In this document: positions 1 through 64,000 of the stretch, piece after piece
How the letters are laid out: each line of letters starts with the position of its first letter
Position numbering within the stretch: position 1 is the first letter of the stretch
DNA from: Candidatus Kapaibacterium sp.
GTDB taxonomy: Bacteria; Bacteroidota; Ignavibacteria; Kapaibacteriales; Kapaibacteriaceae
Length of the DNA: 64,000 nt
Assembly: GCA_018882585.1 (NCBI GenBank)
Contig: VFFB01000001.1
Span: forward strand, 1,793 to 65,792
Direction: 5' to 3'
Notes under the pieces: model-generated
Databases searched by the model: none
The model's input: only the letters and a program-made list of their open reading frames with translations
Told to the model about the DNA's origin: nothing
Made by a program: the position numbers and the translations under genes

Positions 1-2558
1 GCGAGCGAGAAGGTGCTGCCTGCGGCGATCGCGCGAATGTTTGTAAGGCCGTCGACCTTTGCCATGGCATGTCGGTCGGCCGTGGTGCCGTCTCCGAGCT
101 GTCCGCTGGCATTGCCACCCCACGTGTACACGGTACCGTCGGCGGCAAGCGCCATTGAGTGGAACTCTCCGGCAGCAACGGCAACAAAGGTGCGTGCCTG
201 CTTGGCTACGGCCATCAGCGTCGGTCCGGACGAGATAAGGCGTGGCGCCGATATCTGCTGCTCGTCGGCGTCAGCGCCGACCTGTCCGTAGTTGTTGACG
301 CCCCAACCATACAGGCTGCCGCCGGCTCCGAGTGCTACGTTGTGGTGTGCCCCTGCGGCTACGTCTACGATGTTCGACAGACTCATGATCGGGAACAGCA
401 CGGGAATGTGCAAGACGGCCATCACCTGGTCTGACGTCGGATCTCGATACTCGGTCACATTCAGTCCGGCCTCGCCGTTCTGATTGAAGCCGGCCACGTA
501 CACGTAGCCATTGGCACCCAGCACAAGCGAGTGGCGTTCGCCGGCCGAGACCTTTGCCACCTTGAGCGTTGCATAGCTGGCAGGTTCGGCAACGTCGGTT
601 CGCTTCGAAGCACCAAGACCAAGCTGGTAGTAGTCGTTCTCGCCCCAGACGTAGAGTTTACTATCACGTCCGGCAGCAAGGGAGTGGGCCATTCCGGCGG
701 CAACGGCATCAATATTCTTCACCGTCGCGATCGTCTGCGGAATGCTCACCAGCGCTCCCGTAGGCCGAGCCACCTGCCTGGATTCGTTGCTTCCCCACCC
801 CCACACAACATTGTCGGGCGGAAGTTTGTAGGCAGCAAAGTTGGCAAGCTTCGTCTGCGACGCTGGGTCGATCTTCTCCACCAACCCGGCCGTTGCAGGG
901 GGCGTTGTGATACTCGGCGCTGCCGTGAACGACGCAGCACCGGCATTGGCTTCGGCGAAGGTCTTGACGCTTGCTTTGATGCTGGGCATCGTCTGATCGA
1001 CCGTCGTCTCGAAGTCGTTCGAGAGTGTGCCCTTCGAGAACTTCCCGACGTCCTGCTTCAGCGTCGCATTGACGGTCGACGTCGTCTTGACCTGCGGCGT
1101 CACCGCGATCGAATGGCGTTCTCCTGCGGCCATCACCTGAACGGGTTGAGCGATGGAGTCGCGCTTCTCGAGATCGTAAAACCGTATCTGGTCGACGTTG
1201 ACGTGACCAACAGCAGAACGGTCGGCAATGACGATGCGGGCAGCGCGGTTCAGGAAGGGGCGCACGTCCCATTCCACCTGGGCCAGACGGTCCGAGACCG
1301 TCGTCGTGGCACGGCCACGAGCAGGCGTGGTAAACGAAGACCGTGCCACCCAGAACTCGCGGTCGGAGCCGGGCAGTTTTCGTGCAGCGAGACGAAAGGT
1401 ATCCTTTGGCAGACGCTCCACGTAGAGCTCGACGGCCGCATCAGCTGTGCCGCTGCCACCAACGAGTGCGCCGATGGCACTGTTCTTGACCTGGAACTCT
1501 TCGGATACCATGGTGCCGCGAGCCTTGTCGCCAAGCAGGGACGTCCTCGAGGTGACCCACCATTTCCGTTCGGGCGACACATCGCCAAGTACTGGGTGCT
1601 GACCCGGCGTAGGCTGATCAACCCACGCATCGCCATCGACAGTCCAGCAGGCAAGTGTGCCGACCTCGAAATCCCAGTTCTCGCCTTGGCAGACGTCAGA
1701 CACGGCAGGACTCTTACTGGTCGTGGTTATCGTTGTCGTATCCTTCGTCACGGCCATCGTATCGCGCGTGATCAGAAACGACCAGACTTCCGAGACGCCC
1801 AGCGTGACCAAGGCCGTGGCCGTTCGCTCGTATGCCATGATCATCCACGCATAGCGGCGTCCAACTTCGAATTGCCGCGCAGAAACCGGATACTGCAACA
1901 CGGTGGACTTGATGTCATTAACCGTCAGGAAGGCGGGATTCCGTTCTACGGCGTCGAAAGGCGTTTGTGTGCCGAACATTTCAGCTATCGTCAACTTGTA
2001 TAGCACCTGTTGGCCGGCTGCGGGCGGCGTACCGGCCAACCATGAAAAGATCGGCAGCTTGTCGTAGACGTCGCTTTCGTCCGGCGGCGTGATCAGCACC
2101 GGCTGCGTCAGCCTAGTTACGGTTGTGAACTTGCAGTCGCGACCAATGGCCTGTTCCGTTTCGGCCGAGATGACCTCGGTGCACATCGTATACTCGCCCG
2201 ACGGGACGGAACCCGCCTGCAGCAGCGCATCAATGTACTTGCTGTTTTCGTTGGCCGTTGTGATCGGCTGCACGTCGGTGCCCGTCAGGCGTATGCGCCC
2301 CGGGGCCAGCTTGAAGACACGCGTTGTTGCCTCGACGACAACACCGTCAGGTACCGACGTCTCTTCGATGGTGCCGAATAGGCGCACCTCGAGGGTCCTG
2401 CCTGACCGGTTGTTCAGCTCGATGCTCCATAAATCGCTGATGCGCAGCTGATTCGGCGGCGGCTGCGACACGCGCACGTCGACCACGTCCTGGGCCTGCA
2501 TTGCGATTGCCCAGACGACTGCCGTGATGATGCAAGCCGTTCGTCGAAATCCGTTCAT
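1..2558 (-). CDS. Secreted RCC1-repeat (beta-propeller) protein, partial: the C-terminus runs off the left edge of the window. The ORF track does not list it because it is incomplete.
   Basis: ATG at 2558-2556 is preceded on the minus strand by GGAGGTGG. The N-terminus MNGFRRTACIITAVVWAIAMQAQ is a signal peptide. The frame stays open to position 1. The C-terminal half holds repeated RCC1-like blades (YVWGENDYYQLG, YGWGVNNYGQVG, YTWGGNASGQLGDG). Confidence 0.6.
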   Translation of the reverse strand, partial: MNGFRRTACIITAVVWAIAMQAQDVVDVRVSQPPPNQLRISDLWSIELNNRSGRTLEVRLFGTIEETSVPDGVVVEATTRVFKLAPGRIRLTGTDVQPITTANENSKYIDALLQAGSVPSGEYTMCTEVISAETEQAIGRDCKFTTVTRLTQPVLITPPDESDVYDKLPIFSWLAGTPPAAGQQVLYKLTIAEMFGTQTPFDAVERNPAFLTVNDIKSTVLQYPVSARQFEVGRRYAWMIMAYERTATALVTLGVSEVWSFLITRDTMAVTKDTTTITTTSKSPAVSDVCQGENWDFEVGTLACWTVDGDAWVDQPTPGQHPVLGDVSPERKWWVTSRTSLLGDKARGTMVSEEFQVKNSAIGALVGGSGTADAAVELYVERLPKDTFRLAARKLPGSDREFWVARSSFTTPARGRATTTVSDRLAQVEWDVRPFLNRAARIVIADRSAVGHVNVDQIRFYDLEKRDSIAQPVQVMAAGERHSIAVTPQVKTTSTVNATLKQDVGKFSKGTLSNDFETTVDQTMPSIKASVKTFAEANAGAASFTAAPSITTPPATAGLVEKIDPASQTKLANFAAYKLPPDNVVWGWGSNESRQVARPTGALVSIPQTIATVKNIDAVAAGMAHSLAAGRDSKLYVWGENDYYQLGLGASKRTDVAEPASYATLKVAKVSAGERHSLVLGANGYVYVAGFNQNGEAGLNVTEYRDPTSDQVMAVLHIPVLFPIMSLSNIVDVAAGAHHNVALGAGGSLYGWGVNNYGQVGADADEQQISAPRLISSGPTLMAVAKQARTFVAVAAGEFHSMALAADGTVYTWGGNASGQLGDGTTADRHAMAKVDGLTNIRAIAAGSTFSL

Positions 2559-2695
2559 GATCCACCTCCCGGATCAGAGTGTGCAACGTAGTAGCCTACG
2601 ATGAGATCGATGCCTCATCGAGCCCGTGGCCCAAACATACAACGGAATGCGTCGGAGCATTTCGGTGAAATCATAGAACATCATACAATCACTTC

Positions 2696-2725
2696 TTGAC
2701 AAAGGTGATAATCGGTCGTTATTTC
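2696..2725 (+). promoter_or_regulatory. Candidate sigma70-type promoter for the giant-gene operon: TTGACA, then 18 nt, then TATTTC.
   Basis: Consensus -35 TTGACA at 2696-2701 and an AT-rich -10-like hexamer TATTTC at 2720-2725. It sits about 40 nt upstream of the GGAGGA Shine-Dalgarno and the ATG at 2766, in the divergent intergenic region between the RCC1 gene and giant ORF 1. Confidence 0.3.
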
Positions 2726-2765
2726 GTGGCGTCATCGTTGCGCCCATGATGGGGCCGGAGGAATT

Positions 2766-5700
2766 ATGGACCGACACTTGCTGCGGATCGACGCCCTGCG
2801 ACGGCAGACGATCCCGCGCATCGAGGCTGCACCGCGCGAGCTCCTTGATGTGGTAACACGCCCCGATCGCCACGTGGTGTCGCGTCGCCGTGCCCTTGGT
2901 ATCGCCGGAGCACTTTCGGTGACGGCTGCCCCGCTGGCCCGCGCCATGAGCAGCATCTTCCGACAAGACTGCACGATGATCCGCCGCGGCCGCGCCATCG
3001 TCTTCCTCGTTGCCAACGTCGAACGCTGGGTGATCGACCCGGACATGTTCTCGGGCGATCCACGCCTGGAGGTCGACCGGAGCGAAGACTCGATCGCAAT
3101 CTCCCTTCGCGGCGCCCTGTATCCGGGGACCAACCTTCCGGCCGATCTGACGTGTCGCATTGGTACTGCGGGACGTTGGACGGCGACGTTCGAACGAGAT
3201 GGTTTCACGTCGCCCCCTGTTGACATGGTGGAGTGGTTGCTTGACGCGGCCGTCGTTGCAATACCTGCGCGGCAGGCTGTAAGCATTCGCTGCACCGAGG
3301 CATTGCTGCATGTCACAACGAACGATGTGCGGTTCCGGCCGTCGTGGACGCTGCACCTTGCCGGCACCACAACGATGCAGACCGGACAACTGCGGCTTGC
3401 ATCAAACGGCATCGACGTGGCACTTCCTGCACGGCAGCGTTCCACGATGTTCTCGAAGAAACCGGCTAAACGCTCCGTCGTCCGTGTTGCCCGCGACGGC
3501 CACGCATGGACGATCCCGCTGTCGCTGCAGGGCCTGCCCGCGTGGAAGCTTGGCATTGCCGACGATGCCTTCGACAGCTTGAGCATCGAATGCAGCGACG
3601 ACGGACGCGCAGCGTTTGCCCTTGAAGGTAGCCGCGACGGTGGAGTAGCCTTTGTCCACCGACACGTTTCGTCGGCCATACGTCTGCGCAACGTCCGCTA
3701 TGCATGGTCACGCGGCGACAATGGTCTGCACGAGGCCCTGGTTGCCCGCTACAGCAACGCATCGGAGTGGTTGCACTTCGACGGCATCAACATCGAGATC
3801 GGTGACCGCTCCGAGATCCCGCCGCTCGAGATCACGAGCGTTAATGGCGAAGTCACCCGCATGAACATCGCTCCGGGCATGCTGCGCTACAGTGTTCCTG
3901 TCGATGGCGCCATCACCGAGCCTACGTCCATGCCCTCGGGCTCGCAGCTTGCGTTCATCACGGCTGCGGTTGCCACCAAGGCTCTGCCCAAAGCCCATTT
4001 CCACATGGCTGCCGTGCAGATCGATGCCCAGGCAGGCATCATCAAGCAGATCGAGACAACAAAGAAGCTGCCAACAGGTAAACCTCGCTCCGTCAATGTC
4101 CGCAAGAGTCTTGGCGTGCTAAAACCCGGTGCTGTAGCACTCGCGGGAAATCCTACCATCACCGTGATCCGTCCCGAAGACCTGATGGTCCTGACCTTCG
4201 AGTTCATGGGCATCACGCTGAACAAAGCCGCGGGCACCTTCACAGCCGGTGGTAACGCCAAGCTGATCGTGCATTTCCAGCCACAGCATATCGCCGAGCG
4301 GGCCTTCTTCACCACGCAGGAGAAGCCCAATACCGACGAGATCAGATCGCCGTCGAATCCGGCACAGGCAAAAAAGAATCTTCCGCAAGGGGCAACGGAC
4401 GAACCGTTGCTGGACCCGCCGATCGACGCGGTGATGGCCCACGGCTCGCGCCTGGTACTGCGCGTTCCTTCGGGATATACAGGCTTCCTTCGCGTGACGC
4501 CGCCGCCCGACGCCGATCCCTTGGTGCCGTCCAAGATGCTGCTGGATTGGTCTGCCTTCACGATGCACGTTTCGCCGTCGGCAAAGCCGCCTTCGACGGG
4601 ACTTGTCTTCGGCATGCTGTCGGGCGCTTTCACCACGAAGTACACGGCCTCGTTCGCCGACAAGGGTCTTAACACCAAGCCCGTACGCAGCGTCGGCACC
4701 AAGGGCGCAACCTTCACGCGTGGCGTCAGCAAGCGGTCGTACAAGGCCCCTTCCGTGACCCTGAATGTCGAGGGGGAACGGGCACCGCTCACGAATTACA
4801 TCAAGGCACAGATCGACACGCAGCCCGACATCATGGCTGCCGTTCCTTCGCCCTGGATGCAAGAGATCGTGGCTGCCGCCAACCAGAAGCCGCCGATCCG
4901 CGAACCGCTGGCAGACGAGACGGCCATTGAGTATCCGTACCGTCTGATCATGTCGCCCAACAAGTATGCCGGCTGGGCACATACACAGGCGCCGGCCTGG
5001 GGCAAGGACCTTGCCGAGAATGTCACGCGCCGTGTCGAACTGTGGCACACACGTCTTGGCGTCAAACACAGCGACGGTCGCGTGAGCGAAGAGGCCGCCT
5101 ACCTGCGGACGATGCGGGCCATCTGGACGCCCGATATCAACACGCAGCGAACGCTGGACGCCAAGTACATGGAGCGGCCGTTCCGTACGTCGCTCAATCG
5201 TCGTGACCGCTGGGAGCTGGTACGTCTGATGTCGGACTATGCCATGGCCACCAAGACGGCCCCCATGGAAGTACGCCGGTTTATGATGTCGGCGCTTGGC
5301 GCCTGGGCAGATATGACGGGTGTGTGGGATCCGCTGGGCGAAGATGGCCTTGATGTGGAACAGTGGATCCAGCGAGGTGCCCAGGGTCGGGACCACTTTG
5401 TACGCATTTGCTATAAGGGCTATCTGTTCCCCTTCGGACATCGGGCGACGCTTGTGAAGGAGACCGAGCGGAAGTTCCGGCGGACGCCGCGTGGCGATAT
5501 GGCTGCCTATCTGCTGCAGCGGCTGTATATCATCCTGCGGCAGCCCCTTCGGGAATTTCCGGCCGACGGCTTGCAAGGCCAGAAGTATCAGGGTCGCGAC
5601 TTCCCCTTCCGCAGCGTCGTTATCACGACCAAGACAACACCGAACCTGAACCTTCCGGTCAAGCTGCATCCAAGTCTCTCGCCCAACTCCTTCTGGCCGC

Positions 5701-7901
5701 AGTTCAGCACGTCGGCCGGCGGCACTCAGGACGTGCAGTGGGCATGCGTGGGAACAGACTGGGATGGCAACGAGACGCAGTTCTCGACGCCGCTTGCCTT
5801 TGTGGCAAATACAGATGCTACCAACGACGCAAACCTTGCCTCGTTTATCAACGGCGATTACCAGACCAAGGCCGACAACAAAGCTCGTCGAGCCGTTGCC
5901 ATGTCGGGTCAGCAGATCGCCTTTGCTCCGTCGGTCAAACGCGGCGACACGGCTCTGCCCGTGACGGTCTTGACGCTCAACGCACACTACAGCGATACGG
6001 TACCGGCAAACACCGTGCGGTTTTTTCCGCGCATGGAAAAGGCTGCGGCACGCATCGAAAAGGTCGACGAGCTGCTTGGCACACAACTGCCGCGTGACGT
6101 TTCGTTCGCATCGCAGTTTCTGGATTATGCCTTCGACGCCGGCAGCGAGGTCAAGAAGGCCGGTCAGGCCGTCAATACCGCCAACGTGCGCAACCCAAGT
6201 CAGATCTTCCTGAAGCTGCTTTCGACGGCCGACATGGACTTCGGCTCTAGCTCGGACAAGTCGGGCGGCCTGGCGGCTCCCAGCATGCAGATCGCAGGTC
6301 TGTCCCGACTCACGGGCCCCATGCCGGGCTCGATCAGCGGCGCCGTCAACTCGCTGGAAGACATCGCCAACAATGCTGCTGCCGCGGGCTCCTTCGATCC
6401 GATGGAGTACTTCGGCTCGCTCCTCAGCACCAAGATCCTTGGCGATATCACGCTGAAAGACGTGCTGAGTTTTGTGTCGGATATTCTGTCGAATGCCGAC
6501 AAGATGCCTGGTCTTGAGCGCAAGGACGAATTCGGCATGGCCGAGACGCAACAGGCGCTCAAGGACTTTACCAGTGAGGTCAAGACGCAGGTCCAGAGCT
6601 TCTCTAACGACGTCGCCCAGGACGTTGTGGACGCAAAGAAGGACTTGATGGACGAAGCTGACAAGGTCAAGGCCGAGATCGAGTCCTACATCAGCGCCGG
6701 CAAGCAGGCTGCCGAACATGAGATCAAGGCGTGGAAGAAAGCCATCGAGGATAAGCTTGGCGCACTCAAGTCAGAGGTCGACAAGGCCATCAAACCGCTG
6801 AAGGATGCGGGCAATGAGGCGTACAAGAAGTACGAGGAGGCCCAAGGCTACCTGAACTCCATCGCCAAGGGCGTCCAGCTTGTCTACGAGTGGCAAACCA
6901 AGATCACGTCCAGTCCGGGCAACATCCTGATGCCGATGCCGGGCAAGGATGCCGTTCTTGCGCTCAAGACGGAGATGGTCAAAAAGATCGACCTCTCTCC
7001 GCCTGTCGTCAAGGTCTTCGGCTCGCTCACCAACTTCGTCATCAACCTGATCGGCGACGGAGCAGCCAAGTTCCTTGTCATCAAGTTCAACTACATCAAG
7101 GTCTCGGCAATTGTCGGACAAAAGCCGAGCATCGACCCCAACATCGACGACGTCGAGTTTGCCGGCGCGTTGTCCTTCGTCAACAAACTCCGCGACCTGA
7201 TTCCCAAAGGGGGCTCGGGCAGCGCCGGCGGCGTTGGCTTCTCGTTCGAATTCGACGTCAAGCCGTCGGGCATCACCGCCGCGCTCACGATTGGTCTGCC
7301 CGCCGTAACCGTCGGCGTCTTCTCGCTGCAGAACATCTCGTTCCTGATGAAGGTGACCATTCCGTTCGACGGACGTCCCTTCGCCGCGTACTTCGCCTTC
7401 TGCACCAAGGACAATCCCTTCCGGCTTACGATCATGGTCTTTGGGGGCGGCGGTTTCTTCGGCATCGAGGTCACGCCGTCCGGCGTGCGCATGCTTGAAG
7501 CTGCCTTCGAGTTCGGCGGCAACTTCTCGTTCAACTGCGGCGTCGCCTCGGGCGGCGCCTCGGTCATGGCCGGCATCTACTATAAGCTGGAGACAAAGAA
7601 CATCGACGGCAAGGACGTGCAGCAGTCGGAACTCACCGGCTACTTCCGTCTGCAGGGCAACCTTAGCGTGCTGGGCCTGATCCGCGTCAACCTGCTGTTC
7701 GAGCTCAAACTAACCTGGTTGAGCACCGGCAAGGTCTTTGGCACGGCCACCGTCGAAGTCGAGATCGAAGTGCTGTTCCTGTCATTCAGCGTGGGCGTCA
7801 CCGTCGAGCGTCAGCTCAAGGGCAGCGACGGCGACCCGACGTTCAAGGACATGTTGCCGCAGCCGGCGCTGTGGCTTGAGTATTGCGACAGTTTTGCCTA
7901 A
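2766..7901 (+). CDS. Giant hypothetical protein (1711 aa) with no recognisable catalytic motif. Its C-terminus has a coiled-coil, apolipoprotein-like helical region followed by a Gly-rich amphipathic beta-strand module.
   Basis: Strong SD GGAGGA lies 4 nt before the ATG. The 5.1-kb frame is uninterrupted, with host-like codon usage and GC3 bias. An internal twin-arginine-like motif SRRRALGIAGALSVTAAPLARA sits about 40 aa from the N-terminus. The C-terminal approximately 470 aa split into two parts. First come heptad-like K/E/A-rich helices (KDLMDEADKVKAEIESYISAGKQAAEHEIKAWKKAIEDKLGALKSEVDKAIKPL). Then come alternating hydrophobic beta patterns (GFSFEFDV, FRLTIMVFGGGGFFGIEVTP, VEVEIEVLFLSFSVGVTVE). 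Confidence 0.7.
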   Translation: MDRHLLRIDALRRQTIPRIEAAPRELLDVVTRPDRHVVSRRRALGIAGALSVTAAPLARAMSSIFRQDCTMIRRGRAIVFLVANVERWVIDPDMFSGDPRLEVDRSEDSIAISLRGALYPGTNLPADLTCRIGTAGRWTATFERDGFTSPPVDMVEWLLDAAVVAIPARQAVSIRCTEALLHVTTNDVRFRPSWTLHLAGTTTMQTGQLRLASNGIDVALPARQRSTMFSKKPAKRSVVRVARDGHAWTIPLSLQGLPAWKLGIADDAFDSLSIECSDDGRAAFALEGSRDGGVAFVHRHVSSAIRLRNVRYAWSRGDNGLHEALVARYSNASEWLHFDGINIEIGDRSEIPPLEITSVNGEVTRMNIAPGMLRYSVPVDGAITEPTSMPSGSQLAFITAAVATKALPKAHFHMAAVQIDAQAGIIKQIETTKKLPTGKPRSVNVRKSLGVLKPGAVALAGNPTITVIRPEDLMVLTFEFMGITLNKAAGTFTAGGNAKLIVHFQPQHIAERAFFTTQEKPNTDEIRSPSNPAQAKKNLPQGATDEPLLDPPIDAVMAHGSRLVLRVPSGYTGFLRVTPPPDADPLVPSKMLLDWSAFTMHVSPSAKPPSTGLVFGMLSGAFTTKYTASFADKGLNTKPVRSVGTKGATFTRGVSKRSYKAPSVTLNVEGERAPLTNYIKAQIDTQPDIMAAVPSPWMQEIVAAANQKPPIREPLADETAIEYPYRLIMSPNKYAGWAHTQAPAWGKDLAENVTRRVELWHTRLGVKHSDGRVSEEAAYLRTMRAIWTPDINTQRTLDAKYMERPFRTSLNRRDRWELVRLMSDYAMATKTAPMEVRRFMMSALGAWADMTGVWDPLGEDGLDVEQWIQRGAQGRDHFVRICYKGYLFPFGHRATLVKETERKFRRTPRGDMAAYLLQRLYIILRQPLREFPADGLQGQKYQGRDFPFRSVVITTKTTPNLNLPVKLHPSLSPNSFWPQFSTSAGGTQDVQWACVGTDWDGNETQFSTPLAFVANTDATNDANLASFINGDYQTKADNKARRAVAMSGQQIAFAPSVKRGDTALPVTVLTLNAHYSDTVPANTVRFFPRMEKAAARIEKVDELLGTQLPRDVSFASQFLDYAFDAGSEVKKAGQAVNTANVRNPSQIFLKLLSTADMDFGSSSDKSGGLAAPSMQIAGLSRLTGPMPGSISGAVNSLEDIANNAAAAGSFDPMEYFGSLLSTKILGDITLKDVLSFVSDILSNADKMPGLERKDEFGMAETQQALKDFTSEVKTQVQSFSNDVAQDVVDAKKDLMDEADKVKAEIESYISAGKQAAEHEIKAWKKAIEDKLGALKSEVDKAIKPLKDAGNEAYKKYEEAQGYLNSIAKGVQLVYEWQTKITSSPGNILMPMPGKDAVLALKTEMVKKIDLSPPVVKVFGSLTNFVINLIGDGAAKFLVIKFNYIKVSAIVGQKPSIDPNIDDVEFAGALSFVNKLRDLIPKGGSGSAGGVGFSFEFDVKPSGITAALTIGLPAVTVGVFSLQNISFLMKVTIPFDGRPFAAYFAFCTKDNPFRLTIMVFGGGGFFGIEVTPSGVRMLEAAFEFGGNFSFNCGVASGGASVMAGIYYKLETKNIDGKDVQQSELTGYFRLQGNLSVLGLIRVNLLFELKLTWLSTGKVFGTATVEVEIEVLFLSFSVGVTVERQLKGSDGDPTFKDMLPQPALWLEYCDSFA

Positions 7902-7915
7902 GGACGGAGACCCCG

Positions 7916-17578: not shown

Positions 17579-18616
17579 ATGGCCGAGCGACGAAATCCGA
17601 TGACGAATCAGGGCAAAGGCGACGACGATGTCGACGTCTCGCTGCGTCCGTCATCCTTCGACGACTTCACTGGCCAGGCCAAAATCGTCGAGAACCTCAA
17701 GATCTTCATTGCTGCTGCACGCGGCCGCGGCGAAGCGCTGGACCACGTCCTGCTGACCGGTCCGCCGGGACTTGGCAAGACGACGCTGAGCTTCATCATC
17801 GCCCGCGAGATGGGCGCCCAGATCAAGATCACCTCGGGCCCCGTCCTTGAAAAGCCGGGCGACCTGGCAGGTCTGCTGACAAGTCTGGACTCGGGCGACA
17901 TCCTGTTCATCGATGAGATCCACCGTCTGTCGCCCGTGGTCGAAGAATACCTGTATTCGGCCATGGAGGACTTCCGGCTGGACATCATGATCGACTCTGG
18001 TCCGTCGGCCCGGTCCATCCAGCTGGCCCTGCCCCGCTTCACCCTTGTTGGCGCTACGACGCGGCAGGGGTTGCTCACAGCCCCCTTACGATCCCGCTTT
18101 GGTGTGGTGAACCGGCTGGAGTATTACGAGCCCGAGGAGTTGCAGCGTGTGGTGACGCGCTCTGCCGCATTACTTGACGCACCGATCGACGATGACGGTG
18201 CGGCCGAGATCGCGCGCCGCAGCCGGGGCACGCCGCGCATAGCCAACCGGCTGCTGCGGCGCACACGCGACTTTGCCGACGTCAAGGGTCGCGGTGTGAT
18301 CACGCGCGACATCGCGCGCGTCGCCTTGGCGGCACTCGAAGTCGACGAATTCGGTCTTGACGACATGGACGCCCGCATTCTGTCGGCCGTGATCGACAAG
18401 TTCCAGGGTGGTCCTGTGGGCATCTCGACCATTGCCGTTGCCGTAGGCGAAGATGCCGGCACCCTTGAAGAGGTCTATGAGCCCTTCCTGATCCAGCAGG
18501 GGTTTCTGCAGCGCACGCCGCGCGGACGCGTGGCAACACCGGCCGCCTATCGGCACCTTGGCGTGACACGTCCGGACGACCGCATGGGCCTGTTTGGCGA
18601 GGCCGACACACATTGA
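17579..18616 (+). CDS. ruvB: Holliday junction branch migration helicase RuvB.
   Basis: Walker [10 protein letters not shown], Walker [11 protein letters not shown], sensor motifs and a winged-helix C-terminus. I chose ATG 17579, directly after the upstream stop. The ORF-track 5' extension from 17306 overlaps the preceding gene. Confidence 0.9.
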
Positions 18617-18639
18617 CAATTTTGCATCAAGGATACCCT

Positions 18640-19479
18640 ATGACAACCACATCACGCATCACGGGCATTGTAGCTATGAGCCTTGCCCTTGTCGTTGCCA
18701 TCATCATCATTTCGGGCACCGGAACGGCGCCTGCCGTGGCCATGACGGGCACCAGCAAACTTGGCACGCCCTCGCACGTGCAGCTCACGGTCAAGGACCT
18801 CATCACGTCGATGGCCTGGTACGCCAAGATCGGCTTCTCGCCCATCACCGGCCCGGTGAACAAGCCCGATTCCATCCTGTACATGAGCGACGGACAGCTG
18901 GTACTTGCGCTGGTCAAGGGCGATGCTCCGTCACCACTGCTTGTATTGCGGTCATCGAACCTTCGGGCTCTGCGCGACTCGCTCGACGAGCTCGAGATCT
19001 CGTCTGGCTTCAAGCTTCGCGGCCCCACCTACTCCGAGCTCCAGGTGGCATCACCTTCGGGCGTCCTGATGAGCATCCGTCTTTCCACCGAAGAAGACTC
19101 CATTGCCTTTGCGCAGGCGATCAACCCCATTTGCGGTCCACTCGCCGAACTCAGCGTCGCCACCATGTCCCTGCCCAACGAGCGCACCTTCTGGGAACTC
19201 GTCGGATGGAAGCAGGTCGATGCCAACGATACGCCCTATCCCTTCGCCGTCATGTCTGACGGACGTCTGAAGATTGGCATCCACCAGGGAATTGACCTGC
19301 CCGGCATTGCCATCACGTACTTCAGTGCCGACGCAGCCCAACGCGTCGAGCGTCTGAAGGCCATGGGCATGACCTTCGAGCCTGACATGGTGTCGGACGC
19401 CATGAAGAACGACAACGCCGTCCTCAAGTCACCCGACGGCCAACTCGTCTTCGTGTTCAAGGACCCAAAGGCGAAGTGA
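18640..19479 (+). CDS. Tandem-domain VOC (glyoxalase/bleomycin-resistance/dioxygenase) family protein with an N-terminal signal or anchor.
   Basis: Two repeats of the VOC pattern (HVQLTVKDLITSMAWYAKIGF... and a second half LKIGIHQG...). Hydrophobic N-terminus ITGIVAMSLALVVAIIIISG. Confidence 0.55.
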   Translation: MTTTSRITGIVAMSLALVVAIIIISGTGTAPAVAMTGTSKLGTPSHVQLTVKDLITSMAWYAKIGFSPITGPVNKPDSILYMSDGQLVLALVKGDAPSPLLVLRSSNLRALRDSLDELEISSGFKLRGPTYSELQVASPSGVLMSIRLSTEEDSIAFAQAINPICGPLAELSVATMSLPNERTFWELVGWKQVDANDTPYPFAVMSDGRLKIGIHQGIDLPGIAITYFSADAAQRVERLKAMGMTFEPDMVSDAMKNDNAVLKSPDGQLVFVFKDPKAK

Positions 19480-19517
19480 TTCGGGTATCGCATACGGCGT
19501 TCCTCGGGCATCATGTA

Positions 19518-19543
19518 CCCCGGGCTGGCGCTGGCGCCCGGGG
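19518..19543. terminator. GC hairpin (8-bp stem CCCCGGGC / GCCCGGGG) between convergent genes; possible bidirectional terminator.
   Basis: Perfect inverted repeat seen in the sequence, in the 134-nt gap between the VOC gene (+) and the ATPase gene (-). No T-tract follows, so it is weak as a canonical rho-independent terminator. Confidence 0.3.
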
Positions 19544-19613
19544 CTAGTGTCATTACGCCCCTTCAGGGATCACGAAGGGTTGCCGTAAGGATGATCGCGG
19601 ACCTTCGTTCTAC

Positions 19614-20789
19614 CTAGAACCTCGCAGCAACTTCCAGCAGCAGATCATGCAGCGGGATGGCCTCGATGTTTTCTCGGATTCTGTAGCGTTGAGTTCCCGG
19701 ATAGACGACCATGGATCGCTGAGGCGTCAAATCTTTGATTGCCTCATGGAATCCTCGTCGTGGGGTCGGCACCGAGTTACGCTTCACCTCGATCGCCCAT
19801 TGTTCTCCATCGCTGAATCGGAGCAGCACATCAACCTCTGCACCGGCAGAGGTGCGGTAGAATGATATCTCGACGTTTCCTCTGCCGACGGCACTCAGCT
19901 GCTGAACGACGAATCCCTCCCAGCTGCTGCCGATCGAAGGATGCCCCGTTAGCTCGTCGTACGTTCTAATGCCCAGCAGCGCATGCAGTAGGCCACTATC
20001 TCGTATGTACACCTTGGGGCGCTTGGTCAGCCGTTTGCCGATGTTGACATGCCACGGCTGAACGACGCGGATCAGCAGAAGCTGCTCCAGCAGGTTAACG
20101 TAGGCCTGGATCGTTTTGAAATCCACGCCGATGCTTCTTGCCAGCATCGACGCGTTCAGGACCTGCCCTTGCAGGTGGGCCAGCATGGTCCACAGCTGTC
20201 GCATCTGCTCAGTCGAGCGGCGCGGCGCAAACTGAGGCACCTCGCGCTCGAGGTACGTCCTGATGAAGTCCATTCGCCAGGCGTGACTCGACTCGGTCGT
20301 TGTCGCAAGCACCGAGTCCGGATAGCCACCCCGCAGCCACAGCGTCGTGGTCACCTCCGGCGTTATCTCCCCCATTTCGAGTAGACAGAGCGGATGCAGT
20401 TCGAGATAGCTGACACGCCCGGCCAATGATTCAGCAGACCGGTCAAGAAGTTCGATCGACGCCGACCCCAGCAAGAGATACATTCCGCCTCGAATGCCGC
20501 GGCGGCGTCCCTCGTCGATCCGTCCGCGCAGAATCGGGAACAAGTCCGGCACCCGATGTATCTCATCCAGGACCAACAGCGATCCGATACAATCACTGAG
20601 ATAGGCCTCCGGGTCCGACAGCTTTGCCCGGTCGATCGGGCTTTCAAGGTCAAGGTACATCCCACCGCGCTCCTCCGCGATGGCTCGGGCCAACGTCGTC
20701 TTGCCAACCTGCCGCGAACCAAGCAGCACCACGGCCGGTACGTTCTCGAGGCGTGATGTCAACTGTGTAGCAATCAAACGATCTTTCAT
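19614..20789 (-). CDS. AAA+ ATPase of the DUF4143/COG1373 family.
   Basis: Walker A GSRQVGKTT and Walker B LLVLDEIH, with a C-terminal DUF4143-like region. Length 391 aa. Confidence 0.8.
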   Translation of the reverse strand: MKDRLIATQLTSRLENVPAVVLLGSRQVGKTTLARAIAEERGGMYLDLESPIDRAKLSDPEAYLSDCIGSLLVLDEIHRVPDLFPILRGRIDEGRRRGIRGGMYLLLGSASIELLDRSAESLAGRVSYLELHPLCLLEMGEITPEVTTTLWLRGGYPDSVLATTTESSHAWRMDFIRTYLEREVPQFAPRRSTEQMRQLWTMLAHLQGQVLNASMLARSIGVDFKTIQAYVNLLEQLLLIRVVQPWHVNIGKRLTKRPKVYIRDSGLLHALLGIRTYDELTGHPSIGSSWEGFVVQQLSAVGRGNVEISFYRTSAGAEVDVLLRFSDGEQWAIEVKRNSVPTPRRGFHEAIKDLTPQRSMVVYPGTQRYRIRENIEAIPLHDLLLEVAARF

Positions 20790-20854
20790 CCTTGTAATTT
20801 AGGAACCAGATTCCTGTTTTACAAGGATGCAGGCATCGGTGTTCGTTAGGTAGG

Positions 20855-20893
20855 GGCGACCCAACGTGGTCGCCCGACCCAACGCGGTCGCCC
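20855..20893. repeat. Two tandem near-identical hairpin units: GGCGACC-caacgt-GGTCGCC, then CGACC-caacgc-GGTCG.
   Basis: Direct repeat of an 18-20-nt palindromic unit, seen in the sequence. It lies at the boundary between the host-GC ATPase gene and the low-GC islet. Confidence 0.45.
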
Positions 20894-21032
20894 TATCGGT
20901 TCCGGCATGGAAAGCCAGACAACTTCATGGCTGTGGTGTTTGCAAAGTCCTTTAGCGTCATATATTTTAGCTCGACGTCGGGGGTAGGGATGTCTTCCCC
21001 AAAAATTTTTCAATGTATGTAGGGAGTTTAGG

Positions 21033-21191
21033 ATGAACAGGTTTCTCGTTCTCGTTGCGCCTCTGGCGCTCTTCGTTGCGTGTTCAGTGAACAGCCTGGC
21101 GCCGACCAGCATGTCGCCGTTCGACAACTCACAGTTGGGCGGGGGGGGTACTAGAAGCCATCCCATGGAGACAATCTGCGAACGCGCTTGA
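21033..21191 (+). CDS. Short lipoprotein-like ORF (52 aa) containing a G8 homopolymer; possibly a remnant.
   Basis: SD-like AGGGAG lies 10 nt upstream. MNRFLVLVAPLALFVACS is a lipoprotein signal with a Cys lipobox. A G8 run at 21141-21148 is in-frame (LGGGGT). The ORF is only 52 aa. Confidence 0.25.
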   Translation: MNRFLVLVAPLALFVACSVNSLAPTSMSPFDNSQLGGGGTRSHPMETICERA

Positions 21192-21285
21192 TTCTATTGG
21201 CGGCTATCACAATCGTGCGCTGGCTTATCTCGTCGGGCAAGGGTACTACCATAGCGGCACCACTAGAGATACACTTGCGAAGGGG

Positions 21286-21999
21286 TTGGCGATGTTTGCT
21301 ATTGATTTTTCAGATACCGACACAATTGATATTGGCCAGCTAGGTTCACTTCAGGCATCTGCCCGGGTTCTGCTTGATTACATCGACTCAGCATTGGCAA
21401 ACTCCACACCAAGCAGCAGGATCAGTTCATACACAGAATCGCAGGAGATGCGAGACGTGTTGGTACGACTAGCAAGTGGAATATCGCGATCCGACTTCCT
21501 CGTTTTTGCTGACTCGTTGACGATGGCCGTGAATAACTCGAACGTCAACGAGGGAGATAAGCGCCGAGCCCTACCCGCTATTAGCGTGGCATATCGATCA
21601 TGGGTGTATTGGTCATGCGTACTTGAACCTGTGAAGGCTGCAAGCGTCCGCTCGACCAGTCCCGTAGTCAGCGGTCTCGACAGTACTCGGGCGCAGCGAC
21701 TACTCTCACTTGTCAACGCTGATTTAGCTTCAGGTTTGATAGGGGGTGCATCGGCGGGTCTCGCGGAAGGCGCAGCAGGCGCCGTCATTGGGGCGTTTGC
21801 TGGTGGTCTGGGAGCTGGGCCTGGTTTCGTCGCAGGTTTTACCCACGGTTTCATGAGTGGAATGCTTGGCGGAGCAGTTGGGGGGTCAGCTGCCGAGGCG
21901 ACGAAGCCACCATCTGACTCACCCCAACCACGCTCGGACGAAACGTGCAAATGCAATTGTTGTAAAGGTGGAAAGCAGCAAGGAGGAAACAAACCATGA
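21286..21999 (+). CDS. Glycine-zipper, bacteriocin-like hypothetical protein (237 aa) with a CxCxCC tail. It sits in a low-GC islet.
   Basis: GC is about 50% against a genome average near 65%. The C-terminal segment GLIGGASAGLAEGAAGAVIGAFAGGLGAGPGFVAGFTHGFMSGMLGGAVGG is a GxxxG zipper. The protein ends CKCNCCKGGKQQGGNKP. It is translationally coupled (ATGA) to a downstream 2-TM ORF. Confidence 0.5.
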   Translation: MAMFAIDFSDTDTIDIGQLGSLQASARVLLDYIDSALANSTPSSRISSYTESQEMRDVLVRLASGISRSDFLVFADSLTMAVNNSNVNEGDKRRALPAISVAYRSWVYWSCVLEPVKAASVRSTSPVVSGLDSTRAQRLLSLVNADLASGLIGGASAGLAEGAAGAVIGAFAGGLGAGPGFVAGFTHGFMSGMLGGAVGGSAAEATKPPSDSPQPRSDETCKCNCCKGGKQQGGNKP

Positions 22000-22244
22000 G
22001 TATCGAGACACCAACTTCCAATCCCGATCCTGTGTCCCAGCGAACATCGCAGCAACGTCAGCGATTGATCGTACGTGTCGTGGCGATTTTATGCGCTGTA
22101 GCGAGCATGTCGATTGTGTGTATTGCATTTACGACGAGCTGGATCGCAGATTTGCCAATTGTCTTGAAGGTCTTCATGTTACTCTGCCTTTTCGCCCTTG
22201 CCCTATATGGGCGTGGAGTTGCTCGCAAACTCGCTCGCAGATAA
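21996..22244 (+). CDS. Small 2-TM membrane protein (82 aa); putative immunity partner.
   Basis: ATGA overlap with the upstream gene. Two hydrophobic helices (LIVRVVAILCAVASMSIVCIAF and LPIVLKVFMLLCLFALALY). Same low-GC composition. Confidence 0.45.
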   Translation: MSIETPTSNPDPVSQRTSQQRQRLIVRVVAILCAVASMSIVCIAFTTSWIADLPIVLKVFMLLCLFALALYGRGVARKLARR

Positions 22245-22295
22245 CATGTCGTTTCCTTGATTCAAGCTCAGCTTCACCATCGTAAGATTCGGATC

Positions 22296-22338
22296 TCGAG
22301 GCCTCGGCTAAGCAACAACCGAGGCCTCGATTTGCTGG
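22296..22338 (+). terminator. Rho-independent terminator-like hairpin: perfect 12-bp stem TCGAGGCCTCGG / CCGAGGCCTCGA with an 11-nt loop, followed by ATTTGCTGG.
   Basis: Perfect inverted repeat seen 52 nt after the 2-TM ORF stop, with a T-containing tail. Confidence 0.45.
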
Positions 22339-22485
22339 TAAACGAAAGCGAAGAATGCTGCCAGGCCTTCGTGCTCAACTGATACAACTCTCGTGCGTAA
22401 GCCACGGGCATAGGCTATGTGTTCCCGCCCCGCCGGTCCGTACCTTTGCAGTCGATCAATCCACTGCAACCAGCATCAGCCGACT

Positions 22486-23952
22486 ATGTCCAAAGAGATA
22501 ACCTCCCGCGCCGACGATTATTCGCAATGGTACATCGACCTTGTCCGTAAGGCCGGTCTTGCCGACTATTCGGCCGTGAAAGGCTGCATGGTGATCAAGC
22601 CGTATGGCTTCTCCATCTGGGAGAACATGCGCGACACACTGGATAAGATGTTCAAGGACACAGGGCACACGAATGCCTACTTCCCGCTGTTCATTCCCAA
22701 GAGCTTCCTCAGCAAAGAGGCTGCACACGTCGAGGGCTTCGCCAAGGAATGCGCCGTGGTCACGCACTACCGTCTGAAGAATGCCGACGATGGCTCGGGC
22801 GTGGTGGTGGATCCCGAGGCCAAACTCGAAGAGGAACTCATCGTACGTCCGACGTCGGAGACGATCATCTGGAATACGTACCGCGACTGGATACAGTCGT
22901 ACCGCGACCTGCCCCTGCTGATCAACCAGTGGGCCAACGTTGTACGCTGGGAGATGCGTACGCGCCTATTCCTGCGTACCGCGGAATTCCTGTGGCAGGA
23001 AGGCCATACGGCACATGCCACACGCGAAGAGGCCATCGAAGAGACACGCAAGATGCTCGACGTGTATGCAACGTTTGCCGAAGAGTGGATGGCCATGCCC
23101 GTGATCAAGGGCGTGAAGACGCCGAACGAGCGCTTTGCCGGAGCAGAAGACACGTACTGCATCGAAGCCCTGATGCAGGACGGCAAGGCCCTGCAAGCTG
23201 GTACATCGCACTTCCTTGGACAGAACTTCGCCAAGGCCTTCGACGTCAAGTTCAGCACGAACGATAATCAACTCGATTACGTCTGGGCAACGTCATGGGG
23301 TGTGTCGACACGTCTGATGGGCGCCCTTGTGATGGCCCACTCCGACGATGAAGGACTGATCATTCCGCCCAAGCTGGCACCAATCCACGTGGTGATCGTG
23401 CCCATTCCCAAGCCGCTGCCCGAACTTGACGAAGCAGCCACGAGCATCGCCACGGAACTGCGCGCCCGCGGAATCCGCGTCAAGATCGACACCGACGACC
23501 AGAATCGCCCCGGCTACAAGTTTGCCGAGTACGAGAAGATCGGCATCCCCGTCCGTCTGGGGCTTGGCGCCCGCGACCTTGCCAACGGTACGATCGAAGT
23601 TGCACGACGCGACAACAAAACCAAAGAGTCTGTGCCGCTGGCAGGACTTGCCGACCACGTCGAAGCCCTGCTTGCCGACATCCAGCGCAGTATGTTCGAG
23701 CGTGCAAAAACGTACCGCGACCAGCATATCACGTCTGTTGACTCATGGGACGAATTCGTCCGTGTGCTTGATGAACAAGGGGGCTTTGTGGCCGCTCATT
23801 GGGATGGCACAACCGAGACCGAAGTGGCCATCAAGGAAGCGACGAAGGCAACCATCCGCTGTATCCCTCTCGACAATCCTCAGGAAGACGGCGTATGCGT
23901 GATGACGGGCAAGCCAAGCTCGCAGCGCGTGCTCTTTGCACGTGCCTATTGA
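22486..23952 (+). CDS. proS: Prolyl-tRNA synthetase, archaeal/eukaryote-like class II form.
   Basis: The [30 protein letters not shown]-terminus is typical of the short ProRS form of about 490 aa. Class II motifs and an anticodon-binding domain are present. I chose the ATG at 22486. The ORF-track extension from 22417 adds a non-conserved leader. Confidence 0.9.
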
Positions 23953-24833
23953 TCATCGCCACAGGCTGCGCGTCGGTCCGCCAGGAACTGCCGAACACGG
24001 ACGTCTACCTTGCTGACTTCGACGCTGCCGCAGGCAGCGTGCGCAACGTGCGGAATATCACGGCTCGGCCGGGGTACGACAATCAAGCGTCGTTCGCCGA
24101 AGGCGACAGCATGGTGTACTTCGTCTCGGATCGTACGGGCGGCACCGACGTGTATCGCTACGAGCCGGCCACAGGCATGACCACACGCGTGACGTTCACG
24201 CCGGATCAGGAGTTCTCGCCTACGGCCATGACCGACGGACGGTCCTTCTCGGCCATACGCGTGCGCAAGCCAGATGCGTCCGACGAGGCGTACACGAACT
24301 CGCAACAGCTGTGGCGCTACGAACTGTCCGGACGTCCCGTTGCACCCGTCAACGGCCTGAACCGCATCGGTTATCACTGCTGGCTTGGCGGCAACACCGT
24401 TGCCATGTTCATCGTGGGTGACGACGATGCCAAACGTCCGCACACGCTTGTGCTGTACGACCTGGTGTCGCGCATTACATCGACGATCGCATCCAACATC
24501 GGACGGTCGCTGCAACACATGCCCGACGGACGTCTGTCGTTCGTTGACAAGTCCGACACCACATCATGGATGCTCTCGGCCGTCGGCGCCTCGGGTTCGG
24601 GCATTGCCCCCCTCGTGACCATGCCAAAGGGCAGCGAGGATGTGTGTTGGCTGCCCGACGGAATGGCGCTGACCACGGAGGGGGCTGATATTCTTGGCTG
24701 GAAGCCGCCAATGAAGACGTGGCGCATTGTGGCCTCGATACCATCTGCCAACGGCCCAGTCTCGCGGCTGCGGACGGATGCAACAGGCAAGCGTATCGTG
24801 TTCAGTGTACTAGAGCCGACACAGGGTCGATAG
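23895..24833 (+). CDS. Lipoprotein with a TolB-like/WD40-like beta-propeller.
   Basis: ATG at 23895 gives [27 protein letters not shown], with lipobox ATGC. This start overlaps the proS 3' end by 58 nt. Propeller-type repeats follow ([16 protein letters not shown], tolerant turns). Confidence 0.5.
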
Positions 24834-25126
24834 CACGCTGGTACGCTGCAACACGCGTACAATGGTTGCTTTTGATTTCTACCATCGAGCGCCTGATGCC
24901 TAGTCATGCTACGGGCCGAGGCCAGCACACTGCAGTCGGCAGACAGGATTGTTCCCTCGGCAGTGGGACATGCAGCGTCCGACACGTTTGCCACCGCCCA
25001 GGCAAGTCACACACTGCGTTGACGGGTCATACTGAACGCGTCGTTGCGCCCACTTTGCCACCATGCACATTGTGTGAGCATGGGGCCTGACAAATCTTCG
25101 CGTGCGTCACGGCGCACATCGTGGGA

Positions 25127-25504
25127 TCATGCTTCGGTGTACAGCGTCGAGTTGTCGACGTAGATCAGATAATCCTTGATCTTGCCGTCGACCATGTTGA
25201 AGACGTTGGCAAACGGCACGGCAAGCGTCGAACCGCTGTGACGCGTGTAGGTCACGGTTCCCTCCGTCAGCACAAATCCGTCACCTTCGCGCACCTGCAG
25301 ATTCAAGTGCTTGATGGCAGCGATGCTCTGGAACCAGCCTTCAAGGAAATTCACAATGTTGTCCTAGCCGACGACAGCGGGGTGATTCGCAAAGCGGAAC
25401 TGCGCATCGTCTGCCAGGAACTCGCCAAACAATACATGGTCCTTTGCGTCAATGCCGTTGAACAGCACGGAGAAGTCGGGATTTGCCATGGCGTGGTAGC
25501 TCAT
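25127..25504 (-). pseudogene. SnoaL-like/NTF2-like protein interrupted by one in-frame TAG at 25364-25366.
   Basis: ORFs 25364..25588 and 25127..25354 are in the same frame, separated only by TAG plus three sense codons. The joined sequence, FLADDAQFRFANHPAVVG*DNIVNFLEGWFQSIAAIKHLNLQVREGDGFVLTEGTVTYT...VDGKIKDYLIYVD, is a contiguous SnoaL-like fold. Confidence 0.45.
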
Positions 25505-25643
25505 TGAACTTGTGAAACATGTGGTGTGGTCAGGAAAACTACGCAGAGACCATCCGTATTCCGACCCACGGGTCAACATAATGTTCACATCCCCGACCCT
25601 CTGCCCCTAACTTGTCACGCCTGACTCGTACTTTTGTGGTCTT

Positions 25644-27443
25644 ATGCAACACTTCCGAAACTTCTGCATCATCGCCCACATCGACCACGGCAAGTCTACC
25701 CTTGCCGACCGATTGCTGGAGCGCACCGGCCGAGTGACCAAGCGCGAGATGGTGTACAACCAGATCCTCGACGACAACCCCCTCGAACAAGAACGCGGCA
25801 TCACGATCAAACTCCACGCCATCCAGATGGCGCATAAGGACGCAGACGGTAACGAGTACTGTCTGAATCTGATCGACACGCCCGGCCACGTCGACTTTTC
25901 GTACGAGGTCTCCCGCTCCCTCTCGGCCTGCGAAGGGGCATTGTTGGTCGTGGATGCAACACAAGGCGTCGAGGCGCAGACGATATCAAATCTGTTCATG
26001 GCCATCGACCAAGGACTCGAGATCATTCCCGTGATCAACAAGATCGACCTTCCGAGTGCCGTCACCACGATCGACAATGTGAAGCAACAGGTGATCGACC
26101 TGATCGGCTGCAAGGAAGAGGATATGATCCTTGCCTCGGCAAAGGCCGGCATCGGCATCGACGAGATCCTCGACGCAGTGGTAAAGCGCATCCCGCCGCC
26201 AACGGGCGATCCCAAGAAGCCGCTGCGCGCGCTGATCTACGATTCGATCTTCGACTCGTACCGAGGCGTGATCGTGAACGTTCGCGTGTTCGACGGCGTA
26301 CTCCGCGAGAAAGACAAGATCCTGTTCATGGCCACAGGCCAGCAGTACGACGTCGACGAAGTGGGCGTGCTGCACATGCAGCGTCACCGTACCGGCGAAC
26401 TCTCGGCCGGCGACGTAGGCTACTTCACGGCCGCCATCCGGCGTCTGCAAGACACCAAGGTTGGCGACACCGTAACGTTGTCCGGCAATCGCTGCGCGTC
26501 TGCCATCGAAGGATTCCGCGAAGTGAAGCCCATGGTGTTTTCGGGCATCTATCCGGCAGACTCCGACGACTTCGAGGACCTGCGCGAAGCGCTGGGCAAG
26601 CTTACGCTGAACGACTCGGCGATCACCTTCGAGCCGGAATCGTCCACGGCACTGGGCTTTGGCTTCCGCTGCGGCTTCCTTGGTCTGCTCCACATGGAGA
26701 TCGTCCAGGAACGCCTCGAGCGCGAGTTCAACCAGGTGATCGTGACCACCGTGCCCAACGTGCGGTATCGCGTGGTAACAACGAAGGGCGAAGAACTGTG
26801 GGTCGACAATCCCGCACAGCTGCCGAATCCCACGTTGATCGAGTCGCTCGAAGAGCCCTTCATCCGGGCCCAGATCATTTCGCCCACGGAATACATCGGT
26901 GCCATCATGAAGCTCTGCATCGACCGTCGTGGCGTGATGCTTGGCCAGACCTACCTGTCGGCCGATCGCGTCGACATGACCTTCGAGCTGCCGCTGGCAG
27001 AGGTCGTGTTTGACTTCTACGACAAGCTCAAGAGCAATACCCGCGGCTATGCGTCGCTTGACTACGAGTACAGCGACTACAAGTCGGGCGACCTTGTAAG
27101 GATGGACATCCTGCTGAATGGCGACCAGGTCGATGCCCTGTCGTCGATCGTCCACCGTCAGAAAGCTCACGAGTGGGGCAAGAAGCTCTGCGTCAAGCTC
27201 AAGGAGCTCATCCCACGACAGATGTTCGAAGTGGCCATCCAGGCCGCGATCGGATCGAAGATCATCGCCCGCGAGTCCATCAGCGCCATCCGCAAGAACG
27301 TGCTTGCCAAATGTTACGGCGGCGACATCTCGCGTAAGCGCAAGCTCCTGGAAAAGCAGAAGGAAGGTAAGAAGCGCATGAAACAGGTTGGCCGCGTGGA
27401 GATCCCGCAGGAAGCCTTCCTCGCCGTTCTGTCCATCGACTAA
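25644..27443 (+). CDS. lepA: Translation elongation factor 4 (LepA).
   Basis: N-terminus [19 protein letters not shown] (G1), DTPGHVDF (G3) and NKID (G4). The LepA-specific C-terminal domain is present. Length 599 aa. Confidence 0.92.
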
Positions 27444-27454
27444 CCGATCACGCC

Positions 27455-28462
27455 ATGGCCCTGTACGACCATCTCATCAAGCCCATTCCCGGTGCATTCG
27501 GCAACTGGCTTCGCGCACGGCGCGAGCGACACCTGAACGCCAAGCCACCCGAAACCGTCGTCGAGCACCTCGTCGCATGGGTCAAGACCATCGTCTGGGC
27601 CGTCAGCGTTGTGACCATCGTCAACGGTCTTGCGCTTGCGTCCTTCACCGTTCCTACGGGATCGATGGAGCGCACGGTGATGGCCGGCGACTACGTCTTC
27701 GTCAACAAGTTTATCTACGGCCCGTCGACGCCACAGGTCATCCCGTTCATCAACATGAGTCTGCCCTTTTACAAGCTGCCGCCGCTGAGTCCGCCGGCGC
27801 AGGGCGACGTCATCGTCTTCATCTTTCCGGGCAATCGCGACCAAGCCAAGGCCGACAACTTCGAGTACTACCTGAAGCGCTGTATCGCCGTTGCCGGCGA
27901 TACGTTGCACATCCGCGGTGGACGTACCTTTGTGAATGGCGTCGAGTTCGGCTTGCCGAAAGACGGACAGTTCGCCAACTGGCCGCCGGAACTTCGGCAG
28001 GCCCGGTATGAAGAAGACCGCTATATGACCTTCCCTCCGGGACGTGGCTTCACGCGCGACGACTACGGTCCGATCCGCATTCCCGCCAAGGGCGACGTCA
28101 TCACGCTGACGCCGCAGAACATCGCCGAATGGGCGACGTTCATCCGCCGCGAAGGCCACCTGGTGGACGAAGTGAACATCCGCATCGACGGCATGCCGGT
28201 CCGCCAGTACGTTGTGGAACGCGACTACGTGTTTGGCATGGGCGACAACCGTGACAACTCACTCGACTCGCGGTACTGGGGCTTCATCCCCGAGGATGAC
28301 GTTGTGGGTACGCCCATGATCGTCTACTGGTCGTGGCAGAACGTCGACGAAGTGTCAACCCGCGCCGCGCAGATGCAAGGCTATCACGGTCAGGTCGAGT
28401 ATCCGCTATCCGAAAAGATGAAGCGCGTCCGGTGGTCACGCCTTGGCACCATCATCCGCTGA
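27455..28462 (+). CDS. lepB: Signal peptidase I.
   Basis: N-terminal TM segment. Catalytic Ser box PTGSMERT and Lys box, plus a conserved GDNRDNSLDSRYWG motif. Confidence 0.85.
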   Translation: MALYDHLIKPIPGAFGNWLRARRERHLNAKPPETVVEHLVAWVKTIVWAVSVVTIVNGLALASFTVPTGSMERTVMAGDYVFVNKFIYGPSTPQVIPFINMSLPFYKLPPLSPPAQGDVIVFIFPGNRDQAKADNFEYYLKRCIAVAGDTLHIRGGRTFVNGVEFGLPKDGQFANWPPELRQARYEEDRYMTFPPGRGFTRDDYGPIRIPAKGDVITLTPQNIAEWATFIRREGHLVDEVNIRIDGMPVRQYVVERDYVFGMGDNRDNSLDSRYWGFIPEDDVVGTPMIVYWSWQNVDEVSTRAAQMQGYHGQVEYPLSEKMKRVRWSRLGTIIR

Positions 28463-28486
28463 TCCTGTGCTGATGCCGATACCGTC

Positions 28487-29068
28487 ATGACCCTTGCGCG
28501 CGACATTCTCTCCAGCGCCATCGCGGCCATCGTCGTCGCCCTACTCCTCCGATTCTTCGTCGTCGGCGCGTTCCGCATTCCGTCCCATTCGATGGAGCAG
28601 ACGCTGCTGGTGGGCGACCACATCCTTGTAAGCAAGATCGCCTATCTGCTGCGGGATGTGCGGCGTGGCGACGTCGTCGTGTTCACATTGCCCGACGATA
28701 TTCCCGGCGTGACGGCAGGCCAGCCACTGATCAAACGCGTGGTTGCTATCGAAGGCGACACACTCCGCATGACGGCCACGTCCATCATCGTCAACGGCAT
28801 TCGCCAGCCAGCACCACCGCAGAGCGCTTCGCCCGGCCCCCTTCGTGCCGATGCGAATGGATTTGTGGAAGAGGTTATCATTCCTCGCGGTCATGTGTTC
28901 GTGATCGGCGACAACCGCGCCAACAGCAACGATTCCCGCATGTGGGGTCCACTCGATCGTGAACGCATCATCGGCACACCGCTCTTCGTGTACTGGTCGT
29001 ACGGACCCGACGACATAAATCCTGAACCACATCTGCGGTTCGACCGATTTCTTGACATGATCCGATAA
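28487..29068 (+). CDS. Signal peptidase I, second short paralog.
   Basis: Contains IPSHSMEQTLLVGDHILVSK and GDNRANSNDSRMWG. Length 193 aa. Confidence 0.8.
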   Translation: MTLARDILSSAIAAIVVALLLRFFVVGAFRIPSHSMEQTLLVGDHILVSKIAYLLRDVRRGDVVVFTLPDDIPGVTAGQPLIKRVVAIEGDTLRMTATSIIVNGIRQPAPPQSASPGPLRADANGFVEEVIIPRGHVFVIGDNRANSNDSRMWGPLDRERIIGTPLFVYWSYGPDDINPEPHLRFDRFLDMIR

Positions 29069-29069
29069 C

Positions 29070-30221
29070 GTGCAAGGTCTGTACCTCCATATCCCCTTTT
29101 GCGAGAAGAAGTGCGTGTACTGCGACTTCTACTCCATCGAGTCGACCGATCTGATGGAAGGCTTCGTGGGCCGTCTGTGCACGGAGCTGTCGTTGCGCGC
29201 GACGACCGAGAAGCCATGTACGAGCATCTTCTTCGGAGGCGGAACACCGTCACTGCTCAGCCCCACGCAGCTCGAGCGCATCCTTGATCGCGTCCATGCC
29301 GGCTATTCCATCGCACCTGATGCCGAGTGCACGATGGAGTGCAATCCCGGGACGGTGACGCTCGAAAACCTCAAGGCATATCGCTCCATGGGCATCAATC
29401 GTCTGTCGTTCGGCGTACAGAGCTTCGTGGCCGAAGAGCTTTCGTTCCTTGCCCGTATCCACAGTGCCGATGATGCCGACAAGGCCATGGAACTTGCTCG
29501 TGCTGCCGGCTTCGACAATGTGAACATGGACCTGATGTTTGCGCTGCCACCGCAGACGCTAGCATCACTCGGCTACTCCATCGACCGCATGCTGGCCCTG
29601 GGGCCCGACCATATCAGCGCCTACTCGCTGATCTTCGAGCCGGGCACGCCGCTCTACGCGCAGTGGAAGAAGGGGCATGTGCATCCGCATGCCGAGGATC
29701 TCGATGCCGAGATGTATGCCTACGTCATGGACCGTCTTGGTGCCGCCGGATACGAGCAGTACGAGGTCAGCAACTTCGCTCGCAATGGTCGGACGTGCCT
29801 ACACAACCTGACCTACTGGCATGCCGATCCATACATCGCCGTCGGCCCGAGTGCCCATGGTCTGCTCGACAACACTCGCTACTGGAATCACCGGTCACTT
29901 GCTGCCTGGGGGGCAAAGATCGACGCAGGCGTGCTGCCGCAGGCCAACACCGAAGTTCTCGACCGTCATGCGCAACTGGTCGAGTATGCCTTCCTGCACA
30001 TGCGTGCCGATGGGCTACCCGTCCAGGCTGCGCAGCAGCGGTTCGGCATCGATCTTCGTAGGGCGTTGCAACCGCAGCTACAGCATTGGATCGATGCCGG
30101 CATGGTGCGCGACACGGGCAACACCTTGCGGCTAACGCGCGACGGCTATACCGTCTGCGACGACATCACGGTGGCGTTGCTGGATGCGCTCGACCGTGCA
30201 TCGGCAAGCGCCACCACTTAG
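29070..30221 (+). CDS. hemW: Radical-SAM heme chaperone HemW (HemN-like, oxygen-independent coproporphyrinogen oxidase family).
   Basis: CxxxCxxC radical-SAM motif CEKKCVYC near the N-terminus. Length 383 aa, the HemW size rather than HemN at about 457 aa. HemN_C-like C-terminus. Confidence 0.8.
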   Translation: MQGLYLHIPFCEKKCVYCDFYSIESTDLMEGFVGRLCTELSLRATTEKPCTSIFFGGGTPSLLSPTQLERILDRVHAGYSIAPDAECTMECNPGTVTLENLKAYRSMGINRLSFGVQSFVAEELSFLARIHSADDADKAMELARAAGFDNVNMDLMFALPPQTLASLGYSIDRMLALGPDHISAYSLIFEPGTPLYAQWKKGHVHPHAEDLDAEMYAYVMDRLGAAGYEQYEVSNFARNGRTCLHNLTYWHADPYIAVGPSAHGLLDNTRYWNHRSLAAWGAKIDAGVLPQANTEVLDRHAQLVEYAFLHMRADGLPVQAAQQRFGIDLRRALQPQLQHWIDAGMVRDTGNTLRLTRDGYTVCDDITVALLDALDRASASATT

Positions 30222-31438
30222 TCAACCCGGATACCATCGGCGATCACGGCGCCCGCGGCGCGTCGCGCCGGATACACGGCTGCCAGTGTGGCCAGCAACA
30301 ACGCCGTCACGGCCGTCTCCAGCACATCCGCACCGTGCAGCTCCACGGGCAGGGCCGGCACCAGATAGCCGGCAGACATGTCGAAGGCGACCCATGAGAA
30401 TGCCTTCTGTCCAAGCACCAGGGCAACGCCGATAGCAGTACCGATGACGACGCTGACAGCTCCGATCATCAGTCCCTGTAACCGGAAGATGCGAGCAACA
30501 TCGGCATCCGTGACGCCAAGCGTCTTCAGGACGGCGATGTCCCGTCGCTTCTCGCTTACACCCAGCGTCAACGTCACAAGGATGTTGAATGCGGCCACGA
30601 CGATGATAAGCGCAAGGACAATGAACGAACCTACGCGCTCAAGCTGCATCGTGTCGAACAAGCCTTTGTTCAGGTCCTGCCATGTCAGCACCTGCACGGA
30701 ACCTCCAATGTCTTGCTGCAGCACCTTCGCCACGGCGACAGCTTCGAGGGGATGTGCAATGGTCATGTCAATGGCGTTCACATCGGCACGGCGCGACAGG
30801 CGGTGCACAAGTGCGTCCGACGTCATCACCATTGCATTGTCGATCTCGCGCATGCTGTTCGCCTGGAAGACGCCACGGACGATGGCACGGCGTCCCGACG
30901 GCGGCATGAGCGTCGTCAGTGCCTGCTCGATCATCTCGGGCGAGAGCACCATGACGGTATCGCCAATGAACGTCTGCAGTTTTTCGACAAGGCCGATACC
31001 GATGACCAGCCCCGGTGCCTCATCCGGCTGCGCCGGGTGAACAATGAATCGACCGGCGATCATGCGCGAAGCGACACCCTCTGGAACAGTCGCCGGCGGC
31101 AGCCCCTGGGCCTGTGCCACGGCCGTGATCCCGTCACGCTGCAACACTACGCGCGTCGTCGCCACGGGGATGGACGTACCGGCGCGACGCGACATCGCAA
31201 GGATGCGCGAGGTATCGTCCAGCACCGCCCCCTTTGACGGAACGATGCGCAGATGGGGTCCGAAACCGATCATGACGTCGTTGGCAACGGAGCGGAAACC
31301 GTTGAAGATCGACATCACGACGATCAGGGCGGCCGTGCCGATGGCAATGCCGATCATCGACAGCAGACCAATGATGGAGATGAAGTTCCAGCGTCGTGGC
31401 CGAAGGTATCGAAGAGCGATCCGAGACGAAGGTTTCAT
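30218..31438 (-). CDS. ABC transporter permease, FtsX/LolC-E family.
   Basis: N-terminal TM, a large periplasmic loop and a C-terminal FtsX-like 3-TM bundle (ALIIVVAAFNILVTLTLGVSEKRRDIAVLKTLG). Length 406 aa. Confidence 0.75.
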   Translation of the reverse strand: MKPSSRIALRYLRPRRWNFISIIGLLSMIGIAIGTAALIVVMSIFNGFRSVANDVMIGFGPHLRIVPSKGAVLDDTSRILAMSRRAGTSIPVATTRVVLQRDGITAVAQAQGLPPATVPEGVASRMIAGRFIVHPAQPDEAPGLVIGIGLVEKLQTFIGDTVMVLSPEMIEQALTTLMPPSGRRAIVRGVFQANSMREIDNAMVMTSDALVHRLSRRADVNAIDMTIAHPLEAVAVAKVLQQDIGGSVQVLTWQDLNKGLFDTMQLERVGSFIVLALIIVVAAFNILVTLTLGVSEKRRDIAVLKTLGVTDADVARIFRLQGLMIGAVSVVIGTAIGVALVLGQKAFSWVAFDMSAGYLVPALPVELHGADVLETAVTALLLATLAAVYPARRAAGAVIADGIRVD

Positions 31439-33576
31439 CGGCGGCGACGTGACGATTCAAGCAATGCATGCTGGACACGTACGACATCCTTGGAGGCGCG
31501 CACGCGTTGATACGTTCCATCGGCTGTAAGCATCCGTGCCTTCACGTTGTCATGCAGGTAGGCATCGAGAATGTCCTTGAGCTGCTTCTTCACGGCCTGG
31601 TCATAGACGGGGAACAGCAACTCGACCCGACGGTGCATGTTCCTTGTCATCCAGTCGGCACTCGAAATGAAAACTGCGTCGTCGCCGCCATTGCGGAAGC
31701 GGAAGATGCGGCTGTGCTCGAGGAATCTGTCCAAGACACTGCGTACGGTGATATTGTCGCTGACGCCTGCAATGCCGGGACGCAGCGTGCAGACGCCGCG
31801 TACGATGAGTTCGACCCTGACGCCGGCTTGTGATGCCTTGTAGAGTGCGCGGATGATATCGGGATCGATCAGGGCATTCATCTTGGCAACGATATGTCCC
31901 TTCGTTCCGGATCGCTGATGCTCGATCTCGCGCTCGATCAGGCCCAGAAGGTTTTCGCGAAGATTCACCGGCGCCACACCGATGTGTTGCCAGCCGCGAT
32001 GCTTTGAATAGCCGGTCAGCAGATTGAACAGGTGAACGAAGTCACGCTCGAATTCCTGACGGGCCGTGAAGATGCCGACGTCGGTATACAGTCGCGATGT
32101 CGAAAGGTTGTAGTTGCCTGTGGCCACGTGCGCATACGTCAGCACGTTGCGGCCCTCCTTGCGGATCACAAGGCAGACCTTGCAGTGGGTCTTAAGGCCT
32201 ACAAGTCCGTAGACGACGTGGACGCCGGCCTGTTCGAGAGCCCGGGCCCAGGCGATGTTCGTTTCCTCGTCGAATCGTGCTTTGAGTTCAACAAAGGCAG
32301 TAACATTCTTGCCATTCTCGGCGGCCTCGCGCAGTGCGTCGATCACGGGCGACTTACCGCCGGCGCGATACAGCGTGATCTTGATGGCCAGTACCTGAGG
32401 GTCGCGAGCGGCCGACTTCAGAAACGTTACCACCGAATTCGTGAACGAATCGAAGGGGTGGTGAACCAGGACGTCACCTTCCTTCAGCACGTCGAAGATG
32501 TTGGCGCCGTCCTGCGTCAGTTCCGTTGGCGTGCGCGATACCAGCGGCGGGTCCTTCAGACGGCGCTTGTCGAGTTGCATCAGAACCAGGAAGTCCTGCA
32601 GGTTCATCGGCACGTCTGTCTGATAGACGTCGGCCGTTTCAAGGTCGAGCGATCGTGCCAGGAACTGCGTCAGAAAGCGCGGCACGTCGGGACCGATCTC
32701 CAGTCGGACAGCATCGGTGCCCCAGCGTCGTTGGCGGATACCTTCGGCCACGGCCGTGATCAGGTCGCCCGCTTCGTCGTCGGCAATTTCGACGTCGGCA
32801 TCACGCGTCACGCGAAACACATGGGCTTCGCGGAAGTCCAGCCCCGGAAAGAGCACACCGGCATTGGCGCGGATCACGTCGTCGAGCAGGACGTAATGGT
32901 GTCCGCCGCTGCGCGGCAGACGCATCAGCCGTGGCAGTGCGGACGGCAGCTGCAGCACGGCGATCTTCGTCTCCTTCTGTCCGTCCACATGATCTGTCAG
33001 CACAAAGGCGATGTTGATGGATCGGTTCAACAGTCGCGGGAACGGATGGCCCGGGTCGAGCGCCAGCGGCGTTAGCACCGGCATGATGTTGTCGACAAAA
33101 TCCTGGTCGAACTCCTCGCGCTCCTCTGCCGTCAGGTCTTCAAGTCCATGGAAGTGTATCCCCTCTTTCCGCAGCGCCGGTATGAGGTCATGATGGAAGA
33201 TGCGGCTTTGCTCCATGTAAAGCGGCATCAGCCGGGAGCGGATCTCTTTCATCTGCTCGGCAGGCGTCATACCATCGGCCGACAACTCCGTGACGCCGGA
33301 GTAGATCTGCTCCTGCAGTCCGGCCACGCGGATCATGAAGAACTCATCGAGGTTCGTCCCGAAGATGGCCAGGAACTTCAGACGCTCCAGCAGTGGATGC
33401 GTCATGTCTGCCGCTTCTTCGATCACACGCCGGTTGAACTCAATCCATGACAGCTCGCGGTTGAAATAGAGCGACTCGTCGCGCAGATCAAGGGTAGCCT
33501 CGGGGCGCTTTTTTTTCCTCGATTCTTTGTCAGGATGTGATCCGGTGCTAGCTTTTGGCATAATAATCGGTTGCAC
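31435..33576 (-). CDS. ppk: Polyphosphate kinase 1.
   Basis: PPK1 N, head and two PLD-like C-terminal domains. Autophosphorylated-His region context. The 713-aa frame overlaps the downstream permease by 4 nt. Confidence 0.9.
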   Translation of the reverse strand: MQPIIMPKASTGSHPDKESRKKKRPEATLDLRDESLYFNRELSWIEFNRRVIEEAADMTHPLLERLKFLAIFGTNLDEFFMIRVAGLQEQIYSGVTELSADGMTPAEQMKEIRSRLMPLYMEQSRIFHHDLIPALRKEGIHFHGLEDLTAEEREEFDQDFVDNIMPVLTPLALDPGHPFPRLLNRSINIAFVLTDHVDGQKETKIAVLQLPSALPRLMRLPRSGGHHYVLLDDVIRANAGVLFPGLDFREAHVFRVTRDADVEIADDEAGDLITAVAEGIRQRRWGTDAVRLEIGPDVPRFLTQFLARSLDLETADVYQTDVPMNLQDFLVLMQLDKRRLKDPPLVSRTPTELTQDGANIFDVLKEGDVLVHHPFDSFTNSVVTFLKSAARDPQVLAIKITLYRAGGKSPVIDALREAAENGKNVTAFVELKARFDEETNIAWARALEQAGVHVVYGLVGLKTHCKVCLVIRKEGRNVLTYAHVATGNYNLSTSRLYTDVGIFTARQEFERDFVHLFNLLTGYSKHRGWQHIGVAPVNLRENLLGLIEREIEHQRSGTKGHIVAKMNALIDPDIIRALYKASQAGVRVELIVRGVCTLRPGIAGVSDNITVRSVLDRFLEHSRIFRFRNGGDDAVFISSADWMTRNMHRRVELLFPVYDQAVKKQLKDILDAYLHDNVKARMLTADGTYQRVRASKDVVRVQHALLESSRRRR

Positions 33577-33698
33577 GTTTCGTACAGGGAAGTTACGCAG
33601 TCACGATCGTGCTGTGTGTAACGCGTTCATAACGTCGCTGCACGACGAGTCAGACGAAGACTTGTTGGAGGCTTCAGATACATCCGGAAAGGCGATAC

Positions 33699-36482
33699 AT
33701 GAGAGTTCGCGCTGGCTTGACTGCACTGATGTTGATGTCAGCTGCGCTCTCCGTGGCCGCACAGAAACGCGAGGTTCGCGGCATTGTCATCGACAGTGCA
33801 ACCAGAACGCCACTTCCCGGGGCCAAGATTACGATCGGCCGTGTTGCCGACTCAACAGTGAGCGGAGCACTTTCCGATCGTCGGGGCCAGTTCGTTCTTC
33901 GTGGCGTGTCCGAAGGAATCAACGTCCTGCATGTATCCTACGTGGGATACCAGACGCGCGGCGATACCGTGAATATTCTGCGTTCCGGCCTGACGCTCGA
34001 CACGATACGTCTTGCTCAAGGCATGATCTCGACGGCCGACGTACTCGTTACCGGCAGAGCCGTCCGAGTGCTGCAACGCGGAGATACCACGGAATACAAT
34101 GCGAGTGCGTTCCGCGTGGATACCAACGCAAATGCCGACGCATTGGTGCGGCAGCTGCCCGGCGTGACCATGGCCGACGGCAAGGTACGCGCGCAGGGCG
34201 AACAGGTCGACCAGATCCTTGTGGACGGACAGCCATTCTTCGGCAACGATGTCACGGCCACCCTTGTCAACCTCCCCGCCTCGATCATCGATAAGGTCGA
34301 GATTTATGACACGAAGTCGGACGAGGCCAAGGAGACCGGCATCGCAGAGGAATCCACGACCAAGACGATGAACATCGTCACGCAAGAGGACAAACGAATG
34401 GGATACTTTGGTCGTGCCAGGACAGGCTATGGCGATGAGGCCAGATACGAGGCCTACGGCACGATCAGTCACTTCGACACGCTCATTCGTGCCACGATCC
34501 TGTCCATGTCGAACAACGTCAACGATCAAAGCTTTTCGTTCGAAGATGTGCTGAGCAGCCTTGCTACGGAGTCCGTTAGTGGGGGACACTACATCACAAC
34601 CGACGATAATGACGCGTTGAACGCATACTTTAAGCCCGACCGCCAAGGCATCATTCGCACCAACTCTCTTGGTGCCAACGTGTCGACTCGGTTTGGCAAG
34701 TCTTCGCAGGCATCCTTGAATTACGTCATGAGCGATGCACGCTCCGATGCCGCCTCGAGCACACTTCGCCAGTACTTCAATTCCGGAGCGTCCCTCCAGC
34801 TGTTTCGCCAGGTCGATACGTCAACGTCAACAAACCAGCGGCACCAGCTCATTGGAAACCTTCGGTATGACATTGACTCTTCGACGCGCTTCACGCTGCG
34901 GCCGAATGCATCATTTGACAATGCATCGTCCAATGCCATGCTGGAAGGACTTACCCGCATCGACGGCATGCCGCAAAACGCGACAGCATCATCTTCCTCG
35001 ACCGACATGCATTCGTCCGCACTGTCAACAGATGCAAGTCTCCTGCGACGTTTTCGCAATCGCCGTCGAAGCATGACGATATCGTTGCGCGCGTCAACAG
35101 CGGCAACCGATGGCACGAGCTCGCTGCAGGCAACAGGCATACGTGGTGGGCAGACGGACCGAACCGATACGACCGATCAGCGCGGCATTCAGGATGTTGC
35201 CACAACAACATGGGCGCCTACGATCTCGTACAATGAACCCTTGAGCGACAACATCATGCTGCGATTCTCGCTTGACGGCTCGTTCTCTTCGTCACGCTCG
35301 GATCGCCGAACGTCTACAGATCCAGATCGTAGCGGCAGCTATGCCTCTCTTGACACGCTGCTGTCGAATGTCTTTCAGCAACAGACCAGATCGCTTGCCT
35401 CAGCAACATCGTTCATCTGGAGTGACTCGGCAATACGATTCGCCACCGGCGTCCGCTATCAATCGCTCCAACTAGATGGTGAGTCGATCTTCCCTATATC
35501 GGTGCTCACAACAAGAACCTTCGAAAACGTGCTACCTGATGTAAGTCTGGCCTTCCTGGCACTCGATAACGCAAGCCTGAGATTTGATTACGAAGCGTCA
35601 ACCGTTACTCCTACCATCAAACAGATGCAGAATGTCCTGAACAACAGCAACCCTCTGCTGCTGTCGATCGGAACGCCTTCGCTGGAGCAGTCCCTGACGC
35701 ATCGACTATCGATGAACTACTCAACGGCTATCAGTTCCATCAATGGCTTCGCCTACCTGTTCGCTCGAACGGGATATACCAGCGACCCCATCAGCACCAG
35801 CATGATCATTGCCGGCAGGGACACCATTGCCGACGGAATCACCCTGGCACAAGGTGCGCAGCTGACGCGCCCAGTCAACCTCGACAAGGCGATCGATGCA
35901 AGTCTTGACGGATACTTCAGCTTCGATCTGGACTCGCTGCCCATCAGCGTAAACCTCAACTCTAGCCTCAGATTCGACCAGACCCCCAGCCTGATCAATG
36001 GCAGCAGCAATCGAACGTCAACCATGGCGATCTCCGGCGGTGCCAGCCTGTATTACCGCCTCGACGAACGATTCAATGCCTCGGCAACATTCAACGTCGA
36101 CCACAGCACAGTACGCAACACGTTACAGCAGGACCTCAACACGGTCTTCACCAACGTGACGGTCACTGCCCAAGTGGACTGGACGTTCTGGGAAGGACTC
36201 GTGCTGCGGGCCGATGTTAGCAACCGTCGCAACAGCGGCTTCAGTTCGGGCTTCGGCCAGAACATTGCCCTGTTGAATGTCACACTGGCAAAGAAGCTAT
36301 TCAACAATGATCGGGGCGAGCTGGCCATCTATGTCAGGGATGCCCTGAATCAGAATCAGGCCGTCGACCGCATCGTGCAACCGGCATTTACTGAAGACCA
36401 GCGCTTCATGCAGCTCCAGCGCGTCGCCATGGTAACGTTTACATACAAGTTTCGATCCTTCGGTAAGACGTTGTTCGACTGA
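33699..36482 (+). CDS. Outer-membrane beta-barrel protein: carboxypeptidase-regulatory-like domain, TonB-dependent-receptor Plug, then barrel. First of two paralogs.
   Basis: Signal peptide MRVRAGLTALMLMSAALSVAAQ. Then RGIVIDSATRTPLPGAKITI (CarbopepD_reg). Then a Plug-like region ending ...LPGVTMADGKVRAQGEQVDQILVDGQPFFGND. A long beta-rich C-terminus ends in aromatic-rich strands. Confidence 0.8.
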   Translation: MRVRAGLTALMLMSAALSVAAQKREVRGIVIDSATRTPLPGAKITIGRVADSTVSGALSDRRGQFVLRGVSEGINVLHVSYVGYQTRGDTVNILRSGLTLDTIRLAQGMISTADVLVTGRAVRVLQRGDTTEYNASAFRVDTNANADALVRQLPGVTMADGKVRAQGEQVDQILVDGQPFFGNDVTATLVNLPASIIDKVEIYDTKSDEAKETGIAEESTTKTMNIVTQEDKRMGYFGRARTGYGDEARYEAYGTISHFDTLIRATILSMSNNVNDQSFSFEDVLSSLATESVSGGHYITTDDNDALNAYFKPDRQGIIRTNSLGANVSTRFGKSSQASLNYVMSDARSDAASSTLRQYFNSGASLQLFRQVDTSTSTNQRHQLIGNLRYDIDSSTRFTLRPNASFDNASSNAMLEGLTRIDGMPQNATASSSSTDMHSSALSTDASLLRRFRNRRRSMTISLRASTAATDGTSSLQATGIRGGQTDRTDTTDQRGIQDVATTTWAPTISYNEPLSDNIMLRFSLDGSFSSSRSDRRTSTDPDRSGSYASLDTLLSNVFQQQTRSLASATSFIWSDSAIRFATGVRYQSLQLDGESIFPISVLTTRTFENVLPDVSLAFLALDNASLRFDYEASTVTPTIKQMQNVLNNSNPLLLSIGTPSLEQSLTHRLSMNYSTAISSINGFAYLFARTGYTSDPISTSMIIAGRDTIADGITLAQGAQLTRPVNLDKAIDASLDGYFSFDLDSLPISVNLNSSLRFDQTPSLINGSSNRTSTMAISGGASLYYRLDERFNASATFNVDHSTVRNTLQQDLNTVFTNVTVTAQVDWTFWEGLVLRADVSNRRNSGFSSGFGQNIALLNVTLAKKLFNNDRGELAIYVRDALNQNQAVDRIVQPAFTEDQRFMQLQRVAMVTFTYKFRSFGKTLFD

Positions 36483-36602
36483 ACCTTTTCGCCTATTCGC
36501 CGGTTTTGTACCGTCGGCACGTCGATCCGTAGGTTCGTACGTGAAATGTCGTAGCAATACGTCATGGCCCACCGCACCTATCTGCACATTCCCTTCGGCA
36601 TC

Positions 36603-39485
36603 ATGCACTCCCGTTTCCTGCTCGCCCTGGTCGTCCTGGCCGGCCTAACCACGTCTGTGTTCGCACAATCCTTCAGCGCAACCGGCACCGTAGTCGACAG
36701 TGCGGCCGGTACGCCATTGAACGGCGCGCGCGTAGCATTCACACGACTTCAGGACTCCGTCATGAAAGGGGCAGTGACGGACCGTCAAGGCACGTTCACC
36801 GTCGAGGGACTCGACCGCGGCCGCTACGGCGTCCGCATCTCGTTCGTAGGCTATGCCCCCTTCGAGCGAACAGTGACGATCACAAATGGCACACTACGGA
36901 TGGGGCGCATCCAGCTTGTTGCCGGCGGCGTACAGGCCGAGGACGTTGTGGTGACCGAACGCGTGATCCCCATGCTCCAGAAGGGCGATACGTCCGAGTT
37001 CAATGCCAATGCCTACAAGGTGAACAAGGATGCCAATGCCGACGACCTTGTGCAGAAAATGCCGGGCGTTACCGTCGTGGACGGCCGCGTACAGGCCCAG
37101 GGCGAGAGCGTGCAGCGCGTACTTGTCGACGGACGTCCGTTCTTCGGTAACGACCCGAACGCTGCGCTGCGTAACCTGCCGGCCGAGATCGTCGATAAGG
37201 TCCAGATCTACGATGCCGGAAGCGACCAGCAGCGATTCACAGGTTTCGGCGATGGGAATACGACTAAGACGATGAACATCATGACCAGGATGGGCATGCG
37301 CAATGGACAGTTTGGTCGCTTTACCGCCGGCTATGGCGCCGACGACAGATACAAGGCTTCCGGCACCTACAACCTGTTCGACAACACGCAGCGAATCACC
37401 ATTCTGGCTCAATCAAACAACACGAACGAACAAAACTTCTCGATCGAAGATCTCTTCGGCGGCATGATGGGCGGCGGCAGCGGCGGCGGTGGATTCATGC
37501 GTCGCATGTCGGGCATGATGGGCGCCATGCGCAATCCCACTGGCATGATGGGCCGCTGGCGCGGTGGTGGCGGCGGCATGAGCGACTTCCTTGTCGACCA
37601 GCGCAACGGCGTTACGCTTACGCATGCAGCCGGCCTGAACTATGCCGATAAATGGGGGTCGAACATCGACGTATCAGCCAGCTACTTCGTCAACTACAGC
37701 GACAACTCGGCGACGCAGAATCTGCTGCGCCAGTTCGTGATCCCAACGCTGCAAGACCAGACATACTCACAGGACGACCAAACGACCTCGCAGAACACGA
37801 ACCATCGTTTGAACCTGCGCGCCGAGGTCGCCCTCGACACAAACACGTCGTTCCTGCTAAGTCCTCGCCTTACGCTGCAGCAGAACGACGGACTGACGTC
37901 GTTCCGTGGGAATACGCTGCTGTTGACCGACACGCTTAATCGGACGACGAACAGCACGACGACCGGCCTGACGGGCATCAACGCATCGAACGACCTGCTG
38001 TTCCGCCATCGGTTCGCGACGTTTGGACGTACCTTCTCCGTCAACATCAACACGCAGTACAACGACAACAACGGCACAAATACGCTGCTTGCCACCAACG
38101 ACTACGTTGGCCAGGGTGGCTTTATCGATACCGTCGACCAGCAATCCCGGCTTATCAAAGATGGCTATACCATTGCCCCCACGGTGACCTATACCGAACC
38201 ACTGTGGACGAACACGGGCCTGTCTTTGTCCTACAATGCGTCGTACAATGTGAGCACGTCGGACCGTCGGACCTTCACACCTGACGAGCCCTCGGCTCTG
38301 TTCGTCAACCTTGACACAACGCTGTCGAATACCTTTGCCACGACGTATTTCACACAGTCTGTCGCGCCTGCGTTTCAGTGGCAGGACGGAGAATGGCGCG
38401 CCAATGCCGGCGTTGCCGTGCAGAGGGCCGAGCTCTCGGGTGACCGTACCTTCCCGTTCAGCGGTGCCGTCCAACGCACCTTCACGAACATCCTTCCGAA
38501 TGCATCCGTCTCGATTCCCGTTACCACCGACGCATCGCTTAGGTTTAACTACACAACGCGGACGAATGCACCGTCGGTCGACCAGATGCAAAACGTGCTC
38601 AACAACACCAATCCCTTGCAGTTGTCCATCGGCGATCCGAATCTTTCACAGGACCTTTCGCACAACCTTTCGGCGCGATACGCTTCGTCGATCCCCCACT
38701 CTGCGTCAAGCTTCTTCGCCGTCGTCTCCGGCAGTGTCACGCAGGACTACATCGGCAACAGCACGGTGATCGCCGGACGCGACACCATCGTCGATGGCAT
38801 CAACCTTGGACGCGGCGCACAGCTCAGCAAACCCGTCAATATGGACGGTTTCGCCAGTGTGCGGTTCTTCTCCACGTACTCTACACCGATCGATCTGATC
38901 AAGTCGAACGTCAACGTCTTTGCGTCGTATAACCTGACGCGCACGCCGGGCATGGTAAACGGCGTCGAGAACATCGCCCTTGCTCCGGTCTACACGGGCG
39001 GCGTTGTCATCAGCAGCAACGTGAGCGAGTTCCTGGACTTCACGGTGTCCACCAACATCAGCGCAAACCAAGTGCGGAACAGCGTCCGCAGCGACCTGAA
39101 CTCCGACTTTCTGTCTGCGTTCTCGCGCTTCAAGTGGTCATGGCAGACGTGGGGCGGCATCGTCCTTGCCGGCGACGTCAGCCATCAGCTCAACAAGGGC
39201 TATACGGAAGGGTTCGACCAGAGCATCTGGCTTGTGAATGTCTCCGTGGCTAAGAAGTTCCTGCAGAACGACAGGGCCGAAGTTCGCCTGTCGGTGAACG
39301 ACGCCTTGAACCAGAACAACATGATCAACCGGAACATCACCGACGCCTACATCGAAGACACGCAGCAGAACATCCTGCGCCGCGTGATTCTACTCACATT
39401 CTCGTACTCGCTGCGCAACTTCGGCACGGGCACCAGTACGGCACCGAGCATGTTTGGCGGACCTCGGGACGGACGTCGCGACTAA
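36603..39485 (+). CDS. Paralogous outer-membrane beta-barrel protein (CarbopepD_reg, Plug, barrel) with a Met/Gly-rich low-complexity insert.
   Basis: ATG 36603 gives the signal peptide MHSRFLLALVVLAGLTTSVFAQ; the ORF track starts at 36564. Same architecture as the upstream paralog (LPGVTVVDGRVQAQGESVQRVLVDGRPFFGND). A unique insert reads FGGMMGGGSGGGGFMRRMSGMMGAMRNPTGMMGRWRGGGGGMSDF. Confidence 0.8.
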   Translation: MHSRFLLALVVLAGLTTSVFAQSFSATGTVVDSAAGTPLNGARVAFTRLQDSVMKGAVTDRQGTFTVEGLDRGRYGVRISFVGYAPFERTVTITNGTLRMGRIQLVAGGVQAEDVVVTERVIPMLQKGDTSEFNANAYKVNKDANADDLVQKMPGVTVVDGRVQAQGESVQRVLVDGRPFFGNDPNAALRNLPAEIVDKVQIYDAGSDQQRFTGFGDGNTTKTMNIMTRMGMRNGQFGRFTAGYGADDRYKASGTYNLFDNTQRITILAQSNNTNEQNFSIEDLFGGMMGGGSGGGGFMRRMSGMMGAMRNPTGMMGRWRGGGGGMSDFLVDQRNGVTLTHAAGLNYADKWGSNIDVSASYFVNYSDNSATQNLLRQFVIPTLQDQTYSQDDQTTSQNTNHRLNLRAEVALDTNTSFLLSPRLTLQQNDGLTSFRGNTLLLTDTLNRTTNSTTTGLTGINASNDLLFRHRFATFGRTFSVNINTQYNDNNGTNTLLATNDYVGQGGFIDTVDQQSRLIKDGYTIAPTVTYTEPLWTNTGLSLSYNASYNVSTSDRRTFTPDEPSALFVNLDTTLSNTFATTYFTQSVAPAFQWQDGEWRANAGVAVQRAELSGDRTFPFSGAVQRTFTNILPNASVSIPVTTDASLRFNYTTRTNAPSVDQMQNVLNNTNPLQLSIGDPNLSQDLSHNLSARYASSIPHSASSFFAVVSGSVTQDYIGNSTVIAGRDTIVDGINLGRGAQLSKPVNMDGFASVRFFSTYSTPIDLIKSNVNVFASYNLTRTPGMVNGVENIALAPVYTGGVVISSNVSEFLDFTVSTNISANQVRNSVRSDLNSDFLSAFSRFKWSWQTWGGIVLAGDVSHQLNKGYTEGFDQSIWLVNVSVAKKFLQNDRAEVRLSVNDALNQNNMINRNITDAYIEDTQQNILRRVILLTFSYSLRNFGTGTSTAPSMFGGPRDGRRD

Positions 39486-41050
39486 GGCGCAGCTCCGCGA
39501 GCCACGACGGTAGCTACGGCGCTCACGACGCGCTCGCTGGTGGCGTCCAACGCCGTGAACACGGCAACGTAGGGTCCGCGAGGCAACTCCATGCCGGCAT
39601 CATCAAGGCCGTCCCACGTGATGCTTCCTTCCGAGCCGACGATGACGTTGTCGAGCAGCGTCCGCACAATGGCTCCGTCCGTCGTGGCCACCTGCAGGAA
39701 TGCCGCCGCATGTCGGAACGGATGTCGGAATCGGATCGCATAGGGCCAGGCAGAGCCTACGTCGATCTGCCCCCGCCGGAATGGCGGCAGATCGATGGCA
39801 ACGCTGTTGCGTCTGCCCGGAGTGCCGCCTGCAAGGTCACCACTCGACGTCCATGATGCCCGATCTGCACCCACAAGACTTGGCTCGAGCTTTTCGAGGG
39901 CGACACCGCGCGTGTCGGCAAGTTCCGAGACGTGACGCGCAGGGTCGACCCGGGCAAGATCGACGGCGAATCCCGAAGGGTTCAGCAGCGTCACATCCTC
40001 GCCCCCTGCATCAATATTGAAGGAGCGTTTGACAAGGGCGACATTGGCGCGTGCGGTGTCATGCATCATCCGGCGTACGATGGTGTCTGTGGCGACCACG
40101 CCGTATCCGCCCGGAGGCAGCATGACATGTCCGTCGGCACGCACCGTATCCAGAGATTGATCGACCAGCATCCAACCATCGATATCGATTGTGTCGGCCG
40201 TGCCATTGTATACTTCGGCGTAGTCGCACTGTCCGGAACGCGGGGCAAACATGACCTCGGTGATCGACACCAGCGACGCTGGCGGAGGAATGTCAACAGC
40301 AAAATCGATAGTGTCGTTGGCCGATCTGTCATCACCCCGCTGCAGTGTGGCCTTGCAGACCACTACACGCGCCTGTGGCAGTAGGTCGAGCGGTATACTC
40401 CATGTCCACGCCTCGTCGACCATCAATTCGGGTACGGTCGTGAACATCGACGTGCCGTTGGCGATCAGCTGAAGGCGTCGCGGACGTGATGCGATCGTAC
40501 CGGCCTGCTGCACGATGACGTCGATTCGCGGCACTGGCCCGGACGGACGTATCTCGGCCACGCGCAGATCGTGCCGCATCCGCATGCGGGCATTGACGAA
40601 GCCGCAGGTTGCGCTGTCGCGAGCTACGCTCGCGCCCCACGTTCCAAGATCGTCCAACTCTATCGACCTGCCCTTGACAACGACGCGATAGGATATCGAA
40701 TCGACCAGAGTGCTGTCGGCCTTGCGAAGCACAACGACATCCGATGTGTTGTTCAGCGATGGCAACGGGCACTCGATGATCGCAGCATCGGCCACAACGC
40801 GCTGCTCGCGCAGTGCCTCTGCATCCCTTGTGACAACGACGTATGATCCCGCCGTCAGGACGTGGGCCGGCAGCTTGACGCACGTCCGAGCGTCGCAGAC
40901 GTGCCAGCCCTCCAGCTGCACAGCAACCTCACTGACGTTGACGATCTCCACCCACTCCGGCTCTCCGGCAGGGGGCGTTGCATGCACTTCGTTGATACGA
41001 ACCTGGGCGAGCGCTGCCGTTGCTGACAACAGCATAAGGATTGGCCACAT
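39482..41050 (-). CDS. Secreted protein with two lamin-tail domains (LTD) and a T9SS-type C-terminal sorting domain.
   Basis: ATG 41050 is preceded by GGAGGA. Signal peptide MWPILMLLSATAALAQ. Two LTD signatures: INEVHATPPAGEPEWVEIVN and ITEVMFAPRSGQCDYAEVYN. The C-terminus, AIVRTLLDNVIVGSEGSITWDGLDDAGMELPRGPYVAVF, matches the T9SS/FlgD-Ig-like CTD pattern. Confidence 0.7.
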   Translation of the reverse strand: MWPILMLLSATAALAQVRINEVHATPPAGEPEWVEIVNVSEVAVQLEGWHVCDARTCVKLPAHVLTAGSYVVVTRDAEALREQRVVADAAIIECPLPSLNNTSDVVVLRKADSTLVDSISYRVVVKGRSIELDDLGTWGASVARDSATCGFVNARMRMRHDLRVAEIRPSGPVPRIDVIVQQAGTIASRPRRLQLIANGTSMFTTVPELMVDEAWTWSIPLDLLPQARVVVCKATLQRGDDRSANDTIDFAVDIPPPASLVSITEVMFAPRSGQCDYAEVYNGTADTIDIDGWMLVDQSLDTVRADGHVMLPPGGYGVVATDTIVRRMMHDTARANVALVKRSFNIDAGGEDVTLLNPSGFAVDLARVDPARHVSELADTRGVALEKLEPSLVGADRASWTSSGDLAGGTPGRRNSVAIDLPPFRRGQIDVGSAWPYAIRFRHPFRHAAAFLQVATTDGAIVRTLLDNVIVGSEGSITWDGLDDAGMELPRGPYVAVFTALDATSERVVSAVATVVARGAAP

Positions 41051-41115
41051 GACTCCTCCGTTGTCATCATGTGCCAGCAGCACCTGTTTGTGTGACGCTT
41101 GACTGCGTCAAGCCG

Positions 41116-41610
41116 TCAGAGGCGCCAGTCGCAACCGTCGACAAGCAAGGCTGCAATGGCTTCGCAGCCGCGCACGTCGGCAGCACCGAAACGATCTGGA
41201 TGCGGACTGTCGATGTCAAGCACTCCCAGCAGACGATCTTCATGCAGGAGCGGCACGACGAGCTCGGACCGTGAGGCGGCGTCGCATGCGATGTGTCCGG
41301 GAAAGGCATGCACGTCAGGCACTACGATGGTGCGACGTTCCGATGCAGCTGCCCCGCATACGCCGCGGCCCATGGCGATGCGGATGCAAGCCGGCTTCCC
41401 GTTGAACGGCCCAAGGACAAGCTCGGAACCGTCAAACAGATAAAAACCAACCCAGTTTATGTTGCCGAGTGTATGATACAGCAGCGATGCAGTATTTGCC
41501 AGGTTGGCAATGGCGTTCCGCTCACCGTCGATAAGACTACGGACCTGGCCGACAATGATCGCATAGCGTTCGTCGTCGGCCAGGTTCGAAATGTCGGGGA
41601 TCGTAAACAT
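41116..41610 (-). CDS. GAF domain protein, free methionine-R-sulfoxide reductase-like.
   Basis: Single GAF domain of 164 aa (WVGFYLFDGSELVLGPFNGKPACIRIAMGRGVCG...VVPLL...LGVLDIDS). Confidence 0.7.
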   Translation of the reverse strand: MFTIPDISNLADDERYAIIVGQVRSLIDGERNAIANLANTASLLYHTLGNINWVGFYLFDGSELVLGPFNGKPACIRIAMGRGVCGAAASERRTIVVPDVHAFPGHIACDAASRSELVVPLLHEDRLLGVLDIDSPHPDRFGAADVRGCEAIAALLVDGCDWRL

Positions 41611-41636
41611 GGCTAGCAGTACTGTTGCACAGACAC

Positions 41637-48729
<7,093 letters not shown>

Positions 48730-49674
48730 TCAGTGATTGCCAACGGTGTAGGACACATTGACGACAAGCTGATTTCGAAGCTGCGTGGCAGGTCCGGTCG
48801 TACCGTTGTCGCGCACCACCGGCACACGGTGGTCGTAGAACAGATCGGTCAGCAGGCCAATGCTCAGCCAGGAGTTCACCTTCATCAGGAAGGCATTCTC
48901 GACCGTCACCACCCAAAGGGTTGGCGCGTCGTAGCGCATGAAGGCATTCAGACGCGACTTCCACGTCACGTTCTGAAAGACCTCCCAATCAATTGTCGCA
49001 TTCAGCAACGCACCCATATCGACCTTGAGGTTACTGCCGCGATCGACGCCATAGGCACCGGCGTCTGCGAGTTCCTGGTCCAGAACGATGATGCTCCGGG
49101 CCGATAGCGGTGACGCAAGCAGCCGGAACTGTGGCGCCGGCGTCCACTCGGCACCAAGTGCCAAGGTCAGGTAGGCCGGAGCAAAGATGTTCGAGATCTT
49201 CAGAAACTCCGACGAGTCGTTCGGATTGCGTTTGTCGTAGTTATACCCGATGGCCATCTGCGAGCGGAAGTCCATGAATGCCGTGTATCGCAGGCCTTCG
49301 CTCTGACGGAATGCGGCCTTCGACGTGACAATGAACCTGTCGTCGTTCTTGCGGAATGGTTCGTCGCCAACCTGCGTCAGACTGTAACCAAGGTCCAGAT
49401 CGTTGTCCCACGAGAACGTGTTGTGCGCATAGTCGGCCGAGCCAAGGACAAGGCCACGTATCGTGATGGAGTTCTGTCCACCGCCGGCCCAGTTGCTGAG
49501 CGTGACCGATGTGAACCCGGCGCCGAGTGTGGACTTCAGTTTCCACGCAACGGTATCGGGCGCAAGGGCAGCGATCTTCTGCAGGTCTTCGGCGGTCTTC
49601 TTGGGCTCGACCTGAGCTTGAGCCGTGACAAGGGCCGACAGCAACATGACGAGTGTGGCAACGGTGCGGAGCAT
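48730..49674 (-). CDS. DUF3078-like outer-membrane beta-barrel protein.
   Basis: ATG 49674 gives the signal peptide MLRTVATLVMLLSALVTAQAQ. It is beta-rich with an aromatic C-terminus. Its stop codon abuts the ligA stop. Confidence 0.55.
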   Translation of the reverse strand: MLRTVATLVMLLSALVTAQAQVEPKKTAEDLQKIAALAPDTVAWKLKSTLGAGFTSVTLSNWAGGGQNSITIRGLVLGSADYAHNTFSWDNDLDLGYSLTQVGDEPFRKNDDRFIVTSKAAFRQSEGLRYTAFMDFRSQMAIGYNYDKRNPNDSSEFLKISNIFAPAYLTLALGAEWTPAPQFRLLASPLSARSIIVLDQELADAGAYGVDRGSNLKVDMGALLNATIDWEVFQNVTWKSRLNAFMRYDAPTLWVVTVENAFLMKVNSWLSIGLLTDLFYDHRVPVVRDNGTTGPATQLRNQLVVNVSYTVGNH

Positions 49675-49781
49675 AAGCGGCAAGAGTGTGTTGTGGACGC
49701 GTGCAAAGATATCACGGCAGGACGGCCATACGCTAGGCTTACAGTACGTGTTCGCACAGTCCAAGGCCATAGATTTGCAGT

Positions 49782-50933
49782 ATGGTTCGACCGCCCGCCG
49801 TACAACATGTTCTTTCGATCCCTGCCCGCCTTGATGCATCCGTCACGGCAACAGGTGCCGGCATCGGTATTGCCATGATCGACTCGGACTTCATCGTCCA
49901 CCCCGATATCGTGCAGCCCTCATCGCGCATTCGTCGCTACGTCGACGCAACCACCGGCACGGAATCTGCGATGCCCCCTTCGGAACCATCGGCACGACAC
50001 TGGCATGGCACCATGACGGCCTGCACGGCCGCCGGGAATGGCTACCTTTCCAACGGCATGTACACGTCGCTCGCTCCGGAAGCGCACCTCGTGCTGATAC
50101 GAACGATGCACGAGAACGGTCGTATCCCAACGGAGACGATCGTGCGTGCGCTTGACTGGCTGAAGGACCATGCGCGGGAGTATCAGGTCCGCGTTGTCAA
50201 TATCTCTGTCTATGCCGACGAGATCGATCAGTCCACAGCACATCCCGTCACGCAGCGCGTGGAGCAACTCACAGCGATGGGCATCGTTGTGGTGGCTGCT
50301 GCCGGCAACAACAGTTCGGCAGCAATACGTCCGCCGGCGTCGGCGCCGAGTGCCATCACCGTTGGAGGTCTCGACGATAACAACAGCCTGTTTGTCGACG
50401 AAGCCCGGCTGTACGACTCCACCTTTGGCATTACGGCCTTGGGGATACAGAAGCCGGATGTGATCGCTCCCGCCATATGGCTGGCAGCGCCGCTGCTGCC
50501 GGATACGCCCGAGCAGCGTCAGGCGGCGGCGTTGTGCGCACTTGATGCTGTCGACGACGCAATGCTGACATCCTGTGCAACGGCGCTGGCCGAGCACACA
50601 TCGCTACCCAACGACATCGGCGACGCCGCGGACTTGCGTGAAGCCGTCACCAAGGCCATTCGGGCAAGTTCCATCGTGAGCCCCCACTACAAGATGGTCG
50701 ACGGCACGTCGTTCGCCGCCCCTATCGTTGCAAGCATCGCTGCGCAGCTGCTGTCGATCGACCCATCGCTGTCGCCAGTAGACGTCAAGCACATTCTGAT
50801 GTCGACGGCACGACCACTGTCGGGCCACGCCCACACGCGCCAGGGAAGCGGCGTCGTACAGCAGACCGAGGCCGTCGACATCGTCGTCGCCGGCTGCGGA
50901 CTCCCTGCTGTTCCATGTGATGTAGCGTCGTAG
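49782..50933 (+). CDS. Subtilisin-like serine peptidase (S8 family).
   Basis: Catalytic triad contexts: Asp GIGIAMIDSD, His HGTMTA and Ser GTSFAAP. The exact start is uncertain. Confidence 0.7.
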   Translation: MVRPPAVQHVLSIPARLDASVTATGAGIGIAMIDSDFIVHPDIVQPSSRIRRYVDATTGTESAMPPSEPSARHWHGTMTACTAAGNGYLSNGMYTSLAPEAHLVLIRTMHENGRIPTETIVRALDWLKDHAREYQVRVVNISVYADEIDQSTAHPVTQRVEQLTAMGIVVVAAAGNNSSAAIRPPASAPSAITVGGLDDNNSLFVDEARLYDSTFGITALGIQKPDVIAPAIWLAAPLLPDTPEQRQAAALCALDAVDDAMLTSCATALAEHTSLPNDIGDAADLREAVTKAIRASSIVSPHYKMVDGTSFAAPIVASIAAQLLSIDPSLSPVDVKHILMSTARPLSGHAHTRQGSGVVQQTEAVDIVVAGCGLPAVPCDVAS

Positions 50934-50969
50934 ATTTGTCGCTCAGTATTTCGCAGTACCGGGCACGCT

Positions 50970-53900
50970 ATGCTTCGCTTTGCACTTCTTCTGTTGGTGG
51001 CATCGACAACCGTCGTTGCCCAGGTCACGACCACGGCCATTGATGGTCTGCGCGACAAGCGTCATCGCTTCCGTGCCTACGTCAACTGTACGGCCGTACC
51101 GGAACCCGGTGTGCGCATCGACAATGCCGTCATCATTGTACGCAACGACCGTATCGTGAGCATTGGCGCCAAGGCCCCCATTCCGGCCGGAGCTGATGTC
51201 CGAGATCTGAAGGGGGCATGGGTCTACGCCGGATTCGTCGACCCCTATGTCGACGTTGCGGCGCTGGCCGGCGGCAAGAGCGAGGCTCCGACGCCGCCAT
51301 GGGCATCCGAAGAGGACGAAGGCCCCGGAACGCCGCCGGCAAAAGGTGCCCGTCACTGGAATCAGGCCATCCACCCTGAACATCGCACGTCGCTGCAATT
51401 GCAGATCACAGCAGATGCCGCCAAGTCATTCGCCAAGCTAGGAATCACCGCTGCCGCAGCAGGTGCACACGACGGCATCTTCCAGGGCACGTCGGCAGCA
51501 GTACTGCTGCGCGCCGGAACGGCCGCAACAACCGTCATCGAAGACAACGTCTATCACGGCCTGTCCTTCCTGAAGGGCACGTCAAAAACGCCCTATCCGA
51601 GCTCGCAGATGGGGTCGATCGCGCTGATCCGCCAGGCCTTCAGCGATGCCGACTGGTATGGACGCGCCAAGGCAGCCGTTGCTCGTAATCCAAAACTCCC
51701 CGTCGTTGAAACGAATGTTGCCCACGAGGCTCTGCGTGCCGCTCTTGATGCCAAGAAGACCTTCGTTGCACACACGCAGGACGAGCATGACATCCTGCGT
51801 TGGCAGCTGATCGCAAAAGAGTTTCCGTTCGAGATTGCCTACCGTGGGACCGGTTCCGAGTACCGACGTCTTGCCATGGTGGCCACCACGAAGCCAACGA
51901 TCATCCTTCCGCTGCAACTGCCGGAGGTGCCGGATGTGAGCGACATCTCCTCGGCCCATCGCGTGGGCCTCGAAGAGCTCATCCACTGGTACTGGGCAGC
52001 CGACAACGCTCGTTTGCTGGACAGTGCAGGTTGTCGTATTGCCTTCACCACCGACGGGCTCAAGGACCGTTCGACGTATTTGTCGGCCATTCGCACCTTC
52101 ATCGAGCGCGGCCTTCCGCGTGAGCGCGCCCTTGCGGCCATGACGACGCACGCGGCGTCCATCGCCGGCATTGCCGACCGCTGCGGCAAGATCGCCGGTG
52201 GATACGTTGCGAACCTGGTGATCACCGACGGCGAACTCTTTGACGAGAAGACGGCCATTCGATCGGTTGTCGTGGCCGGCGACGAACACATGCTTGCTCC
52301 CAAGCCCGACGTTGACATTCGTGGTAACTGGACGGTGGCTGCCGTTGCAGGCAAGACACTGCGTGCCCGCATCTCGGGCGAAGAAGAGCAACCCTCGGCT
52401 GAATTCACATCCGACAGCATCGCCCTTGGCTCGACATTGAACGTCGACAATGGTCGCATCTCCTTTACCATCCGCGTCGACACGCTTGGCATGAAGGGTG
52501 TGGCCAGAGGCACGGCCGTTCTGGACAGCATCCTGATGCAGGCCACTGTCGTGTTGCCCGACGGCAGCACGACATCCGTCGTCTTCCGTCGCGACTCAGC
52601 CCTTGCCGGCGAACAACCGGCAAAGCCGGCCGTTGCCGGAGCACGTCGCGGCTTGCCGAATTGGCTGCCGCTGGGCCCATATGGACGATCGGCCATGCCA
52701 GCCCAGGAATCCGTCCTGCTGCGGAATGCCACGGTCTGGACATGCGCCTCTGACGGCGTGCTGCAGAATGCCGACGTGCTGATCCAAGGCGGCAAGATCG
52801 CCGGCGTAGGCAAAGGTCTTGGCGGTGCCAGCACCACCATCGATGCCACGGGCATGCACGTTACGCCGGGCATCATCGACGAGCATTCGCACATTGCCAT
52901 CGCGCGGGGCGTAAACGAGGGAACACACGCCGTCACCACGGAAGTACGCATTGGCGACGTGCTGGATCCGGACGACGTCAACATCTACCGTCAACTCAGC
53001 GGCGGCGTCACCGGCACGCACCTGCTGCATGGCTCGGCAAATCCGATGGGCGGACAGCTGCAGATGATCAAGATGCGCTGGGGTAGCGATGCCGAGGGCC
53101 TGAAGTGCCGCGAGGCTGCACCGACCGTCAAGTTCGCCCTTGGCGAGAACGTCAAGCAGTCCAACTGGGGCGATCGATTTACGGTGCGCTATCCGCAGAC
53201 GCGCATGGGCGTCGAACAGATCATGCGTGATGCCTTCCGTGCCGCCGTCGAGTACGATCGCGACATGAAGGCTGCTGCTACCGACCCCTCGAAGATGCCT
53301 GTTCGACGCGACCTTCAGCTTGACGCGCTTGTCGAGATCGTGAACAGCATCCGCAAGATCCACTGTCACTCCTACGTCCAGAGCGAGATCCTCATGCTGA
53401 TGCGCCTGTGCGAGGAGTTTGGCTTCCGCGTGCACAACTTCACGCACATCCTTGAGGGCTACAAGGTGGCATCCGAAATGGCAAAGCACGGCGCCACGGC
53501 ATCGTCATTTGCCGACTGGTGGGCGTACAAGATGGAGGTCTATGATGCCATTCCCGAGAATCCGGCCATCATGCACGAGCAAGGCGTAACGGTCGGCGTC
53601 AACTCTGACGATGCCGAAATGGCCCGACGCTTGAATCAGGAATCCGCAAAGAGCGTCAAGTACGGCAACGTCACCGAAGCCGACGCCATGAAGTTCCCCA
53701 CCATCAACGCTGCCAAGCAGATGGTGCTTAGCGACCGGACGGGTAGCCTTGAAGTTGGTAAGGACGCCGACGTCGTACTGTGGACCGGCAATCCGCTGTC
53801 GAACATGTCACGTGTACAAAGCACATGGGTCGAGGGACGTCGGCAGTTCGACCGCGACGAAGATGCCCTCATGCGTCAGCGTGACGCCGAGCTGCGCCGC

Positions 53901-54026
53901 TTCCTTGAACAGGAAGCCATGCAGTCGATCGGCAAGGGGGCAGCGAAAGCACCTGCGGCCAAGCGCGTTCCGCGTGAGTATCACTGCGAGGATATTGACG
54001 ACCAAGTAGCCGGAACGGGCAACTAA
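50970..54026 (+). CDS. Large secreted amidohydrolase-family protein (two amidohydrolase domains, 1018 aa).
   Basis: Signal peptide MLRFALLLLVASTTVVAQ. Two metal-dependent amidohydrolase modules (PGIIDEHSHIAIARG with the HxH metal ligands; GVNSDDAEMA in the C-terminal Asp region). Confidence 0.75.
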   Translation: MLRFALLLLVASTTVVAQVTTTAIDGLRDKRHRFRAYVNCTAVPEPGVRIDNAVIIVRNDRIVSIGAKAPIPAGADVRDLKGAWVYAGFVDPYVDVAALAGGKSEAPTPPWASEEDEGPGTPPAKGARHWNQAIHPEHRTSLQLQITADAAKSFAKLGITAAAAGAHDGIFQGTSAAVLLRAGTAATTVIEDNVYHGLSFLKGTSKTPYPSSQMGSIALIRQAFSDADWYGRAKAAVARNPKLPVVETNVAHEALRAALDAKKTFVAHTQDEHDILRWQLIAKEFPFEIAYRGTGSEYRRLAMVATTKPTIILPLQLPEVPDVSDISSAHRVGLEELIHWYWAADNARLLDSAGCRIAFTTDGLKDRSTYLSAIRTFIERGLPRERALAAMTTHAASIAGIADRCGKIAGGYVANLVITDGELFDEKTAIRSVVVAGDEHMLAPKPDVDIRGNWTVAAVAGKTLRARISGEEEQPSAEFTSDSIALGSTLNVDNGRISFTIRVDTLGMKGVARGTAVLDSILMQATVVLPDGSTTSVVFRRDSALAGEQPAKPAVAGARRGLPNWLPLGPYGRSAMPAQESVLLRNATVWTCASDGVLQNADVLIQGGKIAGVGKGLGGASTTIDATGMHVTPGIIDEHSHIAIARGVNEGTHAVTTEVRIGDVLDPDDVNIYRQLSGGVTGTHLLHGSANPMGGQLQMIKMRWGSDAEGLKCREAAPTVKFALGENVKQSNWGDRFTVRYPQTRMGVEQIMRDAFRAAVEYDRDMKAAATDPSKMPVRRDLQLDALVEIVNSIRKIHCHSYVQSEILMLMRLCEEFGFRVHNFTHILEGYKVASEMAKHGATASSFADWWAYKMEVYDAIPENPAIMHEQGVTVGVNSDDAEMARRLNQESAKSVKYGNVTEADAMKFPTINAAKQMVLSDRTGSLEVGKDADVVLWTGNPLSNMSRVQSTWVEGRRQFDRDEDALMRQRDAELRRFLEQEAMQSIGKGAAKAPAAKRVPREYHCEDIDDQVAGTGN

Positions 54027-54032
54027 GCGAGC

Positions 54033-55649
54033 ATGCAACGCATTCCGCTGGTTGACCTTCCGGGGTCGCGTTTGCTGCATGACTGGCTTCGCGCTGCTCC
54101 GTCCATCACGTCGTTCTTCGACGTTCTTGCTCCAGACGACGCCTTCGCCGAACGGCGAGCGCGCGGCGGAGCCGCGCGCTCGCGTATCGCAGCGCTGGCG
54201 GTGCAAGGTATGCGCGGACTCGAGCTGACTCCGGCCCAGCAGCGGAATCTCGAGGCTATCGCTGATCCGCGCAGCGTGATGGTTGCCACCGGACAACAGA
54301 TTGGTCTGCTTGGAGGCCCGCTCTACACGGTACTGAAGATCGCAACGGCAGCAGCAACGGCCCAGCGCTGGCAAGCGGAATGGGGCCGCCCTGTTGTTCC
54401 GGTGTTCTGGCTGGAAGACAACGACCACGATGCGAAAGAAGCCGCAACGGCACACCTTGTGTTGGCAGATGGCAGCATCGAGACGGTCATGGCCTGGGAC
54501 GAAACGTCGCCGCGCCAACCGGTGGCCACAAGAAGATTCTCGGCCGCAGAGGTCGACATCATCACAAAGGCACTTGCCACGCTGAGCGGCCCGCATGCCG
54601 ACAGCGTCCGCGAGTCGCTTTCAACGATCTACGTCGAGGGTGCCTCGTGGGCCGATGCCTTCGTCAACGTCCTGCAACCGATCATCGGCGGCATGGGCGT
54701 GATCATCATCCGTGCCTCGGATGTGGTCGCCTCCGGCATGCACGTGCCGCTTATCGAGCGCGACCTTGCCCATCCCGGTGGCATGGCAGCTTGCGTTGCG
54801 TCGACCACGGCACAGCTGACGGCAGCGGGCTATCACGAGCAGGCGCAGGCGTCAGAGCATGCCTTCTTCCTGCTTGACGATGAGGGCCGCCAGCGCCTAC
54901 GGCAGATCGACGACGCAACCGTGCAGGCGGGCACATCGACGATGTCCTATGCAGCACTTCGTGATCTTGCGCGGCTATCGCCGGAACGGTTCTCGCCGGG
55001 CGTCCTTGCACGCCCCATCATGCAAGATGCGATCCTGCCTACGGTTGCCTGCGTGCTTGGTCCGGCCGAACTGGCCTATCACGCTCAGCTTGCCGACGCC
55101 TACGCATGGTTCGGCGTCCAGCGGGCTGCCCCTGTGCTGCGACATTCAGCAACGCTGCTCGATGCCAAAGCGGAGCGACTGCTGACGAGTCTTGGCACCA
55201 AGCCCTGGTGGTATGCGCGGCCCTGGGAGTCCGTACTGGCAGACATCACAGCGTCGCTCGACGATGCAGGCTTGCCTGCAGCCGAGACCACGGCCAAGGC
55301 CGTCCGCGACATCCTTGCCCCTTGGCTGCAGGCCGCATCACAAATCGACAGTACGTTGACGGGAAGTGTCGAGGCCGCCGGAGCGGCCATGCAGAAGGCA
55401 CTGGACCAACTTGAAGGAAAGATGAGGGCGGCGCTTCGACGCAAGCATAGTGTTGTGATCGACCGACACAAAGCTTTACACATGGCGATCGTTCCAATGG
55501 GGATAACTCAGGAGCGTATAAGCGCAATTACGCATTGGTGTAGCCGTATTGGCGTAGTAGATTTCACACTGGTGACACGGGAGGTTGTTCAGGGGGACCA
55601 GAAGGAGCATTTCTACATCGGCCTTTCTTCGGTTGGGCAAAGTCTGTAG
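54033..55649 (+). CDS. bshC: Bacillithiol biosynthesis cysteine-adding enzyme BshC.
   Basis: The conserved BshC N-terminal block TGQQIGLLGGPLYTVLKIATAAA...PVVPVFWLEDNDHD aligns with B. subtilis YllA/BshC (GGQQAGLLTGPLYTIHKI...PVIPIFWVAGEDHD). Length 538 aa with a coiled-coil C-terminus. Confidence 0.75.
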   Translation: MQRIPLVDLPGSRLLHDWLRAAPSITSFFDVLAPDDAFAERRARGGAARSRIAALAVQGMRGLELTPAQQRNLEAIADPRSVMVATGQQIGLLGGPLYTVLKIATAAATAQRWQAEWGRPVVPVFWLEDNDHDAKEAATAHLVLADGSIETVMAWDETSPRQPVATRRFSAAEVDIITKALATLSGPHADSVRESLSTIYVEGASWADAFVNVLQPIIGGMGVIIIRASDVVASGMHVPLIERDLAHPGGMAACVASTTAQLTAAGYHEQAQASEHAFFLLDDEGRQRLRQIDDATVQAGTSTMSYAALRDLARLSPERFSPGVLARPIMQDAILPTVACVLGPAELAYHAQLADAYAWFGVQRAAPVLRHSATLLDAKAERLLTSLGTKPWWYARPWESVLADITASLDDAGLPAAETTAKAVRDILAPWLQAASQIDSTLTGSVEAAGAAMQKALDQLEGKMRAALRRKHSVVIDRHKALHMAIVPMGITQERISAITHWCSRIGVVDFTLVTREVVQGDQKEHFYIGLSSVGQSL

Positions 55650-55658
55650 GGGTACAAC

Positions 55659-56138
55659 ATGCGTCCATACATCATGGTCGTCGATGACAATCGCATCACG
55701 ACGAAGCTGATGCGTCGATACCTTGAGGCAAATGACTTCGAGGCACTCGAAGCATTTGATGGAATCGACTGTCTGGAGAAGTGCAAGATCCGCGACCCCG
55801 ATGCGATCTTCATGGACATGATGATGCCGAGACTGGATGGTCTTGAAGCGGTGAAGGCGCTTAAGACGGACCCGCTGACGTCACACGTACCCGTAACGAT
55901 CGTCTCGGGCATGTCGGACCTTAAGACGCAGCAGCGCGCCGTGGCTGCCGGCGCAGATGACTTCATGGTGAAACCGATCGACGAGGGTCTGCTTGTCAGC
56001 AAGGCTCGCATCCTTTGTCATTACAGCATCCTGCAGCGCCAGGTCAAGGTGTTGCAGTTTGCGCTGGATCACACGCTTACCGCCGAATCACGTCAGCAGC
56101 AGAAGCTGTTGGCTCGCACCCTTGCGAGGGTTCGGTAA
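55659..56138 (+). CDS. Single-domain response regulator (CheY-like receiver).
   Basis: MVVDDNRITTKLMRRYLE..., the phospho-acceptor context IFMDMMMPRLDG, and K at the conserved position (FMVKP). Confidence 0.75.
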   Translation: MRPYIMVVDDNRITTKLMRRYLEANDFEALEAFDGIDCLEKCKIRDPDAIFMDMMMPRLDGLEAVKALKTDPLTSHVPVTIVSGMSDLKTQQRAVAAGADDFMVKPIDEGLLVSKARILCHYSILQRQVKVLQFALDHTLTAESRQQQKLLARTLARVR

Positions 56139-56144
56139 CCCCGC

Positions 56145-57614
56145 ATGCATACGGTCGTTGTCGGAGCCGGAATCGGAGGCCTCGTTACGGCCACATTGCT
56201 AGCCCGTTACGGGCACAACGTCACACTGTTGGAGCAGGCATCCGAGGCCGGCGGCAAGATGGGCCGAGCCACCATTGACGGATGCACCTTCGACACCGGA
56301 CCGTCGCTCATCACAATGCCCTTCGTGCTGGACGCATTCTTTCGGCATGCGGGCACGACGCTCCAGGAACAGCTACAGCTGATACCGATCGATCCCGGAT
56401 GTCATTATCGCTGGAGCGATGGTTCGCGGCTTGACATACCATTCAGCGCAGAAGCGATTCCCGAGGCCGTGGGTGGGCTCAGTCCGTCAGACTCTGCAGC
56501 AATGCGCCGTTACCTTGACCATGCAGCAACCGTCTATCGTGCCACGGGGAACGTCTTCATCTTCTCTGCATTCGAGGGCTTCAAGGAATTCATCAAGCCA
56601 CGGAATGCATCACTGCTGCCAATGCTTCCTCGGCTGCGGTTCACGCAATCCATGCACGCCATGCACGCCTCGATGTTCCAGGATCGACGCATTGTGCAGC
56701 TCATGGATCGATTTGCGACGTACAATGGATCCACGCCATACAGGGCGCCCGCAACATTGGCCGTCATTCCACACGTCGAGTTTCAGTATGGGGCATGGTA
56801 TCCGCGTGGTGGCGTCTACGCCATCGCCCAGGGCTGCGAGCGCCAGGCCCTTGCCAATGGCGTCACCATCCGATACGACACAGCCGTAACGCGTATTGTG
56901 CACGACGGACGCCGCGTGAGCGGCGTGGTAACCGCCGATGGCGAGTTGATCTCTGCCGACGTCGTGGTGTCCAACGTCGACGTGCACGTCACGCAGTCGA
57001 TGTTGCTCGGCCAGTCGGCGCGGCCACCGCGAGACCCAAGCATGAGCGGCTTTATCATGCTGATGAGCGTCGCAAAACAGGAGCTCGGCCTGCAGCACCA
57101 CAACGTCCTGTTCAGCGACGATTACCAGCGCGAGTTCCACGACATCGTCGAGCGGCATACACCGGCCAGCGACATGACGATCTACCTGTCACGGTCGGCC
57201 CACACCGATCCGACGCAGGCTCCGCCTGACCGCGAGAACTGGTTCGTACTGGTGAACGCGCCCGCTACGGGCCGTCGTGACGGCTCGTGGCATACCATGC
57301 GCGACGCCTACGCCGAGCGCATCCTGGGCCGCATGCGGCACTTCGGCATTGACCCCGTGATCCGCGCGATGGAGATCCGAACACCCGACGACATGGTCAG
57401 GATGTGGAATGCCGACCGCGGTTCGTTGTACGGCGCTTCGTCGAATTCCATGTTCTCGGCCTTTCTCAGGCCACGGCAGCGCTCCAAGCAGTTCACGAAT
57501 TTGTGGTATGTTGGCGGCAGTGCCCACCCCGGAGGCGGCGTTCCGCTCGTCGCAACATCGGGTATGCTGGCCGCATCGGGCATTCTTGGCCGGCCGTTTT
57601 CAATACCATCGTAG
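56145..57614 (+). CDS. FAD-dependent phytoene desaturase family oxidoreductase (CrtI/CrtD/CrtO-like).
   Basis: N-terminal Rossmann VVVGAGIGGLVTATLLARYGHNVTLLEQASEAGGK and a C-terminal CrtI-family signature region (WYVGGSAHPGGGVPLVATSG). Confidence 0.8.
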   Translation: MHTVVVGAGIGGLVTATLLARYGHNVTLLEQASEAGGKMGRATIDGCTFDTGPSLITMPFVLDAFFRHAGTTLQEQLQLIPIDPGCHYRWSDGSRLDIPFSAEAIPEAVGGLSPSDSAAMRRYLDHAATVYRATGNVFIFSAFEGFKEFIKPRNASLLPMLPRLRFTQSMHAMHASMFQDRRIVQLMDRFATYNGSTPYRAPATLAVIPHVEFQYGAWYPRGGVYAIAQGCERQALANGVTIRYDTAVTRIVHDGRRVSGVVTADGELISADVVVSNVDVHVTQSMLLGQSARPPRDPSMSGFIMLMSVAKQELGLQHHNVLFSDDYQREFHDIVERHTPASDMTIYLSRSAHTDPTQAPPDRENWFVLVNAPATGRRDGSWHTMRDAYAERILGRMRHFGIDPVIRAMEIRTPDDMVRMWNADRGSLYGASSNSMFSAFLRPRQRSKQFTNLWYVGGSAHPGGGVPLVATSGMLAASGILGRPFSIPS

Positions 57615-57624
57615 CAGTCCCATC

Positions 57625-58245
57625 ATGACACGTTTTCTTGCCGGCGCTCTCGCGATCGCCGTGGCGATCGCCGGATGCGCCCAGATCCGCGACATCACCA
57701 ACGCTCTTAGCCAGCTTTCCAACCTGCAGTTCAAACTCGGATCCGTCAACAACTTTCGTCTTGCCGGAGTCGAGCTTGCAAAGGTCTCCGACCCCAAGCG
57801 GCTTTCCATCAGCGACGGACTATCGCTCACGCAGGCCTTCGCCCGCAAGAGTCTGCCCGCCTCGTTCACGCTGAATGTCGAAGCTCGCAACCCCAACACG
57901 GGCCAAGGCGGCACGCGGAAGACGTCCGTCACCCTCACTGGTCTGGACTGGCGACTGCTGATCGACGATGTGCCCACGATCACGGGCAACATCGAGCGAT
58001 CCGTCGAGATCCCCGGAAACCAGCAGGCAAGCATCGTTCCGTTGGGTGTTGGCCTTGATCTGTACGAGTTTTTCGGCAACCGCGGATACGACGGACTCAT
58101 GAACCTTGCCATGGCAGTTGGCGGTGCGAGCGGCAGCTCGGCAAACCTCAAGCTTGACGCTAAGCCCACGGTGACTACTCCCTTCGGACCGATGACGTAT
58201 CCCAAACGTCTGACGATCGTCGACAAGGAGTTCCGCGGTAGCTGA
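57625..58245 (+). CDS. Hypothetical lipoprotein.
   Basis: ATG 57625 gives MTRFLAGALAIAVAIAGCAQ, with the lipobox IAGC. The ORF-track start at 57409 overlaps the upstream gene. Confidence 0.5.
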   Translation: MTRFLAGALAIAVAIAGCAQIRDITNALSQLSNLQFKLGSVNNFRLAGVELAKVSDPKRLSISDGLSLTQAFARKSLPASFTLNVEARNPNTGQGGTRKTSVTLTGLDWRLLIDDVPTITGNIERSVEIPGNQQASIVPLGVGLDLYEFFGNRGYDGLMNLAMAVGGASGSSANLKLDAKPTVTTPFGPMTYPKRLTIVDKEFRGS

Positions 58246-59276
58246 TGGACTACGTCGTACTTATCCTTGGCGTCCTCCTTACCGGCGTCTGCGAATACCT
58301 GGCTGCGGCACTGTTCAGCATGCCGCCGTCAATCATCAACGCATTGGCCGACGAGGGCTCACCGGTTGGCCGCCGCCTGCGGCGCGCAATCGACGAGCCA
58401 GAGGAGACGCGACTCTCGATCAGTCTGATCGACGTCGTGCTCATCATCGCCTCGGCCGGGGCCCTGATCTCCATCGCCATTGCCATCGATGGTGTTGCCT
58501 ACGCATTCACCGAGGCAGCCGTTTTTGTTATGGGCATCATTGGCATCAAGACCGTGGCCGCCGTCATCGGCAATCGGTATTCCGACCGCATGCTTGTTGG
58601 CACAAGCGTTCTGATGTCGTTCACGCTGGTGGTTGCAAAACCATTCGTGTGGGCCCACCGAGCCTTGATGCAGGTAACCAAGACGGGCAGCGACGAAGAT
58701 GAGGCCCGCGAGGAACTCGAGGCCCTTGTCGAGACCGCGCGCGACGAGGGAGCGCTCGATCCGGGCGAGTACCGCATCATGACCAACATTATGCGGCTGA
58801 GCAGTATCGAGGTGACGGATGTGATGACGCCACGTATCGTGGTGTTTTCGCTGGCGCAGGAGACCACCGTTGCCGAAGCCATCAAAAAGCCGGAACTGCA
58901 GATGTATTCCAGGTTTCCGGTGTTCGATGGCGAGTCGCTGGACTCCGTGAGCGGTTACGTCATGACGAAGGACGTCCTGCGTGCCTCGCTGGCCGGCCGC
59001 AACACGGTGGAATTGTCAAAACTGAAGCGCGACGTCGACTTCGTCCCCGAGAATGTCTCGCTCGACCAGGCACTCGAGCAGTTCCTGCAAAAGAAGCAGC
59101 ACCTGTTCATGGTCGTTGACGAGTACGGCGGTGTCGAAGGCCTGCTGACGATGGAAGACGTCATGGAGTCCGTACTGGGCGTCGAAATCGTCGACGAAGC
59201 CGACCACGTGGTCGACCTGCGCGCCGTTGCGAAGCAACGGCGCGACGCGCGCATCGCGGCCATCAGTGCCCCCTGA
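58245..59276 (+). CDS. CNNM/DUF21-CBS hemolysin-family membrane protein.
   Basis: N-terminal 4-TM DUF21 domain followed by tandem CBS domains (MTPRIVVFSL...; LFMVVDEYGGVEGLLTMEDVMESVLG). Confidence 0.8.
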   Translation: MDYVVLILGVLLTGVCEYLAAALFSMPPSIINALADEGSPVGRRLRRAIDEPEETRLSISLIDVVLIIASAGALISIAIAIDGVAYAFTEAAVFVMGIIGIKTVAAVIGNRYSDRMLVGTSVLMSFTLVVAKPFVWAHRALMQVTKTGSDEDEAREELEALVETARDEGALDPGEYRIMTNIMRLSSIEVTDVMTPRIVVFSLAQETTVAEAIKKPELQMYSRFPVFDGESLDSVSGYVMTKDVLRASLAGRNTVELSKLKRDVDFVPENVSLDQALEQFLQKKQHLFMVVDEYGGVEGLLTMEDVMESVLGVEIVDEADHVVDLRAVAKQRRDARIAAISAP

Positions 59277-59372
59277 CAGACGACGTTCGGGAGCCGTTGC
59301 GGCCTTCCTCACACGACGTGCTGCTAGGGCCTATACTTCCGCATTTTTACGTATTCTTGAATCCAACACCAC

Positions 59373-60464
59373 ATGTTAGGCACAAGGGACGTAATGGCAG
59401 TCGCAAAGTTTGCCCGCCCGCAGGGGGCATTTTCGCAGGTTCTGAAAGAGCGCGTTCAGGAGTATTTCAAGTCGGCCAACATCCGGCCGACCGGAGACGC
59501 GCGATTGTTCACCAAATCGATCATCCTGATTCTTACGGGAATCATCACATACACATGTTGGCTTTTCCTTGATCTGCCAACGTGGGCATCGGTACTCTCG
59601 GCGCTGCTCATGGGCGTCAACCATGCTCTGATTGGCTTCAATATCATGCACGACGGTGCCCACGGCAGCTACTCGTCGAACCGTCGCATCAACGCCCTCA
59701 TGGCATACTCGCTGAACGTCGTGGGTGGTAACGCATTTTACTGGAATGTGAAGCACAACGTTGCGCATCACTCCTTCCCGAATGTTGAGGGCCACGATGA
59801 GGACATTGACATCTGGCCGTTCATCCGGTCCAACAAGTATCAGCGGCGCTTGTGGTTCCACCGCTACCAGCACCTGTACGGCATGTTCCTATACTGCCTG
59901 ACCTACGTGCAGTGGGTATTCTGGGCCGACATGCGCAAGTATATCGAAGGCAGTGTGGCCGAAGTGAAGATTCAGGGCTTCACCACGCGCCAGCATGTGA
60001 TCTTCTGGGCGACGAAGATCGCGTATGGGGCGGTCTTCATTGGCGTGCCAGTGTACATCCTGGGATGGACCATGGGATTGCTTACGTATGGAGCCTCGGC
60101 TGCCATGACGGGTCTGGTGATCGCCATCACGTTCCAGCTGGCCCACGTCAATGAGAAGACAGACTTCATGGTGCCGGACCCCGTCACGAATGCGCTCGAA
60201 GACGAGTTTTCCGTGCATCAGTTTGCAACGACGGCGAATTTTGCCACGCGCAGTAAAGCTGCAGCATGGGTGTTTGGCGGTCTGAACTTCCAGGTGGAAC
60301 ATCACGTCTTCCCGAAGATCAGCCACATCCACTATCCGAGCATCAAGCCGATCGTCGAGCAGACATGCCGGGAATTCAATGTTCCCTACCTGGAATATCC
60401 AACGGTGATGCAGGCCATCATATCACACCTGCGCTACCTTCGCCTTGTGGGGTCTGCCGCATAA
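59373..60464 (+). CDS. Membrane fatty-acid desaturase family protein with three His boxes.
   Basis: His boxes HDGAHGS, HNVAHHSFPN and QVEHHVFPKISH, with about 4 TM segments. Length 363 aa. Confidence 0.75.
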   Translation: MLGTRDVMAVAKFARPQGAFSQVLKERVQEYFKSANIRPTGDARLFTKSIILILTGIITYTCWLFLDLPTWASVLSALLMGVNHALIGFNIMHDGAHGSYSSNRRINALMAYSLNVVGGNAFYWNVKHNVAHHSFPNVEGHDEDIDIWPFIRSNKYQRRLWFHRYQHLYGMFLYCLTYVQWVFWADMRKYIEGSVAEVKIQGFTTRQHVIFWATKIAYGAVFIGVPVYILGWTMGLLTYGASAAMTGLVIAITFQLAHVNEKTDFMVPDPVTNALEDEFSVHQFATTANFATRSKAAAWVFGGLNFQVEHHVFPKISHIHYPSIKPIVEQTCREFNVPYLEYPTVMQAIISHLRYLRLVGSAA

Positions 60465-60636
60465 CAGGCATATCTGCTTCGTCCACCGACGCACCGAACC
60501 AGAACATTCCATGCAAGCCGGCTCAATGCCGGCTTGCTGCGTTATGACCTGTTTCGGGCACATGGCTCGTGACTTGATCACCGTCGCGACCCGGGCCATT
60601 ACCGTACGTTCGTACGATTACACAAGGTGAACAGCT

Positions 60637-62232
60637 ATGAAACGCATGCTGCCATTGCTGATGCTAGCGCTTGGACTTTCTGCTGCATCTGCCGGCGACA
60701 TCTCCCTCACACTGCATCCTGTGAGCATTGCAGGATTCACGGGTCGACAGTCATTTGTGCACGGATCTCATGGCTCCAAGGTCGTGCTGATCGGTGGCCG
60801 CACAGACGGGCTGCACCGTCGACAACCACCAATGAGCTTCGGCCCGGAAGGCGAGCCTCTTACGATCGACGTGCTGGATCTGGTCGAGAAGAAAACGTGG
60901 TCTGCCCCCGTCGCCGGCTTGCCTTCCGACGTGCTTGATCAGTGGACCTCGACGAATGCCTGCTACGTGCAGGTCGACTCTCTGCTGTACATCATTGGTG
61001 GATATGGCATTGCATCCGTTGGCGGCGGACATCGCACCCACCCTGTATGGAGCGTCGTGAATGTCGAACGCCTGATCGATGCCGTGATCGGCGCCACGCC
61101 GATCGCGCCGTTGATATCGTTTGGCTCCGGCGATCCCTATGCCATCACGGGTGGACGTGCCGGCGTGATGGGCGACACGATCCTCACCGTTGGCGGGCAT
61201 CGATTCGACGGACGGTACAACCCCATGGGCGGGCCATCGTTCACACAGGCCTATACGAATGCCATACGCCGCTACATTCCCACGCAGACACCGACGGGGC
61301 ATTCGCTGACGTATGCTAGCGAGACCGTCGATCCCATCAACCTGCACCGCCGAGACTTCAACGTCGTGCCGCAGGTCTTTCCTGATCGGTCCCACGGCTA
61401 TACGGCGTTTTCGGGCGTGTTCCAGATCGGCGCCGACATTCCCTACCTCACGGCGGTCGACATCCACGCCGACACGCACCGCGTTGTACCTGACTTCGAG
61501 CAGTACCTGGCCCATTACCACAGCGGCACCGTTCCGGTGTATGACCGCCGCGACAATGCGATGCATACATTCTTCCTGGGTGGCATCGCTCAGTTCCGCC
61601 CAACGGCTACAGGGGGCATCGAACGTAATGATAGCGTGCCGTTCGTCAGCACCATCTCTCGCGTGACGCGCTCTGCCGATGGCACCATGCAGGAGTTCCG
61701 TCTACGAGATACCATGCCGGGTCTGCTTGGAGCGGGCGCCGAGGTAGAGCTGATACACGGCGCAGGCACTACACGTCATGGCGTGGTCACGATCGCCGAG
61801 ACGACCGCACTCGACAGCACGCTCGTAGGGTGGATCATCGGCGGCATTCGAAGCTCTGCACCGAACATCTTTTGGGTCAACGACGGAACGCAGAGCGAGG
61901 CAAGCGCCTTCGTCGCAGAGATCCGTCTGCATGATCGGTCCGGCTCGGTCTTCGTGGCCCCATCAGACTCGCAACGTCAGCCGGCACCGCAGGTCGACGT
62001 CATCAGCACCGGCGAACACATTGCCATTCGCAGCCGTGATGTGTCGCAACAAGCCGTCATCGGGCTGTTCGACGTCAACGGGCGACGGGTCGGTCTCGAC
62101 TGCTCGCAGATCCACGATGGCCTGCAGGCAACCATGCAGTGTTCCGTTCGGTCGCTGCCAAACGGAACGTACGTCGCAAGCGTCGTTGACGGAAGCCGCA
62201 CAGCTTCGAAGCTGGTCAACATCGTCCGATAG
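60637..62232 (+). CDS. Secreted hypothetical protein with Kelch/galactose-oxidase-like repeats and a T9SS C-terminal sorting domain.
   Basis: Signal peptide MKRMLPLLMLALGLSAASA. Beta-propeller-like repeats (LLYIIGGYG, ILTVGGHRFDG). C-terminus VIGLFDVNGRRVGLD...GTYVASVVDGSRTASKLVNIVR resembles a T9SS CTD. Confidence 0.55.
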   Translation: MKRMLPLLMLALGLSAASAGDISLTLHPVSIAGFTGRQSFVHGSHGSKVVLIGGRTDGLHRRQPPMSFGPEGEPLTIDVLDLVEKKTWSAPVAGLPSDVLDQWTSTNACYVQVDSLLYIIGGYGIASVGGGHRTHPVWSVVNVERLIDAVIGATPIAPLISFGSGDPYAITGGRAGVMGDTILTVGGHRFDGRYNPMGGPSFTQAYTNAIRRYIPTQTPTGHSLTYASETVDPINLHRRDFNVVPQVFPDRSHGYTAFSGVFQIGADIPYLTAVDIHADTHRVVPDFEQYLAHYHSGTVPVYDRRDNAMHTFFLGGIAQFRPTATGGIERNDSVPFVSTISRVTRSADGTMQEFRLRDTMPGLLGAGAEVELIHGAGTTRHGVVTIAETTALDSTLVGWIIGGIRSSAPNIFWVNDGTQSEASAFVAEIRLHDRSGSVFVAPSDSQRQPAPQVDVISTGEHIAIRSRDVSQQAVIGLFDVNGRRVGLDCSQIHDGLQATMQCSVRSLPNGTYVASVVDGSRTASKLVNIVR

Positions 62233-62235
62233 CGC

Positions 62236-64000
62236 CTACTTCACGGCGATCACACCACCGCCGTGATAGGAGTGCACATCGTCGTCGTACATGGCATCAG
62301 CGCCGATTGGTCCCATTCTGAAACGCCCTTTCGAAACGGCGCGCACCATGTAATAGTAATGCCGGGCCCGGCCTTCGGCCTTGACGAACAGATTGATCCG
62401 ATCGGCACGATAGTCATAGTACGAGGCTGTCGTACCATCCTTTGCGAAGGCCACTTCGCCGTCGGCTCCAAGACGTGGATTCTCGAGTTCGAACCCTGCG
62501 GGAAGCACATCGCTGATCACGACGTTGTCGACCGTCGAGTTGTCGAGGGTGCGAATCGTAACCTTGATGACGATCAGCTGCTGCGGCGAAAATGTCGAGC
62601 CCGTAAGGACCTTGCCGGTGCGATCCAGCAACGTACGTCGCACCTGCAGCACCCTGTCCTCGATCGGCGTACGTCCGTCGGCGCGAACGCCGTCGGCCGT
62701 CCACAGGTAGTACACCGTTCCGCCCTTCGCCGTTATCCCGTATGAGCTGCCGGGCTGCGCATCCACCTTGGTGGTGCCGCCGGCAAGCGTTGCAATGGCG
62801 GTTCCGTTACGCGTGATCGTCGCTGTAGCCGGATTCGAAGCGGCGCGCCGAGCAAGACGTCCAAGCGCGAGCACGGCAAAGGCATTCTCCTGCGTCGAGA
62901 GCGTCGACTCGTTCTGCAGCAAGGACGAGAGTCTCCGCGCGAGCGAGGCCGTCTGCGGATCGTCGGGCGCGGCTTCGACCAGAGCGTAGAGCGACAGTGC
63001 CATGTCGCGGATCGGCGAGGCGAACGAGCCTCCGTCAAGGGGCCGATACCGCTCCTCGCGGAACTGCGTGGGCAGTATCTGCCGGTAGGTCTTACGGTCG
63101 CCCAGCATCAGATAGGTGCATGCCAGCATGTATCGACTGTCCTGCGAGAGTGATGTCACCGACGAGGTCCAGTAGTTCATCGTTGGCACATCCTGACGTC
63201 CGGCTGCTGCCAGCACGAACAGCGAGTAGAACGTTTCGCGCGCCGGCTGCTGCACCTCCTGCATGCCATCCGGATCGTAGCGTCGCACTGTTTCCATCTC
63301 GCGATGTCGCACCCGTTCGGCCAGGTATGACAGCATGCGTTGCAGCACATCGTTGTTCACTTCGTGGCCGGCCCTGCGGGCCTCGTGCAGGAAGTGCGCC
63401 GCATAGGCCGTTCCCCACCATGTGACAGTGCCGCCGCCCGGCCAGTAGGTCACACCGCCGTTGTAGCTCTGCATGCGCTCGACAGCGCGTACGGCCTCTT
63501 GGACGTTCTGCAACGGGTTGGCAGTGTTGACAGACGTGCCCTGCCATGCCTTGACCAGGTCGGCAAAGTAGATCTGTGGAAAGGCCTTCGAGACTGTCTG
63601 CTCGACACAGCCGTACGGATACTCTAACAGCTTCGACAGGTTTCGGGTGATCTGCACGGCGGGGAAGGTACTTACCAGCAGACGTCCACGGCCCGTTCCG
63701 GCTACATAGTTTCCGGCAACGGTGACGTTCGCCGTTGCACCTGCCGCGACAGAGCCGCTGCCCGATGATTCTGAAAGCGGACTGACGGGGCGAACGGCAA
63801 GTGATGTTTTCGACGTGAAGGTCTCGCCAGAGGCCGTCGCCGTCGTTGTGACCGTGCCCGGACCCAGCCCAACACCCACGACCGTGAATGTCGCTACGGC
63901 ATCACGATTGGGGGCAATGGTCACCGAAGCGGGTTTCCCGATCACGCGTAGGGCGCCGTTGGCTGCAAGCATGCATGTTGCCTGCATGGCAGACGGCGTT
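62236..64000 (-). CDS. Alpha-2-macroglobulin family protein, C-terminal portion; the N-terminus lies beyond the right edge.
   Basis: Thioester motif GCVEQ in EYPYGCVEQTVSKAFPQIYFADL (about 63596-63610). An alpha-helical TED-like region and a receptor-binding-like C-terminus follow. The frame is open to the window edge. Confidence 0.75.
   Translation of the reverse strand, partial: TPSAMQATCMLAANGALRVIGKPASVTIAPNRDAVATFTVVGVGLGPGTVTTTATASGETFTSKTSLAVRPVSPLSESSGSGSVAAGATANVTVAGNYVAGTGRGRLLVSTFPAVQITRNLSKLLEYPYGCVEQTVSKAFPQIYFADLVKAWQGTSVNTANPLQNVQEAVRAVERMQSYNGGVTYWPGGGTVTWWGTAYAAHFLHEARRAGHEVNNDVLQRMLSYLAERVRHREMETVRRYDPDGMQEVQQPARETFYSLFVLAAAGRQDVPTMNYWTSSVTSLSQDSRYMLACTYLMLGDRKTYRQILPTQFREERYRPLDGGSFASPIRDMALSLYALVEAAPDDPQTASLARRLSSLLQNESTLSTQENAFAVLALGRLARRAASNPATATITRNGTAIATLAGGTTKVDAQPGSSYGITAKGGTVYYLWTADGVRADGRTPIEDRVLQVRRTLLDRTGKVLTGSTFSPQQLIVIKVTIRTLDNSTVDNVVISDVLPAGFELENPRLGADGEVAFAKDGTTASYYDYRADRINLFVKAEGRARHYYYMVRAVSKGRFRMGPIGADAMYDDDVHSYHGGGVIAVK

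Follow-up and report, generated by a model that had tools for sequence, protein, structure and literature searches.

A contact-dependent glycine-zipper bacteriocin, CdzC/CdzD, is known from Caulobacter crescentus, together with its inner-membrane immunity protein CdzI (PMC5380434). In myxobacteria the SitA lipoproteins act as toxins, and the gene for the immunity protein SitI lies downstream (PMC5562445). The nap island of Neisseria gonorrhoeae carries NapR and NapC; NapR is a bacteriocin-like peptide that loses its export leader through a poly-G tract (PMC11798529). Glycine zippers also form the N-terminal membrane domain of polymorphic toxins, denoted DUF6861 (preprint, bioRxiv 10.1101/2022.08.23.504947), and those of Tde1 are required for target-cell entry (PMC10240207). 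In Campylobacter and Neisseria, phase-variable genes for surface proteins contain G/C homopolymers in their 5′ coding region (PMC8355987, PMC5953494).

Here we describe a two-gene cassette from Candidatus Kapaibacterium sp., consisting of a glycine-zipper lipoprotein gene and a gene for a small membrane protein, which lies within a 64,000-nt stretch of DNA referred to as the window. The cassette resembles Cdz in that a zipper protein is placed at the producer's outer membrane or cell surface (a predicted location here), with presumed damage to the target membrane, and in that the same operon encodes a small multi-TM inner-membrane protein without homologues, which confers immunity in Cdz. However, the Cdz proteins are ~85 aa long and leave by type I export with RTX-like signals, whereas the protein described here has ~321 aa, begins with a lipoprotein signal and contains a further, helical domain; no sequence similarity between them is detectable, and the cassette has no T1SS genes beside it. 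With SitA/SitI the locus shares a (putative) immunity gene immediately 3′ and modules that are polymorphic and horizontally mobile. SitA toxins have enzymatic C-terminal domains (nucleases, tRNase) and rely on TraA-dependent outer-membrane exchange, in contrast to the C-terminal membrane hairpin and membrane partner seen here. NapR likewise belongs to a horizontally acquired island, has a 5′ poly-G tract (6-12 G) that varies among isolates, and has a common allele without a leader. NapR and NapC are, though, small double-glycine-leader peptides of a host-adapted pathogen, unlike the large lipoprotein of an uncultivated environmental Kapabacteria-related lineage, and show no sequence relationship to it.

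The explanation that we prefer, and to which we would give an even chance, is that the cassette encodes a lipoprotein membrane toxin and its immunity protein, with export gated by poly-G slippage; the toxicity and immunity of the pair are predicted properties. With an in-frame tract (G7 or G10 here), the protein would leave the cytoplasm and be held by its lipid anchor in the outer membrane or on the cell surface. Its zipper hairpin would then insert and oligomerise, damaging the membranes of neighbouring cells, while the two-TM partner in the producer's inner membrane would block that damage. Slippage in the G run would uncouple the export signal from the toxin and turn production off, and the window copy would represent this off state. 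If correct, this would define a new family of membrane toxins from Bacteroidota-related bacteria, in which a lipoprotein carries the glycine zipper, a dedicated membrane protein gives immunity, and no special secretion system is needed. It would also mean that a gene for antagonism is under contingency-type control by a homopolymer in an uncultivated freshwater lineage. Such control is mostly reported from host-adapted pathogens, and to our knowledge phase-variable homopolymer loci are little documented in free-living environmental bacteria.

A horizontally acquired cassette next to proS

A glyoxalase-like gene (18613-19479) and proS (22486-23952) flank an insertion of ~3 kb (19480-22485), which contains an ATPase gene and the two-gene cassette. 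In the closest genomes, the Ca. Kapaibacterium MAGs L003 and L005 (ProRS 87% and 85% identical), the glyoxalase-like gene abuts proS with a gap of ~30 nt, and the cassette is absent there. GC3 is 0.49 and 0.52 in the two cassette genes, compared with 0.72 in proS, 0.70 in the ATPase gene and 0.76 in the glyoxalase-like gene. Because GC3 is anomalous and the cassette is missing at this locus in the closest genomes, the cassette is of foreign origin and was acquired horizontally, as the initial annotation had proposed from a fall in GC from about 65% to about 50% and a change in codon usage. That fall exists but was overstated, the window mean being 60.2% and that of 20790-22420 being 53.2%, with 300-nt minima near 49%; GC3 is the clearer signal.

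The ATPase gene (19614-20789, reverse strand), host-like in its GC3, matches the Pfam families AAA_14 (1e-21) and DUF4143 (7.5e-46), and also PDC-S01, a candidate defence family of PADLOC (E 3.3e-96). In the L001-type contigs, a set of ten near-identical metagenome contigs, it is placed differently with respect to the cassette. The ATPase is best regarded as a neighbour within the insertion, with a functional tie to the cassette that is only putative.

An inverted repeat, CATCCTTGTAA...TTACAAGGATG (20787-20829; self-match 20826-20787), spans the ATPase start codon and belongs to a 93-nt block 'B', of which L001 has two copies (218-310 = 3065-3157, 95.7%). The tandem hairpin repeats previously placed at 20855-20893 were found on the forward strand at 20854-20893, as a hairpin GGGCGACC-N6-GGTCGCCC with a perfect 8-bp stem (20854-20875) and then an imperfect second copy of the 18-19-nt unit, up to 20893. 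The pattern of this hairpin unit has one match in the window against none expected in shuffles, and L001 has one copy only of the unit at the equivalent place. The proposed terminator downstream is also present on the forward strand (22296-22333), with a perfect 12-bp stem (22296-22307/22319-22330), an 11-nt loop and then TTTG. It is kept in L001 and L002, and the block in common with L001 has its right-hand end here (end 22343). A consensus terminator scanner made no call for this hairpin because its loop exceeds 8 nt, and an Rfam scan of 20700-22520 gave no match.

One lipoprotein gene broken at a G8 run

The cassette had been described as a gene for a 237-aa Gly-zipper protein with a lipoprotein-like mini-ORF just upstream. 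The two ORFs are instead a single lipoprotein gene of ~321 codons, on the forward strand like all cassette features given below, with its reading frame broken at a G8 run. The zipper and Cys tail of the earlier description are both present in the 237-aa ORF (21286-21999, C-terminal end ...DETCKCNCCKGGKQQGGNKP), but this ORF is not a complete gene, as the 5′ end lies in another frame. Upstream of 21286 the frame of the 237-aa ORF stays open as far as 21088 but contains no ATG, GTG or TTG, and the 52-aa ORF (21033-21191) encodes a lipoprotein-type signal (MNRFLVLVAPLALFVAC) and contains the G8 run at 21141-21148. When the tract length is altered in silico, G7 and G10 join the two into one ORF of 321 and 322 aa, respectively; with G8 the signal-peptide frame ends after 52 codons. 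Lipoproteins of 290-330 aa can be aligned with the repaired protein over its length from lipobox Cys to zipper. The single-gene model is based on this alignment, the open frame without a start, the G7/G10 fusion, and the constraint on the 48 codons upstream of ATG 21292 (see below). The mini-ORF is therefore the 5′ end of the zipper gene, one frame off, and the 237-aa gene model had overlooked both the splitting of the gene by the G8 tract and the variation in tract length among near-identical relatives.

The 5′ part of the gene (21033-21140) encodes a signal peptide, MNRFLVLVAPLALFVA, the lipobox Cys17 (21081-21083) and a linker. A Shine-Dalgarno-like GGGAG (21022-21026) lies 6 nt upstream of ATG 21033, and GGAG is retained at the matching place in L001 despite differing surroundings. 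A basic n-region, a hydrophobic core and a lipobox Cys can all be recognised in MNRFLVLVAPLALFVA-C17, and the Cys17 column of the alignment is common to 12 family members, each with its own lipobox. At G8 this signal peptide is out of frame with the mature protein, to which G7 or G10 would join it. The product is a lipoprotein precursor with a signal of the Sec/signal peptidase II type, and its lipidation and surface location are predicted. The mature N-terminus in the window, C-S-V-N-S, is without an acidic surface-export motif, which counts against the preferred reading. In L083, the closest relative, the mature part begins C-K-D-E, which fits the Bacteroidetes surface-export signal K-(D/E)2 (PMC5080379).

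The gene body (21148-21999, +1 frame) comprises the coding sequence for helical domain, glycine-zipper hairpin and tail together with the stop codon, and aligns end to end with the family. The full layout is a lipobox signal, a short linker, a helical domain of ~150 aa, a zipper hairpin of ~70 aa, and a basic tail with CKCNCC. Gene callers place the start at ATG 21292 in most contigs and split the gene into artefactual pieces of 52, 72, 74, 235, 237, 307 and 325 aa, and the family is therefore invisible to routine annotation.

Precursors of class II bacteriocins and microcins are typically under 10 kDa and have an N-terminal double-glycine leader. The pair was originally read in these terms, as a 237-aa toxin of this type with a double-glycine leader and an ABC exporter, separate from the mini-ORF. 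A glycine zipper, a coupled two-TM gene and foreign composition are all present, yet we consider this reading very improbable. The product is a lipoprotein precursor of ~321 aa (235 aa in its shortest plausible form) and not a small leader peptide, the 237-aa ORF has no leader and is without the conserved N-terminal 48 codons, its homologues are 290-330-aa lipoproteins, and the mini-ORF is part of the same gene. The flanking genes are the ATPase, proS and the glyoxalase-like gene, and no C39-peptidase ABC exporter was found among the immediate neighbours or the nine large ORFs elsewhere in the window.

Alleles of the G tract and selection on the gene

The G8 homopolymer (21141-21148) separates the export signal from the mature protein. 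No other G/C run in the 64 kb reaches a length of 7, against 6.6 runs of 8 or more expected, and the homologous Gly-Gly site of P0005 has just G6. The ten L001-type contigs have only 11 other variable columns in 1348 nt, and over their four haplotypes the tract is G8 (n=3), G9 (n=2) or G10 (n=5); the tract is hypermutable. Rapid switching is only presumed, because length is constant within each haplotype, as in the five G10 contigs. This consistency, across independent assemblies, led us to reject pure sequencing error as the source of the lengths in the relatives, a rejection that applies to the relatives and not to the window's own G8. For the window, a homopolymer miscount in its assembly is possible. 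Programmed ribosomal frameshifting was also rejected, as the window (~G7) and L001 (~G9) would need opposite shifts and tract length varies between strains.

None of the 12 alleles (the window, the ten L001-type contigs and L083) is intact. G9 is the in-frame length for the L001 type, and both G9 contigs (L093 and L096) carry a TAC>TAA stop 36 codons downstream, which is also found in L100 (G8). In L083 an unrelated 1-nt deletion causes a different frameshift. Every lesion lies upstream of ATG 21292, in the first ~85 codons, with none in the remaining 235.

These alleles can be read in more than one way. As in phase-variable genes and other contingency loci, there is a long G run (8-10) in the 5′ coding region which sets the frame, and its length differs among near-identical genomes. 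Unlike in such loci, no intact ON allele was seen beside the OFF alleles among the 12, and the host is a free-living environmental bacterium. The absence of an intact allele fits decay, or selection against expression, equally as well as a switch; that the tract is working as a switch rather than a lesion is what we infer. If the gene is decaying, it would be a toxin gene that became a recent pseudogene in each sampled lineage, with immunity retained (a 'resistant non-producer'); the G run would simply be its weakest point, and the 82-aa gene alone would still be needed. Three kinds of lesion (tract length, TAA stop, 1-nt deletion) among 12 broken alleles are in keeping with this, as is the TAA stop in both contigs of in-frame length and in L100, with the 82-aa ORF intact throughout.

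Sequence divergence between the window and L001 allows selection on the gene to be estimated. The body has a dN/dS of 0.175 (66 synonymous and 42 non-synonymous changes; dS 0.40), and the off-frames give values >1.3. For the 48 codons from the tract to ATG 21292 the dN/dS is 0.14, with 8 synonymous versus 4 non-synonymous changes (P=0.003 under neutrality). No purifying selection is seen on the stretch for the signal peptide (2 synonymous, 7 non-synonymous), which counts against the preferred reading. The lipoprotein body is under purifying selection, and a dN/dS of 0.175 over a dS of 0.40 means that the gene has been constrained through most of the divergence of the window and L001 lineages. 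This argues against decay, particularly as the 48 codons, which are untranslatable in the present alleles, are among those conserved. The confinement of the lesions to the first ~85 codons also speaks against it, and the G run looks maintained, being the single long one in a genome where such runs are otherwise avoided. Decay is in our view unlikely, though it is a serious alternative to the preferred reading of a switchable toxin. With all sampled alleles off or broken and the body under purifying selection, the cassette suits the study of toxin cost and benefit (producer versus resistant non-producer) in metagenome time series.

Zipper hairpin, membrane partner and family

The glycine-zipper helical hairpin (21682-21900) covers residues 217-289 of the repaired protein and has a G-A-G-P-G turn. 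An AF2 model built from 18 sequences was usable (pLDDT 71, pTM 0.71) and places helices at 217-255 and 261-289, with a pLDDT of 66-91 for the block; the single-sequence model was unusable (pLDDT 38). The hairpin is the sole region with Pfam similarity, to DUF6861 (PF21724), which the window protein matches with an E of 8e-4 and a score of 19.3 bits against a gathering threshold of 28, over profile positions 31-81 of 194 only. At E<=1, 9 of the 18 family members match DUF6861 in this segment (best 1.1e-7). DUF6861 proteins differ, however, in having an N-terminal zipper followed by an enzymatic toxin domain, whereas the zipper here is C-terminal and there is no enzymatic domain. With the family profile as query, no PDB sequence matched below E 0.06, and NCBIfam, PADLOC and PHROGs gave nothing for either cassette protein except a PHROGs match of the zipper to a tail lysin (0.0028). 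A phage lysis or spanin pair was considered and rejected, as neither the order nor the sizes of the genes fit and PHROGs lends no support.

Homology to a housekeeping family had been named at the outset as evidence that would count against a toxin. No Gly-zipper Pfam family matched the window protein at E<=1, no family member matched PF05433, and there was no profile match to YeaQ/YmgE transglycosylase-associated proteins (Pfam and NCBIfam) or to Gly-zipper_Omp/OmpA/YMGG (Pfam); in addition, there is no synteny at this position, and members of the family are extremely rare. These results also bear on whether the cassette could be a non-toxic envelope module, that is, a SlyB/YfgH-like lipoprotein with an inner-membrane partner serving membrane stabilisation or stress tolerance. 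SlyB, Pcp and YfgH are conserved in distribution, in contrast to a rare, patchy and mobile family with foreign composition that is absent at this locus in the closest genomes, has no PF05433 match, and adds a conserved helical domain of ~150 aa and an obligatory membrane partner. Mobile contexts and repeated inactivation are likewise traits unlike those of a housekeeping envelope factor, and we think an envelope role quite improbable.

Basic residues are found on the cytoplasmic side of membrane proteins (the positive-inside rule). The basic tail contains a cysteine cluster, CKCNCC (21946-21963), which is conserved in P0001 and in P0002 (46% identical); other close family members have a K/R-rich tail without Cys. 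A second conserved feature is an internal Met (ATG 21292) after AAGGGG (21280-21294), kept in L001 and L083, which is a possible internal start for a leaderless product of 235 aa. This product could itself be the working protein, held in the producer's own inner membrane by the zipper, its basic tail facing inwards; its action would be in cis (e.g. autolysis or an abortive-infection-type collapse), restrained by the two-TM partner, and the 5′ part would be vestigial or belong to an alternative isoform. The 235-aa ORF is spared by all lesions, which lie upstream of the Met, and this Met with AAGGGG or AAGGGC 6 nt upstream is kept in all three lineages of the CKCNCC subfamily. The K/R-rich tail would fit a cytoplasmic C-terminus by the rule above, and the adjoining ATPase is a PADLOC defence candidate. 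The commonest gonococcal napR allele is likewise without a leader, and its product is predicted to be cytoplasmic (PMC11798529). Purifying selection on the 48 codons upstream of the Met speaks against a leaderless protein, as do the family members outside the CKCNCC subfamily, which have intact lipoprotein signals and no Met at the equivalent position; the start at 21292 is itself putative. We judge this explanation improbable.

We would similarly be sceptical of a poly-G 'export switch', by which one gene would yield two products, an exported lipid-anchored toxin and a leaderless isoform, with the partner gating both. The lipid-anchored glycine-zipper toxin would kill neighbours, and the isoform from the conserved internal start would hit the producer's own membrane (autolysis or an abortive-infection-like response). 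The gene would in that case found a previously undescribed family of lipoprotein membrane toxins in Bacteroidota-related lineages.

As described earlier, the 82-aa protein has two hydrophobic segments (residues 25-43 and 53-71), and its gene (21996-22244) overlaps the lipoprotein stop codon by ATGA; it is preceded by a strong Shine-Dalgarno sequence, AAGGAGG (21980-21986). A small 2-TM or 4-TM protein is encoded next, on the same strand, in 8/8 operons (the window, the L001 type, L083, L084, L085, L086, L087, and L090/L091 with short gaps), and in five it overlaps the lipoprotein gene by 4 nt. Such translational coupling fits the toxin-then-immunity order first suggested, and the putative role of the 82-aa protein is that of immunity protein or partner. 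Its identity to the L001 counterpart is 90%; in L083 the value is 27%, compared with 46% for the lipoproteins, and the partner thus diverges faster than the lipoprotein. Its dN/dS of 0.57 rests on 14 changes and is indistinguishable from neutral (P=0.24), which counts against the preferred reading; the ORF is intact in every contig. An exact look-up of the window's 82-aa protein returned no record, which leaves the window lineage with a single allele.

The lipoprotein family is rare and was not described before. An exhaustive HMMER search gave 19 hits among 1.84 billion representatives, and the members, lipoproteins of 290-330 aa, have the helical domain and the C-terminal zipper hairpin in common. 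A word-indexed protein search recovered P0001 only, to which the family profile added P0015 only, and no relatives were found in GTDB genomes, in JGI metagenome contigs (searched with protein patterns and a DNA pattern) or in IMG/VR. Other members adjoin fragments of transposases or a toxin-antitoxin pair of the YoeB type. The end of contig L083 resembles the 5′ half of a tRNA; ARAGORN called no tRNA on this contig.

Architecture of the lipoprotein gene

The initial annotation described a bacteriocin-like 237-aa glycine-zipper protein, a putative 82-aa immunity protein and a separate lipoprotein-like mini-ORF upstream. The zipper it quoted is encoded by the ORF at 21286-21999, which ends ...DETCKCNCCKGGKQQGGNKP; the stop of this ORF overlaps the start of the 82-aa ORF (21996-22244) as ATGA, and two hydrophobic segments are present in the 82-aa product. 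The flanking features were also recovered, namely a hairpin at 20854-20893 in which an 18-19-nt unit is duplicated, and a terminator-like perfect 12-bp stem at 22296-22330, followed by TTT. The 237-aa ORF does not stand as a gene of its own, however, as its frame is open upstream to 21088, with no ATG, GTG or TTG before 21286. The 52-aa mini-ORF opens at 21033, preceded by a Shine-Dalgarno sequence (GGGAG), and encodes MNRFLVLVAPLALFVA-C, a lipoprotein signal, before entering a G8 tract (21141-21148). Setting the tract in silico to G7 or G10 merges the two frames, giving a single 321- or 322-codon ORF, so the mini-ORF is not separate either.

HMMER, run exhaustively against 1.84 billion cluster representatives, returned 19 hits, a lipoprotein family which is unnamed and unannotated. 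Most members are 290-330 aa long and can be aligned with the repaired (frame-restored) protein across nearly its full length, and 12 have their own signal peptide and a lipobox Cys in the same alignment column. The Cys is followed by the conserved motifs N.YD.IG.FHN..L.Y, EK..LL..I.VAYHS..YW and AD..GA, with the zipper last, at the C-terminus. Because of this family alignment, a single lipoprotein gene is the native architecture rather than a coincidence; the same alignment contradicts a class II bacteriocin or microcin, a reading that is now hardly tenable. At the present tract length, no translation is possible for the 48 codons from the tract to the first in-frame ATG (21292), but they are nonetheless constrained, with eight synonymous and four non-synonymous differences to the nearest relative (dN/dS 0.14, P=0.003 under neutrality).

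An AF2 model built on an 18-sequence alignment of the family is all-helical (pLDDT 71, pTM 0.71), with a confident helical domain at residues ~45-198 and a long hairpin of helices 217-255 and 261-289, which is the zipper region. The sole Pfam similarity is of the zipper segment to DUF6861, described in a preprint as an N-terminal glycine-zipper membrane domain of polymorphic toxins (bioRxiv 10.1101/2022.08.23.504947); 9 of 18 family members match, and the window protein falls below threshold. A SlyB-like envelope module would have an architecture in common with this protein, but no profile matches, and a family so rare, so mobile and inactivated time after time makes such a role quite improbable.

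The G tract and its alleles

Apart from the G8 tract, the 64-kb window has no G or C run of at least 7; shuffling predicts ~6.6 runs of at least 8. The tract sits precisely where the export signal meets the mature protein. A single further homopolymer of at least 7 occurs in the window, a T8 run (33509-33516), near the 5' end of a polyphosphate kinase ORF (31435-33576, minus strand). In the gene for P0001, the nearest relative (88% amino-acid identity; cassette DNA 86.8% identical, flanking genes similar at 84-89%), extra GT and TA lie on either side of the tract, and therefore the in-frame length there is G9. Ten contigs of this type (L001 type), from different samples, have only 11 other variable columns in 1348 nt, yet fall into four haplotypes: G8, G10 (five contigs), G9 with a stop, and G8 with a stop. 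This stop, created by a TAC>TAA change 36 codons past the tract, is found in both in-frame (G9) contigs. The more distant P0002 (contig L083; 46% identity) has the same CKCNCC tail and no G run; the frame of its signal peptide continues into the first conserved motif, and a 1-nt deletion follows later, after HNHGVAY. The comparison points to a hypermutable G run, which seems to be an expansion of ordinary GGN GGN codons confined to the window/L001 lineage, since the P0005 gene has a G6 run at the equivalent Gly-Gly position (L085:2433). A homopolymer miscount may affect the window's own assembly, and the window allele would then be intact solely in the case of a real G7 or G10.

No intact full-length allele was found among the 12 examined (the window, the ten L001-type contigs and L083). 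This, together with the TAA in the in-frame haplotype, could indicate parallel recent decay of a toxin gene with the immunity gene kept. Such decay is unlikely, though it deserves consideration, given that all lesions are confined to the first ~85 codons and that dN/dS in the gene body is low (0.175; 66 synonymous and 42 non-synonymous differences, dS 0.40), compared with >1.3 in both off-frames. The lipoprotein gene was thus maintained by selection over most of the period following the split of the window and L001 lineages. As purifying selection is seen only in the sense frame, a 225-aa antisense ORF (21378-22055, minus strand) overlapping the Gly-rich part of the gene is most likely a by-product of composition.

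In all 12 alleles, every lesion lies 5' of a conserved Met (ATG 21292, with AAGGGG before it). These positions and the basic tail would suit a leaderless 235-aa product started at this Met and acting on the producer's own membrane, but the upstream codons are constrained and signals are intact elsewhere in the family, so this form is improbable. What is most intriguing about the locus, and also most open to testing, is that its state is uniformly "off" while purifying selection continues.

Membrane partner and proposed function

A small membrane protein gene follows on the same strand in every operon examined (the window, L001 type, L083, and those of P0003, P0004, P0005, P0006, P0011 and P0013), with a 4-nt overlap in the five closest. 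Partners of 62-112 aa have two hydrophobic segments; two others, of 157 aa and at least 140 aa (cut by the contig end), have more. Comparison of L084:1429-1848, L085:3309-3782 and L086:2280-2468 suggests that the longer partners are tandem duplications of the two-TM unit, and the 62-aa L086 partner aligns to the L084 partner at residues 82-135 (36% identity, E 0.002). Divergence is quicker among the partners than among the lipoproteins (27% vs 46% identity, window vs L083).

We hold with high confidence that, taken jointly, the cassette comprises one lipoprotein gene, whose product has its zipper hairpin at the C-terminus, plus a constant small membrane partner, is of foreign origin and under purifying selection, and contains a hypermutable G run. 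For its function, we propose that an in-frame tract would allow the lipoprotein to be exported and lipid-anchored, the zipper hairpin would insert into and damage the membranes of neighbours, the two-TM partner would protect the producer, and slippage of the G run would uncouple the export signal and turn production off. The balance is about even for this full toxin-immunity-switch reading, which three precedents support: the glycine-zipper proteins CdzC/D and their inner-membrane immunity protein, CdzI (PMC5380434), the SitA lipoprotein toxins with SitI (PMC5562445), and gonococcal NapR, in which a poly-G tract removes the export leader (PMC11798529). The mature N-terminus of the L083 relative, C-K-D-E, is compatible with the Bacteroidetes surface-export signal K-(D/E)2 (PMC5080379), whereas that of the window protein, C-S-V-N-S, is not. 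Each element has a known counterpart, in lipoprotein toxins, in glycine-zipper toxins paired with membrane immunity proteins, and in an export signal under poly-G control; what is new is their combination, in an uncultivated environmental lineage.

The island and its neighbourhood

The cassette is of foreign origin. The window's ProRS is closest to Ca. Kapaibacterium MAGs (87% identity), and in the two nearest genomes whose flanks could be used a glyoxalase-like gene lies ~30 nt from proS; the spacing in the window is 3006 nt, and the insertion contains an AAA_14/DUF4143 ATPase (19614-20789, minus strand; PADLOC candidate defence family PDC-S01, E 3e-96) and the cassette. The reported drop in GC is real, but its size was overstated (53.2% at 20790-22420 vs a window mean of 60.2%). 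Third-position GC is the more telling signal, at 0.49 and 0.52 in the two cassette genes and 0.72, 0.70 and 0.76 in proS, the ATPase and the glyoxalase-like gene. Acquisition from a lower-GC donor would fit, because family genes on ~50% GC contigs equal the cassette in GC. The genomic contexts of family members are mutually unrelated, one lying amid transposase fragments and another adjoining a YoeB toxin-antitoxin pair. On L083, ~330 nt past the cassette, the contig end (1619-1657) resembles the 5' half of a tRNA gene, which ARAGORN did not call because the gene is cut off; this cassette could be near a tRNA-adjacent insertion site.

In L001-type genomes the ATPase (L001:1909-3084) lies downstream of the cassette, on the opposite side from the window, and upstream there is an internally deleted second copy retaining only both gene ends (L001:162-240), with duplicated blocks flanking. 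The locus is therefore a rearranging variable spot, and the arrangement suggests duplication then deletion, or else mobility of the unit. Across the ATPase start codon runs an 11-bp inverted repeat, CATCCTTGTAA ... TTACAAGGATG (20787-20829), which could be an operator or 5'-UTR structure for that gene. The repeat lies within a 93-nt block present twice in L001 (218-310 and 3065-3157; 95.7% identical). Right after the glyoxalase-like gene the relative also has a tandem array of ~7 copies of the 16-nt unit GCATCACGTACCCCGC (L001:1-110; L002:105-230), to which only a short stretch of the window (19480-19530) is related.

Two contigs labelled 'Patescibacteria group' (L004) and 'Candidatus Didemnitutus' (L005) encode ProRS with 87% and 85% identity to that of the window, and the glyoxalase-proS synteny is present in L005 as well; both are probably Kapabacteria contigs in wrong bins. 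Elsewhere in the window, two adjacent very large ORFs (2766-7901, plus strand, 1711 aa; 7883-12145, plus strand, 1420 aa) gave no hit in Pfam at E<=1e-5, and a 1653-aa protein (41637-46598, minus strand) has reprolysin-like metallopeptidase, CARDB and Laminin_G_3 domains.

Follow-up and report, generated by a model that had tools for sequence, protein, structure and literature searches.

A disordered glycine-rich loop in one of two tandem TonB-dependent-type barrels of Kapabacteria is a family trait

Introduction

Two adjacent genes of Kapabacteria, called A and B here, encode proteins of very similar build, and only B carries a short segment that is rich in glycine and methionine. They lie in a window of 64 kb, the whole stretch of DNA that was analysed. 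The locus raises the question whether this segment is a metal-binding acquisition of B, as a sequence-only reading had proposed by analogy with copper receptors, or a property that B shares with its relatives. The explanation favoured here, with somewhat better than even confidence, is that B is an ordinary member of its family, that the loop is a disordered Gly/Arg trait of that family, that A is a derived duplicate, and that B has no dedicated Cu(I) site.

Architecture of the gene pair

The two proteins align from end to end in BLASTP with 38% identity (355 of 928 positions identical). For the Pfam families CarboxypepD_reg/CarbopepD_reg_2 and PF14905 (OMP_b-brl_3), both exceed the curated thresholds by a wide margin: PF14905 scores 92.1 bits in A and 90.0 bits in B against a cutoff of 27, and PF13715 scores 43.8 and 56.7 bits against a cutoff of 32.2. 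The Pfam Plug family gives a weak match in B only, below threshold (E 0.003), and a plug inside the barrel is visible in the AF2 models of both proteins (pLDDT 83, pTM 0.72-0.74). The identity, the Pfam matches and the modelled plugs bear out the earlier description of A and B as tandem paralogues of the CarbopepD_reg-Plug-barrel type. TonB-dependent transporters, including Cir, PfeA and HasR, are Foldseek matches with a probability of 1.0. The model of B superposes poorly on every solved 22-strand transporter, and DSSP suggests more than 22 strand elements in the models of A and B.

The motifs that precede the plugs (Table 1) are assigned as TonB boxes, on their sequence and their place in a disordered linker. 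A family profile aligns that of B to DEVVVTG, which follows the N-terminal domain of the SusC homologue BT1762, and residues 123-130 of B have a pLDDT below 50 in the AF2 model. When solved structures were searched with a single sequence, only chance matches were returned; the family profile matched the N-terminal domain and the TonB box, with the barrel and the plug lacking a detectable match. A and B differ from SusC/RagA systems (BT1762, PDB 5t3r) in this respect, in their apparent strand number, in having no adjoining gene for a SusD/RagB-like lipoprotein, and in the NCBIfam search, which gave zero matches and no SusC/RagA signature. Translation of B probably begins at Met14 (36603), ahead of the signal peptide, as the 959-aa orthologue P0002 indicates. 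Since the short A-B spacer holds no terminator-like hairpin, sigma-70-like promoter or inverted repeat, A and B may be co-transcribed; the spacer upstream of A is equally free of inverted repeats, terminators and sigma-70-like promoters, as judged with a tool that does not include the promoter types of the FCB group.

Table 1. Features of the A/B locus, in window coordinates
Feature	Position	Strand	Extent	Remarks
Paralogue A	33699-36482	+	927 aa ORF	Signal peptide, N-terminal domain, TonB box, plug, PF14905 barrel
A carboxypeptidase-regulatory-like N-terminal domain	33771-34013	+		
A TonB-box-like motif	34035-34055	+	aa 113-119	ADVLVTG
A plug	34068-34382	+	residues 124-228	AF2 model
A PF14905 barrel	34401-36464	+		
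A loop-2 segment	34548-34646	+	aa 284-316	VLSSLATESVSGGHYITTDDNDALNAYFKPDRQ; 3 Gly, no Met, net charge -3
A-B spacer	36483-36563		81 bp	
Paralogue B	36564-39485	+	973 aa ORF	Signal peptide, N-terminal domain, TonB box, plug, barrel
B N-terminal domain	36672-36917	+		
B TonB box	36939-36959	+	aa 126-132	EDVVVTE; linker between N-terminal domain and plug
B plug	36972-37286	+	residues 137-241	AF2 model
B barrel	37302-39425	+		Followed by 19-aa C-terminal tail after beta-signal ...SLRNF
B N-terminal loop anchor	37416-37454	+		NNTNEQNFSIEDL; invariant N285, N286, Q290, F292, D296
B Gly/Met-rich segment	37455-37589	+	aa 298-342, 45 aa	18 Gly, 10 Met, 5 Arg, 0 His, 0 Cys
B C-terminal loop anchor	37584-37610	+		DFLVDQRNG; ends at invariant G349

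The glycine/methionine-rich segment of B

Against the methionines of the segment stand 15 in the other 928 residues of B, which is the background level of 1.6%. The loop contains three MM, three MxxM and two MxxxM spacings. At the nucleotide level, the window has exactly three copies of GGCATGATGGGC, which start at 37461, 37512 and 37542; shuffles predict 0.01 occurrences. Given the peptide of B, the probability of an exact 12-mer repeat is about 0.07; the repeat follows from the three GMMG of the peptide together with the 65% usage of GGC for glycine. A recent duplication of DNA was considered as the source of the three copies and was rejected: the sole finding of TRF is a (GGC)n tract of 6.7 copies at 37470-37489, and orthologues encode the same peptide by synonymous variants, which argues against a repeat at the DNA level. 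The earlier claim of a 45-aa Met/Gly insert found only in B stands for the peptide and for the three copies, but not for a pure insertion. Since a different, acidic segment of 33-35 aa occupies the equivalent site in A, the segment of B is a replacement, and the net difference in length at the loop is about 19 aa. The predicted sharp difference between the paralogues at this position is real, and extends to an inverted net charge, which is +5 in B.

In the AF2 models, the loop has low confidence in both proteins, with pLDDT below 50 for residues 293-337 of B and residues 278-314 of A, and that of B is predicted to be disordered. The loop of B links barrel strand 3 (aa 276-285) to strand 4 (aa 350-364). 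All the long inter-strand connections of B (64, 15, 28 and 16 aa) run from an odd to an even strand, and the even-to-odd connections are all of 7 aa or less. Based on this pattern of long loops and short turns and on the canonical rule that the plug enters the barrel from the periplasmic side, the segment would be extracellular loop 2. The model therefore answers the question of placement that the earlier reading had posed in favour of a predicted extracellular loop instead of a periplasmic turn, because the segment sits on the side with all the long connections.

The loop across the family

B is 100% identical to the NCBI entry 'TonB-dependent receptor [Candidatus Kapabacteria bacterium]' and 41-50% identical to homologues from Bacteroidota, Ignavibacteria and Chlorobi over 94-99% of its length. 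Hundreds of homologues are collinear with it at 41-87% identity and 94-99% coverage, and PF14905 as a whole comprises 16,684 cluster representatives at E <=0.001. A glycine-rich window at aa 260-330 is present in all 120 of the best homologues. In alignment A1, the interval from D296 to G349 is found in all 76 B-type sequences, where it is 38-70 aa long and contains 12-31 Gly and 1-8 Arg, and the anchor positions given in Table 1 are columns that are invariant across 78 sequences. When homologues are clustered at 50% identity, the 151 cluster representatives have a median interval of 46 aa with 17 Gly, 4 Arg and 2 Met, and 124 of them have at least 12 Gly. GTDB genomes show a matching loop pattern. 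The segment had been taken for a novelty of B; this survey shows that it is the norm of the family and that A is the copy which lost the loop. The Bacteroidota barrels with PF14905 and CarbopepD_reg_2, annotated as 'TonB-dependent receptor' or 'outer membrane beta-barrel protein', have the glycine-rich loop and its anchors in common with B, and B differs from them in nothing essential, its 10 Met placing it at the Met-rich end of the range. A differs from them in having no glycine-rich loop and in evolving much faster.

The methionine content varies widely from loop to loop. The number of Met per loop ranges from 0 to 12 overall and from 0 to 11 inside a single 42%-identity cluster; 69 of the 151 representatives have at most one, while 39 have five or more. 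The count correlates weakly with that of the nearest neighbour (rho 0.31). Compositional bias was rejected as the source of the methionines, since loop Met shows a rho of 0.03 with the GARP/FYMINK ratio and of 0.24 with Met in the rest of the protein. All 14 loops with at least eight Met contain no His, no Cys, at most one Asp/Glu and 2-6 Arg. Nearly all the listed loops carry Arg, and they contain few Asp/Glu and hardly any Lys. A [M/F]-R-R-[M/F]-G core recurs across the clade of 48-100% identity, and some relatives have clear internal tandem peptide repeats, such as P0306 with three copies of GG.GGMMFG.

Within its own lineage, the loop of B is under purifying selection. Its codons differ from those of orthologue L005 at 15 synonymous and no nonsynonymous sites, and from those of L001 at 14 synonymous and three nonsynonymous sites. 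At 73% identity, change is quicker in the loop than in the remainder of the protein, with 17 nonsynonymous and 10 synonymous differences against 234 and 293 elsewhere, and the length of the glycine runs differs even among close orthologues. Conservation of the Met spacing, which the earlier reading had made its test, therefore holds among orthologues of at least 82% identity, where the Met positions are kept, but is eroded at 73% and lost over much of the family. About a quarter of the family has a marked excess of Met, and Met is conserved locally, so the residue may have some role of its own, for instance in metal binding, in redox buffering or in the binding of hydrophobic peptides.

Origin of the duplicate A

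A falls within the list of B homologues at 38% identity and has only four close orthologues (P0122-P0125). Its clade is the sister of the Kapabacteria B clade in a neighbour-joining (NJ) tree (bootstrap 91/100), and A sits on a long branch. At the syntenic site, A is present in L005 and L006 and absent in L001 and L013. By tree and synteny, A is a Kapabacteria-specific, fast-evolving tandem duplicate, with B as the conservative copy. The sequence-only reading had B diverging towards metal uptake; the tree reverses that polarity, since it is A that is derived and fast. The exchange of a cationic, glycine-rich loop for an acidic one suggests that the ligand preference of A has changed relative to that of B.

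Alternative explanations

The neighbourhood of the pair offers one candidate for the ligand. The ppk1 gene adjoins A divergently at a distance of 122 bp, B faces a convergent gene whose product has two lamin-tail domains, and the arrangement is conserved in Kapabacteria. The family might accordingly take up anionic compounds of phosphorus, for instance polyphosphate, nucleotides or fragments of extracellular DNA, with an RGG-like Arg/Gly loop that captures phosphate, and the genes would form a phosphorus neighbourhood. Apart from Flavobacterium johnsoniae Fjoh_0545, a literature search on PF14905/OMP_b-brl_3 and glycine-rich TonB-dependent receptors returned no characterised member of the family. 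Fjoh_0545 (pf07715+pf13715+pf14905), which is likened to B by Pfam architecture alone, belongs to the phoBR operon and responds to phosphate depletion with an induction of about 2^8-fold, and phosphate-induced extracellular nucleases of the same organism carry the lamin-tail domain pf00932 (PMC8115612). The cationic character of the loop, with its family-wide median of four Arg and the scarcity of Lys and Asp/Glu in the listed loops, is consistent with such ligands. However, the synteny with ppk1 and the lamin-tail gene is limited to close relatives of at least 73% identity, and the lamin-tail protein lacks nuclease and phosphatase domains. Genes of the pho and pst types and genes for phosphatases are missing beside the orthologues in Chlorobi, Cytophagia, Saprospiria and the 50%-identity clade, as they are from the commonest neighbours in the set of 80 GTDB loci. 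Given also the sheer size of PF14905, this explanation is unlikely.

The GGM-repeat tails of GroEL and Met-rich surfaces bind unfolded chains, and a flexible Gly/Met/Arg loop might similarly bind extended peptides without specificity, in a family that takes up peptides or peptidoglycan fragments. Different clades do place different peptide- or murein-active genes beside the gene. Three contigs of the 50%-identity clade have SBP_bac_5 and NlpC/P60 genes directly upstream of it in the same orientation, Peptidase_M14 is directly downstream in one Chlorobi genome, a LysM+SLT lytic transglycosylase is downstream at 11-13 of 72 GTDB loci, and the window itself has a secreted M12 protease about 2 kb away. 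The LysM/SLT cases, however, seem to come mostly from one genus, Hymenobacter, as judged by gene sizes, and so represent few independent events. Many loci have unrelated neighbours, there is no RagB/SusD-type surface lipoprotein as a partner, and no observation connects the loop itself with the binding of peptides. Uptake of peptides or murein fragments is accordingly an improbable account of the family.

It is very unlikely that the loop is an extracellular segment for the capture of Cu(I)/Ag(I), like the methionine track of OprC or the Mets motifs of Ctr1, with B as a copper importer and A as a general transporter. In its favour, the 10 Met fall within 39 residues at MxxM and MxxxM spacings, the loop is predicted to be extracellular and flexible, purifying selection maintains its Met positions among close orthologues, Met-rich loops recur in the family, and Met-only three-coordinate Ag/Cu(I) sites exist on the surface of OprC (PMC8610252). 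The copper ligands of OprC are Cys143, Met147, His323 and Met325, and its 11-12 Met form a structured track on a 22-strand barrel (PMC8610252). B has the plug-in-barrel fold and, as far as the orientation of its model can be trusted, methionines on the extracellular side in common with OprC/NosA (PDB 6fok, 6z8y), but its methionines are in one disordered, Arg-rich loop. Since B, like A, has no cysteine at all, it cannot form the CxxxM-HxM site of OprC/NosA, the high-affinity site that a Met track would feed. Outside the loop the methionines are at background, and neither sequence nor structure searches find a greater similarity to OprC than to other transporters.

The Met-rich Cu(I)/Ag(I) motifs of CopB/PcoB, PcoA/CopA, CusF/CusB and Ctr1 show clustered MxxM, MxM or MxxxM spacings, and periplasmic Met-rich copper segments typically also carry His, Asp or Cys. 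The B loop has such clustering (MM, MxxM and MxxxM), but the Met ligands are not conserved across orthologues at large, and the accompanying residues are missing from the Met-rich loops. Loops of the same length and position occur with at most one Met, the counts flip within clades, and the Met-rich loops have cationic Arg in place of His, Cys and, with few exceptions, Asp/Glu. Genes for copper homeostasis or cuproenzymes are absent from the 64-kb window (Pfam scans of 30 further ORFs), from the listed genes of nine orthologue contigs, and from the 25 commonest flanking families in a nearest-neighbour census of 80 GTDB loci, only about six of which have a loop with at least five Met. The suggestion of copper-responsive regulator sites upstream of 36564 found no support, as no operator-like dyad lies upstream of either gene. 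Nothing beyond composition thus links the loop to copper, and the copper reading should stay out of the annotation.

Neutral drift of a low-complexity spacer, in which slippage or expansion of Gly/Met units is free as long as flexibility and length are maintained, would fit the variable glycine runs, the (GGC)n tract, the internal repeats of relatives such as P0306, the rapid turnover between clades and the faster change of the loop at 73% identity, but it is highly improbable, since the codon pattern relative to L005, the recurrent core and the bias towards Arg over Lys and acidic residues argue for a constraint on more than length.

Possible role of the loop

According to the favoured explanation of an ordinary family member with a Gly/Arg loop, B is the Kapabacteria orthologue within a very large, uncharacterised family of TonB-dependent-type barrels from Bacteroidota, Ignavibacteria, Chlorobi and their relatives. 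In its members, a signal peptide and a SusC-like N-terminal extension precede the TonB box, the plug and the PF14905 barrel, and loop 2 is almost always an intrinsically disordered, glycine-rich and cationic stretch of 40-60 residues between the anchors NNxNxQxF..D and DFxV...G. The loop combines glycine spacers and Arg with a varying share of residues that are flexible or hydrophobic (Met, Phe, Trp, Pro). Its Met-rich form is one recurrent flavour, which is kept by purifying selection within a lineage and exchanged freely for Gly/Arg-only forms between lineages. Such a loop could serve as a lid, flexible and tethered, above the mouth of the barrel or as an arm for capture, and may help to occlude a barrel that looks wider than the classical 22-strand transporters. 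Anionic or polar ligands would be preferred on account of the positive charge of the loop. The "insert" of B is best understood as the ancestral state of the family, and A as a tandem duplicate that arose within Kapabacteria, evolved much faster and exchanged the cationic loop for an acidic, non-glycine one. Thousands of genomes of the FCB group encode a well-conserved TonB-type barrel with an invariantly placed, disordered Gly/Arg(/Met) loop on its presumed surface side. The Kapabacteria pair and the recurrent Met-rich variants provide handles on the function of this loop.

The C-terminus of GroEL is a (GGM)4M repeat, and RGG-type regions are disordered stretches of Gly and Arg. The B loop is similar to both in its glycine spacers, its Met/Arg 'stickers' and its predicted disorder, and also in combining rapid turnover of sequence with a conserved composition. 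The resemblance is compositional only, and the location differs, the B loop being a predicted surface loop of an outer-membrane barrel. Glycine-rich tails are also found at the periplasmic C-terminus of some relatives, which is hard to square with the idea that such segments act at the surface only.

A Gly-rich loop common to the family

The tandem genes A and B encode paralogous TonB-type outer-membrane barrels that align end to end with 38% identity. Both match CarboxypepD_reg/CarbopepD_reg_2 and PF14905 (OMP_b-brl_3) in Pfam far above threshold, in agreement with the shared architecture that the sequence-only reading had recognised; Pfam Plug is matched weakly, by B only. The Met/Gly-rich segment of B, which holds 10 of its 25 Met residues, had been described as a 45-residue insert found in B alone. 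The segment is real but is not a clean insertion, as it replaces a different, acidic segment of 33-35 residues in A, which makes B about 19 residues longer there.

Features of the A/B locus, in window coordinates
Feature	Position	Strand	Remarks
ppk1	31435-33576	-	divergent from A, 122 bp between start codons
ORF A	33699-36482	+	927 aa
ORF B	36564-39485	+	973 aa
Met/Gly-rich peptide of B	37455-37589	+	residues 298-342
Secreted protein, two lamin-tail domains	39482-41083	-	convergent with B, ends overlap by 4 bp

Nor is the segment a feature of B alone, since a Gly-rich window lies at the same place in 120 of its 120 best homologues. Full-length relatives of B number in the thousands, in Bacteroidota, Ignavibacteria and Chlorobi, and an exhaustive search returns 16,684 cluster representatives at E ≤0.001 and 2,831 at ≤1e-30. 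In all 76 B-type sequences of the homologue alignment, the interval between D296 and G349, both invariant, spans 38-70 residues, of which 12-31 are Gly and 1-8 are Arg. In the 151 representatives of clusters at 50% identity, its median length is 46 residues, with medians of 17 for Gly, 4 for Arg and 2 for Met, and 124 have at least 12 Gly. The GTDB search gave more than 590 hits, and 80 GTDB species genomes give the same picture, with loops that are mostly Gly/Arg-only. As judged from these alignments, the Gly-rich segment is common to the family, and B is an unremarkable member of a known family that is still uncharacterised; no paper characterising it was found in the literature. The significance of the locus is modest and lies mainly in this family-level loop and in a possibly non-canonical barrel.

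Predicted structure and position of the loop

The AF2 models of B (pLDDT 83.2, pTM 0.74) and A (pLDDT 83.3, pTM 0.72) agree in their layout: the signal peptide is followed by a transthyretin-like N-terminal domain, then by a disordered linker, a plug and a long barrel. The linker contains a TonB-box-like sequence, EDVVVTE in B and ADVLVTG in A, and SusC BT1762 aligns to the family profile over this domain and the TonB box. By Foldseek, the fold is that of TonB-dependent transporters (probability 1.0). In the model of B, the Met/Gly segment (residues 293-337) has pLDDT <50 and is situated between barrel strands 3 (276-285) and 4 (350-364). The last plug strand, TTKTMNIMT, which corresponds to the classical ...INIITK motif, precedes barrel strand 1, so that this strand is expected to begin on the periplasmic side. 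Since, in addition, the long connections of the barrel (64, 15, 28 and 16 residues) are all odd-to-even, while the even-to-odd ones are all of 7 residues or fewer, the segment mapped onto the model is predicted to be extracellular loop 2. The most likely explanation is that this loop would act, throughout the family, as a flexible lid or capture arm of cationic character, with the Met-rich form as one flavour, and that A is a duplicate whose loop chemistry has changed. The net charge of loop 2 is +5 in B versus -3 in A.

An NCBI protein of a Candidatus Kapabacteria MAG matches B with 100% identity. The ORF start of B adds 13 residues (MAHRTYLHIPFGI, window 36564-36602) ahead of a typical signal peptide. 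Because that peptide begins at Met14 and P0002, an orthologue 87% identical to B, is 14 residues shorter than the ORF, the true start is probably Met14 (36603). Outer-membrane barrels usually terminate at the β-signal; at the C-terminus of B (window 39426-39482), 19 disordered residues extend beyond the β-signal-like ...SLRNF. Some relatives (P0132, P0134 and P0142) have Gly/Arg-rich C-terminal tails of 40-50 residues with a loop-2-like composition.

Met content and selection on the loop

Across orthologues the Gly-rich loop is kept, but its Met content is not: 69 of the 151 representatives have at most one Met in the loop interval and 39 have at least five, and counts range from 0 to 11 inside a single 42%-identity cluster. 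Loop Met correlates weakly with that of the nearest neighbour (rho 0.31) and shows no correlation with overall amino-acid bias. On these counts the Met content is evolutionarily labile. At shorter distances, the codon differences in the loop between B and its Kapabacteria orthologues are 15 synonymous and none nonsynonymous (L005) and 14 synonymous and three nonsynonymous (L001), and a core like [M/F]-R-R-[M/F]-G recurs throughout the 48-100% identity clade. In the L013 orthologue (73% identity), the loop changes faster than the remainder of the protein. The mostly synonymous differences and the recurrent core indicate that the local loop sequence is maintained by selection, with the composition turning over at greater evolutionary distances.

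The three copies of GGCATGATGGGC noticed earlier are indeed present in the segment of B and nowhere else in the window. These identical 12-mers, with a probability of about 0.07 given the peptide, follow from a threefold GMMG peptide and 65% GGC usage; orthologues encode the same loop peptide with synonymous variants. In the homologue P0306, three nearly identical peptide units in a row (GGRGGMMFG, GGRGGMMFG, GGSGGMMFG) form loop 2, which shows that tandem expansion of a short unit can give rise to a Met-rich loop.

The copper interpretation

The sequence-only reading had likened the Met-rich loop to copper-importing receptors of the OprC/NosA type and suggested a turn toward metal uptake. OprC binds copper at a CxxxM-HxM site (Cys143, Met147, His323, Met325) and its 22-strand barrel carries a structured track of 11-12 Met (PMC8610252). 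In contrast to OprC, whose site includes Cys143, A and B are without any cysteine, and sequence and family-profile searches give no similarity of B to OprC. The 14 loops with at least eight Met all lack His and Cys; each has 2-6 Arg and no more than one acidic residue. Copper-related genes are absent from the 64-kb window, from the nine orthologue contigs inspected and from the commonest gene neighbours of 80 GTDB loci. Neither the spacer ahead of A nor the one ahead of B has an inverted repeat, a terminator or a sigma-70-type promoter. What is left in favour of the copper reading is the composition of the loop, and this reading is very improbable.

History of the pair

Close orthologues of A number only four, and none of them has the Gly-rich loop. 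The A clade, which sits on a long branch of the NJ tree, groups with the B clade of Kapabacteria as its sister (bootstrap 91/100). The gene order is FtsX, ppk1, [A], B and the lamin-tail-domain protein, with A present in the window, L005 and L006 and absent from L001 and L013. On this evidence, B is the conservative copy and A a lineage-specific, fast-evolving duplicate. The presence/absence polymorphism between close Kapabacteria lineages is seen at L001 3490-3716 versus window 33577-36563, and at L013 6144-6170; two contigs of one ENA sample (ERZ27292242) between them show both states.

Gene neighbours

The single lead on function is Fjoh_0545 of F. johnsoniae, a protein of identical Pfam architecture whose gene belongs to the phoBR operon and responds to phosphate depletion with strong induction (PMC8115612). 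The ppk1 and lamin-tail neighbours of A/B echo components of that organism's phosphate-starvation regulon (PMC8115612). Their synteny is kept in Kapabacteria relatives, and their association with a B-type gene is confined to Kapabacteria. Elsewhere, SBP_bac_5 and NlpC/P60 genes lie upstream on the same strand (L010 5297-10829, L011 1921-7534, L012 4235-9775), a Chlorobi genome has Peptidase_M14 downstream (L003 10001-14406), and a LysM+SLT lytic transglycosylase lies downstream at 11-13 of 72 GTDB loci, apparently mostly Hymenobacter (L015-L017, L025, L034, L036, L052, L059, L061). These neighbours, which differ from clade to clade but act on peptides or murein, give a weak hint of a link to peptide or muropeptide handling.

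Other features of the window

Three + strand ORFs, 531-2003 (490 aa), 2766-7901 (1711 aa) and 7883-12145 (1420 aa), have no Pfam match at 1e-4 and apparently form one operon. An M12 (reprolysin-like) protease of 1653 aa (41637-46598, - strand) carries Laminin_G_3 and CARDB domains together with a C-terminal sorting domain for type IX secretion, and a T9SS plug-domain protein is encoded at 16275-17573 (+). From this sorting domain and the plug-domain protein, the source organism appears to use type IX secretion.
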